A stretch of DNA of 64,000 nt. Origin: Asterias rubens. Lineage: Eukaryota. Below the pieces are notes generated by a model, which searched no databases, was not told where the DNA came from, and saw only the letters and a program-made list of their open reading frames with translations. Of this stretch, positions 1 through 64,000 are shown piece after piece. The stretch's first letter is position 1. Every line of letters begins with the position of its first letter. The position numbers were made by a program, and so were the translations under genes. The stretch is from assembly GCF_902459465.1 (NCBI RefSeq), contig NC_047081.1, positions 10,540,001 through 10,604,000 of the forward strand, given 5' to 3'.

Positions 1-141
1 TATTTCATAAATCCATTTTCCACTTTTTCTGAAATCATCTTTAAATAGTTTCCAACTATTTTCCGAATCATCGCCAACTATTTTTCAAATTACCTTCAAC
101 TTTTTCCCAAATTATCTCCGAAATTTGTTTCCCTCTTGTAG

Positions 142-3100
142 AGGTACAGCCGACCATCGTTGCCTCAAAATACCTCCTGTGTCCTGCACCGAAGATCCAG
201 TCCTCGGGAAGGTAAGCGTCTGTCACCGGGGTCTGAAAAGTCCTGGAGAAGGGGGGAGAAGTGCTTTTGGGATTGGGGTGGGTGTAAGTTTGCCCACGTT
301 CAGGTTAAAGGATTGGGGTACTTTTTGAACGCAAAACACAATGTCCACATATTTACACTTGACTAATACTCAGTTTGAAGACAATAATAACATCAAAGAG
401 GTTTAAGAGATGTTAAATTTGCATCGGGATGAAGCAAATACTTGACACCGATTTATGTTATAGCATTGTATACTATGAGTACTTTCCCGAGTTCGGTGAT
501 AAAGAATCACCAGTATTTATTATTCGGGGAAGTTCTTGATTTTGTTGAATGTTTTATTAACATCAATTATATCCCTTACTCTCTTTTTATCTTTTTTTTT
601 TCGTTTTCGTTTTCTTTTGGTAGCTTTGTGGTTCTACAGGTGTCAGTCAACGGTATATCATTTATTTCCAGCAATGTGACCATTACGGCGACAAACTGCA
701 CAAAGGTACGCGCTTAATTACTATAACAACTTAACGATAGCCAGAACCCAAATCGGGAATTTTAAGTGAAAATGAAGGCCTACTGTAGTTCTCTGTAAAA
801 TATATTTAGAATTTATTTGTTTCGGATTATTTAACTTTCTCTATCATCCTCTTCCCTCATTTGCTTTTGTTTTCGGTTTGAGTCTGGCAAGCTTCATTGT
901 CATTTTTTGTTTTATGAAGGAAAACAATTTTAAACACAAAATCTTCCTGATTTCAGTGGGTAATGTGTCTTTGTGTTTTGTATAAAAACAGCCGGATGTA
1001 ACTGGTGTGGTGTTAGCGTTCTTATTGGCGTTCCTGGTACTCGGCCTGTTGCTTCTGTGGTGGTTTTGGCAACTCCTTTGCTGTGTGGTAAGTTTTCACT
1101 GGTGCACATCTTCCTTGTTGAGGGTTTCAGTTCCAATCACTGGTGTACATCTTCCTTGTTGAGGGTTTCAGTTCCAATCACTGGTGTACATCTTCCTTGT
1201 TGAGGGTTTCAGTTCCAATCACTGGTGCACATCTTCCTTGTTGAGGGTTTCAGTTCCAATCACTGGTGTACATCTTCCTTGGTGAGGGAATTCAGTTCCA
1301 ATTTAAGTCTACGGAAGCTAAAAGTTGCTATCCACAATTCCTTGTTTCTGGGCTAAGTCAGCTAGTGCCACCTTAAAAAAAAATAGTTTTTACCTCTTTT
1401 GTGTTTGTATCAGGAGTGAAAAACGCACAGAAATGCATGGCACTATAAAAATCATGCAAGGAAACAAAAAAATTCAAAATAGCCACGTGCCCAACACGGT
1501 GCATTAATTGTTTGCTAATAATTATTTAATTAATTATGTGACTGGCATTTTTGTGGAGAACAACGGAACGGTAAACTCTAGCAGCTACCCTGTCAAAAAC
1601 TGCAGAGTTCTGTTGGGTCGGATCCAAAAAACTAATTTTCCAGGCACATTTTCATTTACATCTTATGACCTATTTTTGACGATGTCTTTTCCCATCTCCA
1701 GGTTGTGACGTCGCCACCACCGCCCATTGATGAGCCGCAGTCGCCATCAGCGAAGAAATGGCCCGCGGTGAACGCCTCGGTGTACGGCGGGGGAGGGGTT
1801 GGTGGAATGAAACCAGTCACGGTCAGTTGAAATAATGTTTAGTTTCATCCTCTTAATTTTCTCCTCTTCTAAGGAAGCCATTCATGGGCCATTGAGACGA
1901 AGCAAAGTCATTTATGACTTATGTCTCACTTTGACTTGGTAATTCATTCATTCACTCTTTATTAGTCGAAAAGGGAAATGAAATTTGTTACACCCAACAA
2001 GATATATTGATATAAGACATAATTCAATAAACAGTTCATACATACAAAAGCCAATTTCCTATGCCACCTTTTACTACCTATGCAGTATTTAAAAAGCAGG
2101 ACAATTCTTTTCAGAACTGAGAAGTGTCCCAAATTTTGAAAATGTACTCCGTAGTAGTAGAATGTTAAGTGAGACAAAATTCAAAAGAACATAAACTACC
2201 CGCATCACTACTAAAAAATACATGGTATCCCTGCAAACCAAGTATACATTCATACAAAAGCCAATAAGTACACTTACAATTGATTGAAATATAGTTATAA
2301 GATATAAGTCTGTTATTTCAATGATTTATTATCGTAAAAGCAATTTCCTGTGACGGATTGATGATTTAGGCCTCTGTGTTTTTTGTTCTTTCTGTTCCTC
2401 TTTTATATTTAGTTTTGAATTGTTTACCTTATGCTTATCCATCTTGACTTTTACAGAATCCAGAAAAGCTTTTCGCTTTTTTTGTATTGAATGATGTATG
2501 ATTGATTGGTTTGTTGGCTTTTTTGTTGATTATTTGTTTTGTATCTTTGTATTGTTAACTCGTTAGACTGATTGACCGATTGCATTGTATTAAACTTGGT
2601 AATTAGTTGATTATTTGGATTTATTGATTTGAATTATTGATTAGCTATTGATTTATTGTATTGATTGACTGTATTGTTACACTGATTGACTTTAGTGGTC
2701 GGTCGGTTGATTGACTATTTTGTACGTATTGTGTAAAATTGACGGTATTAGTTTATTGGTTAGTATTGATTAATCATTTAATATTTTAAGGATTATTTTA
2801 AATAATTTCAATTCTCAGTAATTAAACCATTTATTTCTATCATGAACAGTAAATAGCAGAATAGTAGTGTAGTGGGGTGCCATTAGAAGAAGAACAAAAG
2901 AAGTTGAAATGTTGTAGGCCTATCGATTTATTGATTAGTCCTCAATATTACCATTTTATTTACTTCTGAGTAACATCAATATCAATCAATTATCCTGACT
3001 CGAATTATCTAAATGTAGGTCCGGTGGGGTGACAAGGGCTGCACAGAAGCCGGCTCACATCTTGAAAAGGCCAAGAATGCAAAGGTCGTCCGAGAGGTCG

Positions 3101-4152
3101 ACGAAGGTTCTGACGTCAGACACGGACGTCCCGGATGTGTGGATAGCTTAAAGGTTACAAACGAATCGCATTATCGGTTAATTATACTCAATCAGTTAAT
3201 AGAAAAGAAACGTATGCATGATTATTTTTTTAGATGATGTATTTTTACGTCCACAAAATGATGTTATTGTTTGAACATTGATTTATCAACTTATTATAAC
3301 CTATAAGTACAGACAGGAAACTTATTGATTTGTTTATGTGAATTCGTGCACAAAATAATTGTGAAGAAATTGTTTGAACACATGGTTGACATTTTGTTTT
3401 GTTTTCAACAATCTTCGTCCTTAAAAAAAAAAAAATTCATCCCTTCAAAAAAACGTTATCAAGTTCTAGATGTCATGACCTCAGCCACCCAGCCCATTGT
3501 TTGTAAATCAATAACTTCCTGCTTTTCCTGAATGCATTCCCATTTTTTTCTTTGCTTCTCTTTTTGATAAAGATGGACATGTTTATGTTTGTGCTTGTTT
3601 AAATCTCTAAAGAAGGTCCGGTCTGGATCGAAAGCTAAGGCCATCTCACGGCTAGTTCTTTTTTTTTATATTATATGTGCCTATTGGATATAACTTATGA
3701 TATTAAAATCATTCAATAATATTTCTGAAAATATTTTTAAATACTTTAACATTTTTTTAATGGGTATTATTTTTTCTTGTTTCCATGGTAACAGAAAGCT
3801 ATCGGTGCTTGCTTTGCTCCGATTAAATCTCTGTACAGCCGGATATCTGTGATGAGGCCTGCGCCTGGACAAAAGGTAGGCCCTACGTCATAAGTAATTG
3901 CACTTCTCGGTTTATATCTGGCAAGCAGATACATACATGGTGTTACTGCAAACCAAATATATTGATACCTCACCATGCAATGCCTCAAATCATATACTTT
4001 TCGGTTTCTTATAAATACTTTGGAAATCAGATTTCATCAATGCACATCGCACTTAAGTTTGCAGTATCATTGTTGAATCTAAACATTCGTCTCCGTTCGT
4101 ATCTTTTTAGGGTTGCTGCTGCCAGATGAACAAAGGTGCTGTTCGTATCTAA
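142..4152 (+). CDS. ANTXR: Anthrax toxin receptor-like protein (ANTXR1/ANTXR2 family), 3' part; 5' exons lie upstream of the window
   Basis: GT-AG exons in consistent phase: 142-211, 624-705, 992-1087, 1702-1821, 3019-3153, 3795-3875, 4111-4152 (TAA). Translation has ANTXR hallmarks: YLLCPAP, LQVSVNGISFISSNVTITATNC, TM helix ending LLWWFWQLLCC, PPPP, KWPAVNASVYGGGGVGGMK, VRWGDKGCTEAGSHLEKAKNA, YSRISVMRPAPG. Confidence 0.93.
1097..1303. repeat. 41-bp tandem minisatellite, 5 copies, starting 10 nt into the ANTXR intron after the TM exon
   Basis: Unit CACTGGTG(C/T)ACATCTTCCTTGTTGAGGGTTTCAGTTCCAAT starts at 1097, 1138, 1179, 1220 and 1261; the last copy is diverged. Confidence 0.95.
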
Positions 4153-7100
4153 CTAAAAACGCATCTAGTGTTCGGATATTCTACAGGGTAACTTGATTTT
4201 GTTGTATTAGTTCATTTGATTGTATACCAACCGTTTGGTTGGTAAGTTGTTTGCAACAGCTATAATTCCATTTTCGCATTTGATTTTAACATCAATGTTG
4301 ATGCACTAAAATTGGAAAGTCAGCATATACAGCGAAATCAAAAAGCAGTGATGTCAGGTAGGCCTAATAACAGGTTGTTTGAAGTTGTTTTGGATGATAA
4401 CTTTTCTTGTCATTGTTTCACTTTTGACGAACAAAAAAGCACCTCAACAGCTTTACAGTTCATTACAACTGCACTTATTGTTTGTTTAGTTTACTGTATC
4501 ATTTCTGCTTACATGCATTTAAAACATTGCCGCGTATTCTGGATACTATACTCATTATGCAAAAAACTTTGAAATTGAATCAAAAGAATTTGCTTGTAAC
4601 ACGTTTTTGATTTTGCACACATCACTTGAATAAAACTTACAGTCAGCTCCAATTATCTGTTCATTTTTAATAATTATCATCTACTCGTTCTTTAATAGAC
4701 CCTTCCCATGAAATATGTAAATTGCACATAGCGCGTGCGCACTAAAGTTTTGGTTGGCAAAATGAGGGAACATCGAGCTGTTTTGAACACGGCTAACGGG
4801 TGTATGACGCAAACGCGATTGCGCGTCTGCTTAGTGCACAACTCAATGGTGTTTGCCAACCAACAGGGTCTGTACGTATGCATATTTCATGGGAAGGGTC
4901 CATTCCATCCTCTTGAATTCTACACCAGTAGGCCTTAAACCGGTTTATGTTTTTTTGTGCTGTGTTGTATGTCGTTTGTAGGCCTATAGCCTTCGAGAAA
5001 GACGCTGCTTCATTGGGTATACATGTATAAACATCTTGCCATTAACTATTTTTTGCGTTTTTACAAGTTGGCATGCATTTTAATTATAGGTCCTGTATTT
5101 TCTAGTTTACCCAGTACTTCTTTGTGATGATTGTTTCATGTTTTATAATAATTATTATACATTGTACATAAACTTACAATTATTATGTATTTTAATGTAA
5201 GGAAGGTCAGCCATGCGCAGGTAAGAGGGGGCGCCCTCTGTTGTCCAAGTTCTGGAACTAGCAAGATTGGTGTTATTAAGGATTTGAAAAAGTGTTCGTA
5301 AGTTATTGAATATATGTTTACGGCTGAGCTTAAAATGTTGTTAAGGAAAAGTAAGAAATGCGATTTTTACCAAATGGGAATTCGCGTTTTGGAGAAATTT
5401 GTTTTGATTTATTTTATAGCAATTGGGGAACAACGAAATGGTGAATTTATAATTGCAGGCAATTGTAAGTGAAGCTGTTGTTGTGTCATTTGAAGAAAAT
5501 GTATTGTTGGTAAACTTTAAATTGAAAAAGTTTAATTTATTTGTTTAAAGTTCAGTACGCTACCACACACCGATGACGTCATCATTTCGAATGCAGCAGG
5601 CACTGAAGTTCTAAGTTGAAAACAAGTGGTGGGTGCCGTGTTTAGTCGGGTTTGGAAAGAATAAAATTGTTATTGCCTTGTTGGCATTTTGTTCAGCTTT
5701 GTCATTGTTTACCTTTTAAAACACAAGCGCTGGAACAAGAGAAAAAAAGTCACATGATTAATCCGCAGTCAGGGTAGTTATTCTAATTTGATATTTTTTG
5801 ATAGGCGCCAGCCAGTTTGGGCCATGTCCATAGTTGGGATAAAATTGCCAAAAATAACAGGTGGGCCACTTTGGACCATCCTACTTGGGACAGGCCCAAT
5901 TCTTGTCAGGGTTTAAACGTCACTGTCGTCATGCCCTATCGATATAATTTTCTAATCGAATAATCATCAACATGTATTGATTAATTTACATCCGTCGCCT
6001 GTAAGGATAGATTGCACACGTGACATCTTTGACCGCCATCTTAATTACTTTATTTCGATGTAAACAGTCCCTGTGATATGTAAAATAATAAATAGTTATA
6101 TTTGGGGAAGCAAGATGTGTGTTTTTTTTTACCACCACTTCTTTCTTTTTGTATTATGCCCTTATTGTTTATCTATCATACAAAATTAGACTTATGAAAA
6201 CTTATTAATTTATCATGACTTTGATCTCCTCGTGATTGACTTCCTTGGGGTTAAATCTTGATTGTTAAATTGCATGTGCATTCTTCTTTTGAAAAAAAGA
6301 GAGAAAAGACGATTTTGCAACAGCCTGTCTGTCTGTCCAATTAAAATACCTCTCCCCCCCCCCCTTCTTCATTTTTTATTTTATTTAATTCAATTATTTT
6401 TTTTACTTTTTTTTTTTTTTTTTTTGGGGGGGGGGGGGGGACACACCTAAAACAACAAAACAAAAAATAATGCGTTAAAAATAAATCATCCTGTATGATT
6501 AGCCAATGGTACTTAATAAACTTGATTTAAAGGTTGGCCAACTATAGTTGTTGAAATAGCAGATGCAGTGGCTTTGAAGGGCAGAGGAAATTACTAAATT
6601 AAACAGTAATAGAAACAGGAACACAGAGTGAGTTTTTATTTGTTCATTTATTTATTTATTCAGCAAGACTGCAAACTGACAGTTCATTTTAAAATAATAC
6701 ACATGGAAAGTTTCTTTTTGTTATTCTTTTAAAAGTGGCTTTGTGAATCCAGGCATGAAATATTTATGGCATCATATCTCGACTGTAGAATCGTATACAA
6801 ACATTTCTTCATTTAAAAGTTTATTCCCTTTTTTTTTTTTTGTATTCCGTCAGTCCATAATACTATTTACAGTTCTCTTGTTAAAATTCAAGTCAGTGCT
6901 TTAAACAACATTAAATTGATCTCATGTAAAATTATTTTAATTTTAGGAAGTTTTTTTTAATATTTCCTTTCTTTTTGATAAAAGGGTATGTGTTTATATT
7001 TCCGTCATTCTTAAAACTTTCTCCCAAATGCCAGTCTGTTTCCTTTAAAATCGATATCTAATTTCAAGTTCAAGTTTTCCTGAAATCAGCCCAACGAATG

Positions 7101-7385
7101 TTTTTGTAATAAATAAATTGAATATTTCCCTCGGTCTTGCACAAACTATCTTACAAACCTGCCAGAAGACTTTCTAACCTCCTTCCAAAACACACCGGTA
7201 TCTCATTTGAATTGTTACATAATTTTGCAGGTGCTTATGAATTGTTATCTTCCTTCGTTTCTGGATTTCACAATTCTTACAGATTAATCCTAAGTTGAGT
7301 TGTCATGAGACATCGTACTTTGCTCAGCAAATAAGATTGATTTACATTCAAAATTATTCTTATCTGTTTATAAAAATGACCCCTG

Positions 7386-7541
7386 GGGTGGATTTCACAA
7401 AGAGTGAAGACTAGTCTTATCTCGAGCTAGGACGAATTACTCGTCCGAGTTACTCGTCCTAAAAGAAAACGAGGACTGGCCTCAAGTTTTTGCTATCTCC
7501 TAGGATTAGGACTAGTCCTAACCCCTTTGTGAAATCAGCCC
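7386..7541. mobile_element. MITE with GGGTGGATTTCACAAAG-type TIR and CTG TSD (PIF/Harbinger-like), in the TMEM145 3' UTR
   Basis: GGGTGGATTTCACAAAG ... CTTTGTGAAATCAGCCC flanked by CTG (7383-7385, 7542-7544). Same TIR type at 33940, 49307 and 56787. Confidence 0.8.
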
Positions 7542-7573
7542 CTGGGGTTGAAAGTGATCGGTTTTTCGGTTAT

Positions 7574-10500
7574 CTAAAAGTCGGTCACGGTGAGATCATT
7601 GAGCGGGATCTCAACGAACTGTTCTTGGTCTGTAATGCGTCGTTTGTCCATCCACTGGTCCTGCGATGGCGGGGTACCGGGCACCACCTGCGAGGACGAC
7701 TTACGAGCTGTCAGATGGAAGGATGCTTTTCTACCCGGTGGCCTCTCACCCTTGGGAGGTGAAGCAGTTTTAGGAGGATCAGAAGGAGGTCGATTGTTGT
7801 TCACCTTCTGAGACAAAATGATCAAAAAAATGCATGTTTAAAATTATGGAATGGATGTACCCAGGGTACTCCTAGAATTATTAAGTTCATTCAGTGATTG
7901 CTCCACGAGGAGACGATAGCGGAACGAACGTCTTAGTTCTAGGAGATACCCAGAGGTGCCAACATTAACATCTTGCGATCAGGGAGATTTTGCAATCAGC
8001 AATCATGTAGAGTTGGCAGCTCTGTGCACCATCCCATTGGTCAGATTCTCCAACCCCCCCCCCCCTCCCTCCCTCCACCAGGAAATATAGGTTTTCTCGG
8101 TCAAATTCGGCAAATAAGCAGCCAATTTCATTTTCATGCGTTCGAATTAAAGTTGTTTTTTGCCTCTCCAGTTGTTACTCTGTTTCAAATTCAGAATTCG
8201 GCCATTCAGTTTTGGTTTGAGATCGAGTCAAATTCCTTTAGCACTCTGTTCAATTTTGTGGATCGTCCTTCTTTTTCGAGACACAAACGCATCAAGAAGC
8301 GAATCAACTTGAAAGCTGCTGTGAATTGTTAAATTGAATGATTAGTTAAAGCGAATGACGCAACATTAAATTTGACTTATGATAAAACAAAATCGAATGA
8401 CCCTTTTCAGTAGCATTCGATTTCGCGCGAAATAGAATAGCTTGATGGTTAAATTGGCTGTTCATTTTCCGAAATTGGCCGAGAAAACCTATAAATAAAT
8501 TAATAAATAAATAACTGTTTCTTATGTTTCAGTACACAACTTCTTGCTCCCCATCATCAAATTCACATTACCTTTAGAGGTCCTGGTGATAACTCCCTTT
8601 CGACACAAAACACAGAGAGGTTGGGCCCAGCAGAGGCAGCCTGCGTGGTGGGAGAACAACGGTAGAGAAATTTAAGCTGAAGCGATTATTTTGTTTTTCA
8701 AAGTAGGCACAATAATCACTGGGAAATCTTTGCCAAAATATCGCTTTCGGTAATTGTTCTTTCCTTTGTTCATGTAAGAAATGTTAACATCCTTCTTTAG
8801 ACTTTGTGCTCCAAATTCTTTGTGGAATCTCACTCTCCCCTTTATTATGGCATGTTTTGCAAAATAAAAATGGCCTTGCCCCCCTCAAAGATGGCATCCA
8901 GGCCATCAAATCGAAACTTGATTTGTCGGTTCTGTTCACATTGACAGTTGGGCCTTATGAGAATATATGAAGTAGGTGGAGTTTGTACTTTGAAACTATT
9001 GATCGTTAAGATTTTTACCTGTGTCTGCTGGAAAAGACTGTCACAAGGCGAAGAACTAGGAGGTGATCGAGACACAGCTCGTAGTGTAGTCTGTATGAAG
9101 TTGTTGACTCGAGGTGCTCGTAGGCCAGAGATGGTGTAAGGCTAAATGTAACACGATTAAGAAAACTCATTTAGGCCTGTGTGCTTCGTTTTTTTTTAAA
9201 GAGCACCAATACATTTTCTCCTTGATAAAAGGAGGAAATTGTAAATTTCTACTTGAGCATTTTAAGGGCACCAAGGGCTTACGGAAGCATGCATGGAATC
9301 AGCGCTTTACGTCTCTGTGCTTATGTCAAGCGTCTTTCACAGGTTAGCTGTGTGCGCATGCGTACGCCATGTTACTAGCATTCTTCGCTTACTCAGCTGG
9401 AAAATCAGCGTTTGTACTGTAAGCATAGAACGGTGATCAAAAGCGCATAATTCTGTAGTAAGCGAGTCCAGAAATTAGGCCCAGGGTGTCTGATTTACCT
9501 CACTGAACTGTTGGATACAAATTGATCAAACCTGTAAGGCTCCCAAGATTTTGAGAAAACTTAAGAACAACTTACCGGTGGTATGTCAACTTTTGGTGGC
9601 GGTGTCGTCACAAAGATGTTTGTGAGAGATCTAGTCAGAGGTTCACCAATGTATGGATTTGTGAAGTCCGCCTCGTTGCTATCAGTCATGAGCATTGCCC
9701 CAATCTAACAAAGAATTAATTAAAGATTTAATTTAAAATGAGCATAAGATGGTCACCCACATTGCAGTCAACTGAGGACCTACTGTTCCTCTCTGTTGTG
9801 ATGGTCAGAAACCCCCATGCTCTGACACCAGGCCTTAAAATAACTGAAGGCACCTACAGCAAATGCCACAGTGCCCTGCGCCGTCCTTTGCCAAGTACCA
9901 ACACAAATTTAAATTTTCTTCATAGAAAGTGCCCATTGCCAGAGAAAAATTACTTTGCCTTTTCAAGAGTGAAGTTCTAACTTACTGAAATTGCTACCTT
10001 CTTTATGCTTCTTCTTACCTGATTAGTCTTAATGTGGTACGGAAAGTACTCGTTGGTTCGATCGGGACGTGTTAGAACCAAGAAGATCATGTGTCCAAGG
10101 AATACGGCCGACCAGTAGATGCCGTTAACAATCTTAGCCCTGTAAGCCGAATGGAAGACAATTAATTAGTTACATAGACATGTTAGGATTAATTCTAGGG
10201 TATAGGGGTAGAGTTACAACTGACCAATTGGGCCAATTTTATGAAGTTGCTAAACATATTTTGGAGGGGTTAGCAGAAACGGGTAACCAGCCAAAATTAA
10301 GTGTAGATTTGTTTGCCATTACTCACCTCTTACTTGTTAAAAAGTTGCTAAGCACAATTTTTGGGAGCTTAGCAGAAATGGGTAACCAGCAAGAATTAAT
10401 TGTAGATTTGTTTGCCAATACTCACCTCTTATGTGTGGGTATGAACTCATTGGCCACGCCTATCATGATGGGTTCAGCAACGAACCAAACGGCGAAGAAG

Positions 10501-13500
10501 AGCATGAACGGCACGTAGAATTTGAACTTTGATGCGAAATGTTTGATGGTGAAGAAGACACAGTAGTAAAGCCACACCACACCTGGAGAATAAGAATAAA
10601 TATAGTTACAATTAATAACTAAATCTTCATAGCGCATTTTTACAATCAGTGCGCTTTACATTAGTGCCTTGGTCATTGGGCCTATAACATTCCTGCAATC
10701 TTTTTCAGCTCCTTTTGGGCGTAAACGTCAAGGGCTGCCGTTCAGCTCTAAGGCTTTTCATACACAATATCAACTTTCTACTCTCACACGTACACTTTTA
10801 TACCCCTGGGTGAAGAGAAGCAATTATAGTAAAGCATTTTGCTCAAGAACACAAGTGCCATGGATGACCGGGATTTGAACCCACACTCCAATAGAACTTG
10901 AATTCAATGCTCTTAACCACTTTGATGTTCTTTCCACCATGGATGCAAATACCTTTATAAGTCTTATTTGACATACAACTTTATTGGTTCCACAATTTCT
11001 GGTACAAACTTAGAAACTTTTGACTTACCGATGCAGCGCAGTACAATCAGAGCCATGGCGGCCGGGCTGTCATAGATAAACATGACATCCCGGGGGTCAA
11101 AGTTCGACTGAGCGTAGACATAAAGGAAGATGAACGTTCCTGCATAGAGGCATGTGAAGATGGCCAGCTTGATGCTGCCAGAGGTGCTTAAACGTCCTCT
11201 AAAGGAGGAGGGCAAAGAAGAAATACATTTATAAGAAACTAAGAGAGGTTTCAATGTCTCGTTATGAGTAGTCTGAAAATAACTGGTGGTTAACGACTCG
11301 GTGTTCGATCAGGATGCTCTGATCTGATGGTCTATGTTTCAAAATTTCAAATTTCCTACTAAAAATAAGAATGTCTCATAGAACACCCAGATATGCGTCT
11401 TCTATTCCTATGCAGAACAATTTCATCAGAAATTATTATATTCTTAAACTCTAAAGTCGTTCTCTTTGAAAAGTGGTCCGCCAATCAACGGACTCAGTAT
11501 GAAAGTGCCCTGGGTAGCCATGGGATGAAAAAAAGTCCGAGGCCTCCCCAGGGCTGTATTTCACAGGGATATGGGATACAGTATGAAAAGGGCTTTATTA
11601 GGTGACATCACATCCACACCCCCCCCCCCTCCCCTTACAGCCACCTACCTGGTGATTGTGTATCCCTTTCCCACCAGCATCAGCATCAGAACAAAGAGTA
11701 CATCACCGAAAGATGACACAATATGTCCTGATAAGACACAAACACGGAAAATGGTTTGTTAGTAACACTTAATAAACTTAATGGCAATAAAAAGGTGTGG
11801 TTAGCAGCAGATTTCGAAAACATTATGAGAAACACTTCACTTACTTCAAAGTTATGTGGTTTTGTAAAAAGATCTCACTTTTTTTGTTGCAAATTTTAAT
11901 CTGAGAAGCCTCGAACTGTCAGTCACAATTTACAAACTTCCTTATAGAGGTGGCCTTTACCAAGAAGAAAATGCCTCGATACTCTTGCATTTAAAAAAAC
12001 GAAGCATCGATCAGGTCAGGCCTGCCATTTTGTTCAAGCGTCGAAAGTGTTTGGATTTGTTTGCGATAAACACTCTTACCTGTGGTCTTCAGTCCAGGCA
12101 TTTCAATGCCATCCCCAGCGAAGCTCGCTAAGGCGATGATGATGAATATAAGTGCAATGAGCTGCATGCAGACAGATGCAAAGAAGAGCTGATAGGTAGA
12201 GTGCAACAGTCTCTGCTTGGCCAGTTGGACTGCAATCAAGAATTTTGTTTTTTAGGATCAGTAGGATTTGAAACTTTGCAAGGTGGGTGTGATATTATTT
12301 GCTTTGGCCCACTTGGCTACACCCAGCTCATAAATATTCAGTATTGTATAATTTGCATACAGCTCATGTCAAAGGTCACACCATGACCTGCATTCCCAGG
12401 TTTAGTAAATAAAATGTTTTCCCAGTATGGCAGCTCCTTTGCACATGGGTGTGTATTTATTGTCCGTAAAACCCATGCCAAATACACCAAAGTGGGAGTA
12501 TAATTAGGCGAGGTTTGTGGTAGCATCATGTGTAAATATCTTTTTAGTAGTGTTGGTTTTGAAAAGAAGCGAGTTGTCAACCGCCTTTTCTTTCAGAACC
12601 AACACTACTCAAAAGAGACTACACACTGGCGATATTATGGAAAACCTCACTTACTAATAATAGGATCAATCATTTATTTCAATTTCCCAATGAAAGACAA
12701 TTAATCACAAACACTTTTTGTTTGGGGTGGGGGTACAGTACATTTTGTAAAAAAAGCAAATAAAAATATGCTTACATCTATAATAAACTCCTGTCAAAGC
12801 CATGAGGAAGTAGAGAATGGCAAAGGCGATACTGGTCTGCAAAGTGACTGTGATAATAGAGAGGGTATTAAATCAGGGACTTGTCGAACGAGGCAACTTT
12901 TAAAACACATTTGAACTTGGAGGCAACCAACTGCAGTGCCAGCAGAAGGAACACTTTGATAGCACAAGAGTCATTCTTCAACATCCCTAAGAAAAATATT
13001 TGAACACCTTCTTGGAGATTGCCTGGAACTGGTTGCCTGTAAATTGCCTCGTTTATTGGCCATGTTACAGTGGGGCCAAGATATGGCATCAGTGTATTTT
13101 ATGACCTGTTATTCTGGTTTGTAGAGCAGCTCAAAACAATAAACTAAAATGGATTTCTGTGATTTATTATAATTCTTATCTTTATTTGGAACACAAAAAA
13201 AAAAGACATATAAAACAAAGCATGACATTATAATCACAATCACAGAATACATTAATAAAGAATATCAAAGTGAGAAGACAATAACGCAAGGTAAAATAGA
13301 ACAAAACCATTACAGAAAAAAAGACAAAAATAATTAGAAGTTAAAATCAAAACTCACAACGCTCATCTGCGGAGAAGTGTTTGTCGATGGGACGGTCTCC
13401 GTTCGTCATATTCAGTTTGTATTGCATGTAGATGCCTTGTCTAGGACTAATTCCATTGCAGTTGGCAATGTTGATAAACCACCAACGGGCCCGGGGTGCC

Positions 13501-15883
13501 ACAAAGTGGCGAGTCCCGGTACAGACCAGCATCTGCCAGAAACCAATTAGAAGATGTGAAAAGGTTTTTTTCTGTATAAGTCATGGTCCTTGACAATGTC
13601 CTGAGAACATTAACAATATTTCCTCGGCCACAGAGAGAAAGTAAACCCCACCTTACCCCAGAGTGGGTTACACTTCTATAAACTTCAAAATCAAACTGTC
13701 AAACATGGTTTATAGTGGACCACAAAGCTAGTACACATGACCAACAAGTGCCACAGCTGGCACTCAAATCCAAACTCTCCTGATCAGAAGCACCAGAGCT
13801 TGAGGTGCTCTTAACCTTTTGGCCATGACATGTCAATCCTTGCCCTGATGCCCAAGCTTAAAAGAAGTTACAAGTTGTGTAGATTGGGAAGACTGGAGAT
13901 TTTGAAGCATAAATGCTGTAGAGTATTTCATATGGGCCAGTAGAGACTGGATATAGTGTTGATCACCCATGTTTTACTGAAATATTGGAGGGGCTTGCTT
14001 TGGTGTGTGTTTTTAGAAACAGAAGCTGAGCTGAGCAACAGTAACTCACCTGCTGGCCATCCTCCGTCTTGTTCTTACAGTTGTGACTACTCAGAGTTGT
14101 CACAGCATTGTAATTTGACGGAATCTGCTCAAGCTTCTCAACGCAAGTCTAGAAAAGAAAAAAGAAAAGAAAAAAGACTCGTAATTCAAGTCAATATTGG
14201 ACCTTCCTGATTCCTGACCTTAACACAATTTCACAAGCTCATAATGCTATAAATCCAAAAATACTGCTTTGAAAATTTCTTTGGTAAGCGAAAAATGAGT
14301 GAGGCACCACTTGCAACAATGTAAACTTTATAGAATTTTGGCTGGTAATTAGTAACAAGATTTGTCTGTACTTTGCAAGTTTGTATGCTTAAATTGATTA
14401 TAAAATTTGGCCTTGGTCATGCAATTGTAATTATGCTCACAGGTCAAAGTTCCAAAAGTTAAAAGTTAGCCAGACTTAATGGAAGATGCAGTGCTTTTGC
14501 AATGAAGAACAAAGTTACATTGAGTTGTCAACTTCTTATTTGTTTTCACCTTTTGGTCAATCTGTTGTAATTTGAAGAAATACATTTCAATAACTTACGA
14601 GTTTGTCTTGGTTGGCTCGTACATACGGCCACTGCGACTCAGCATCGTTGAAAAACAGAACTTGGTAACAACAATCCTCCTGTACAAAAATGTTCAGAAT
14701 TAGGATTTACCGAGAACACTCCAGCATTTTTTTTTCTTGACATATTTTCTTAATTTATTTGAAAATTGTTTTGTACTCACTTCAATAACTTGTTCCTTTT
14801 CTATATCATTGTCTTTGTCTCAAAATTATTAAAAGGTAGAACTTTTCATTCAAAAGTTTATCTTTTCAAAGAATTACATTAGCCTCAGTTTTGAATGCTT
14901 AGGCTTTTGTTTGTTTAGCATTATCGCTTAGCTTTTAATTTGTGTACTAGTAGTAAAGGTTATCTTTTTCCCAGCCCAATTAAATCGTTCACTCTAACTA
15001 AATATGAAAAGAGATGATTTATTTTGTGAGCAGGAGCACTTTAAACATGATACAAAAATTTAACACAGAACTATAATGTTTTAATGGCCACTTACAGCGG
15101 GATACTTGTACTCATACCACAGTTGGCCAAGTTCATTCGGTTCGAACACAAAGCGCTCCAGGAATTCCATATCCTACAAACAAAACAAAATGTAAGAAGG
15201 GAACTTTTTCATGCCTAGTGCTGTAGCTAATTTTTTAAAAGCAAAGCAAACATTACAATTTCTGTGAGTGGCTTATCAAGTGCTGAGTTGGCCTTCTATA
15301 AAATATAGAAATTGTAACCTAATTTATTGTAGCGCCATCACTCAGTATCAAATTGGGCCACAGTAGAATTGTATGTTTTGTCAATCAAAAGGCATAATTA
15401 CATATTATTTCTACTGTCTTTTTTCTAAAGACTAATCTAACCTACTGTAAACTATTTATTAATATGTCATGGTTATCAATAATATTAATAAACAAAGTAC
15501 AATTTAATTAAATTAGACAACATATTATATAGTCGACATCACATAGAAATATCGGAATAAAATGAAAAATAAATAAACCAACAGCAAAACAAATTGCCAT
15601 TATCATCACTGAAATGGTTTGGTCAAAGTTACTTGAAGCAAACTCAGGGAACCTCGTAAAAACTATCAAAAGCTGTCAGCGTGCGTAGCGAAAAAGAGAC
15701 CCGGGCGGAGAGCCAACTTACACGGCAGGCCGGGCAGGCCGGGAAGGGCCGCGCCCGCTCAGAAATAGCAGCTGCACTCACCTTGCTCGTGTCAACCACT
15801 CCCTCGACGTACTTGCCGTCGATCACTGATGACGATGTTAACATCAGCACAAACGCTGTCATCAAAACAGCAACACAGGTCAT
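7574..15883 (-). CDS. TMEM145: Transmembrane protein 145-like (GPR180/TMEM145 family, signal peptide plus 7TM), about 595 aa
   Basis: 15 phase-consistent exons (minus): 15782-15883, 15096-15173, 14599-14679, 14050-14148, 13358-13532, 12776-12847, 12080-12229, 11649-11727, 11029-11198, 10426-10582, 10019-10139, 9576-9704, 9019-9090, 8572-8640, 7574-7807 (1788 nt). Motifs: GKYVEG, FLERFVF, ARWWFINIANC, KHFSADE, RLLHSTYQLF, GKGYTITRGRLS, KIVNGI, LTRP..NEYFPYHIKTNQ. The two small tail exons (9019-9090, 8572-8640) are supported only by splice signals and phase. Confidence 0.9.
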
Positions 15884-17536
15884 GTCAGACGGTGTTCAGA
15901 TATCACTTTATCCACAAAAATCCAAGAAATCGCAGCAGAATTGCGAAAAATCACAAGAATTCTATCAGAACTTTGCACAAAATACATGGGATCCGAACGT
16001 CCCAAAAGCAAGTTTGTTTCTGTTTTATGCAAATTACCTGGAAACTTTAACATTAATATTCATAAAGTGCGCCCTCTGTTGACAAGATTATTGTTTCGTC
16101 ACCAAACGTCATAATGATAGTCAACCAATAGTCTGTTCACGTAATGTATCTTGAAACAAACAAAAGAAAAGAGCAATGGTCATTTTTCATGATGCAAACA
16201 AAACAATTTTGATAATTAGGATGTAATACGTTGAGCAGCAAAATGTAACTTTTGTTTAGAGAGAGAGGATTTTTTTTTAGCGCTTGTATACGTGTGTGTG
16301 GCAGGAGATTTTTTTGTGGCCCCCAAACCATCCCCACCTCAGATATTATTTCGTCTGATAGTGATGTCTACTGATAGTGTCCTCTTTCGAATCCACATCA
16401 TTCAGCATGTTCAATTGCAACATGGGAACACACACATCGGATGAATTTAATCCCCTATACAAAATTGTTTAGGCCGATGGGATCCTCCCAAGTCCGATAA
16501 AAATGGAAATACAATTGTGGCGGCACATGCATCAATTAAAACACAAGCAAATCCTCACCTAAATTGGTTAACACTTAAAGAAGGAAAATATTACGGTGCA
16601 TAAAAAGTACACATAAAAATGAACACAGCTCAACAATTTTTGTTTGAATTCAAAAATTCAAGTCTAATTTATTCATTTCATTACATAAATATAGAAAAAA
16701 AACGTTACTTTAAAAGTTACACAAGATTATAATTACATACAATGTTATCAAGCATACCACTATGGAAACAATCTCTGCATTTAAAGATGTATTAACTCAT
16801 GTCCACCAGTAAATAAATTTCTGATTGATAGTTAACTTAACTTGACCATGTCTTCAAAGCCTACAAGAAAAATATAAACAATAGCATTCCACACTTTAAG
16901 TATCCAGATTTCAGACAACATGTCCTGACGTATGGGTAATTTTAGCAAAAGTGACGTCATGGATTAGGGCAGAGTGCTATTGCATACATTAGGTTGCAGC
17001 TACAACTCTTTTTATACACTTTTTACAATACCTTTAAAATGACAGTTGCCACATGTGTCTTGCAAGAGGTCAAACAGTGTCATAAATGCCATGCCCCCGC
17101 CCCCTTTTTTTTTACAGGGAGCTGAAACAATTAAAGGAATGTTATTGGCCCAAAGACCAGGGCACTAATTATAAGTGGTCAAACAAATGTCATAAATGCC
17201 ATGCCCCCCCCCCCCGCACTTTTCCGGGGAGCTGAGACAAATTAAAGGATTGAGTGAGCGAATTGAACATTTTTGCAAAATGCGCTACAAGAACTAGCTA
17301 TTATTATTATTATAAATACAAAACTTACAGTGTTTTTTCAGGTTTTTTTTTATGGTTCTGAAAATTAGGGGCAGAAGAGGAAATCAGTTGAACAGTTGAG
17401 AAGTTTTATGCCTGGTGTGTGGATTGCATTATGTTAGCTCATCCATTGAAAGCAGTAAGTGATTACTTCTTGCCTTTTACCAAGAACAATCTCCAAACAT
17501 AAGCCCCCCTCCTTTCCAAATGACTGGCTAATCAGC

Positions 17537-20276
17537 TTATGTCTTCCGCCTTGTGATGTGATCATAGATGACGACCTGCGTATACTGTGGGCAGGTCAGG
17601 GGTGTACGGGTTGAATTATCGCCAGGTGAGGCTGCCTGTTTTGGTGAAGAGAGGAAATGAGGGAGGAAAATAAATTAGCAAAAAAGCTGAGAATTGTTTG
17701 CAAAGTCCACACAGAGTTTTTCAGGAATGCAACTCAAATTTCTTGATGCAACAGCCACTCTGGTCAACTGTCTATTACAAAAATTAATTTCTTAAGGGCA
17801 AAACTCTTGGCCGACCTTGAACTTTGCTCTTGATCGGCCACAGCAGTTTCCCTCTGGTAAGGGGTAAAGGAAAATGAACATTTGTTTTGAAATTTTGCAA
17901 AGGGCACACCACAGCAAAAGCGCAGGGCATGACCAATGCTATGGGTGGCGTGTGTTAATTCCGATCCGACGCCTGCCTTGGTTTTGCGCTGAACTGTGAA
18001 TCCCCCGAATAGCTCTAAGGTACTTACCTTTGGATCAACGTTTAAAATCTTGCGATCTCTCTTGTTCTTGAAGAGCAGCCCTGATGCATTCTCCGCGATC
18101 ACCTGGTAGTTTGGAGTCGGGTTGGAAGTCGAGGTTTGGGTCTCCCAGTTGTAGAAACTATTCCACAATATAAATAAATAAATAAATAGTTGAATAAATA
18201 TAAATCATGTTTTTGCTACACAATAGGTTTTCACTGGCACCAAGGCAATGACAAGGGGGCATGGAGGCAATCGCCTTCATTGCATCTGTGAAGTATCAGG
18301 CCTGCAAATTTTACGAGAAGTTGCCCATTTTTAAAAGAGTCATTCATTTCCTTCATTGTCAAAGATCTTTCTTCTTTACCCCATTACCTGAGATCTGAGG
18401 GTCTGGGTAGGAGTCGTTTCCGGGCGGAGAAATACGGATCAAAGTCTTCGGTCTTCAGTCTGTGAGCGTAGTCGATGTAGCCGGAGATCTCTTGGCCTCG
18501 AGCATTCTTGTCTCGGATGAAGATAATGGAAGTCATCTTGCCACTCCGGTTTGCCTCTTCACGCTGGGCAAGTGCCTTCAGGAACGGATTCTTTAGCTCT
18601 TTGCCTGAGCTGGCGAGCGCTCTGATGATTAACAAAGAAGAGAAGAAGTACCCATTAAAAAAATCAGTCCAAGTAATCCCTATTTATAGAATTAACAATA
18701 CAATACATTTGTGTTAGATAACTTCATTCCTGGGGTGTTGTGGCCAAGCGGATCAGAGCACTGAACTCAAGCCCTGGTGTTTCTGTTCAGCAGAGTGTGG
18801 GTTCGAGACCCGGTCTTGCACTTGTGTTCCTGAGCTACTACAACTGCGAACTCTCCACCACCCAGCAGTGAACGGGTACCTGTGAGTGCAGAGATGGTTC
18901 TTGTGATTGATTTTAGCTTAGTGCACAGGGAGCTGAGATGGTTTAAGGAATGAATTAAATGTCCTAGTGACCCGGGCGGGGTAATAATATATTGGAGGCG
19001 CTTTGAGATGCCCTTCAGGTGTGAAAAGCGCTAACCTTTTTCTCTTTTGTATTTTCGTTGGTACTCACTTTTGTTGGCTTCTCTTTGAGAGCCTGCTTGC
19101 CTCTGCCGCCTGTTTCCTGGCTTCAAACTCCTCTCTCTTCAACACCTCACCGCTTCCACGGTAACCGAGTTCCACCAGCTGCCTTGCAAGTTCTTCATCC
19201 TGGAAACAATTTTGTCATTCTATAAATTTAACTTATCTATAACGTCAATCATTTTAAGTTTTGAAAGAACAACAAAATTGGTGATTGGTGAAATTCTGCC
19301 ACCACTCTTTTGTTATGAAATAAACAAGTATCTATTAACTCATAGACCTAGTTACTGGGCGGCTGTACTCCTTTTTTTGAAATTTGTCCAGTCGTACAAT
19401 TTTTTTTAAAAGTACAACAGGGTCTTATAAAAACAAATGAAATATTCCTTTTTTTGTAAAAAAAGTTTTTGAAAATTGTGGTCAAAAAATGTAAAATGTT
19501 CTAACTAACCAAGTTATAGGGCCTAATTTATAAATTATTTATTATAATTATTTATTGTTATCCAATGCAAAATTTGCAATTTTAACATTATTAATAAACA
19601 TTTTTGAAGTATTTAAAAAAATACTGTATAATTAAATTTATTAGGGCCACAAATTTATTTAATTTAGACTTTTTACTATTTTTAGTACACTGTCACTGTC
19701 ATAAATAATAACATAATAAATTAAAGTAAAAATCCCAGTAATTTATCGTATTTCCATGTCTAAAAATGAAATTTAAACAGTGTTTAATCATTATTATTCA
19801 CTTTTATTTATAATAATTTCATTGATATTAAAAATTGATAAAAATGGCAAAGCAAGCCAAGCATACAAAGCCAACCGAAGGGAAAGGCAAAGCAAAAAGA
19901 AGGGGATGATCACTTAGGCCCCCTAATAATTATAATTTAAAAATTTAAATTGAATAATGAACCATTCTACCTCCTCCATGAATGAACGCACTCATCTTTT
20001 TCGCCACATTGTTTATTCACTTTACTGTTTAAATCAAAGGGACTCACATTAGCTCCTTCATCGAGCTCCATGCACTGAAATTCCCATGCACCACTGACAT
20101 ACACACAAAAACAACAGAATCAAAAACCCAGATTTCCATCAAAACGAACCCCCAAATCATCCGCTTACCTCGAGGTATAGCAAGTCTAAAGACGTAATTT
20201 GTGAGTCCAGAAATTCCTCATAGGTGTTGAACTCAGTGACGATATTGTCACTGCCAGATGTAACTTCTTCCTCCAT
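17537..20276 (-). CDS. CFAP299: Cilia- and flagella-associated protein 299 (C4orf22), 233 aa
   Basis: Exons (minus) 20169-20276, 19069-19199, 18388-18621, 18028-18157, 17537-17635 = 702 nt. Motifs: [111 protein letters not shown]. Confidence 0.96.
18731..19035 (+). mobile_element. tRNA-derived SINE, near full length, in CFAP299 intron 2
   Basis: A-box-like TGGCCAAGCGG, B-box-like GGTTCGAGACC, core CCACCCAGCAGTGAACGGGTACC, tail GCGCTTTGAGATGCCCTT...AAAAGCGCTA. Related fragments at about 10820-10925, 13720-13830, 39620-39730 and 55500-55580 (reverse) and 49720-49860 (tail). Confidence 0.75.
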
Positions 20277-20383
20277 CGAGAAAATGGTAGATTTATCAAT
20301 ATAAAAAAATAGCAAGTTGCAGATTGTGTACAAATTTTTCTCAGCTGAATAAAACTCGCAACCACAAAATGACCTTTGACATT

Positions 20384-20398
20384 ATTGCCCTTAGCAAC
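20384..20398. promoter_or_regulatory. RFX X-box in the bidirectional promoter of CFAP299 and the coiled-coil gene
   Basis: ATTGCCCTTAGCAAC (reverse complement GTTGCTAAGGGCAAT) fits the X-box pattern with a perfect TAGCAAC half-site, about 110 bp upstream of the CFAP299 ATG. Confidence 0.65.
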
Positions 20399-20490
20399 CG
20401 TAAGCCGGTTTGGTTGTCTGTTCTCTGACTCACTACGGTATTCCTTTTACATGATGATATAGGATCGTTTATCAGACTAAATAAAACAGC

Positions 20491-21332
20491 ATGCTGACAA
20501 CGCAGACGGACGCCCTCTACGGCTCAAAGAATTCGACGAGTAATAAACCAGTTGAGGTGAGAGAGAGAGTTCCAGTTTCTGGTATAAGAAGTGGAGGAGT
20601 TTCCCCTTTTTTGAAGAAGAACGTAAGTAATCAATGAATGGCCATTATAAAATGAGAAATTTGCTAGGTATTGAAATTAGTGGCCAAGTGTGGTATTTTC
20701 CTATGTTGCGTTTTGACGTCATTTTTGTTTGGTTGTTGAGACTTTGTTGTGTTGTTTATAATTGATTGGGGTGTGTTGCCGTCTGTGTAGTGAGGGGGGG
20801 GGGGGTCAGAGTTCGGTGTCAGTAAGTAGTTGTGGTGGATTGGAAGGGAAGGGGGTCACTTGAAGTCAATGGAAGATTTAATTTTTGTATAACTAAGTTA
20901 TATTCTTCCAAAAAAATCATACCTATTTAAAGAAAAAAAAATTCAGATTCAACAAACAACAAGTTTGTAACATACATGTATTTAAAAATGGCAATAATAT
21001 TAATAACTACAAAGAAAACTATTTTTAACCAAATGAAAGTTGTTAATAAATTGAATACAAAAAGTTGCAAATGTTACCTATATATATATTTATATTGTTT
21101 ATTTGTTGTTCAAGAAATTGTGGCTGTGAAAACAAAATCGGAATATTTGTTAAAATCTAGCAACTTTTGTACAAAAAGACATGTCAAAATATTTCGTCAA
21201 AAAATGAAAAGTGAAAAGTTTTGTGTTTTGCTTTTACTTAGGTTGTTTTAATGTAGTTTGTTTCATCATGGAGGTAAAAATGGTTTCATCGACTTTTTTG
21301 TTTCTATTTCGCAGATGGAGTTCCAAAATTGA
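20491..21332 (+). other. First exon of the coiled-coil gene carrying a spliced upstream ORF (20491-20622 joined to 21315-21332, 49 aa) or an alternative N-terminus
   Basis: 44 stop-free codons from ATG 20491 end exactly at a strong donor AAC|GTAAGT. Splicing to the acceptor at 21315 adds MEFQN-stop, upstream of the main ATG (ACCACCATGG) at 21414. Confidence 0.5.
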
Positions 21333-21413
21333 AATTGTAGAGGTCCACCTTTAATTCTGTCGTCAAAATACATAGCCTACAAAAATTGAGAAAGTGGTTG
21401 TTACATCACCACC

Positions 21414-24400
21414 ATGGCAAGTGGAAAGCTTGTGATGCCCTTTGATAGTAGCCAGAAGATGAAGTCCAGGTACCAGACCCTTGCGTCCGTCGGTAGCGAC
21501 GAGCCGGAAGGGGAGGAGGCCAAGGAGTATGCTGCTTTCTTGAGGTAAAGAGTCATGTTCCCTGAGGAATCCATACAAACTAGTGTTCAGGCCGAACGCA
21601 CCAGTCTATTTAAGACATTTACCTCAATGTGGTTATCAAAGAGTTCTGTATTGCGCCCCCCCCCCCCCCCCCCCCCTCCTCCCTAAAAAAGATCAAACAA
21701 CCAGTAGGTTTCTTGGAAGATATTCTTGTAGACCAAAAGATGTGGGTCTTGTTCTGGAGCTGATAAAGGCTGGTGGTACTGGTACCTTTACCAAATACCC
21801 GGACTGCTTTGGCTAGTGGAGCTAACTGTTTGTCGATATAAAGCTTTGCTGATTGTCAAACTTGTGACTTCAGCAGCAAGGGCTTTGACAAAATCAAAGT
21901 TCAGCAGTCGAAAGTTGCTTCCTTAGATTTGCAGATATTCTTGAATCAGATCCGACACTGACAGATTCAGAATATCTGTTGAGTTGAAAGACAGTGTTTT
22001 GGCTCAGGATGTGATTCTTGAACTTGCACAGGAACGTCTTGAGAAAGGGCAATATTGCCGCCTATAGTCTCTTCGTCGTTTATATCAAATCCCTGGTTTC
22101 ATTTTTCAATTCACTCCTTTTTTCCCGATACCTGAATATTCTTGAGATGTAACTTGAATATTCTGAATATTCATGAGATGTAACTTGACCTTTCCATCCA
22201 CAGAGAGCAAGAGAGAAAATGTGGTCCCGACGGCTACCTGGATTCCAGCAAGTACACTCACTCCTTCCAGGTCAGAGGTCAAGTGCTTGAGGCCAAGAGC
22301 AACAAACCTAAGAAGCCTGAAGATGAAGAACAGCCCAAACAAGCACAGGTTGGTCATCCAGACAAAACAAAAAATGCCAGTCATTAATATTGTATTAGAG
22401 AGCCGCCCTCAATGTCAAAGTCACTTTTGTGATGCACTAATTCTTCAATAGATTGTGTCCTAGTAAAGGCACTGGATGGACACTATTTGTATATACTCAG
22501 AATAATTGTTAAGTATAAAATCTTACTTGTAACAATGTGAGAAATGGCTCCCTCTGAACATGGGGCTATAAGTCCATGCTCTGAAGTAACAAAGGTTTTG
22601 AGAAAAATGTAATTTCTCACTCGATATTAAAACAGAATTGTCATTAATTTAACTTGCAATTCTGCATTGTTATAAAAAATTTCTTCCATACGATGGTGAT
22701 GAAACACTTCTACTTTGAATTTTCTTGCAGATTGGTTTGTTCGGGACTTCAGCCGGTGGCAATGGCAAGAAATTGGAATTGAGGAGATCCAAAATCGACA
22801 CGGTGGTGGATTTATTGAACAGAGTGGAAAAAGACAAGGATGACTACGAGAAGAGAATGAAAGTCATCGAGGTAAATGTTTTTAATCACTTATCATTTAT
22901 TAAACCTAACTGCTAACTTTTTATCTAATTCTACTGAAAATTCCCTGAAAATAAAGCAATCTTTCCGTGTTCAGATGAACAAATTTGAAAATCTCCCCGA
23001 TTACGAAAACTTTTTTCCCGTTGAATGTAACTCTAAATCTCCCTGATTGTTGGACAAACTCTCCCTCATTGCAAGATGGAAATGTTGGCAGCACTGGCGA
23101 TCAGGTTGGTGTAGTGGTGTCAGGCCTCGCCTTCCACCTCTGGGACCCCGGTTTAAATCACGCCGAGGGCACTCTGTTGATTGGGTTTTCATTCCCTACA
23201 TGACTGCGTGAGTTTTCCCTGGAATAATTCTCGGGGTTTTCCTCCCACATCTAAACTGAAATTTCTTCTCACGGCTCTAATAAGAACGTTGAACCATCCA
23301 AATCCGAAAAGTGCATTCATCACAGTTTAATTAACATCAGTGAAAATGTTTTTTTCCTTATAGGATCACATGTGGCAGCACAAACAGGAAGAGCGAGAGC
23401 TGAAGAGATCAGAGGGAGACATCATTAAGAGTCAACACATGCTACGAAGAACCATGAAGGACTTTGAAATTGGTGAGAATTCGGACTCTGGTCCCATCCA
23501 AATTTTCCACAAACTTCCTTTTGAAAATACATATAGATGTGGGAGGAAATCCCTGGTAGGGAAAACCCACACAGCCGGGTTGAGATTGAAAAACCCAATC
23601 CTCATATAAGGCTCTGGTTCGGGCTCGAACAGGGGCCCAGGTTAAAGGCATGGAGAAAACCACTGAACCAACCTGACAAAGACATGAACAATCTTTCTCT
23701 AAGAGTTGGGTGGTTCTGTAAAGAACCGGTGGTTGTAACAACTCAACGCGTAAATCCAATGCTCTCATAATCGCCTCTTGGAGAAAGGTGGACACTGGAC
23801 ACAAAGATCACTGCAGGCTTTAGAAGTATAGATGATGTATCTATGTTTACATTCACACTGCCCTCTGTTGACAAAACACTGGACATGTCATGGCAAAAAG
23901 ACGCGTAGTCATGGTAAGATTGCGTGTACTTTCTAGCTGGCTGCCACAACACAAAGGTTTTGCCCGTGGTATGCGCGCGAATCATGTTATGGTTTTCGAG
24001 TGACGTCAGAGGTCACATCGTCTATTGTACATGAGGATTCCTCTATGATATAGAGAGAAGGTAAAGCCTGAGCAGATCTTACAAGATTTTATCTCGACCA
24101 TGCAAAGTTTGAAATCCTATTATCATCTTTTTTGTGTTCTTTTTCTGTTCAGGGATAAGTCGGAAGAAGCAAGCAGAAGCAAGAAAGATTCTAGAGAACA
24201 AGCAGAAGGAGTTCTTGATCACGACGGAACACATCCAAAAAAAGGAAAATGTATGTATTCTAAAGTTTAATATGAGAGGGAGCAGGGCTTAAGTTTAGGG
24301 GAAGTCCACTGGGCTTATGGCTCAAAATGTTTACTGGATAAGAATTCTTTTACAAGAGGGGAATCAAACAAGAAAAACTCCTGACCCACGGTCGAAAGTT

Positions 24401-27400
24401 TGCTGGCACGACACCAAAACTCAAGCCTGTGGTTCAGTGACTCGAGAGAACATTGTTTTAAAAATACAGTTTGAGAGAGTATATTTTCTAAAGACAAACC
24501 CATTAGGAAATTTGTTTTGTTGTTTTCATTTGTTTGTTGTTTTTGTTTACCTGCAGGCGACAAAAGAAAGGATCGAGAAGTCCATCAACAAAGATCAACA
24601 GATCAAAGATGAAGATAGAAAGTCTTACCTCACAATGTAAGTGTACTCCTTATATAGCACCTGTTTCAGACTGAATAAAGTACATGAATAGTTTGACGCC
24701 TGAAACAGTTAGGATCGACTGGACGCGCTAGATGTCGAAAGATCAACTGTTGCAGTCGGTCGGAACAACTCTGGAGCGCCTTGGTTTCAGACGTCAATCT
24801 TGATTGGGGTGTGTTGCCGTCTGTGTAGTGAGGGGGGTGGGGGTTGGCGAGGCTGGCGGGCCAGAGGGTCAGAGTTCGGTGTCAGTAAGTAGTTGTGGTG
24901 GATTGGAAGGGAAGGGGGTCACTTGAAGTCAATGGAAGATTTAATTTTTGTATATAACTAAGTTATATTCTTCCAAAAAAATCATACCTATTTATAAAAA
25001 AATCAGATTCAACAAACAACAAGTTTGTAACATGTTTGGAACAACTCTGGAGCGCCTTGGTTTCAGACGTCAATCTTGTCATGAGCTGAACCTAATGTAA
25101 ACGTTGTGTTAAGTTCGCCTGTCTGAAACCAAAATTTAACGGGGTCGACCCAGAGTCGCTCCTAATCTATTTAAGTGTGGCGCGACTTTGGAGCGCCTGT
25201 CTGAACTGGGTGTAAAAACAAATGAAATTTACTGTTTAGAGTTGACAGAACAAATTTGTAACCGTTTCCGTTTTGATGAATTATTTTGCCACAAAGTGGG
25301 GACCTGGAGAGGAGGTACCGCACAAAGATGAGCGAGATCGAGCTGAGACGATCCGAGGTGCAGAAACTGAGCGAGGAGTTCACAGACCGTATGAAGACCA
25401 AAGAGGAAGAAACCTTCAAGCTTAACAAGGAGCTTGCCGACATCGCTCTGACCATCAACATGGAGGCCCAGAAGCAACGCAAGATGGAGGTAGAAACTAA
25501 GAAGTAAGTTGAAGCTCATTGCTCTTACGACAAGATAATCGAGCCCGCCCAAGGGCCCCCCGAAAATTTGTTTGGTTTTAGATGCTCTGTGGTGCTGTCT
25601 GCTTAATCCATTGATTCAATTTATTGTTTTATTCATCAACAATATTTGTTGCAGTGATTCCTGAACCTGCCATAGATTTTGTTTTCATTCAAGTATTTTT
25701 TCAAGTATTGTATTTATTTTCTATGTCAGTTTGGAAGGGTTGTTTGAAGCATGAAAATTGTTCCAATTGGATGGATGGGTTACTTGATACCTCCTAAAAT
25801 CGAGATGCAGCAATGGAAACAAAATTGTATGGTAGAATTTGTTTTTATTTTTTAAACAAGTTTTTCGGTCGATGACAGTACTCCAACTTGGGGAAAGCTG
25901 GAGGAGGCAAAAAAAAATGAGCAGAAAAAAAACAAAAAAACAAAATTATAGCAGAAAAAAGGAAGGGTTTGACTAGTCAGCGGGACCACTTGTCAAGGTG
26001 TTTCAGCTGGTCCACCGCGGTTTCCACTGGCATTTGGCCAGCAGACACTGGTAGCCGCCACCAATGGACTGAGTATCCAGCGAAATCACCGGCAACCGGC
26101 GCTTCTGGACAACACTGTTGATCGTCTTCAGTCTTGTGACTTTTTTTATGAAATGCTTGAAAGAAATGTTTGGTTTTTTGGGTTTACAGGGATGGAAGAG
26201 GAGACTCTAAGGACAAGATCAAAACAGACAATGAGATGGAGGCCCAGTTTGAAGCCAAAATAAGGTAACATCTTTGATTTAAATCTGTATTAAGCCTGGC
26301 TTCATACTTCACGCGAATGCGATGCGAATTTGAGGTGAATTTGACGTCGCAACTTAATTTTCGCTGCGATATTCACAGAGAGTTGAGCACAATGCAACCC
26401 CTGCGAATTATTTGTTGCAAATTTTTGGCGTCAACATTCATATCGCATTTGAATCGCAGTAAGTATGAGCCAGGCTTTATTCATAACATTTTTCTGTGCC
26501 TAGGAAACCATGAAAAAGGCTAGAGAATGCTAATTGAAGTGTCGAGAAGACCCATACAGTTCTTATTAGGACCACCTTGTTCCACCGAAAGAACCACATC
26601 TGATAAAGGTTCCTGTATAAAGAACCATGGTTCCTTTAATGGCAAAGTATACCTTTGTATTTTGGAACCGTTCGATTGTTCTTATTCTATATAAATGTAC
26701 ATGAACACAATAAAACCAACCTGTGAAAATGTCTTTTCAAAATGTGGTCTCGTTTTTGAGATATCGCCAAAACTCGTAGGCGATTATGTCCACGCTGGAA
26801 TAATAATCCCTCATAGGAATATGCAATCTTAGCAGTGTTAAGTGGTAACCCTATTCAGATTCCAATTTTTAGGCTATTTTAGTTTTTTTTGTTTTGCATA
26901 ACTACATTACTGAAATATTTCTCCACATGCTTTTTACTATCAAAAGCGGGTGTAGGCTTTTTAACCAAAGATTTTTTTGGGCCATTAATTTGAAGAGTGA
27001 TTACCAAAGGTATACCTTTAAGTAACAGTATCTGATAATTGCTCCTTTAAAAAACACCCCAGAAATCACAAAATAAAACTGACTCAACCCAGTCTCTTTT
27101 CTAGTCCGAGTGACAAATTGTTACTCATACTTCACTCGCTGCGCTATTTTGATCCTTCTTTACAGGAAGAACTTCAACAAGTCTGGTCAATTTGAGACCA
27201 ACAAAAGACGCCTGAGTCTAGACTTGGTCCAGTCCAACGTCAACATGTTAGAAAAGAATAGAGATGGTAAGTCCATGAAGCATGGAGAGAGAACCTCGGC
27301 CTAACTTTAGAGAGTTGCTTGAGCACAAATATAAGCTAAGCAAAACACAGTGATGCTAACCAGAATAAGGTTACCAGCCAAACCATGATGTCACGTGTAC

Positions 27401-29982
27401 AATTTGTGACTGAAATCCTGCACATTACTATAATAGATGTTAAGCAGGGATTTTCTAAGAGGTTAAATACCTCTATGAAATACGGCCCTACTGACTCTCT
27501 TAGTAAAACTGCTTAAAAGCAGACAATAAGGATCAGCACAATAAAGTTTCGTACGCTTTGTTTCCCCCAAACAAAGAAGGGCAAACAGTACATACAATCT
27601 CACATAAAAACAAGCTTTCTTCAGTGCCACTTTTGTTTCTAGCCATCATTGAAGCTAGTGTGTGTTAAGTGGGCATTGAATAATTTCTCACCATTATAAG
27701 TTATCACACAAGCACAACTGGAATACGGAAAAATAAAGAGCATCTGCGTTCCATTATTTTTTTCGTATTTCGATGAGCAGCACGTGTGAAAACGTTTTTA
27801 TCTTCAAGCAAACTTGGTGCGTGACATAGAACACACAAGATGCAGGTAGTGATATGGGCCATGCAATATAGGTTTATACCACCATTCCATTCTGCAAATC
27901 TGATTGGAGGATTAGCGCGTACTTGAAGATAAATAATAATATCACTGATTCTGTTTATTTGATGTTGTTTAGGTGGCCGCCAGCTACTAGACACCAGAAA
28001 TCGTCTTCAAGACAACCATGTTACCCAGCGGAAACTACAGGAGGCAGCGCTCAACGCCAAGCTGGACCTCACAAACAAGAAGATAGAACAGAAACTCCAG
28101 GTAGGTCAACTTATGACCCTTATGTCAAAGTTAAAGTTAAATGGACTATTCTTCCTGTGTGGACATAATTCGCTCCAGATTTTCAGCAATTTCTCAAAAA
28201 CAAATTCTCCTTTTGAAATGAAATTTTCAGATGTTAGTTCTATCTTGTACAATCTACATTTTTATAGGATTAAAACAATCAAATGGTTCCCCTAACCAAA
28301 GGTATATTTTGCTTTTCAATTATACACATTTTTTTCTTCTTCTATTTTCAGAGTCACGAAGCCAGAAAAAGTCGCCGGCTTCAACACATCACAGCACTGA
28401 AGAAGAAAGAGCACGAGAAAGAGTTAATGGACTGGGAGGAGCGCTTTAGTAAGAGGCAGTACGACTCCACACGCAGAGGCTATGAAGATACGCTCAAACA
28501 TGCAAAGGTAAAGGCACTGCTGTTCAAATAAGACAAATAGATAGCAAGATGTAAACAAAAATTGTATACAAATATGGATTCATAGGAGTGAATGGACCAT
28601 CCCCCCCTATTCCATTTTGCCAAGTGCCCATTTTCATTGAGCTGCATAATAAGCAAAAAATACTGCTTGACACAATTCTGTTCGAAATGAGCTTGGGTGT
28701 GGTAACCTGACTCTCGTAGGCATAATTGTGTTGTGCTTAGCTGCTGTATGTGCTTAAGCAGTTCTATGATATAGGGCCTAGGACACACCACCCTAGAAGC
28801 CAGTTCATACGCAAAACGATTTCTCTTGCATCATAATTACGCCTACCAAATGCTGCCTCACCGTAAATTGCTTTGCATTCTCACTTTTTTTTCCCTACTA
28901 TTAATGAAATGACTCAAATAAACAAACCCCTTTTGTATGTTATTTTATTCCCATTTTACAGAGAACCGTAACAAAACAGGAAGAGATCGAGCACGACTTG
29001 TCCACCCGGGTCAGAACAAGCGAGTACGCCCGCAAACAGAAAGAGCAACAGTGCAAGAGACTGCAACAGCAACTCGCCGAATTGAAAAGAAAGAATGCCC
29101 AACGGATCAAGGAGCAGATGATCGAATGCTCCCAACGAGAGAAAGAGCTCGAGCAGAAGATCCTACGAGAGCAATCCGAGTTATTCAAGGTGGGTTTCAC
29201 AAGTTTCAATATTTTATTTTTTATAACAAGGGACGTCAGCAGATAATTCTTAACAAGCATTTGCTTTAACTCTGCTAGTTTATACATATTTCTCTCGTAG
29301 CAATCCAGTCTGTTTTTCGTAAATGTTTTCTTGTTACCTGTTTGTCTTGTCTCCTTTTTTGTAGTTTGACTGTCTAGGAATTTCGTCATTGTCTTCTCTC
29401 TTCTCAATTGGCTTTAATAAGAGCGTTGAGATCATGTTTTTTATTTATTTATTTTATTTATTTGATATCCATCAGCGTATGACCACCATTTACAGATATC
29501 ATTTTAAAAGAGAAACAGATAAAACTAAATATAAATGTATATGTGAAAATTATATCTAAACCCAAATCCAAATTTGTTGTTTTCCTTATAGAGCCATGTA
29601 AACCGTGAGGAAGGATACGTAACGTTACAACAGCATCGCATGATGATGAAGGAGGATAGAATTATTCTAGATGGCACGGCTAAGGTGAGATATATTTGTC
29701 TTTAGTCCATAGTCCAGATTGGAGGCGGATTGAAGTTTGTACTGTGTGAAACGGGTTGAACAAAATCTCCGGTTGGGAGACCCCAAGATTTTGAACAGTC
29801 TGAAATGGCCTAAAGCTAAGTTAAATAATGGTGACAAAAAGTATTTAACACATGACAAGGATCAGTGTGTGGGAAATTTAAATATAAAAGTTAAAAATTG
29901 CATTTTTTTTGTTTTTGTATAGGAGCATGATCGATTATTAAAGATTGGTGAGAAGACGGATCTACTAGGCAGCTACCCTTGA
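21414..29982 (+). CDS. Uncharacterised K/E/R/Q-rich coiled-coil protein, about 583 aa
   Basis: 14 phase-consistent GT-AG exons: 21414-21544, 22204-22348, 22731-22871, 23364-23472, 24153-24250, 24557-24636, 25297-25503, 26190-26264, 27166-27266, 27973-28100, 28352-28507, 28962-29189, 29592-29684, 29923-29982 (1752 nt, TGA). Ideal Kozak context. Charged helical composition. No family motif recognised. Confidence 0.88.
23088..23280 (+). mobile_element. Second tRNA-derived SINE type (V-domain-like) fragment
   Basis: tRNA-like head GGTGTAGTGGT...CTCGCCTTCCACCTCTGGGACCCCGGTTTAAATC followed by GGGTTTTCCTCCCAC, typical of V-type SINE cores. Confidence 0.55.
24762..25078 (+). repeat. Copy of an intron-1 segment (about 20762-20973) inserted in a later intron of the same gene, between 41-bp direct repeats
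   Basis: GGAACAACTCTGGAGCGCCTTGGTTTCAGACGTCAATCTTG at 24762-24802 and 25038-25078. The enclosed ~230 bp matches 20762-20973 nearly exactly. Confidence 0.92.
26292..26478. mobile_element. MITE-like inverted-repeat element
   Basis: AAGCCTGGCTTCATACTT ... AAGTATGAGCCAGGCTT termini, with internal GCGAAT/ATTCGC subrepeats. Confidence 0.65.
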
Positions 29983-30025
29983 AGGTGTTTTTCTTCTTCT
30001 TGACCTTCGTGATCTGTTTGACCTC

Positions 30026-30243
30026 CAACTTTAGCTTCAAGACCAATCCGCTACTAACTTAAGTATTCGAGCCTCCCTCAGGAATAGTGGACTTTGAACC
30101 AGTGTGATTGAGGTTCGATTCCAACCCACCTCTATCTAACTTGAACTTCAGGACCAATCCGCTACTAACTTCAAAGCATTCGAACCGCCCTCAGGAATAG
30201 CGGACTTTCAACCAGTGTGTCCGAGGTTCGATTCCGACCCACC
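30026..30243 (+). repeat. About 111-bp tandem duplication in the coiled-coil gene 3' UTR, with tRNA B-box-like ends
   Basis: CTTCA(A/G)GACCAATCCGCTACTAACTT...CCCTCAGGAATAG(T/C)GGACTTT...GAGGTTCGATTCC(A/G)ACCC at about 30035 and 30146. Confidence 0.8.
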
Positions 30244-30707
30244 AAAAAATACTATTATGTGTGTGAGTGTAAGATGCCGACGAGCTTTTGTCTTCATATT
30301 TACAGCGAGAAGGTTGATGATTTGCAACCATTTTCAGCATCATGCCGTTTTTTTTTTTTTTTTTCTGACGCTTCGGGCAAAACATTTTCCACAATCATCA
30401 GTCTTGTGAATTTGTATGTATATTTTATCAATTAAAGAATTATGCTATTGGTTAATAGTTGTATATATTTGTATCTACTTGTTTAACTGCTGTTTATAAG
30501 TAACTTGTATTTATTTGTGTCTTCATCACAAAGCATCTGAATATATTTTGAGAAACATGTCACTTTGAAGTAATGTGTTTTTGTAAAAGATCTGTCTTCC
30601 TTTAAGATCCACATTCAGAACTTCTCCAAGAAAAGCCTCGCTATATTTTCAAAAGCTGTCTGTACAATATTTAGGGACAGCCATTGGATCGGCACCTTAT
30701 TGTTAAT

Positions 30708-30721
30708 ATTGATTGATTGAC

Positions 30722-30769
<48 letters not shown>

Positions 30770-30775
30770 TGATTG
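30708..30775. repeat. (GATT)n microsatellite
   Basis: Long GATT run read directly, with one GACT interruption. Confidence 0.95.
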
Positions 30776-31949
30776 TTTGAAGGTCTGTTATTATGATAGA
30801 TCAAACATATCTTTCGATTGCCATTTTTCACAGCTTTGTAACAAAAAAATGCTTCCACGAGATAGTATTTATATTTTGATCAAATAATGATATTTTTGTC
30901 AATCACTTTCTAATTTCATATTATTTTGGGAAATAACATTGCATTGATCTCGTTAGCAACAGATAGTTTAAAATCTCCCATTTTCCTCCTTGTTTCTCTT
31001 TTTCAAGCAACATGTGCTCCCCCTTGAAAAATAAAGATAATTTTTATTGAGTGGAGGAAAACGATGTTGACATACATAAGTAAACTATTTTAACAAACCT
31101 CTTGTGCTTCATACTTTCTGAGGATAAAACAATGCTTTTGTTTGATAATAAAAAAATGACTGACGAGTCTTCAAGAGATGTAGGATGCAGACAAATAAAT
31201 GAGTGCATGTGTTTTACAAAAACGTTTTCTTTTGAGTAAAACTTTCTTATCCACCAATGAACCAGTTTCTATGGTTTATAGATTTGATTTGTTTCGGCTG
31301 TTCAAGAAAACAATTCATGGCAAAAACAACTTTGGAGTAGAAGCCTATATCAGCGCATGTTGAGAAATATTTTACGTCGAAGTAATGCGGTTATGTCAAC
31401 AGATACATTACATGGATCATTATTGCCCAATATTTGCGCATCTCATATTGCTATCCTAGTTGAGCAACCTGAAGGTTCTAAATTCCTAAGGTATACTTTG
31501 TCTTTGAAGTTTCATGCCCCAAGGTTGTAAAAATAAGGAGTTTGCCCTTTTGTTTTCTCTCTCAGCACGATTCCTGACACACATTATGCTGTTAAAAAAT
31601 ACGAAAAACAAACACAAAAACCTTTGCATATATATTGTGCCACGGACAATGGACACTGAAAAATTGTTTGTAAATGGTTGCTAGATGCCTTATTTACCGA
31701 TTGTAGAGATTTATATTTAGATGGAGCAAATAATCCTAGTGCGTCAAAGTTCACATTGTATTTATAACTGATAAGCCACGGGCACTGCCGATGTGTTCTG
31801 TTATTTTAAGGAAAGGCCACAGTGCTTTCAGTCCAAAGCTGTGAAACACAGGGTCACTTTTTGGGACCACTCACCCGTAGGAACTAGTCCACCGTGCACT
31901 AGTCATTATTTCTGAACCGTTCAAGAGACCCGACGCACCGTTCACAATC

Positions 31950-34900
31950 ATGGGGAAAAGCACCGTCTTGATAACTGGCTGCTCGTCTGGGATTGGGCTC
32001 GCAGCTGCTGTTATGTTAGCACAGGATCCCGAACACAAGTACAAGGTAGGTATATATCAACCTTCCAAGAGGCCTCAATATGGATTTGTGTGAAGAAACT
32101 GTACAAAATAATTGATGCATCACGACACTTTACAAAATGGTCATTCTTTCTCACTACAAATTGATAAACATACAAAAGGGTCACTTTGTGATTTATTGGG
32201 TAACAAACTCGCCGAAAAATAAAACATAAATACACGCACTGTGTGTATAACTCATAGGCTTAAGTAGGTGAATAAAGGATTTTCACTTGACGAATTTTCT
32301 ATATTATCCCTAGTCTTGGTGCAAGACGTTTCTCGTTCCCTTTTCACGCACACTGCGGCCAATTCACCGACAGCGCGCGCACCGACTCACCTGACTTATA
32401 GTCCACTCACCGCCGGAGAAACGTCTTGGTCCGTGTGCATGTTTGAGTTATGTGACCTCACATACATATTCAACGTGTGGGTCAACAAAATACTACGCAG
32501 GCGCACAACTGAAAACAGACAAGCGGGCCAGCCTGGTAACTTGCATGCACCCGACGTGTCGAGAAAAAGCCTCACTGCATCATGCTACGGCAGGAACCCG
32601 GGGAAATACACACCATGTTCGTTTTGTGGCGCATGCAAAGGCGATCACTGATCTTTATGTTATTATTAATTAGAGATCAGCGGTTGCGATCGATTGTTAG
32701 AGGGAAGAAATTGTCAGTCAATGAAAAAATACTTTAACAATATTGCTGACCGCATCGGCAAGACTCGAGGAGTCGAGTGTTTTATTTGCAGATGAGAGAA
32801 CTTGTAACTTGTATGGGTATATTTGCACATTATTTCGAAAATAAAGAAAGATATCCTGCATGGCTATCGGCACTTAATTATAAAGCACAGTTGATCACAA
32901 TCGTTCGCCAAAATTGTCCTCCATTACATGTCACGTCTAATTGTGGCCAAGTGCGTGGGCAAAGGATATGTCTGACATGTACATGTACCTTCTTGTACAC
33001 ATGCACACAGTACACAACCGAATGCCAACGTGGTGTTGTGGCTGGGCTTCTTATCTTCGCGAAGACGTGTCAAATTACTCATAGGCTTAGATATTTAATG
33101 GTGGTCGACCACCGGTTGATTTTGACCAAGCTGTGTGAGTATGATACGGAAGTTTCGGATGTAGTGTTTAGTTTTTTCTGCATAAAAAGTACTTTCAGGC
33201 ACTGTGACCCTATAATTATTTGTACCTACAAAGTTACCCTTTGGACTAAGACTAAAAATGCCAGAAAATCCCATGTTCGTGTACATCGATCTATTTTTGT
33301 TAGCTCTGTTGCTAAACATCCTCGTTCTTAACATTTTAAGATTCCATTCCCCTCAATTAATTGCACTTACAAAAATTCTCAAAATCTTCCCCAAAAACGT
33401 ATTTTAGGGCAAACTAAAATTCGCACATCGTTCTACAGCAATCATGTTTACAAAACTTAAAAGACGAACGTAAATGTACAAGCCCTACACACCAACTAAC
33501 ATTCGAGGAAGCCTGGCTGTTTCTGGTTGCGTTGCACCGAAGACGTACAGATACCAGACTGTGGGAAATTATGCTGATACTGCTACGTCAGAGTTATGCA
33601 GGCCTAGCGCAGCACGGAATGATTGGAATGTGCTCGGAATTTCCCGAGCGATCAGCAAACGGACCAAGACGTTTCTCCGGGGCGGTGAGTGGACTATAAG
33701 TCAGGTGAGTCGGTGCGCGCGCTGTCGGTGAATTGGCCGCGGTGTGCGTGAAAAGGGAACGAGAAACGTCTTGCACCAAGACTATATTATCCCTTAACTT
33801 GTTTGTGCCCTCTTACTTTACGCCCGCCCACTATATATCACCGCGTTCATGATGGGCTGTCGAGGGCCCCCGATACTCTGTGGATGAACTCTCACCCACG
33901 TAACAGTACGAGCTGCGCGGCATGCACTCTCTGAAGGCAGGGTCGATTTCACAAAGAGTTTGTACAAGTCCTAACTTTAGTACTAGTCCTAAAAGAGATA
34001 TCAAAAACGTATAGCTAGTCCTGCGGGACTAAGTCTTTACTCTTTCCACACTTTTGATAGTTTCCGCTCATCAGCAACTTTATTAAACCCTTGGTCATGT
34101 AGGCGCCGATTTACTCACGGTAGGCAAAGCAGACCCATCAAATAGTTTTGTCAAAACTTTAGAAAACTACTTTTTTCCCCGCAGGTCTATGCAACCATGA
34201 GAAATCTTGCATCGAAAGACAGTCTGGAGAAAGCTGCAGGCAGCGCCCTCAACGAGACCCTCTTCATCAGAACGCTCGACGTCACTAAGGACGACACAGT
34301 GACGACATTGGTTGAGGATATCATTCGTGAAGACGGAAAAATTGATGTCCTTGGTAAATTTGTGGGTGGGGTCGAATGGTCAGCTCTGCTACAAAAAAGT
34401 AGGGTCATTATACAAAAGCCATGGACAGACCAGAGGCCTAAGCAGCCAGCATAAAACATGTGTTACCTTTTTGGTTCCAGATTCTTTCTTTAAATAAGAC
34501 CGGTAAACTTCTGTACCTATTTTCATACAGTGATCTTTTCTATTATGCATGCATGCGTTTGCTATTGACAACGAAGTTTAATATCATATTAAATAAACAT
34601 ACAATATTTTACCCTGTTTTGGCTTGTGTCAAGTTGAAAGTTTAAGTTGATTTTTGTTTCGCAAAAAAGAGATAATCACACGTGCTTGGTCCCCCCCCCC
34701 CCCCCCCCAACACACACACACACACCCTTCATGGGATATATTGACGCTATGGCGTGCCATGTGTGTGTCTATACTTATCAGGTAGATTTTGTTCTTTAGA
34801 ACTGTCTTGCTACCACGGAGTAGATTTTCGGAAATCTGGACACTTCTCAGTTCTTAAAAGATCTGTCCTGCTTTTTACTACATGTACCTGGGCGGAAGGT

Positions 34901-37058
34901 AGAAAATCGGCCAGGAGTACTTATTGTTGCTTTTAGTGGATCGTTATAATAACTTCCCCCATTTTGTTTCCACTAGTAAACAACGCAGGAATCGGTGGCA
35001 CCGATGGTATCCTGTACAAGTCTATGGAGTGGAGTCAGGGAGTGATGGATACCAACTTCTGGGGCGTTGTGCGGCTCACTCGGGCTGTGCTCCCCTCCAT
35101 GAAGGAACGAAAAGCCGGCAGGATCATTAACATCAGCAGCATGGTGGGAATCAATGGTACGTGCGTACCCCATAACGCCACATTAAAGAAACTCGAGGGT
35201 TAAAGTTGTCTAATTATTGTGTTCTACATTAATTTTTTTCTGTCACCCCCGCGGCACACTACAAACAGTCATTACATTTTACCCTTTTGTAAATGGCAAT
35301 GCAATTTGTGTTACAAAATATAAGGGAAAAGTGCCACTCAATTTCCAATCCCTTCCGCGGATCATTTTGCAATGGGAGACTTTGGAACGCTAGGTGGCAG
35401 CAGACCTACCAGGTATGCGCCCATTACTGAGAACAATGGAATTTACCTGGTAAGTCTGCTGCCTCCAAAGCGTCCCAAAAGTCTCCTATTGAAATGTAAA
35501 AAAAAAGAGGCTGTTTTGCCAAGGAAGGGCCATGCAATCCACTGCCCATTCGTCCTAGACAACCGTACACACGTCACTAAAAGAAAATTAAAACGGAGTC
35601 ACAAAAATTAATGTGTATGCCATCGTGTTCCAAGTTACAATGCTCGAACCCTTCTAAGTATACCCAACTAGCATGGGGCCAGTTCACAGGGTTGTGTTTT
35701 TAGCTGGGCCAGGCTTGTTTACTTTCTCGGTAGAAAATTGTTATACGGACAAAGTCCGACCCTGTGTACGTCTTTGTGCGGACTGCACACACCAATGGCG
35801 TTAAAACTAGACGATTATGTCCAAAATAGTTTTAGAAAGATAAAAAGTATCCATCGTGGGGTCATTGGATGCTGTTTTTAAAAAGTTATTTTTGTGGAGA
35901 ACAGAGTTGGTGTTTTTGATTCACTTACAATTTTCATATTAAAATAATTTACATTTAATTATTAAATAATATTAAAATAATTACATCAAACTTGTTTTCC
36001 GCAGGGTTGCCTTTCCTCAGTATTTATTCAGCCTCCAAGTTTGCAATGGAAGGGTACACCGAATCAATTGCGCCGATTTTATTGGCCTATAACATCAGGT
36101 AGGCCCCCTAAGCTCCTCGTAAAAAAGTACCTTTTAGTTTGCCCGTCTCTTGCAAAAGTGACTTTGGTAAATTATGTATAGCTCTTGCAAACCTTGTTAT
36201 TACGATTTACGAAAAATACAGACGATAAAAGGCACTGTTAAAGGCACTGGATACTATTGGTATTAATTATGCAAAATAATTGTTGGCATGGCAACATACT
36301 TGGTAACCAACAAATGAGAGCTGTTGATAGTTTCAATCTTTGTGACAAACGGCTCTCTCTCTCTGAAAAGTAACGCAGTTTTACAGACATAAAGCCTTTT
36401 TTCGGCATCTGAAAGTACACAAAATGCTCGTTATTTTTACGGGAGTGTTCATGGCCTTCAAGGAATCCGCGACCAAGGGAGTCGGACCCCACCAGTTGCT
36501 AAAGACTGTTCACACGAGTAGGTAACTCGCTGCTAACTTCACTGCTAACTTCGCTGCTAAATATTCACAGCGGGTGTTTGATTGACAAAACGATCGCTAA
36601 AAAGTGCCCGTTGCTTTCACAATTGAGGCATGGTCGCAGTTGCCAGCTTTCGGCTTCTGGTAGTTTTCTCTGCTATAGTATGTTGAAGAAATCTGCATGT
36701 AGGCCTATTCTAATACAACCCATCATTGCTTTGTTGGTATCATGGTTTCAGGGTGAGCCTAATCGAGCCAGCGGGTGTCCTGACCGAGATCATAACCAAG
36801 TACAAAAGCATCCCCTTCGAAAAGCACGTGGAGGGTTATGATGACGTCATGAGGGGCATGTATATTGAGATGATGACCCCGAAGCCAGGCTCTATGACGG
36901 CCAGCTTACAGACGGCCGATGACATCGCTAAGATAGTCAAGGAGGTGACCGAGAGCGAGAGCCCACACCTCCGGTACCAGAGCACCGAAGCGGTGGAACA
37001 ACTTGCCGGGCGGAAATGGGTCGATCCGACCGGGGATAACTTACTTAAGCCGAAGTAA
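31950..37058 (+). CDS. RDH8: Classical short-chain dehydrogenase/reductase, retinol dehydrogenase 8 / 17-beta-HSD1-like, 281 aa
   Basis: Exons 31950-32045, 34185-34353, 34977-35156, 36005-36098, 36752-37058 (846 nt). Motifs: VLITGCSSGIG, VYATMRNL, LDVT, DVLVNNAG, TNFWG, IINISS, catalytic YSASK, IEPAGV, PHLRYQS. Exact orthology within the SDR28C-type group is uncertain. Confidence 0.88.
32311..33784. mobile_element. Non-autonomous DNA transposon, 1474 bp, ~128-bp TIRs, 9-bp TSD TATTATCCC, in SDR intron 1
   Basis: Left TIR 32311-32438 and right TIR 33655-33784 are near-identical inverted copies with TAG...CTA termini. TATTATCCC lies at 32302-32310 and 33785-33793. No transposase ORF inside. 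Confidence 0.9.
35369..35492. mobile_element. Hairpin MITE, family A; second copy at about 53295-53450
   Basis: CAATGGGAGACTTTGGAACGCTAGGTGGCAGCAGAC ... GTCTGCTGCCTCCAAAGCGTCCCAAAAGTCTCCTATTG. The same arms occur at about 53295-53450. Confidence 0.75.
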
Positions 37059-38239
37059 AGTTGACAGCAGCCCAGTTTCACTTTTTGACACTTTTTCCAC
37101 TCTAAATTTTAATGATTCGCACACACTTGTCCTTAATTATTCCTATGGAAAAACAGTTTTACAATAACTTTTACAATGACTTTATATTCTAATTTGTAAC
37201 AAATAAATAAGCTTAATAATCTGATCCCTGGGGTGATCCCTGGCTGCCGCTTCCCTGGTATCGTAAACTTATGTGTGATACCTGGCTATACGAGAGTACA
37301 GGTTGAATGGTTTCTGAATGGTATACCTAACTAATTAGATATTGACAATATTAATTTTGTATAATAAACTTCAAAGGCTGGTTTTTAGTAAATGTTATTC
37401 ATGTTGAAAGCCCATCCACTAACAATGAACAGAACCCCAAACCAACGCTTATTATGATAAATATAAAGTCTGTCAGCTTCTTGAAAACCCAAATAAATAT
37501 ATAACAAAAATATATTTTCGGTCACACAATAAACTTTAAATTTCTTTGTCAAATTTTGGTAGGTCAACCGTTTGGAATCTTTACTAATTATTCCCGAGAA
37601 GTCACCCCAAAACGAAAACAATGTGCCTTTTCCCAAACCGATTTGCTGTCAGTTTTCGTGAAGCACTCACTTCCCCAAAGCCATAAAATGACCATTATTT
37701 ATAAGCGCAGTTGAAGCACAGAACCCCCGGGTTCGGGTAGACTAATATTTGTACACAATCTATTTAACTTTGCACGACCCTCAAAAAATTCGCTCGTCCC
37801 CAGCGCCAATTGCCTTGCACCCGGGGGTCTGTTCCGATTTTCGGTTGTTCGGCCCACCACCAGGTCCGGGGTTAACGGAGGGCGCCCTCTATAGCTGTGT
37901 TTACGTCACACGGCCACATGTATAATATGCCAATGACTGAACTGAATGAGTGGTGGATCCTACTGTCCGATTTAGAACTTGTTTTTGTGTGTCTGGGTGA
38001 GATTAACCTCGATTTATATTATTGTAGGTTTTGATGTTATGCTATGGTATAGAAATTTGCCACGTTTGTTTTTGTTTTCGTTGTTATATTTATAAATTAA
38101 AAATGGTTGATTTTGCCGGTAGCGTACAAAGTCCAGTTTCCGGACAGCAGTTTATAATAGCACTTGTAATTATATACTACATGTATTAAAAAACACCGTG
38201 CACCAAACCAATAGCGCTTATTGGGTCATAATAAGAAAA

Positions 38240-38381
38240 AGTTTCCGTATGGATGGCGCCACCACTTATTCATTCGATATGAAATAATATAGTTAGTATC
38301 AAATTTACCTCAAGATATCCCTTTTTGTAAAAATTAGTGCAAAAAAAAGTCACAAGTGGTGGTGGCGCCATACGGAAAGTT
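38240..38381. mobile_element. Hairpin MITE, family B; second copy at about 59651-59780
   Basis: TTTCCGTATGG(ATG)GCGCCACCACTT ... AAGTGGTGGCGCCATACGGAAA arms around a shared AT-rich core, at two loci. Confidence 0.78.
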
Positions 38382-38709
38382 AGCCCATAATAAAACTGTC
38401 GGGAGGAGAGTTACGTTATCGCAACTGCTTTAGCACTAGCAGTACACTTACACTGGTTGAATGGCTTCTGACTTGCGCACCTGAGAAACTGCAGAGAAAC
38501 AAAATATCCTATAGTTGGTGTAAATAGAGAGACCACCAACAAGGTTTATTAGATTTAGATAGCTCAGCTGGTTGAGCGCCAGCACATCAATCCAGAGCAT
38601 CACAGGTTCAAGTCTCGCTGTAGTAGTTATTACTTTGTTATTACAATTGCCATAATAATGTCTCATCTGAATTTTTTTCTCAAAGAACTTCAACCACTCT
38701 CCATCCTTC

Positions 38710-41700
38710 ATGGAGGAAATCAGCCCAATTAAGGACGGAGCTAGCAGACTCGACAACCAAGACGAAGCAGGGGAGACCCACGATGAACAGGAGGAAGCGA
38801 TCGAGGAGATTGAGGAACATCAAATATCCAAGAGAGAGCTGAAGAGGAGGATTAAGAACGTAGATTGGAAAGAGAAGAGGATGGCTAAGAGGTAAGTAGA
38901 TTGGATGGGTTGCAAGGAGGTTAAGGGGGATGGAACATGGGGAAGGGAGGTCTAACAAGCCACCAGAGCCAATTTTATAAAGATGTTTAATGACATTCAT
39001 GACATTCATTCAATGTTTGTCTCTGCAGGTTAAAAGAGCGGGAACGAAGGAGGCAGAAAAAACAACAAAAGAGCGCAGAGTCGGCATCGGATGCAGCTTT
39101 GGAATTGACGGAGGATGGTGGCGCTGTTATTAAGAAGCGTCGCATGAAGGACCCGGAGGCCAGTGACATCAGAGTCGCTATCGATTGCACATTTGATGAC
39201 CTCATGAATGACCTGGTATGCATTTATTTTAATTTTTGTTGGGCTTTGGATTCAAGATGTCCATGACTTTAATGCCTGGTTCGAACTTCCTGGTGAATCT
39301 GAATGCAATATGAATTTTGACATTACAAACTGGCAACGAAGAATTTGTAATAGTTTGTAAACACTTGCTGCGAAAACAGCCCTGTGACGGCAAAATTTGT
39401 ACCGCAATTGCAGGAAGAATGAACTGGGTTGAAGACTTCGTTTACACTAGATCCAGAAGGTGGATCAGAACCAAATTAGGGCCTTATTTCATGCGCTTAC
39501 GAATTCTGCACTTCCAATCACCATTCTCTGTCAACTATGCAAGCACTAAATATCGGCGCAGCTGAATAAGCCTAGTAATGTGCCATTATGGACACACGAG
39601 CACAAGGACTACTAAGGACATTTTATCTGTGCTCAAGAACACAAGTGTCATGACCGAGATTCAAACCCACACTTCGAGGACGTTACCACCAGGACTTGAA
39701 TTCAATGCTCTCAACCACTTGGCCATGACACCCTAATCCATGACTCTACCTTTGAACTTATCGAATGTACAAAAGTGAATTTTGAGGTATGGACTAGTAA
39801 ACTTATTTTGTGTTTCATCTGTTGCCAGGATATGAAGAAGCTCTGCAAGCAGCTGCAGAGATGTTACGCCGAGAATCGCAACGTCAACAACAAACCAGTG
39901 CAGTTCTACATCTGCGGCCTCGCGGGACGATTCCAAGAGATCAGTGATCACGTCATCAATGGCTACAAGAGCTGGGATGTAAGTCAGCCTCGGCGGCATT
40001 TCACTTTCGTAAAAAAAAATATTCCGCAAACTTTGTCACGACAAAAAAAGAAGAGCTCTACTGTCTATGACTATTTTGACATTTCTACCAATCCTGTATA
40101 ATACCTTTAATCATCCCTGGGCCCATTGTTATGGCTCTGACTACTGCCAAATTATCATCACCATTCTCCGCTTACTGTGCAAGCACCGAGTTTCTGCGCT
40201 AGTTGTAAGCGAAGAAAGATAGTAATTGGGAGTACACACATGCTCAGCGAAAAGTTCCCTGTTAACCCTTTGAATCCCTGTTACCCCTTTGAAATATGCT
40301 TGACTTGCGCAAAATTCTCTGCCTCCATAAGCGCTGAATTTAGTGCTTTAAGGCACAGGACTCTATTGGTAATTACTCAAAATAATTGTTAGCATAACAA
40401 AATCTGAAAGCACATCTGAAAGATTTTGTGGTGCCAAAATCAAGCATCTGAAAGCGCACAACCTACCTCGTGTGACAAGGGTGTTTTTTCTTTCATAGTT
40501 ATCTTGCAACTTCGATGGTCAATTGAGTTCAAATGTTCACAGGTTTGTTATTTTATGCATATATTGAGATACACCAAGTGAGAGTACTGGTCTTCGACAA
40601 TTACCAAAAGTGTCCAGTGTCTTTAAAGCAAATCCATGAAGTTGGGCCCTGAGTGAAGACAAACATGACTGAAGATTGATTGATATTTGATTTCATCGAT
40701 TAAAAAGGTCCATTGGAGAACGGACGGCCCAGAGGCGGCTTTTGGAAAGCAGAACATCGTCTACCTCGCTGCGGAATCTCCAAACATTCTGACTGAACTC
40801 CGACCTGATCGAGTGTACATCATTGGTGGACTGGTTGACCATAACCATCACAAGGTAGTTAAAAGGATTTGGGTACTTTTTCAAAATGTCCACAGATTTA
40901 CATAAAACTTACAGGTTTTGAAGATAATGATAGTGGAAAGCTTCCATTTAAATTACTTACTGAGGTGCTGTAGTTTTTGAGAAATGAGTAAAACATTGTC
41001 ATGAAAATACGTTTTTACATGCTCATAATTTTCATCTCACGAGACGAAAATTATTTTCTTGACATTGTTTTACTAATTTCCCCAAAACTACAGCACCTCA
41101 GCACATAATATTTTCAGGAAAGCTTTCTACTATCATTATCTTCAAACTGTGTAAGTTTGGTGTAAATCTGTGGACATTGTGTTTTTTGTCCGACAAAAAG
41201 TACATAGACCCTTTAAGGTCGTGTCCGAAATGGCGACTTTGGCTACAGCCTACGGCTAGATCACACACATCTGCCTATTCTTCAACACTGGCAGACGCGC
41301 TGATATTAAAAACTTAAGGGTAGTCCCAAGTTAGGCAGGGTTTTCAAACACTATGTGGACGAACACATACATTGTATGAACACTTTCTCGGTTCTGAAAA
41401 AAATTCAAATGTTTCGAATTTTTTTTTTAGCTAGCTATAGTAATTTTTTCAAATTTGTGATTTGTTGACTAGAATCATTGTTATTCCCTCGCCGTGGAGC
41501 GCGGTTGGTCTCATGCTCAGCTCCCGATCAGCGAGTACGTCAAGCTGAGAGACAGAAAAGTGCTGGTCATCAATCATGGTATGTAAAGATAAATAGGGAA
41601 ATAAACATGACACAAAAAGAGAAGACGCTCAGGCCTTGCACTAACTTTGTTCCTTAATTAGCCCGTCAGGCTAGTCAGCTGTACCTTTGACTCAGCCCGC

Positions 41701-42748
41701 ACAAATTTTCACTAGCCCTTGGTGGTGACTTGGCACTCTTGACTAGTGATTGCACGTTGGGCTAGTGTCTAAACCGAGACCTGTCACTGGTTCAAGTCCC
41801 ACTCTAGTCAAATTGTCTTTGTTCAACCCAAAGTCATTTAAAATTGACCTAGGCAGTTTCCCTTGTGGTTTATAATATTTGATAACTAAACAAGATGCTG
41901 GTCATTGTAAAAGAGATAGGGAACCTGCCAACATTATGGCTAGATAGATCAGTTTAAAGAGCACCGACACATGCATTTGGAGGTCACAGGGTCAAGTCTC
42001 CCACTAAGCAATTTTTTGGGGGGTCAGGCCCCCATAATTTCACCCAGTGAGTTTCAAAGTATGATATTTCTCGGTTACTTGAACTTGCACTTGAACACTT
42101 TTTGGTGATGATTGATTAAGTCTTCCCTGTAATTTCTGATTCAAATTTGTATTTAAACATTAATTTACAAAGTTTTTCTAACCTCCTCTTTTAAACCTCT
42201 TAACAAAACCAAGTAAAAAGTACCAAACTCTTCTTCATCTAACTGCCAAAGTGTAAAAAAAAAATGAAATGTTATTATAATTTATTCTTTATTCTCAAGT
42301 TTTTGAGATCCTTCTTGCCTTTATCAAAACCAACGACTGGAAGGAAGCATTCTTAAAAGTTCTACCCCAGCGGAAGGTAGCCGCTTTCAAAGACCTATCT
42401 GGAGCAGTCGATGGAGAGGTCGAAGGTCACGAGACAGCCGAGCCCAAAGGAGAAAATTTGGACAAATTGAGTCATGATGACAAAGAGGCTGTTCTCAAGA
42501 ACCAATCAGAAGTGGCTAATGAGGAGGTCAGAGTGCAAAGGTCAAGTGGTATTAACTTTGAGGAGATGGTTGATGCCTCGGAGAATCAATCAGAAGGGGC
42601 CAGTGAGGAGGTCAGAGGGCAAAGGTCGGATGAAAACAGAGATGAACAATCAGAAGATTTGTCAAATAGTGAGCAGGTTGCATGGACGAAAATAACGACA
42701 GGGGAAGACGGTTCATGTAAAGGTACAGACAATACTTCCAATAGGTAA
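38710..42748 (+). CDS. TRMT10A: tRNA m1G9 methyltransferase 10 homolog A (SPOUT family), about 406 aa
   Basis: Exons 38710-38891, 39029-39215, 39829-39978, 40708-40854, 41473-41578, 42300-42748 (1221 nt). Motifs: [85 protein letters not shown]. Confidence 0.95.
40352..40622 (+). mobile_element. Internally deleted copy of the same TTAA-flanked family, in TRMT10A intron 3
   Basis: TTAA-GGCACAGGACTCTATTGGTAATTACTCAAAATAATT ... CCAAAAGTGTCCAGTGTCT-TTAA. Further fragments at about 11790-11930, 22465-22680, 36237-36500, 40895-41216, 53680-53978, 54438-54650 and 55290-55460. Confidence 0.75.
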
Positions 42749-43287
42749 TTAAGATTATTTTTGACTGGCTATGTAACGCAGTAACGGGTTGGTCGGTCAA
42801 CTATTTCCTGCTATGATCATAGTTATTCTGTGCTAAGAAGATCTTACAGGGGACCTGTTACAAACAGTTCACATGAATGTGGCATTTTGGATGGTAATCA
42901 GATGTTGCCAAATACTTTGCTATATGGGTCTGTGGGATTGTGTTTTTCTCCCGGTTGTGGCCAAGAATTGTTTTGGTTGAAATAGCAAATAACCAAAACC
43001 ATGATTGGTTACAGCTGCCAAAACGCATCAATAAACTTAGTATCAACCATAGAGTTATATATAAGAACTAGAGGGCGCACTGGCCTAATACGTGACCTGG
43101 CATGCGAGCAGGCGGCCATTTTCTAAGTTACAAACACAGGCATCGCAATTAATTGTTGTCTTGAAAATTAAAATTGTTTATTTAAATTGGTGTGTTTCCT
43201 TTGTCGTTTTTGTCTATACTACTTGCACATTTTAATAAATTTTTTAGAACATTTTCAGGCAAAATTTGAACAGTAAACAAGGTGAAC

Positions 43288-45770
43288 AAAAGTTCACAAG
43301 CTATAGCCTTGTGAACTTGTAAATTTTGGCTGATAGCCTTGTGAATTTTGTAAAATTTTGGCTGAAAAAGTTCACAAGGCCTTGTGAATTTTGTCAAATT
43401 TTGGCTGAAAAAGATCACAAGGCTATGACCTTGTGAATTTGGTCAAATTTTGGCTTGAAAAGTTCACAAGGCCTTGTGAGTTTTGTAAAATTTTGGCTAA
43501 AAAAGTTCACAAGGCTATAGCCTTGTGAATTTTGTAAAATTTTGGCTGAAAAAGATCACGAGGCTTATAGCCTTGTGAACTTTGTCAAATTTTGGCTTGA
43601 AAAGTTCACAAGGCTATAGCCTTGTGAACTTTGTCAAATTTGGCTGCAAAAGATCACAAGGCCTTGTGAATTTTGTCAAATTTTGGCTGAAAAAGTTCAC
43701 AAGGCTATAGCCTTGTGAATTTTGTCAAATTTTGGCTTGAAATAACCAAGTTTGTCAAATTTTGGCTTGAAAAGTTCACAAGGCTATAGCCTTGTGAATT
43801 TTGTAAAATTTTGGCTGAAAAAGTTCACAAGGCTATAGCCTTGTGAATTTTGTAAAATTTTGGCTGAAAAAGTTCACAAGGCTATAGCCTTGTGAATTTT
43901 GTAAAATTTTGGCTGAAAAAGTTCACAAGGCTATATAGCCTTGTGAATTTTGTAAAATTTTGGCTGAAAAAGTTCACAAGGCTATAGCCTTGTGAATTTT
44001 GTCAAATTTTGGCTTGAAATAACCAAGTTTGAAATAACCAAGTTTGTCAAATTTGGCTGCAAAAGATCACAAGGCCTTGTGAATTTTGTAAAATTTTGGC
44101 TGAAAAAGTTCACAAGGCTATAGCCTTGTGAATTTTGTAAAATTTTGGCTGAAAAAGTTCACAAGGCTATAGCCTTGTGAACTTTGTCAAATTTGGCTGC
44201 AAAAGATCACAAGGCCTTGTGAATTTTGTAAAATTTTGGCTGAAAAAGTTCACAAGGCTATAGCCTTGTGAATTTTGTCAAATTTTTGCTTGAAATAACC
44301 AAGTTTGTCAAATTTTGGCTGAAAAAGTTCACAAGGCTATAGCCTTGTGAATTTTGTCAAATTTTGGCTGAAAAAGATCACAAGGCCTTGTGAATTTTGT
44401 AAAATTTTGGCTGAAAAAGCCTTGTGAATTTTGTCAAATTTTGGCTTGAAATAACCAAGTTTGTCAAATTTTGGCTTGAAAAGTTCACAAGGCTATAGCC
44501 TTGTGAATTTTGTAAAATTTTGGCTGAAAAAGTTCACAAGGCTATAGCCTTGTGAATTTTGTCAAATTTTGGCTGAAAAAGATCACAAGGCCTTGTGAAT
44601 TTTGTAAAATTTTGGCTGAAAAAGTTCACAAGGCTATAGCCTTGTGAATTTTGTCAAATTTTGGCTTGAAATAACCAAGTTTGTCAAATTTTGGCTTGAA
44701 AAGTTCACAAGGCTATAGCCTTGTGAATTTTGTAAAATTTTGGCTGAAAAAGTTCACAAGGCTATAGCCTTGTGAATTTTGTAAAATTTTGGCTGAAAAA
44801 GCTCACAAGGCTATAGCCTTGTGAATTTTGTCAAATTTTGGCTTGAAAAGTTCACAAGGCTATAGCCTTGTGAACTTTGTCAAATTTGGCTGCAAAAGAT
44901 CACAAGGCCTTGTGAATTTTGTAAAATTTTGGCTGAAAAAGTTCACAAGGCTATAGCCTTGTGAACTTTGTCAAATTTTGGCTTGAAAAGTTCACAATAG
45001 CCTTGTGAACTTTGTCAAATTTGGCTGCAAAAGATCACAAGGCTATAGCCTTGTGAACTTTGTCAAATTTGGCTGCAAAAGATCACAAGGCTATAGCCTT
45101 GTGAACTTTGTCAAATTTGGCTGCAAAAGATCACAAGGCTATAGCCTTGTGAATTTTGTCAAATTTTGGCTTGAAATAACCAAGTTTGTCAAATTTTGGC
45201 TAAAAATGATCACAAGGCTATAAAAGATCACAAGGCCTTGTGAATTTTGTAAAATTTAGGCTTGAAATAACCAAGTTTGTCAAATTTTGGCTTGAAAAGT
45301 TCACAAGGCCTTGTGAAGTTTGTCAAATTTTGGCTGAAAAAGATCACAAGGCTACACCCCTTGTGATCTTTGTAAAATTTGGCTGTAAAAGATCACAAGG
45401 CCTTGTGAATTTTGTCAAATTTTGGCTTGAAAAGTTCATTATACTTTATAGCCTTGTGAACTTTGTCAAATTTCGGCTTGAAAAGATCACAAGGCTGTAT
45501 ATAGCCTTGTGAAGTTTGTAAATTCTTTGCTTTTTGCTGAAAAAGATCACAAGGCCTGGTGAACGTGTCAATTTTTGGCTGGAAAGTTCACAAGGCTGTC
45601 TTGCCTTGTGAACTTTGTCAAATTTTGGCTGAACTTCGTCAAATTTTTGCCTTGTGAATTTTGTCAAATTTTTGCTTTTTGCTGAAAAAGATCACAAGGT
45701 AATGAATAGCCTTATGAATTTTGTCAATTTTTTGCTTAAAATGTCACAAGATCAAAAAGATCACAAGGCA
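43288..45770. repeat. About 2.5-kb satellite array of ~42-48-bp units built on a palindrome
   Basis: Main unit AAATTTTGGCTGAAAAAGTTCACAAGGCTATAGCCTTGTGAATTTTGT(A/C). Short variant ...GATCACAAGGCCTTGTGAA... An insert TTGAAATAACCAAGTTTGTCAAA recurs. Both array edges are degenerate. Confidence 0.97.
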
Positions 45771-46543
45771 GTCAAAAATTCTGTAAAATGCTTTCATTTA
45801 AAACGATAAGGGGTAAGCTTTGCATGTTACAATTTTGTTCTTTATTTGCATAAAAAAGTGTTAAATTACCTTGAAATGTTTTTATCAAAAACAAGATGCT
45901 TAAAAGTAAAACAACTCTGCTCTAATAACAAATGTGTTTTAAAAACTGTTATTAGTGTTAAGAAAAACCTTGCATTTTGTTTTTACTTATACATCCCAAT
46001 ACACAACAATGCATGCACACACAAAGTTAAATATACGTAAGGCAGTGAGTTAAAAGCTGAATGTCTGTACATTGTACAACAATTTTGAGTGTTTGGAATT
46101 TAACGTAAACGCTCTCAAAACACAACAAAGTACAATGTGATAAATATTGCGCATAAAATATTAAAAAACTTTTTTTAGAAACTTTTTAAAACAGGAGTTA
46201 TTGTCATCACAGAACTATACATTATGCACAGGGAATCCTATTTATGTACAACTTCTTTAGTTTTGATACAACTAAAACAAAACTTTAAATAACAATTCTA
46301 GGGTCACTCTTGTAAACTTACCAAGAGTTTATGGTATCTGATATTCTAAGCTTAGAAGTCTGTGCTTACAACCAATGGAGATACCCAATTGCATGGCTCT
46401 TCTTACAATAAGTTAAGAATCAGCTTTTTCATCAAGCGAATTTTAACGCACTTGCGCACTCCTTGCTACTAGGCAGTCGCTGCTTACACAGCTAGCATAG
46501 AAATTCAGCATGGTGAGAGCCATGTAACTGGGCCCAGCTTTAA

Positions 46544-46933
46544 AGACATTGGACACTATTGGTAATTGTCAAAGATCAGTCTTCTCACTTGGATTATCTC
46601 CACATATGCATAAAATAACAAACCTGTGAAAATCTGAGCTCAATTGGTCGTCGAAGTTCATGAAGTTGCGAGTTAATAATACAAGAAAAATACCCTTGTC
46701 ACACAAAGTTGTGTGCTTTCAGATGCTTGATTTCGAGACCTCAAGTTCTAAATCTGAGGTCTCAAAATCAAATTCGTGAAAAATTACTTCTTTCTCGAAA
46801 ACTACTCCACTTCAGAGGGAGCCGCTTCTCACAATGTTTTTTACTACTGTACCAACCTCTCCCCATTACTCTTACCAAGTAAGGTTTTGTGCTAAAAATT
46901 ATTTTGAGTCTTTACCAATAGTGTCCACTGCCT
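46544..46933 (-). mobile_element. TTAA-flanked non-autonomous DNA transposon (Kolobok/piggyBac-type termini), abundant family
   Basis: TTAA-AGACATTGGACACTATTGGTAATT ... CCAATAGTGTCCACTGCCT-TTAA. Reverse orientation relative to the copy at 57713-58094. Confidence 0.8.
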
Positions 46934-47555
46934 TTAAAGGGCATCGTTAACATAGAATTTGATGGTAAGTAGGGTAATGAAACTAGGGTCAGGCTATCTA
47001 GAAATTCTGTTCTATCTCTACATAATAAACTTAAAGGCACCTTGGAACACCATTGTGTCTCTTGCTGAACTTTCAATACTGACTTGAGCCAAGTCTACAG
47101 AGCATTCCATTAAAATTGTACAAAAAATGCAATTAATAGTTTCTGTACACACGTGACTTGAGTGTAAAGGGAATGCCCATTGGCTGAAAAAGTCGGTGGT
47201 AAAATTTACAACACACTCTTTTGAGTAGTGATTTTATGTACAGCATATTCAACTCTTTGAACAAATATATAGTGCTTTTGAAGTAAACACAATAAGGAAA
47301 ACAATAATGACTTTAAAATTATCTCTGTGAAAGCAGTAGGTGCAACGAGTGGGGGGTTCATAGTGGAACCTCAGCAGCTGCCATCTTTGTCTGTAACCCC
47401 ATGCTCAATAACATTAAGTCAATACTGATTTTCATAACACCAACACAGGGATCAGACTATTTTTGCCTCTGGCCTATGTGCTGATTCCAGTGAAAGAAAA
47501 AAACCCAAAATGACATCGCCATGATAAAAGTCTACAACGGACGAGCAAAGGTGGC

Positions 47556-50500
47556 TCAGTTAGTTGTTGTAGCTTCTTCAGGTTTCCAGGATTGGGGCTC
47601 TGTAGGCGTCGAGACAAAACGCATCTTGGGAGTTTTTGGAGGAGGGACATCTCCAGCTCGGGATTTTGACCTTGTGACGGGGCGCTGCGGGTGGTCGATT
47701 TTGAAGATATCGGGCTTGCCACTCTTCTTTCTTAATGCTTGATGATCTGTCAAAACAAACAAAGAGAGAGAAAATAAACAAACAGGTCAGGTTAATAGTG
47801 AAATAGACGCTTCTAAAATGGCCGCGATTGAATATTGCTAAAATTTCGTTAAAAAACAGCACTTCACGAACTTTATGATTTTTCAAACCACACACACTTA
47901 GTACTTTCCTGCTGAAAGTAAGTCCACAATCCTCTGCATTTTAGATCTGGGTCCAACTTCATGCTCATAGCTCAACTTCTCGTAACTCAATGGGCTGTAA
48001 GCGCAGAATTCTGCACGATTCGACAATAGCGTCATACTTCCAACGCTTGCTCATTATTTACCAAAGACTAAAATCTGACTAAAAGCTCTATGTGCTTGGT
48101 GAAACCAAACCAGTTGGTAACCAGCCATAGGCATTGAAACATGGTTGTCACTCTTTCTGCTAACCATCTGCACTAATCATTTTGTAAGAAACAAAGCCAA
48201 TTTTCCCAGACTTTTTCTTATTTTTGGTCTTCATAGACCTGTTTATCAACAGTCGCCTTTTTCCCCCACTCACCTTCCTGTTCGTAGGAGTATCTAGAAT
48301 AGCCATTAGGTGTTCCCATTCTTCTCTCGTCCTTCTGCGTCGGGTCCGGTCTGTCCAGCTCCCCGTACCCATTCTGGAGGATCATGTTGGGTGGGGGTTG
48401 GCTGTGAGGGCGCTCTAAGGGTGCGTAATACTCTTGGCTCTGCGTGCGTTTCCAGTAATCGGACTCGTTTGTGACGGCACCACGGATCATGTCCAGCACC
48501 AGCTCTTTTTCTGTAGAAGCAAATAATAAAATTTGGAATAGGAGTTTTTTGATCAACAATCTAAGGTCCATGACGACCATGGCTGCATCAAATCAAAACC
48601 ATCCTTGTTTAGCGAGGTGACAGCAGGCACCAACCGCATCTCTGTATGCAGCAATTGTGAATGGCCACCAACTCTCAGAATTCTGATGAATTGTTTCTCA
48701 GATCAAAATGTTTTTGGGTGAAATTTATTTCTCAAAAAAGTTTATACCATCATCAGCTGCAGTGCTTCTCACCCATGTAATTTTGTACGGTCAACTTTTG
48801 GAGTATTTGCCAATCTACATCGTTGCATATAAGTCCTTAGATTTTGGAAAGCAAATTATCAAAAGCATTTTACGAGGAACACTTGCCCAACCATCTTGGT
48901 TTTGACACAAAATAACAGAGCAAAATTAAATTCTAAAATTAAAAAGCTAAATTAATTCCATAAGCCAACAAAAAGAATTTCCATCGAACTAAAGGACTAA
49001 ATCCATCGATCAATTCTGGAGTAAAATTTAATCAATTTTTCCATAGTAATAATGGAGCACTTACCTCTTTCTCCTGCCGAACACAGCCATGATTGAACGG
49101 CATTGATGGAATCTGTCTGCAGTATCTGACATAGCATCTCCATAACCTGCACACAAGGAGATAAACAAACAGAGATGAAAAACTGAAGTGATATTCTCTT
49201 GATATTTGGAGCTCTAACAATGAGATGGGTAGAAATTTCTACGCACCAGGTCATAGCTCTTACTCCGACATGCATGCCAGATGTCATGCAATTCTTACAT
49301 TAACAGGGGTGGATTTCACAAAGGTAGTCCTAACTTAGGACTAGTCCTAGGCAATGCTAAGAGATAGGACCAGTCCTAAGTCCTAACTTAGGACCAGTCC
49401 TATCTCTTAGCAGTCCTAGGCAATGCTAAGAGATAGGACCAGTCCTAAGTCCTAACTTAGGACCAGTCCTATCTCTTAGCATTGCCTATAGTCCTAACTA
49501 AGGACCAGTCCTATCTCTTAGCATTGCCTAGGACTAGTCCTAAGTTAGGACTACCTTTGTGAAATCCACCCCAGGCATGATATTTGGTTCTTAGAACAAA
49601 GTAGGAAAATAATTTGGGGGAAGGAAGAGTTGACCTACTTGTTCATCCATTGTTAGTTTAGGAGCCTAATACATTTCCAGGCTATTTAATCACAAATTTT
49701 CTGATTTTTCCCAAGGGTAAAAAACTGTACGCTCCAGGAAGCTGAGATGGTTTTTGGAATGAATTGAATGGCCCTGTGAATGAATTAAATGGCCCTGTGA
49801 CCAGGGGTAATAATGTTGAAAGTGCTTCGAGGCGCCCTTTGGGTGTATAAAGTGCTAGATAAAAACCAACTATTCTTATTCTAAAACCATCTAGATCTTC
49901 TAGAACACCCTTGAACTTACCAGGGCCTCCTGGTCCATCTCCGGTACGATGTGCTGGAACAGATCCCTCGGTCGTTGTTTCTGACGGGAGAAACCACGAC
50001 TCATCGCCCTGGATGGTGGGGGAAGAAGCCTCCCAGTCTCGGCCGAGTAGACGCTGGTTCGTCTCGGCTGGACTTCTTGCTGTTCCTTGATCTCCTTTGG
50101 GAGACCCATACCTGCTTTCTCTGTGAGCTGACGCAACTCCTCACGCCAAAGGTCCGTAATGGGTACTATGCATCGTAGAAAATAAACAATATTACAGAAA
50201 CTGTGTTGTTTTGTTTCTCCTGCCTTTTTTTTTATTAAACGGCGCTTACTTTTGATTGTGATTGTAAAATTTGATTTTAACAACTTGCATTAGCCCTCCG
50301 ACTCTTGAAACATTTTCCAACCAATGACCAACCGTTGGAAACCATCCAAGTACTAGAGTGATTGATAGTGAATGGTGGTTACAACTGTGACATAAAATGG
50401 TCAAACAGTAGAAGGGTTAATGTTGGGTTTCACACTTTTTTGTGATGTGGTTTTTGTTTTTTTTCCACTAGTTCAAGGTGTGTTGAAAAGAAATCAAATC

Positions 50501-53500
50501 ATGTGGCCAAAGTTTGATGAAATAGAAATAACTGCTTAAATCAACTGACCATAAGATGATATTGTTTAAAAGTAAACAGAGATATGCAAATTTTTGAGCG
50601 AGTTCATTGGTGATAAACTAATCACAAGTTATTATCATTATAAGTTAAGGTGCAATATTCAATGGTGGTGTATGAGGAACTCAAAGGCCATTTTTGAAAA
50701 CACGGCTCCCACTCTGGCTATGGCTTTGAGGCCATGAAACTTAGCCAGAGTCGTAGCTGTTGTATCAAAAAGGGCCTAAGACAGAAGAAAGAGAAGGGTG
50801 TGTATTACATTAGACCTTGATCATGGGCCTGCCATTTTGAAGATATGATGATGGAACCACAACAGCTTTCACAAAAGAAATCTATTTGGAAAATGAGCTT
50901 TGGATCAAAGCCATTTTTATCTACTTTAAGACTGAGACCAAGCCGGATGATTTACTAGCAAGAATTCCTTCATGGACACACGTCAGCATTTCTTGCAGTG
51001 AACACAAAAACGACGAAACAACACACACACAATATAAAAAAACACACACACAAGAAAAACAACTCACTGAGTCCAAATTTGGGATCTGCCTTTTCTTTGA
51101 ACCCCAGTGGGTAAGTGCTGAGCCCGGTCAGCGTGTTTATGGGATAACGATGTGAGTTGAGGGTAGGGTTCTGATTCTGAATTCGGTATCGGTGCGGGTT
51201 GACAGCCGGTATTCGGTGCGAGTACATCTGTCGAGACTCGCCAGTAGAGGGCCTCTTGAGGAGTTGTTGCGGATTGGTGACCATGTGCTCGTCGTGAACT
51301 GCGCATATCGGCATGTCGTTCAGGCCTGAGGAAAACACGCATTTATTCACAACGGAGAATATCTTATGTCGACCAAGATTGGAGTCCACCCACGAGAATT
51401 CCGTCATCTCAACCCCCGTCTGTCTCCGCGAGTAGGCCCGAACCCTGAACATCATGGCTTGAAGACGCACTCCCGACTACCACATCTCAAACTCTAAATA
51501 CGGGGCAACACAGGCCTATGTATGTTTTTTTTTTTTAAAGGGCAAGAGCACCAAGGCATTTTCTCCTTGGAGGCACCCTAATTTCTACCGGAGCATTTCA
51601 AGGGCACCAAGTCAATGACCAGGGGCCATGGAGCCAATCGCCTCCGTTGCCTCCTTGAATTATCAGGCTTGGCATTAATTGGACACAGAGTGACTCCCTC
51701 GTGCTTATGGCAAACTAGACAAACTCGAAAATAGGCCAAAACAATTTTTTCCCAAAATGTTTTCAACACATGCGAGTCAGTGCCTTTCCAAGTAGTTAGT
51801 ATTTAAAGATCAGTCACAGAAAAAAAGTTTTGAAAAGAGCAACATGCAGAAATTTCTTGCAAATTATTCTGGTCATTAATGGAAAGAGAAAAAAATTGAA
51901 AAAAATTGCAGTACGCTTGGCTGATTGAAGGAAGTTTTAAGAAGCATTTGAGTTTGGCAGAAGTGAAATGTGAAATTATCTCGTCTTTTTGCTACAAAAT
52001 GAGTTAGTTGGTCCCAGAGTAGTATTTGTTGTTTGATTTCAGTTAATGGTGGGTATCTTTAAGTTCCATTTTAGAAATGACAAGGGTGAAATTAGTACAT
52101 GTAAAGGATTTCAGACGAACAAAAGAATGAATTAGTAACATGCAAGTTAGTTTAGTACAAGTAACACCAAGAGACTATTGTGTGCATTTGAGTCGGGCTG
52201 TCACATGTAAAGTAAATGTCCGTACCTGTGATTTTAACAAAAAGTCAAAACTAACAAGTACAGATTTTTTTTTTCTTCTAGTTTTGTGCTCACAGAAGAA
52301 CTTTCATGCTATATTCTGATCACATTACCCTTTTTTTTTATTGAGGCAACCGATATAAGCATTTGGCATTTTGTGGAGTCTTCAAACGCTAATTTCTTAA
52401 ACTTGACTATATTTTAGAAGGATTTTTTTTGTCTGAGCTTGAAGCTTGATAAATCTTTTTGTTTGTGCCCAATAAGTTGTGTGGTTAAAAATGTATGTGA
52501 TTTGGTATGGAATATATGCGGATGGGGGCCCATTGAAAAGAGAAAGAAATTCTGGGCATCAGAACAACTCTACAGAGAGGGAGTTTGGCCTTGACTCTTG
52601 AAAGTCTTTGGCAAAACATCCACTTTTGGAGAGAGAATTTTCCACTTCACTGCACCAAGACTTATCTTAAAGTGTGCATTAATCTTTATTACAAAAGTTA
52701 GCTAGTGGCCTGACATTTTAAGAAGAGTTTTCATGAGAGGCTATGAATAAACAAAGTCTTAAGCCACAATACAATTCACTATAATATACAACTCATCTTT
52801 AAACGAGTTTGAGCGCTTTGTTGGGGAAATGAAGCCCAAACAAAGTAAAAATTAATTTGTTTAGAACTGCCAACTCAAATGCACCTTTTCTGTTACAACA
52901 GAGAGTTAGTAAGAAGGGAATGGGGGAAACATGCAACTAGTGTTTGGAGTTTGTTGAGGTGTTAGACAACGACTTACTCATGCCAAACTGAGGGTCGGCC
53001 CTTTCTCGCATGGACAACGGGAAACGGCGGTAGTGCTTTTGGCTGTCGATCTGATTGATCTTGTGATTTTGCAACGGCGGATTGATGTGGTTCGGGTGGT
53101 AGTTGATTGCCTGGACGGGCAGTTTAACGGGGAGGGACAAGCGAGTCTGGTCGAGGCCACTGCTGGTGGCGGGCCTGCTCCTCAGCTTGAGACGGGGGTT
53201 GACGACGAAGCCCTCGTCGTGGACGGCACAGATTGGGAAATCAAGCAAACCTGGATAATTCATTGTTTACAGAAATCAGAATTAATTATCAGTTAATGGG
53301 AGACTTTGGAACGCTTGGTGGCAGCATACCACGTCAATTTTCATTGTCGACTTTTGTCGATTTTTTTTTGACGATTTTTGAGCATGCGCATCAATACCAA
53401 GAACAATGGATTTCACCAGGTAAGTCTGCTGCCACCAAGCGTTCCAAAAGTTATCAATCCTTGGGAAAAATAATATTTTATCAAATACAAGGGTTGACCT

Positions 53501-54926
53501 ATATACATGTATATACACATGGTGCAGGCTTTAATGGAAATTTCAGCAAGATTTTTCACAATTTGGTCGAATTTTTCAAAGAGTTGGAAATCAGACTAGA
53601 GTAGACTTCTAAACAAGTAAGTTTGTATTGCCATTAATTTTTTAGAGTGATTACCAATCGACCAAACATAAGCTTCCCTTCAAAGGCACTGGACACTATG
53701 GGTTTATTTCTCAAAATATATTTTTACTGAAGTAGTTTTTGACGAAAGGGGTAGCTTTTCACTAAAAAAAAAATACTTCAGGCCTGAATACGTTTATGAG
53801 GCATTAAAAGCAAACAAGTTTGTGAAAAGATTTGGTTTTTTTTATTCAATATTCTCTTGCAACGTCGAGGACCTGCAATTGAGTCCAAACTCACAGGTTT
53901 GTTATTTTATGCATATGATGGGATACAACAAGTGAGAATACTGGTCTTTGACAACACCAAATTTGTCCAGTGCTTTTAAAATGGTGGACACTTGTGCAAG
54001 GTGCTCTATACATTATAGGCCGACTGGTTTTTGACAATCCAAACTTAAACCTTCCCTTTAAAAGGACAGGTGAGACTCACTTTAAACAGGACTGTAAAAA
54101 AAAAGTGCTTCCTCCATTAGTCAAAGAGACTCTTGTGTGCTGAGCCAATAAATAATTCATTAAATCTATGGCCGGCGTGTCTGGGGCTCGTAGCGTCTCT
54201 AGGCTAGAGCAAACTAGTCAATTGATCAAACAGAGTCATTCGCTCTATCGTTTATTTCTCTTTCACAAAGTGCCCGATACAGACAGCTGGCTTTGTTTCC
54301 GTCAGTTTTTGAGCCATGGCTTAACAAAGAAAAACCTTTGAGCTTCAAGAGTTGCCGTTTATAACTGAAGGTTTTCCTTGGTTGATACTTTGGGTAGATG
54401 TTAAAGGGAAGGTAAAACATTCTTGGCAATCTCTCTTTAAAGGCTGTGGAAACTATTGGCAATTACTCAAAATAAATTAGCATACAACTTCATTTGGTAT
54501 CGAGTAATGGGGAGCTGTTGATAGTATAAAACACTGTGTGAAATGGCTCCCTCTGAAGTAAACATAGTTTTCAAGAAAGAAGTAATTTTCTTCGAATTTG
54601 ATTTCGGGACGTCAGAATTAGAATTAGAGGTCTCGAAAATAATGTCATTTTCAGTTGACTTCAATATGATCTAAATTGTAATATGTCTGAGATTTTTGTT
54701 TACCTTTGATATGTCGGACTCTACCAGGGTGGGGGTTGTGACGAGCGAAGAAGGCACTCTGACTCAGGTTGCCGAACCGAGCACTGGCCATGGTGGCCGG
54801 CCGGTTCCCTGCAAAGTCCTTCCTCGTCATAGGGAGATGGTGGTTCTTGGTGTTATGTTCTGGTACAACACCCAGAGTGCTGCGGACCACCAGCGGGTCA
54901 CCATTGGACGGGGTGAAAACGGGCAT
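47556..54926 (-). CDS. TBATA: SPATIAL-domain protein, TBATA/C4orf17 family (likely pro-orthologue of both), 411-502 aa depending on use of duplicated exon 2
   Basis: Exons (minus): 54704-54926; 2a 52978-53250 and/or 2b 51068-51325; 49921-50165; 49065-49146; 48274-48510; 47556-47746. Motifs: FGNLSQSAFFARHNPHPGRVRHIKGL..PICAVHD, WREEL..L, LCQILQTDSINAVQSWL....REKELV. The acceptor at 54941 followed by an in-frame TGA supports ATG 54926 as the start. Confidence 0.88.
49307..49571. mobile_element. Fold-back MITE (GGGTGGATTTCACAAAG TIR, CAG TSD) with internally amplified palindromic modules
   Basis: More than 60 bp of perfect terminal inverted repeat. CAG at 49304-49306 and 49572-49574. Interior consists of AGTCCTAA/TTAGGAC and CTATCTCTTAGCATTGCCTA modules in both orientations. 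Confidence 0.88.
51068..51325 (-). CDS. SPATIAL gene exon 2b (258 nt, phase 1-1), paralogous to exon 2a
   Basis: TTTTCCTCAG|GCCTGAACGAC ... GGACTCA|GTGAGT; encodes GLNDMPICAVHDEH...FKEKADPKFGL. Confidence 0.85.
52978..53250 (-). CDS. SPATIAL gene exon 2a (273 nt, phase 1-1)
   Basis: TCCAG|GTTTGCTTGAT ... GGCATGA|GTAAGT; encodes GLLDFPICAVHDEG...MRERADPQFGM. Confidence 0.85.
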
Positions 54927-56786
54927 GGTTCAGTTCCACTTCTGTATAAGCAAAATAAGATAAATAAATGAACCAACACATACAAATACAACAGTTCATT
55001 TTCTACCTCAAAGGCTAAATACAGCCAGTCCATTATTAAAACTCATAAAAATAAGTTTTATTATAGTAAGATTCATTGAAGGCGCTTGAACAATTGCAGA
55101 AACATTTTAAGACTATTATGAATTACGAGACCAATTTATGAATGCATTCAACAGCCACTGTCAGAAACACTTGGCAATTCCTTTTTCTTCACAATAAAGT
55201 CTAACTGGGTTGTTTTACATTCATTGCACAACACACTCGAATTATGGCTTCACATCCCATTTGAAGGATGCAGCAATAATGGTGTCTTGATTAAAGGCAC
55301 TGTACATGTTTGGTAATTGTCAAAGACCAGTGTACTCACTTGGTGTATCCCATCATAAGCAAAAAATAACAAGCCTGTGAAAATTTGGGCTCAATCGGTC
55401 ATCGAAGTTGCGAGAAAATGATGAAAGAAAAAAACAAATGGACGAATTTGTGTGCTTTCAGATAGGAATAAAATAATTCTAGATAGAAGTCTTCCCTTTA
55501 AGGACACGAGTGTCAAGCAGACCAGGACTCGAACCCACTCTCATGTTGATAAGAAAAACCAGAGCTTTGGGCCCAGGTCTTAATAATGAACCTTTTCTCC
55601 ATGTTTTTGAACCTTAATGAACCTATTTTCCAAATGTCCAACTGCTCCAATTCTCCACAACACGAACACACACACCAAAATGTTGCTTTTATCAAAACAT
55701 GAGCATGAGAGACAAAAAGAACAAAAGACACCCCTCAGAAAAATCCCAGTTACGCCTAAAATACACTTCTGAACTGTGTACTGATACTATGTAATATAAA
55801 GTGATTGTTTCCAATCAATGTATGTGTAAACACAAACTGAAAAACCTACTGGCACAAATCAGGGTTTTGCTTGCTCCGATGTTTGTTCACATTTTCTTGA
55901 AAACGTGGCCAAACAACAACATACCCGAGTTGCCAATGAGTTACAGCCGAGTATTTACTCAGGTTTTGTCCGTTTGTTTTCTTTGCATGTTATAATACTT
56001 GGGTCGTCTAGAGGACTGCTGATGGTTTTCGTTGACTTTAACGCTTTCTCCCCGCTGGCATTTCAGCTGTGTTTGTTCACTTATTTATAAACACGGCATA
56101 TGTTAAAACTTATTTATTATAATGCCTTTTTTTTAATTGTGTTTTTTAACAGTCAATGTGTCATTTACAATTTTTTGATAGAAAATTGGCTGGGGTTCAA
56201 TTTGGGGTAAAACATCCCACAAGACAGCAGTTCTTGTTAAGACCAGATTTAAAATGAGCAAAAAAAAACACAAAAAAAAACCACCACTATAGTGTCACTA
56301 AGAACTGTTTTGCATTGAACGAGCACTTTTAGAAGGTTTACTATCTCATTGTCTGATGGGTCATACTTCCATACTCAACAAAATTAAGATAATTATATGG
56401 GAGCTTAAGTCAACATTTGAAACTTGTTTTTTCTCTGATGAGGATTAAAAAATACAAGACTGCTCGACTTGTCTGGCTGTAAAGTTTCTGGCCTGGTTGC
56501 TAAGCAAAATTTAGAAGATAACCATTTGTGACATTTAACAAGATTTTGGATGACCAATTGCTAGATAATCAAATTTGTCATCACCAAGCTTTAACAGTAC
56601 CAAGCTTACTCAGAAAAGAGGGAGCTTCTTAAATTTAATGCTAAATAAAACAATGGACACGACTTTAAAATCACAACTTTACAATATAGACGCGTTCCTA
56701 GGTTGCTGTGGAGTCATGACTAATGTAATAGTACATCCACGCACTTAATATGATTATTTGACTTCTAACAACATTAACAATCACAG

Positions 56787-56932
56787 GGGCCGATTTCACA
56801 AAGATCTAAAATTGATCGTAACTGCAAATCAATCGCAGTTGCTTAGTAAAGTGTGATGTCACAATACAAATCACTATGGTGATACTGAAAATTTGTCTTG
56901 CGATGAATTGTATTGCTTTGTGAAATCGGCCC
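56787..56932. mobile_element. MITE with related TIR (GGGCCGATTTCACAAAG), CAG TSD, unrelated interior
   Basis: CAG-GGGCCGATTTCACAAAG ... CTTTGTGAAATCGGCCC-CAG. Confidence 0.85.
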
Positions 56933-57712
56933 CAGGTCTCACTCTGGGCAAGTCTATGATCTTCATTATTGGACCAAACCGAACATGCTGGACACAATCA
57001 ACAGTGGTTTTCATTAAAGTTCAATCATTAATCATAAAGCTACGGAGTAACGCTGTCAAATGCACTTGCAACCATCCAATAACAGATATGACTAATGAGT
57101 GTGCTGGATTTGCTATGTCAATGTGGTGCTATCCACATTTTTAAAGGGAAAGGACACTGATTTTAAAAATTTCTTGTAAAAATCTCTGAACTCTAATGTT
57201 TTTAAAGTTCAATTTGTGTGGAGAATCCAAAAACTTAAATTTGAGAACAGTTTTCATAAGTAGTGAGGCCCTGTCAGATTTAGCTCAAGAATTAATTTGT
57301 CAAAGTTTTATCTCAAAGATTAATCAGACAATCTTCTTAATGACAGAGAGGTCTCTACTCTACTCGTTGGAGATAAAATAAAAAGCCAAAACCGTCCACC
57401 AGAACGTCAAGTTTTCAGCACTGTAGATCAACAGGCATCTTTCTAAGATAAGAATTAACTATAAGTTCCGTAGTTAACTTGCAGGCACCATGTGTAAAAT
57501 ATCCTTTTTTTCCTATTCCCAAAGAAGAGCAGAGTAGCCTACACTGTTCACAAAAAAATTGAGACCACACCAGCTCTTTTTCAGAGCCCACACTCCTCCA
57601 AAATAGATATTGATGGGTGTACCTGCAAGTTTACTATTAATAGTTAATTTCTTGTCTTATTTTCCACACCATGAAAGCTTCACACACATGCACAAGTCTG
57701 TTCATTATTTAA

Positions 57713-58094
57713 AGGCAGTGGACACTATTGGTAATTACTCAAAACAATTATTAGCATAAAACCTGACTTGGTAACGAGTAATGGGGAGAGGATGATGGTA
57801 TAGAACATATTGAGAAACGGCTCCCTCTGAAGTGACGTAGTTTTCGAGAAAGAAGTAATTTTCCACGAATTTGATTTCAAGACCTCAAGATTAGAATTTG
57901 AGGTCTCGAAATCAAGCATCTAAAAGCATACAACTTCGTGTGACAATGGTGTTTTTTTCTTCTTTCATTATTTACTCGCAACTTCGATGACCGATTGAGC
58001 TCAAATTTTCACAGGTTGGTTATTTTATGTATATGTTGAGATACACCAAGTGAGAAGACTGGTCTTTGACAATTGCCAATAGTGTCCAGGGTCT
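57713..58094 (+). mobile_element. Near-complete copy of the TTAA-flanked family
   Basis: TTAA-AGGCAGTGGACACTATTGGTAATTACTC ... GCCAATAGTGTCCAGGGTCT-TTAA. Confidence 0.82.
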
Positions 58095-60300
58095 TTAATG
58101 AACAGACTCTTGCGACAACATTGTTTTTGCCCAAATTCACAACAAAATATTTATCATGTACGGTATCCATGGCTCATTCTTTCATTTATTTGCAGAAATT
58201 CCGAGAGTATTAGCAGGAGTGTACCAAACACAATGGTTCTAAAGCGACAGGGAGACTTCTCTGGTTTTACAGTAAACAGTCACTTGTCTACAGTCAACAT
58301 AGAAACTACAATCAGTAAACAGACAAACTTTGCTTTGGGTAAACTTTAACAACAGCGATAACTTTGTGAGACCATAAGGGGGAGCCAGAGGTTGAGTGGC
58401 AATTTATTTAGAGGTACACGGTAGCAATTGTTAATAACGAAAGATGTCATGACTTATGCTAGTTATCGGTAGGGTCATAAATTAGATGATGTCAAGGTTA
58501 TGCAGATTATCCAAAATTATCAAAAGATACAATAAAGTCAACTGTGAAAGTTTAGTATTTTTATCAAGAACATTTAATCCATCAAGGTGACAGCCACTAC
58601 CAACCAAAGAAATTTTAATTTTCAGTCCATCCTCAGAAATATACTATAGAAATGATTCATGAGTAAATTGTTTATCAAGTATAAAACAAAAATTGAGGGG
58701 TGAAAATTTACCCAAAATACTTTCAAAGTAGTCTATCTACAGCTGCAGTGCTCCTTACCATGTAAGTTTTTCTGGTAATTAATTTCTATGGTCTTTACCA
58801 CTCTATGGCCCTACCTTTAAAGGGTTTGAAAAACAAATGACAATACTACAAACATAAATAACTTACAAGGTTTACAGATGTCAGGGTGGCAAACTTTCTT
58901 GGACATTTTTTATTTGTGATGACAAGTTTTTTTTATTTATTTTTTTTTTTTTTTACATTAAATGAGTAAACAAAAATTACTTTTGATCTTGTGAGACCAA
59001 ACTTCAGATGTTCTAAAACAATAAGTTTTGTTCTCACTAGGGTTATTCCTCAAAGACATCAATGACCAATCATTGTTTTGCTTCGTGTATGTTGGGTCAC
59101 ACTCAGTATAGTGGTCTTTGATAAAATACATTTCATCACTTTCCCAAACCAAGACAAAACAAAATCAGCTTTTCATGTTAGACTGTTGATTTTGAATTGC
59201 AAACTGAGTTCAGACAAGTTACCAAGTGAGGACTCATGTTGGTTCTCCTTTTCAAGTGACCAAAAAATGCTACAAAAAGACCAACAAATTGCTCAAAGTA
59301 CACATATACTTCCACTCAACCAAAAACTTCCAAATAAATAAGTTGACTTCTAATGTTTCCCATATCTACATGTATGTAATCCATGTTTCCAAGATAATCC
59401 AAATTTCTGATCTATATATTTTTTTTAAAGAAAGGTTTTCTTTGAAAAAATCAACACCTCCATGGTAAAACTATGTATGGGCATACATGTATGGTGATGA
59501 TTACACAGAAATTAATGATCTCTAAAGGGTCTCAAGTCAAGAGAAATTCAACCTTGGCAACGCTTAAGACTGTACAAAGTTTAAGATCTTAAAATTGTGT
59601 TATTTGTTTTTGATTGGGTGGGGTTAAAATCCACTGAATGTGCGTTGGGATAACTTTCCGTATGGCGCCACCACTTTTTCACTCATTTTTACAAAAAGGG
59701 ATATATCAATCAGGTAAATTAGATACTATATTATTTTATTTCGAATGAAAAAGTGGTGGCGCCATACGGAAACTTTTCCGTGCGTTGTCACAGTTGTGAC
59801 AAATCCACATACATTTTTACACACTGTTATATGCATTTACAACTTCTCATCCAAATACTAAGCCCAAGGATTTATGTTTATCACTGTGATCGCGTTTACG
59901 CCTTTAATCCAATTATCTTTTCTGATCAACAATTAAATAAACTTTACTGTGTTTAATCTCAAATTGCTTTTTGATGGGACTGGGTCCGTTAAGTCAACAG
60001 CAACACTAAAGTGGTTACATTATACTGGTTTGTCACAAAAATATAACTTGAAAACTGCTAGTTTCTTAGTGTTGTCTTCACGAGTTGTTGTGAAGACGCG
60101 ACACGAAGCAACCATTTTTCACCTGTTACTACGCCATGCCATAGCGCTCAACATAATTGATTGAATTTTAATAGCAACAACAATTCCGCAAAATCTGTTC
60201 GTCGTCCCACGCTGGGATTTCCACCAAAACCTACCCTAAAACTCCTTCAAATAAAACCATTCCGACTGATTGAACAAAGAAATACATTCCAAATGCTTAC

Positions 60301-60440
60301 CTATAGACTTTGATGGTGATGGACTCTCAGATTCAGGGCGGAGAAATCGAGAAATAACCGGCCAGTTTCGTTTTCAGAGTAGTGCTTGCTTGGTTGATTG
60401 AGCTTGTAGTGTGTGTGCGTACAGTGTGTACGGGTTGTAT
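60301..60440 (-). other. Candidate non-coding first exon of the SPATIAL gene (5' boundary unknown)
   Basis: Strong minus-strand donor ATAG|GTAAGC at 60301/60300 in a locally GC/CpG-richer stretch just downstream of an X-box. The next acceptor with a start codon is at 54941. Confidence 0.45.
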
Positions 60441-60469
60441 GAGCTCTCAGTACGGGGTGGTTGTGCCCC

Positions 60470-60484
60470 GTTGCTAAGGGGAAC
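60470..60484. promoter_or_regulatory. RFX X-box at the putative SPATIAL promoter; second weaker X-box at 60836-60849
   Basis: GTTGCTAAGGGGAAC matches the CFAP299 X-box (GTTGCTAAGGGCAAT) at 13 of 15 positions. Second site GTTTCTAGGGAGAT (reverse complement ATCTCCCTAGAAAC). Confidence 0.6.
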
Positions 60485-62972
60485 ATTGGTCTCCCGTGGT
60501 CGCCCTCAACAGGGTCACTAGTGAATCGATATTCAACCCACAAAGGTAACAACTACAAAACCAAGAATGACAAAAGGGGTGAAAGATCATCCTATTGTGG
60601 GGGCTCGTGTTCGATTTGTTCGGTTCTCGTCAGCTTAGCTGGTACGGCAGGCTGAAGTTGTTTGCTAGCTTGTAAGGTTTTGATAAAAACGATTAGATTC
60701 GGATGCGAAGAAAATTGATTTTTGATATGTGAAGGGCCATAGGCTAGACAGGGGGGAGGGCTGTCAAGAAATGCACACACCCGCATTTTAAGAAGTATTA
60801 TAGCTATCATAAATAAACAATGAATTCCAGCTGCTGTTTCTAGGGAGATTGGTGATGTTTTCCCCCGCTCCGGCCGGCGACGGAGTTACATTATTGATGT
60901 TTTCAATGTAATTAAGTTTTAATGTTTACTTTTAGGCGTTCAGAAGTGCAAAGGGTCCATATTTTGGACTAATTGAAAAAAAATAAGTAAACATTAGCTT
61001 CCATTTCAACTTTTATTTTACTTTATGTAGGTCGCTAGACCTATTATAATGTAGACCCCGGTGACATCAAATAAACATAAACAAACATAATCAAATAAAA
61101 CTAGTAACACAACGTAAACAATTCAATCAAAGAGTTTTTTTCAGCTGCGTGAACCACCCCCTCTGTTGACGCTATATCCATGAGTAGGTGAGCCACTGCT
61201 GTCATGTTGATATAATTATGTCCTCTGACAAAGGCACATCTTCCTACATGCCACTGTTTTCATTTGAACTCCATTCTGTGCCTGGCCTGGCCATCACTTC
61301 CAGTAAAACCTGAGACACAACAAGATACTCACAAGAAACTTCTCACCACATTTTCAGTGTCACGCAAGAATGCTATTTATTGGGTTATACTCTATAATAT
61401 AATCATACAGTTTATACTTTTATAGTCAAAAAATAAGATAAGATTATTGTTATAAAAAATGACTAGCATCCTTGCTTCCAATTGTTTTATTGTTGTTAAT
61501 ATTCTTTTTTTTAATACACATGATAAAATATGTCAAGATAAAAAGCTACTTTTAAATACACATAAATAAACACCATTTACAGCAGTCAAGTTTGTTCACC
61601 AACCAAGGATGAAATGGGGGTACACACAGTTAACACAAAAATAGTCCTTTTGTTGTTGTAAAGCAAGCAAAACGTTTAAGAAAACAAAAACCCAGTTTCC
61701 CAGATTGATTAAAATGAATAGTTATTGTTTTTTAGCTCACAATGGTGTAGAAACAGAATGTAAATCAAATACATTACATTTTGTACAAATTGGTCTTGAT
61801 ACATAGGCCTATATCTGTATTATTTCATTCAAAGAAACTGAGATTGCGAACAACAATTTATCCAGCAAAATTCACTTTATTATTACTTGTTTGGCGCTAG
61901 CGTTGGTTTAGGTTTTACTCGCAGTTTTGATTAGATCACTGGTTCTACGGAGTGGGGTCTTTACAATCAGTCTAAGACACCAAACTAAACAAAAAGCAAA
62001 AGTCAGATTCCCTTTTCGAAAAAAACAAAAACAAAAACGGTTCCGGCTGCGGCTTCGTTTGCCGTCTTTACAGATTGGCAGCCAAAGCCGCAGTTTCAAA
62101 AAGGGCCCCCGAGTCTTTTAACTCGCCTTAAAAAAAAAAGGCAAAGAATATAAAGAAATAAAAAATTATTAAAGACCAACAACAAAAACTAGCTCTAAAG
62201 AAACTCTATAGCTACGTTATTCAAAATATTACACGGGGTTCTATATCTTCAGAGAGCGAGACCAATCAATATTATCTGTGTCTTCTTAAATATTTAAGTT
62301 TGTTGACACGCCTTCAGCTGCAACTATTTCTTCTTTTTGATAAAACCATTAAATCTGGATCGAACTTCCTAAACAGTGAAACAATGACAAAGACGAGGAC
62401 GAACAGACCGACATACAACCACCCCAACAGGGATACAAAATCCCCTTATAAGACAAAACAACATGACACACACAAACACAATAAAATTCACTAATCAGTT
62501 ACAGTAAAAAAAACAAAAAAACAAGTAAGTGTCCGAATGTAAAACAAAAACTAATAAAAATGCAAAATATGCACAGTACAGCACGAGGGACATTAAAGCC
62601 TCAAATTATTGACAATGAGGTAAAAATGGCGCATGATCAACACAAAAGGGTAAACAAAAAAACAATTTACAGTACTGATGAACATGTTTTTGGCAATCAA
62701 CTATGATGGACTTAAAATGGAGTCTAAAAAAAGAAAGAAAAACAGATCGCATCGGGATGGTACAACATTTCAAAAGAGAGAAAGGAAAATACCAAATCAA
62801 ATAATCCTTGCAATCCTCTAGCTTCAGAAAACCCAATCCAAATACAAGCCTCCAAGTCCGGAAGACGAACCGGGGTCCGCAGCAGGTGAAGAAAAAGCAA
62901 GGGGGAAAACACGGCCAAGCCGACCCCAGTGCAATTCTTGAACCATAACAAAACTCTCGGCATCTTTGGGTA

Positions 62973-63114
62973 TAAACCATTTCTGAGTCAGTGGGAACAA
63001 AAGGTGTCAAAATGACCCGGGTCAAACTTACACAGTGGAATCTTTGGGTGTGAACCATTTCTGAGCCAGTTTGAACCAAAGTTGTCAAAATGACCCGGGT
63101 CAAACTTACACAGA
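62973..63114. repeat. About 80-bp tandem duplication
   Basis: AACCATTTCTGAG(T/C)CAGT...GTGTCAAAATGACCCGGGTCAAACTTACACAG occurs twice, followed by a partial third degenerate copy. Confidence 0.8.
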
Positions 63115-64000
63115 ATCCAGGCTAATGACCATTTTCTGGGTCAGCATGGCCAAGAGAGCCATTGGGACCCGGCTTAATTCTGAACCGGAAGCTTTTTGAG
63201 GGCTTCACCCACTTTTATTACGCAAACTGCCTTTTCAAAAAGAGTTATCAAACTAACAAAACAGTTCAAGACTGTGCTTATGTTTGCCCTGATTTATGCA
63301 TAATTATAATAATGATTTTGTTGCACTAAACCAACATTAAACACAATAACTTAATTCAAATTTAAATGAATGCACTGTTTGTTGCAGATCATTTTTTTCT
63401 ATTTCAATAAAAACAATTTTTTTAAATACATTTCAAAACTAATAAAAAAAAACCATGACAAGGCCATGAATGCAATTTGGCACAAAATCAAAGGTTTTCA
63501 GAGTTAATGAACACAAAACACAATCCTTAAAAAAAGTATACAAACAAGATTAATTAGAGCTACTCAAACGGCAAAATTAGTTGAAATTCTACAAAAAAAC
63601 TCTTTGCAATTATGCCAATTTTTTTCGTTGATGAACAACATAATAGGCCTAAAAAGAGGAAAACGAAGAACAAAACCAACAGCAACAACACTCATGGTCG
63701 CCTGTTTAGAGAAAAAAAAGTTTTTTAAGAGAGACGTAATTATTGAAACTACAAACAGCCAACCCGCCGGTCCCACTATTAACTAATCCAAAACGAACCC
63801 TCAATATTTCAAAGAAAAATGGTCAGAAAAGGACAAAAAGGAGAGGCACTGATTGGATAATTCAAATCACTCAAAAAGGTAGGAATCAAAAAGTACTTTT
63901 TTTTAGATAAATAAAACCAAAACAAAAAGATTCAAAAAATAATTTTCTAAAACTTCCTACACACAATTTTACAATGTTACCTCTATTTACAAGTCTAATT

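What the first reader, a model, noticed from the sequence alone, without database searches (positions are those of the whole stretch)
51068..53250. Tandemly duplicated, diverged exon 2 in the SPATIAL (TBATA/C4orf17) gene: a probable isoform switch
Seen: two homologous exons 1.65 kb apart, each with intact splice sites, both phase 1-1, both stop-free (91 and 86 codons). They share the start (GLLDFPICAVHDE vs GLNDMPICAVHDE) and the end (MRERADPQFGM vs FKEKADPKFGL), but the middle ~55 residues have diverged completely. The RHNPHP-HIK half of the SPATIAL motif lies in exon 1, so each exon 2 supplies an alternative second half of the domain. Preserved terminal motifs amid heavy divergence imply selection on both copies (inference). 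From recall, human C4orf17 reads HIKGLNNIPICTVND, which is closer to 2b. The gene could make 2a-only (416 aa), 2b-only (411 aa) or 2a+2b (502 aa) proteins. This would parallel, inside one gene, the vertebrate TBATA/C4orf17 gene duplication. I know of no description of this arrangement.
Basis: partly seen in the sequence, partly recalled or inferred. Interest (0 to 1): 0.75.

Follow-up and report, generated by a model that had tools for sequence, protein, structure and literature searches.

The report
Alternative duplicated exon in starfish TBATA
The starfish TBATA-like gene carries two diverged copies of its second coding exon and normally splices in one or the other; this swap is old and shared by all echinoderm classes, but it is an ordinary kind of alternative splicing that public gene annotation already lists.

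Summary
On the minus strand, exons 2a (53250-52978) and 2b (51325-51068) are homologous (36% identity, E 1e-15). Both are phase 1-1, stop-free and flanked by AG/GT.

The window is Asterias rubens LOC117303849, a SPATIAL/TBATA family gene. RefSeq already lists the 2a-only (416 aa) and 2b-only (411 aa) isoforms. For A. amurensis it also lists the 502-aa form with both.

RNA contigs show exon1-2a-exon3 and 2b-exon3 joints. In one run they form an exon1 -> {2a | 2b} -> exon3 bubble with no listed 2a-2b joint, and the 2a:2b depth ratio differs between runs.

Both copies occur in protein models of all five echinoderm classes, and lie in the same order in the two other genomes I read (Acanthaster, Antedon). 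One hemichordate locus without gaps has a single exon 2, and only one type is annotated in amphioxus. The duplication is therefore echinoderm-specific and is not the counterpart of a vertebrate TBATA/C4orf17 split.

Both copies are under purifying selection (dN/dS 0.13 and 0.04). Copy 2a keeps the ancestral PVxAINY motif and 2b keeps YPINTxTGL. Both encode low-confidence, probably disordered segments.

Verdict: a real, ancient, mostly mutually exclusive exon pair, and a new member of a known kind. What enforces the exclusivity is unknown. The scan found similar exon pairs in this genome's Cav2 gene.

The parts
54704..54926 (-). Coding part of exon 1 (ATG at 54926-54924). It ends with the SPATIAL N-terminal motif FFARHNPHPGRVRHIK plus the first base of a Gly codon. 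Its donor is shared by both alternative exons.
   Evidence: Sequence. Pfam SPATIAL profile positions 1-16, E 5e-4. 100% match to XP_033644129.1. The RNA contig of run X1 ends exactly at 54703.
52978..53250 (-). Exon 2a: the upstream, fast-diverged copy (273 nt, phase 1-1, 91 codons). It keeps the ancestral PVxAINY motif and has lost YPINTxTGL.
   Evidence: In run X1 a 331-nt contig of depth 100.6 holds 31 nt of exon 1, all of 2a and 29 nt of exon 3. Present in A. rubens isoform X1. The 2a clade has 98/95 support. dN/dS is 0.13 against Acanthaster.
51326..52977 (-). The 1652-nt intron between the two copies. It holds a repeat with very high RNA word depth at about 51455-51804.
   Evidence: Depth is 0 at 52155-52854 in all four runs, so this stretch is removed from the RNA.
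51068..51325 (-). Exon 2b: the downstream, conservative copy (258 nt, phase 1-1, 86 codons). It keeps YPINTLTGL and YPLGFKEKA as in hemichordates, amphioxus and molluscs.
   Evidence: In run X2 a 338-nt contig joins 2b (51068-51321) directly to exon 3 (50165-50082). X1 holds a 316-nt 2b contig of depth 41.8, and X4 holds a 2b contig. Present in A. rubens isoform X2. dN/dS is 0.036 against the L002 species.
49921..50165 (-). Exon 3, the common acceptor for both alternative exons. It encodes WREELRQL and SVYSAETGRLLPPPSRAMSRG.
   Evidence: Pfam SPATIAL profile positions 72-158, 37.8 bits against a cut-off of 27. The 1445-nt contig of run X1 starts exactly at 50165.
49065..49146 (-). Exon 4.
   Evidence: Exact rebuilding of the 416-aa RefSeq protein from GT-AG bounded pieces.
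48274..48510 (-). Exon 5.
47556..47746 (-). Coding part of exon 6, with stop codon TGA at 47558-47556.

Best explanation
This is the Asterias rubens TBATA-like (SPATIAL family) gene. In the echinoderm stem lineage its second coding exon was duplicated in tandem. Since then the two copies have been used as alternative exons that are mostly mutually exclusive. Exon 1's donor is spliced either to 2a or to 2b, and whichever is chosen is spliced to exon 3. This gives proteins of 416 aa (2a) or 411 aa (2b) that differ only in an 85-90-residue segment between the RHNPHP-HIK motif and the WREEL helix. Both exons are multiples of three, so the reading frame does not enforce the choice, and forms with both (502 aa) or neither (325 aa) stay in frame. 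The choice must therefore be made by splicing regulation, which is still unidentified. The downstream copy 2b is the conservative one. The upstream copy 2a diverged fast early on and was then frozen. Each copy keeps one of two ancestral short motifs better than the other: 2a keeps PVxAINY and 2b keeps YPINTxTGL. Because the segment is predicted with low confidence and is probably disordered, I infer that the switch exchanges short binding motifs and so changes partner choice or localisation. Shown here: the homology, the splice sites, the spliced RNA forms, the distribution across the phylum and the purifying selection. Inferred: coordinated exclusivity, regulation by tissue or stage, and the functional consequence.
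For: Homology and exon anatomy.

Gene identity: the spliced window exons equal XP_033644129.1 (X1) and XP_033644131.1 (X2). Pfam SPATIAL is met by exon 3 alone.

RNA:
- Run X1 shows joints 54704>53250 and 52978>50165 in one contig of depth 100.6.
- The exon-1 contig ends at the donor, and the exon-3 contig (depth 125) starts at the acceptor.
- A separate 2b contig (depth 41.8) maps only to the exon and carries 30-31 unaligned letters on each side.
- Together these form a graph bubble exon1 -> {2a | 2b} -> exon3.
- The 2a contig runs 29 nt into exon 3 without a branch, which it could not do if a 2a>2b junction were present at appreciable depth.
- Run X2 joins 2b to exon 3.
- The 2a:2b depths are 100.6:41.8 (X1), 4.4:12.8 (X2) and 0:5.3 (X4).
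- Intron depth is 0.

Conservation:
- 2a-only and 2b-only models exist in asteroids, echinoids, ophiuroids, holothurians and crinoids.
- The genomic order 2a then 2b is the same in Acanthaster (L001) and Antedon (L003).
- In the exon tree the 2a clade has 98/95 support and 2b plus the crinoid downstream copy has 91/87.
- The gap-free Glandiceps locus has only one exon 2.

Selection:
- dN/dS is 0.13 for 2a. For 2b, pN is 0.15 against saturated pS versus Acanthaster, and dN/dS is 0.036 versus the L002 species.
- All 15 listed differences in run X1 are synonymous.

Motifs: alignment; block M1: 51% for 2a against 31% for 2b; block M2: 5% against 45%.

Structure: pLDDT in the exon-2 parts is 44-71 (2b form) and 46-54 (2a form).
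Against: - The RNA evidence comes from assembled contigs, which drop rare variants. Only 15 of 45 joints were printed. The exon1>2b joint was not shown directly; I infer it from the contig layout and from the RefSeq X2 models.
- Run metadata are coded, so the differing 2a:2b ratios cannot be tied to tissue or stage. X1 is also a different species label from X2 and X4.
- RefSeq holds models with both exons (A. amurensis X3, four L. variegatus isoforms, D. antillarum, H. leucospilota) and with neither (Acanthaster X3, Antedon X3). Exclusivity may therefore be leaky or differ between species.
- No enforcing mechanism was found. Both exons are multiples of three, so a frame shift cannot enforce the choice. 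The intron between them is 1652 nt. All sites are GT-AG. A test for long-range pairing of the one conserved intronic element was no better than shuffles.
- Orthology of the crinoid upstream copy with 2a is weak (57/58 support; an independent crinoid duplication has AU p 0.074).
- The functional reading rests on low-confidence models and motif conservation only.
Confidence: 0.8

Rival explanations
1. The two copies are independent cassette exons rather than a coordinated either/or pair. Each is included or skipped on its own, so the forms with both and with neither are regular products.
For: Both exons are multiples of three, so all four combinations stay in frame. RefSeq models with both or neither exist in several species, including the 502-aa A. 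amurensis X3. No enforcing mechanism was found.
Against: In run X1, exon 2a stands at about 70% and 2b at about 30% of the summed depth. Independent choice would then put the 2a-2b junction in about a fifth of transcripts. Yet the 2a contig continues unbranched into exon 3, and no 2a>2b joint is among the best-supported joints. The depths of 2a plus 2b (142) roughly equal that of exon 3 (125). Most annotated isoforms carry exactly one copy.
Confidence: 0.12
2. One copy is a decaying or unused pseudo-exon, and its presence in RNA and in gene models is splicing noise.
For: Pfam recognises only 2b weakly and 2a not at all. Copy 2a has lost the YPINTxTGL motif. Run X4 shows only 2b.
Against: Both copies are stop-free and splice-competent in all five echinoderm classes. 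dN/dS is 0.13 for 2a and 0.036 for 2b. In run X1, 2a is the major form. Full-length 2a-only transcripts were assembled independently in four holothurian-like Logan entries (cluster 8).
Confidence: 0.03
3. Both copies are constitutively included, so the gene simply has an internal repeat.
For: Single-product gene models in Diadema antillarum and Holothuria leucospilota contain both copies.
Against: A direct 2a>exon 3 joint skips 2b, and 2b contigs lack 2a. RefSeq has X1 and X2 single-copy isoforms in Asterias and ten other species.
Confidence: 0.02
4. The 2a/2b split is ancient in deuterostomes and corresponds to the vertebrate TBATA versus C4orf17 paralogues, with one exon lost in hemichordates and amphioxus.
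For: The tree does not resolve where 2a sits relative to hemichordates.
Against: Both 2a and 2b share the ambulacrarian insert (Y.x.N.NP..L) with hemichordate exons, and share the echinoderm-only ending ADPxFG. A tree with all echinoderm copies as one clade is as likely as the best tree (AU p 0.50). Glandiceps has one exon 2 in a gap-free locus. Amphioxus, tunicate, mollusc, annelid, brachiopod and nemertean proteins carry a single exon type that holds both motifs.
Confidence: 0.03

Closest known systems
Tandem duplicated exon substitution / mutually exclusive exons (for example the events catalogued in human: PMC9741552, PMC5740500, PMC9013439)
   Same: The pair consists of adjacent homologous exons of similar length and the same phase. 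One or the other is spliced in. The pair is ancient and both copies are under purifying selection. The isoforms are identical apart from the homologous segment.
   Different: Both exons are multiples of three and lie 1.65 kb apart, so neither frame-shift/NMD nor steric hindrance enforces exclusivity. No competing RNA structure was detectable. Models with both or neither exon exist. The swapped part is a low-confidence, probably disordered segment rather than a folded module.
Mouse Tbata (SPATIAL) splice isoforms Ttv3 and Ttv5 (PMC2964569)
   Same: Same gene family. The isoforms differ in an internal protein segment through alternative splicing. The protein is known to bind Uba3 and KIF17.
   Different: According to that paper, the mouse isoforms arise from alternative splice acceptor sites and differ by 34 aa. 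They do not come from a duplicated exon pair. I found no duplicated exon 2 outside echinoderms.
RefSeq (Gnomon) isoforms of LOC117303849 and its echinoderm orthologues
   Same: They are exactly these products: A. rubens X1 (416 aa, 2a) and X2 (411 aa, 2b); A. amurensis X1, X2 and X3 (502 aa, both); Acanthaster X1, X2 and X3; and others.
   Different: The annotation only lists the isoforms. It does not say that the two exons are paralogues, date the duplication or note the complementary motif retention. I found no paper on it.
Cav2 mutually exclusive exon pairs in the same genome (earlier finding s1-172676)
   Same: Tandem-duplicated alternative exon pairs in the same sea star genome, also judged to be an old example of a known trick.
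   Different: That case is a different gene, and its exons encode folded channel modules. I did not re-examine it.

Membership tests
SPATIAL / TBATA family (Pfam PF15256) | Match to the Pfam SPATIAL profile above the gathering score | tested here: met
   Exon 3 alone scores 37.8 bits against a cut-off of 27. Exon 1 matches profile positions 1-16 and exon 2b matches 18-59. The full-length protein carries precomputed PF15256.
SPATIAL / TBATA family (Pfam PF15256) | Conserved motifs FFxRHNPHPxRVxHIKGL, PICxVxD, WRxEL, YSxxTGRLIPPPSRAMSR and MLCQILQT | tested here: met
   These are invariant or nearly invariant columns in alignments of 66 and 50 family members, with the Asterias isoforms as first rows.
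Mutually exclusive tandem-duplicated exons | Neighbouring exons that are homologous, of similar length and in the same phase | tested here: met
   273 and 258 nt, both phase 1-1, 36% identity, E 1e-15.
Mutually exclusive tandem-duplicated exons | Mature transcripts carry exactly one of the two | tested here: inconclusive
   The forms exon1-2a-exon3 and 2b-exon3 are shown, and the bubble layout in run X1 has no listed 2a>2b joint. However, contigs drop rare forms, only 15 of 45 joints were printed, and RefSeq has models with both or neither.
Mutually exclusive tandem-duplicated exons | A known enforcing mechanism: frame shift plus NMD, steric hindrance, U2/U12 incompatibility or competing RNA structures | tested here: not met
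   Both exons are multiples of three, and the forms with both or neither stay open. The intron between them is 1652 nt. All sites are GT-AG. The best duplex of the only conserved intronic element is no better than shuffles: 8 of 40 and 6 of 40 shuffles were as good. The RNA-structure search was limited to that one element.
Mutually exclusive tandem-duplicated exons | Both copies conserved under purifying selection across species | tested here: met
   Both are present in five echinoderm classes. dN/dS is 0.13 and 0.036.
Counterpart of the vertebrate TBATA / C4orf17 paralogy | 2a and 2b each group with one vertebrate paralogue in an exon tree | not tested
   No C4orf17 sequence was obtained. Indirect evidence speaks against it: the duplication is confined to echinoderms.

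The most novel reading that the evidence does not exclude
The pair may be a case of subfunctionalisation inside one gene that has lasted since before the living echinoderm classes split. The ancestral exon carried two short binding motifs, PVxAINY and YPINTxTGL, and the duplication let each alternative exon keep one of them. If so, echinoderms make two TBATA proteins with separated partner sets, for instance kinesin KIF17 and the NEDD8 E1 subunit UBA3, which are the two partners known in mouse. The echinoderm isoforms would then be natural separation-of-function variants that could map TBATA's unknown interaction sites.
Probability: 0.25. Interest if true: 0.5.

Novelty: new member of a known kind. 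Interest (0 to 1): 0.3.

Why it matters
TBATA is a poorly understood protein of ciliated and germ-line tissues, and no binding site on it is mapped in the one paper I read. This is a very old natural pair of isoforms that differ only in one 85-90-residue segment, with each keeping a different ancestral motif. That points to which parts of the segment matter and gives a ready-made experiment: compare the partners and localisation of the 2a and 2b forms. For splicing biology it adds a phylum-wide, frame-neutral exon pair whose exclusivity is not explained by the usual mechanisms. Beyond that it is an ordinary example of a well-known way of making isoforms, and the isoforms are already in RefSeq.

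Tried and rejected
- Competing RNA structure. The only intronic element conserved between Asterias and Acanthaster is window 54233-54206. Its best duplexes fell upstream of 2b in both species (-27.3 and -30.2 kcal/mol), but shuffled queries did as well in 8 of 40 and 6 of 40 trials, and the pairings differ between species. I dropped it.
- Hidden second exon 2 in hemichordates. None was found in Saccoglossus, but that locus has N gaps in both flanking introns. I repeated the search on the gap-free Glandiceps locus and again found none.
- C4orf17. No protein of that name was among the 120 listed hits of either protein search, and no paper holds both names.
- Relatives' DNA. The ENA contigs carrying 2a-type ORFs (P0001, P0004) came back without DNA. 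In P0001's contig a 138-aa ORF lies about 1 kb downstream, consistent with 2b but not verified. Look-ups of non-longest isoforms failed.
- Pfam on single exons. Exon 2a gets no SPATIAL hit and 2b only E 0.1. This reflects short length, not absence of homology.
- ORFs on the plus strand over the two exons. They have no support from any search and were taken as chance.
- Structure searches of the AlphaFold models were not run, because the exon-2 parts are low confidence.
- The window has no N runs.
Full report
**Observation**

- Exon 2a is 53250-52978, preceded by ttatccAG and followed by GTaagt.
- Exon 2b is 51325-51068, preceded by ttcctcAG and followed by GTgagt.
- They are 273 and 258 nt long. 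Each is open only in the frame that continues exon 1.
- Their products align end to end with 32/88 identities (BLASTP E 1e-15 for the single comparison; 38% in MAFFT).
The statement that the middle has 'diverged completely' is too strong.
- The window has no N runs.

**The gene**

- Exon 1 (ATG 54926 to 54704) ends in FFARHNPHPGRVRHIK plus one base.
- Exon 3 (50165-49921) encodes WREELRQL...SVYSAETGRLLPPPSRAMSRG.
- Against Pfam SPATIAL (PF15256), exon 1 covers profile positions 1-16, exon 2b covers 18-59 and exon 3 covers 72-158. Exon 3 alone passes the gathering score, at 37.8 bits against 27.
- A profile of 2a plus 2b searched against 1.84 billion representative proteins found 17 hits. These led to named proteins.
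- Splicing exon 1, 2a, exon 3 and three further exons (49146-49065, 48510-48274, 47746-47556) rebuilds Asterias rubens XP_033644129.1 residue for residue. That entry is LOC117303849 isoform X1, 416 aa. Using 2b instead, the spliced exons 1, 2b and 3 equal the first 242 residues of XP_033644131.1, TBATA-like isoform X2, 411 aa; the remaining exons are the same in both forms.
- The window is therefore the A. rubens TBATA-like gene.
- All four combinations (2a, 2b, both, neither) stay in frame.

**RNA evidence**

I laid the Logan contigs of four RNA runs on window:49880-55100.
- Run X1 carries a species label different from X2 and X4 and shows about 1-3% differences from the window.
  - One 331-nt contig of depth 100.6 holds 31 nt of exon 1, all of 2a and 29 nt of exon 3. 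Its joints are 54704>53250 and 52978>50165, both GT..AG on the gene's strand.
  - The exon-1 contig (depth 86.8) stops exactly at the donor.
  - The 1445-nt downstream contig (depth 125) starts exactly at the exon-3 acceptor.
  - A separate 316-nt contig (depth 41.8) maps only to 2b and has 30-31 unaligned letters on each side.
- This is the layout of a graph bubble: exon 1 -> {2a | 2b} -> exon 3.
  - The 2a contig runs unbranched into exon 3. It could not do so if a 2a>2b junction were present at appreciable depth.
  - By the same logic, the upstream flank of the 2b contig should be exon 1. This last step is inference, because the flanks were not printed.
- Run X2 joins 2b (51068-51321) directly to exon 3 (50165-50082) at depth 12.8, and holds 2a at depth 4.4.
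- Run X4 holds only 2b (depth 5.3).
- A seawater metatranscriptome (X3) holds pieces of both exons, plus intron pieces next to 2b. These are unspliced RNA or DNA.
- Intron depth at 52155-52854 is zero in all runs. The huge depths at 51455-51804 and 53205-54779 are repeats.
- The 2a:2b ratio differs between runs (about 70:30, 26:74 and 0:100). This fits a regulated switch. However, the run metadata are coded, contig depths are rough, and only 15 of 45 joints were printed.

**Public annotation**

RefSeq already lists these forms. I classified 43 models by motif.

| Species | 2a only | 2b only | Both | Neither |
|---|---|---|---|---|
| A. rubens | X1 | X2 | | |
| A. amurensis | X1 | X2 | X3 (502 aa, junction ...QFGM-S-LNDMPIC...) | |
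| Acanthaster | X1 | X2 | | X3 |
| Patiria | | X2 | | |
| S. purpuratus | X1, X2 | XP_789620.2 | | |
| Lytechinus pictus | X2 | X4, X5, X6 | | |
| L. variegatus | X5 | X6, X7 | X1, X2, X3, X8 | |
| Diadema | D. setosum | | D. antillarum | |
| Amphiura | X1 | X2 | | |
| Holothurians | Logan transcripts | Apostichopus X2 | H. leucospilota | |
| Anneissia (crinoid) | X2 | X1, X3, X4 | | |
| Antedon (crinoid) | X2 | X1 | | X3 |

- Most models carry exactly one copy.
- I found no paper that mentions TBATA together with sea urchin or with C4orf17.

**Age and origin**

- The genomic order 2a then 2b is the same in Acanthaster (L001: 4471-4737 and 5757-6020) and in the crinoid Antedon (L003: 2928-3143 and 4219-4482).
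- In a maximum-likelihood tree of 35 exon-2 peptides:
  - the eleutherozoan 2a copies form a clade (98/95) on a long stem;
  - the 2b copies group with the crinoid downstream copy (91/87), with an internal order close to the species tree;
  - the crinoid upstream copies are very long branches that join 2a only weakly (57/58).
- An independent crinoid duplication is not quite rejected (AU p 0.074). Holding all echinoderm copies as one clade costs no likelihood (p 0.50).
- Hemichordates have one exon 2.
  - The Saccoglossus locus shows none besides 9097-9348, but it has N gaps in both flanking introns.
  - The gap-free Glandiceps locus has only 13401-13652.
  - All Ptychodera and Glandiceps isoforms carry the same type.
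- The alignment shows two shared features:
  - an ambulacrarian insert (Y.x.N.NP..L) shared by hemichordate exons, 2a and 2b;
  - an ending ADPxFG shared only by the echinoderm copies.
- The simplest reading is one duplication on the echinoderm stem, after the split from hemichordates. The vertebrate TBATA/C4orf17 pair therefore cannot be the counterpart of 2a/2b. I could not obtain any C4orf17 sequence to test this directly.

**Selection**

- A. rubens against Acanthaster:
  - 2a: dN 0.094, dS 0.72, ratio 0.13;
  - 2b: pN 0.15 with saturated pS of 0.81;
  - exon 1: ratio 0.05;
  - exon 3: pN 0.086 with pS of 0.84.
- A. rubens against the closer asteroid behind contig L002: 2b has dN 0.016, dS 0.44, ratio 0.036.
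- All 15 differences listed for run X1 in the four exons are synonymous.
- Both copies are therefore under purifying selection.

**What differs between the copies**

- Non-echinoderm exons carry two motifs, ...IPVNAINV... and ...HPINTITGL... In hemichordates these read MPVHAISY and YPLDIITGL.
- Measured against hemichordates, 2a keeps the first block better (51% against 31% identity), and 2b keeps the second (45% against 5%) as well as the YPxGFKEKA block (60% against 36%).
- So 2b is the conservative copy overall. Copy 2a has lost one motif and kept the other.
- AlphaFold2 models of both isoforms have confident helices only at WREEL and in the MLCQILQT region.
- The exon-2 parts score pLDDT 44-71 (2b) and 46-54 (2a), apart from a short hairpin across the exon 1/2 boundary in the 2b model.
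- The swapped segment is thus probably disordered and carries short conserved motifs.
- In mouse, Tbata binds Uba3 and KIF17, and its isoforms differ through alternative acceptors, not duplicated exons (PMC2964569).
- That the echinoderm switch changes partner binding is my inference, not a result.

**Mechanism of the choice**

- The reading frame cannot enforce exclusivity, because both exons are multiples of three.
- The intron between the copies is 1652 nt.
- All sites are GT-AG.
- In the last eight bases before the AG, the 2a acceptor (aattatcc) holds more purines than the 2b acceptor (ttttcctc); over 20 bases the pyrimidine counts are similar, 10 and 11. This would suit a regulated upstream exon.
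- Between Asterias and Acanthaster the introns are unalignable except for two stretches: a 28-nt element in intron 1 (54233-54206) and about 30 nt after the 2b donor.
- The intron-1 element's best predicted duplexes are no better than shuffles.
- What enforces or biases the choice therefore remains unknown.

**Verdict**

This is an ancient, echinoderm-wide pair of tandem-duplicated, mostly mutually exclusive exons in the TBATA-like gene. It is a new, undescribed member of a well-known kind, and its isoforms are already in RefSeq. The same scan found comparable exon pairs in this genome's Cav2 gene (s1-172676; not re-examined).

Noticed in passing
window 54206-54233 (minus strand); L001 3794-3821: A 28-nt element in intron 1 (core TGTTTGATCAATTGAC) is the only intronic stretch well away from an exon that aligns between Asterias and Acanthaster. 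It occurs once in the window. Its function is unknown, and it shows no significant long-range pairing.
   Followed up: partly
window 51455-51804 and 53205-54779: Intronic stretches with RNA word depths of 10^4 to 10^5 in all three asteroid RNA runs, with many variant joints and loose ends. They look like members of abundant transcribed repeat families (transposable elements) inside introns 1 and 2a-2b.
   Followed up: no
window 49306-49572: A MITE-like structure in intron 3: 76-nt terminal inverted arms that are 96% complementary, with internal 69-nt direct repeats and nested palindromes.
   Followed up: partly
window 52978-53250 against L001 4474-4737: Synonymous divergence in exon 2a (pS 0.46) is much lower than in 2b (0.81) and exon 3 (0.84) for the same species pair. 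This hints at extra constraint on the RNA of 2a, such as splicing enhancers or structure. The sample is small.
   Followed up: no
L004 15530-15610 and 17781-17861: In the Saccoglossus locus the 27-codon exon 4 appears twice at 100% identity, each copy next to a 50-N gap. This is probably an assembly duplication.
   Followed up: no
P0053 and P0049 (holothurian 2b-type exon): The holothurian 2b copies end ...GFKDLAN/V... and lack the EKADPxFG ending found in the 2b copies of the other classes and, with small variations, in all 2a copies. This suggests a shifted donor or a rewritten exon end in sea cucumbers.
   Followed up: no
alignment: Hemichordate and echinoderm exon 2 share an insert of about 10 residues (Y.x.N.NP..L) that is absent from chordate and protostome TBATA. 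It may be a sequence signature of Ambulacraria.
   Followed up: partly
window 54941-54943 and upstream: The exon-1 contig of run X1 continues 107 nt beyond an acceptor just upstream of the ATG. The gene therefore has at least one further 5' untranslated exon, which I did not map.
   Followed up: no
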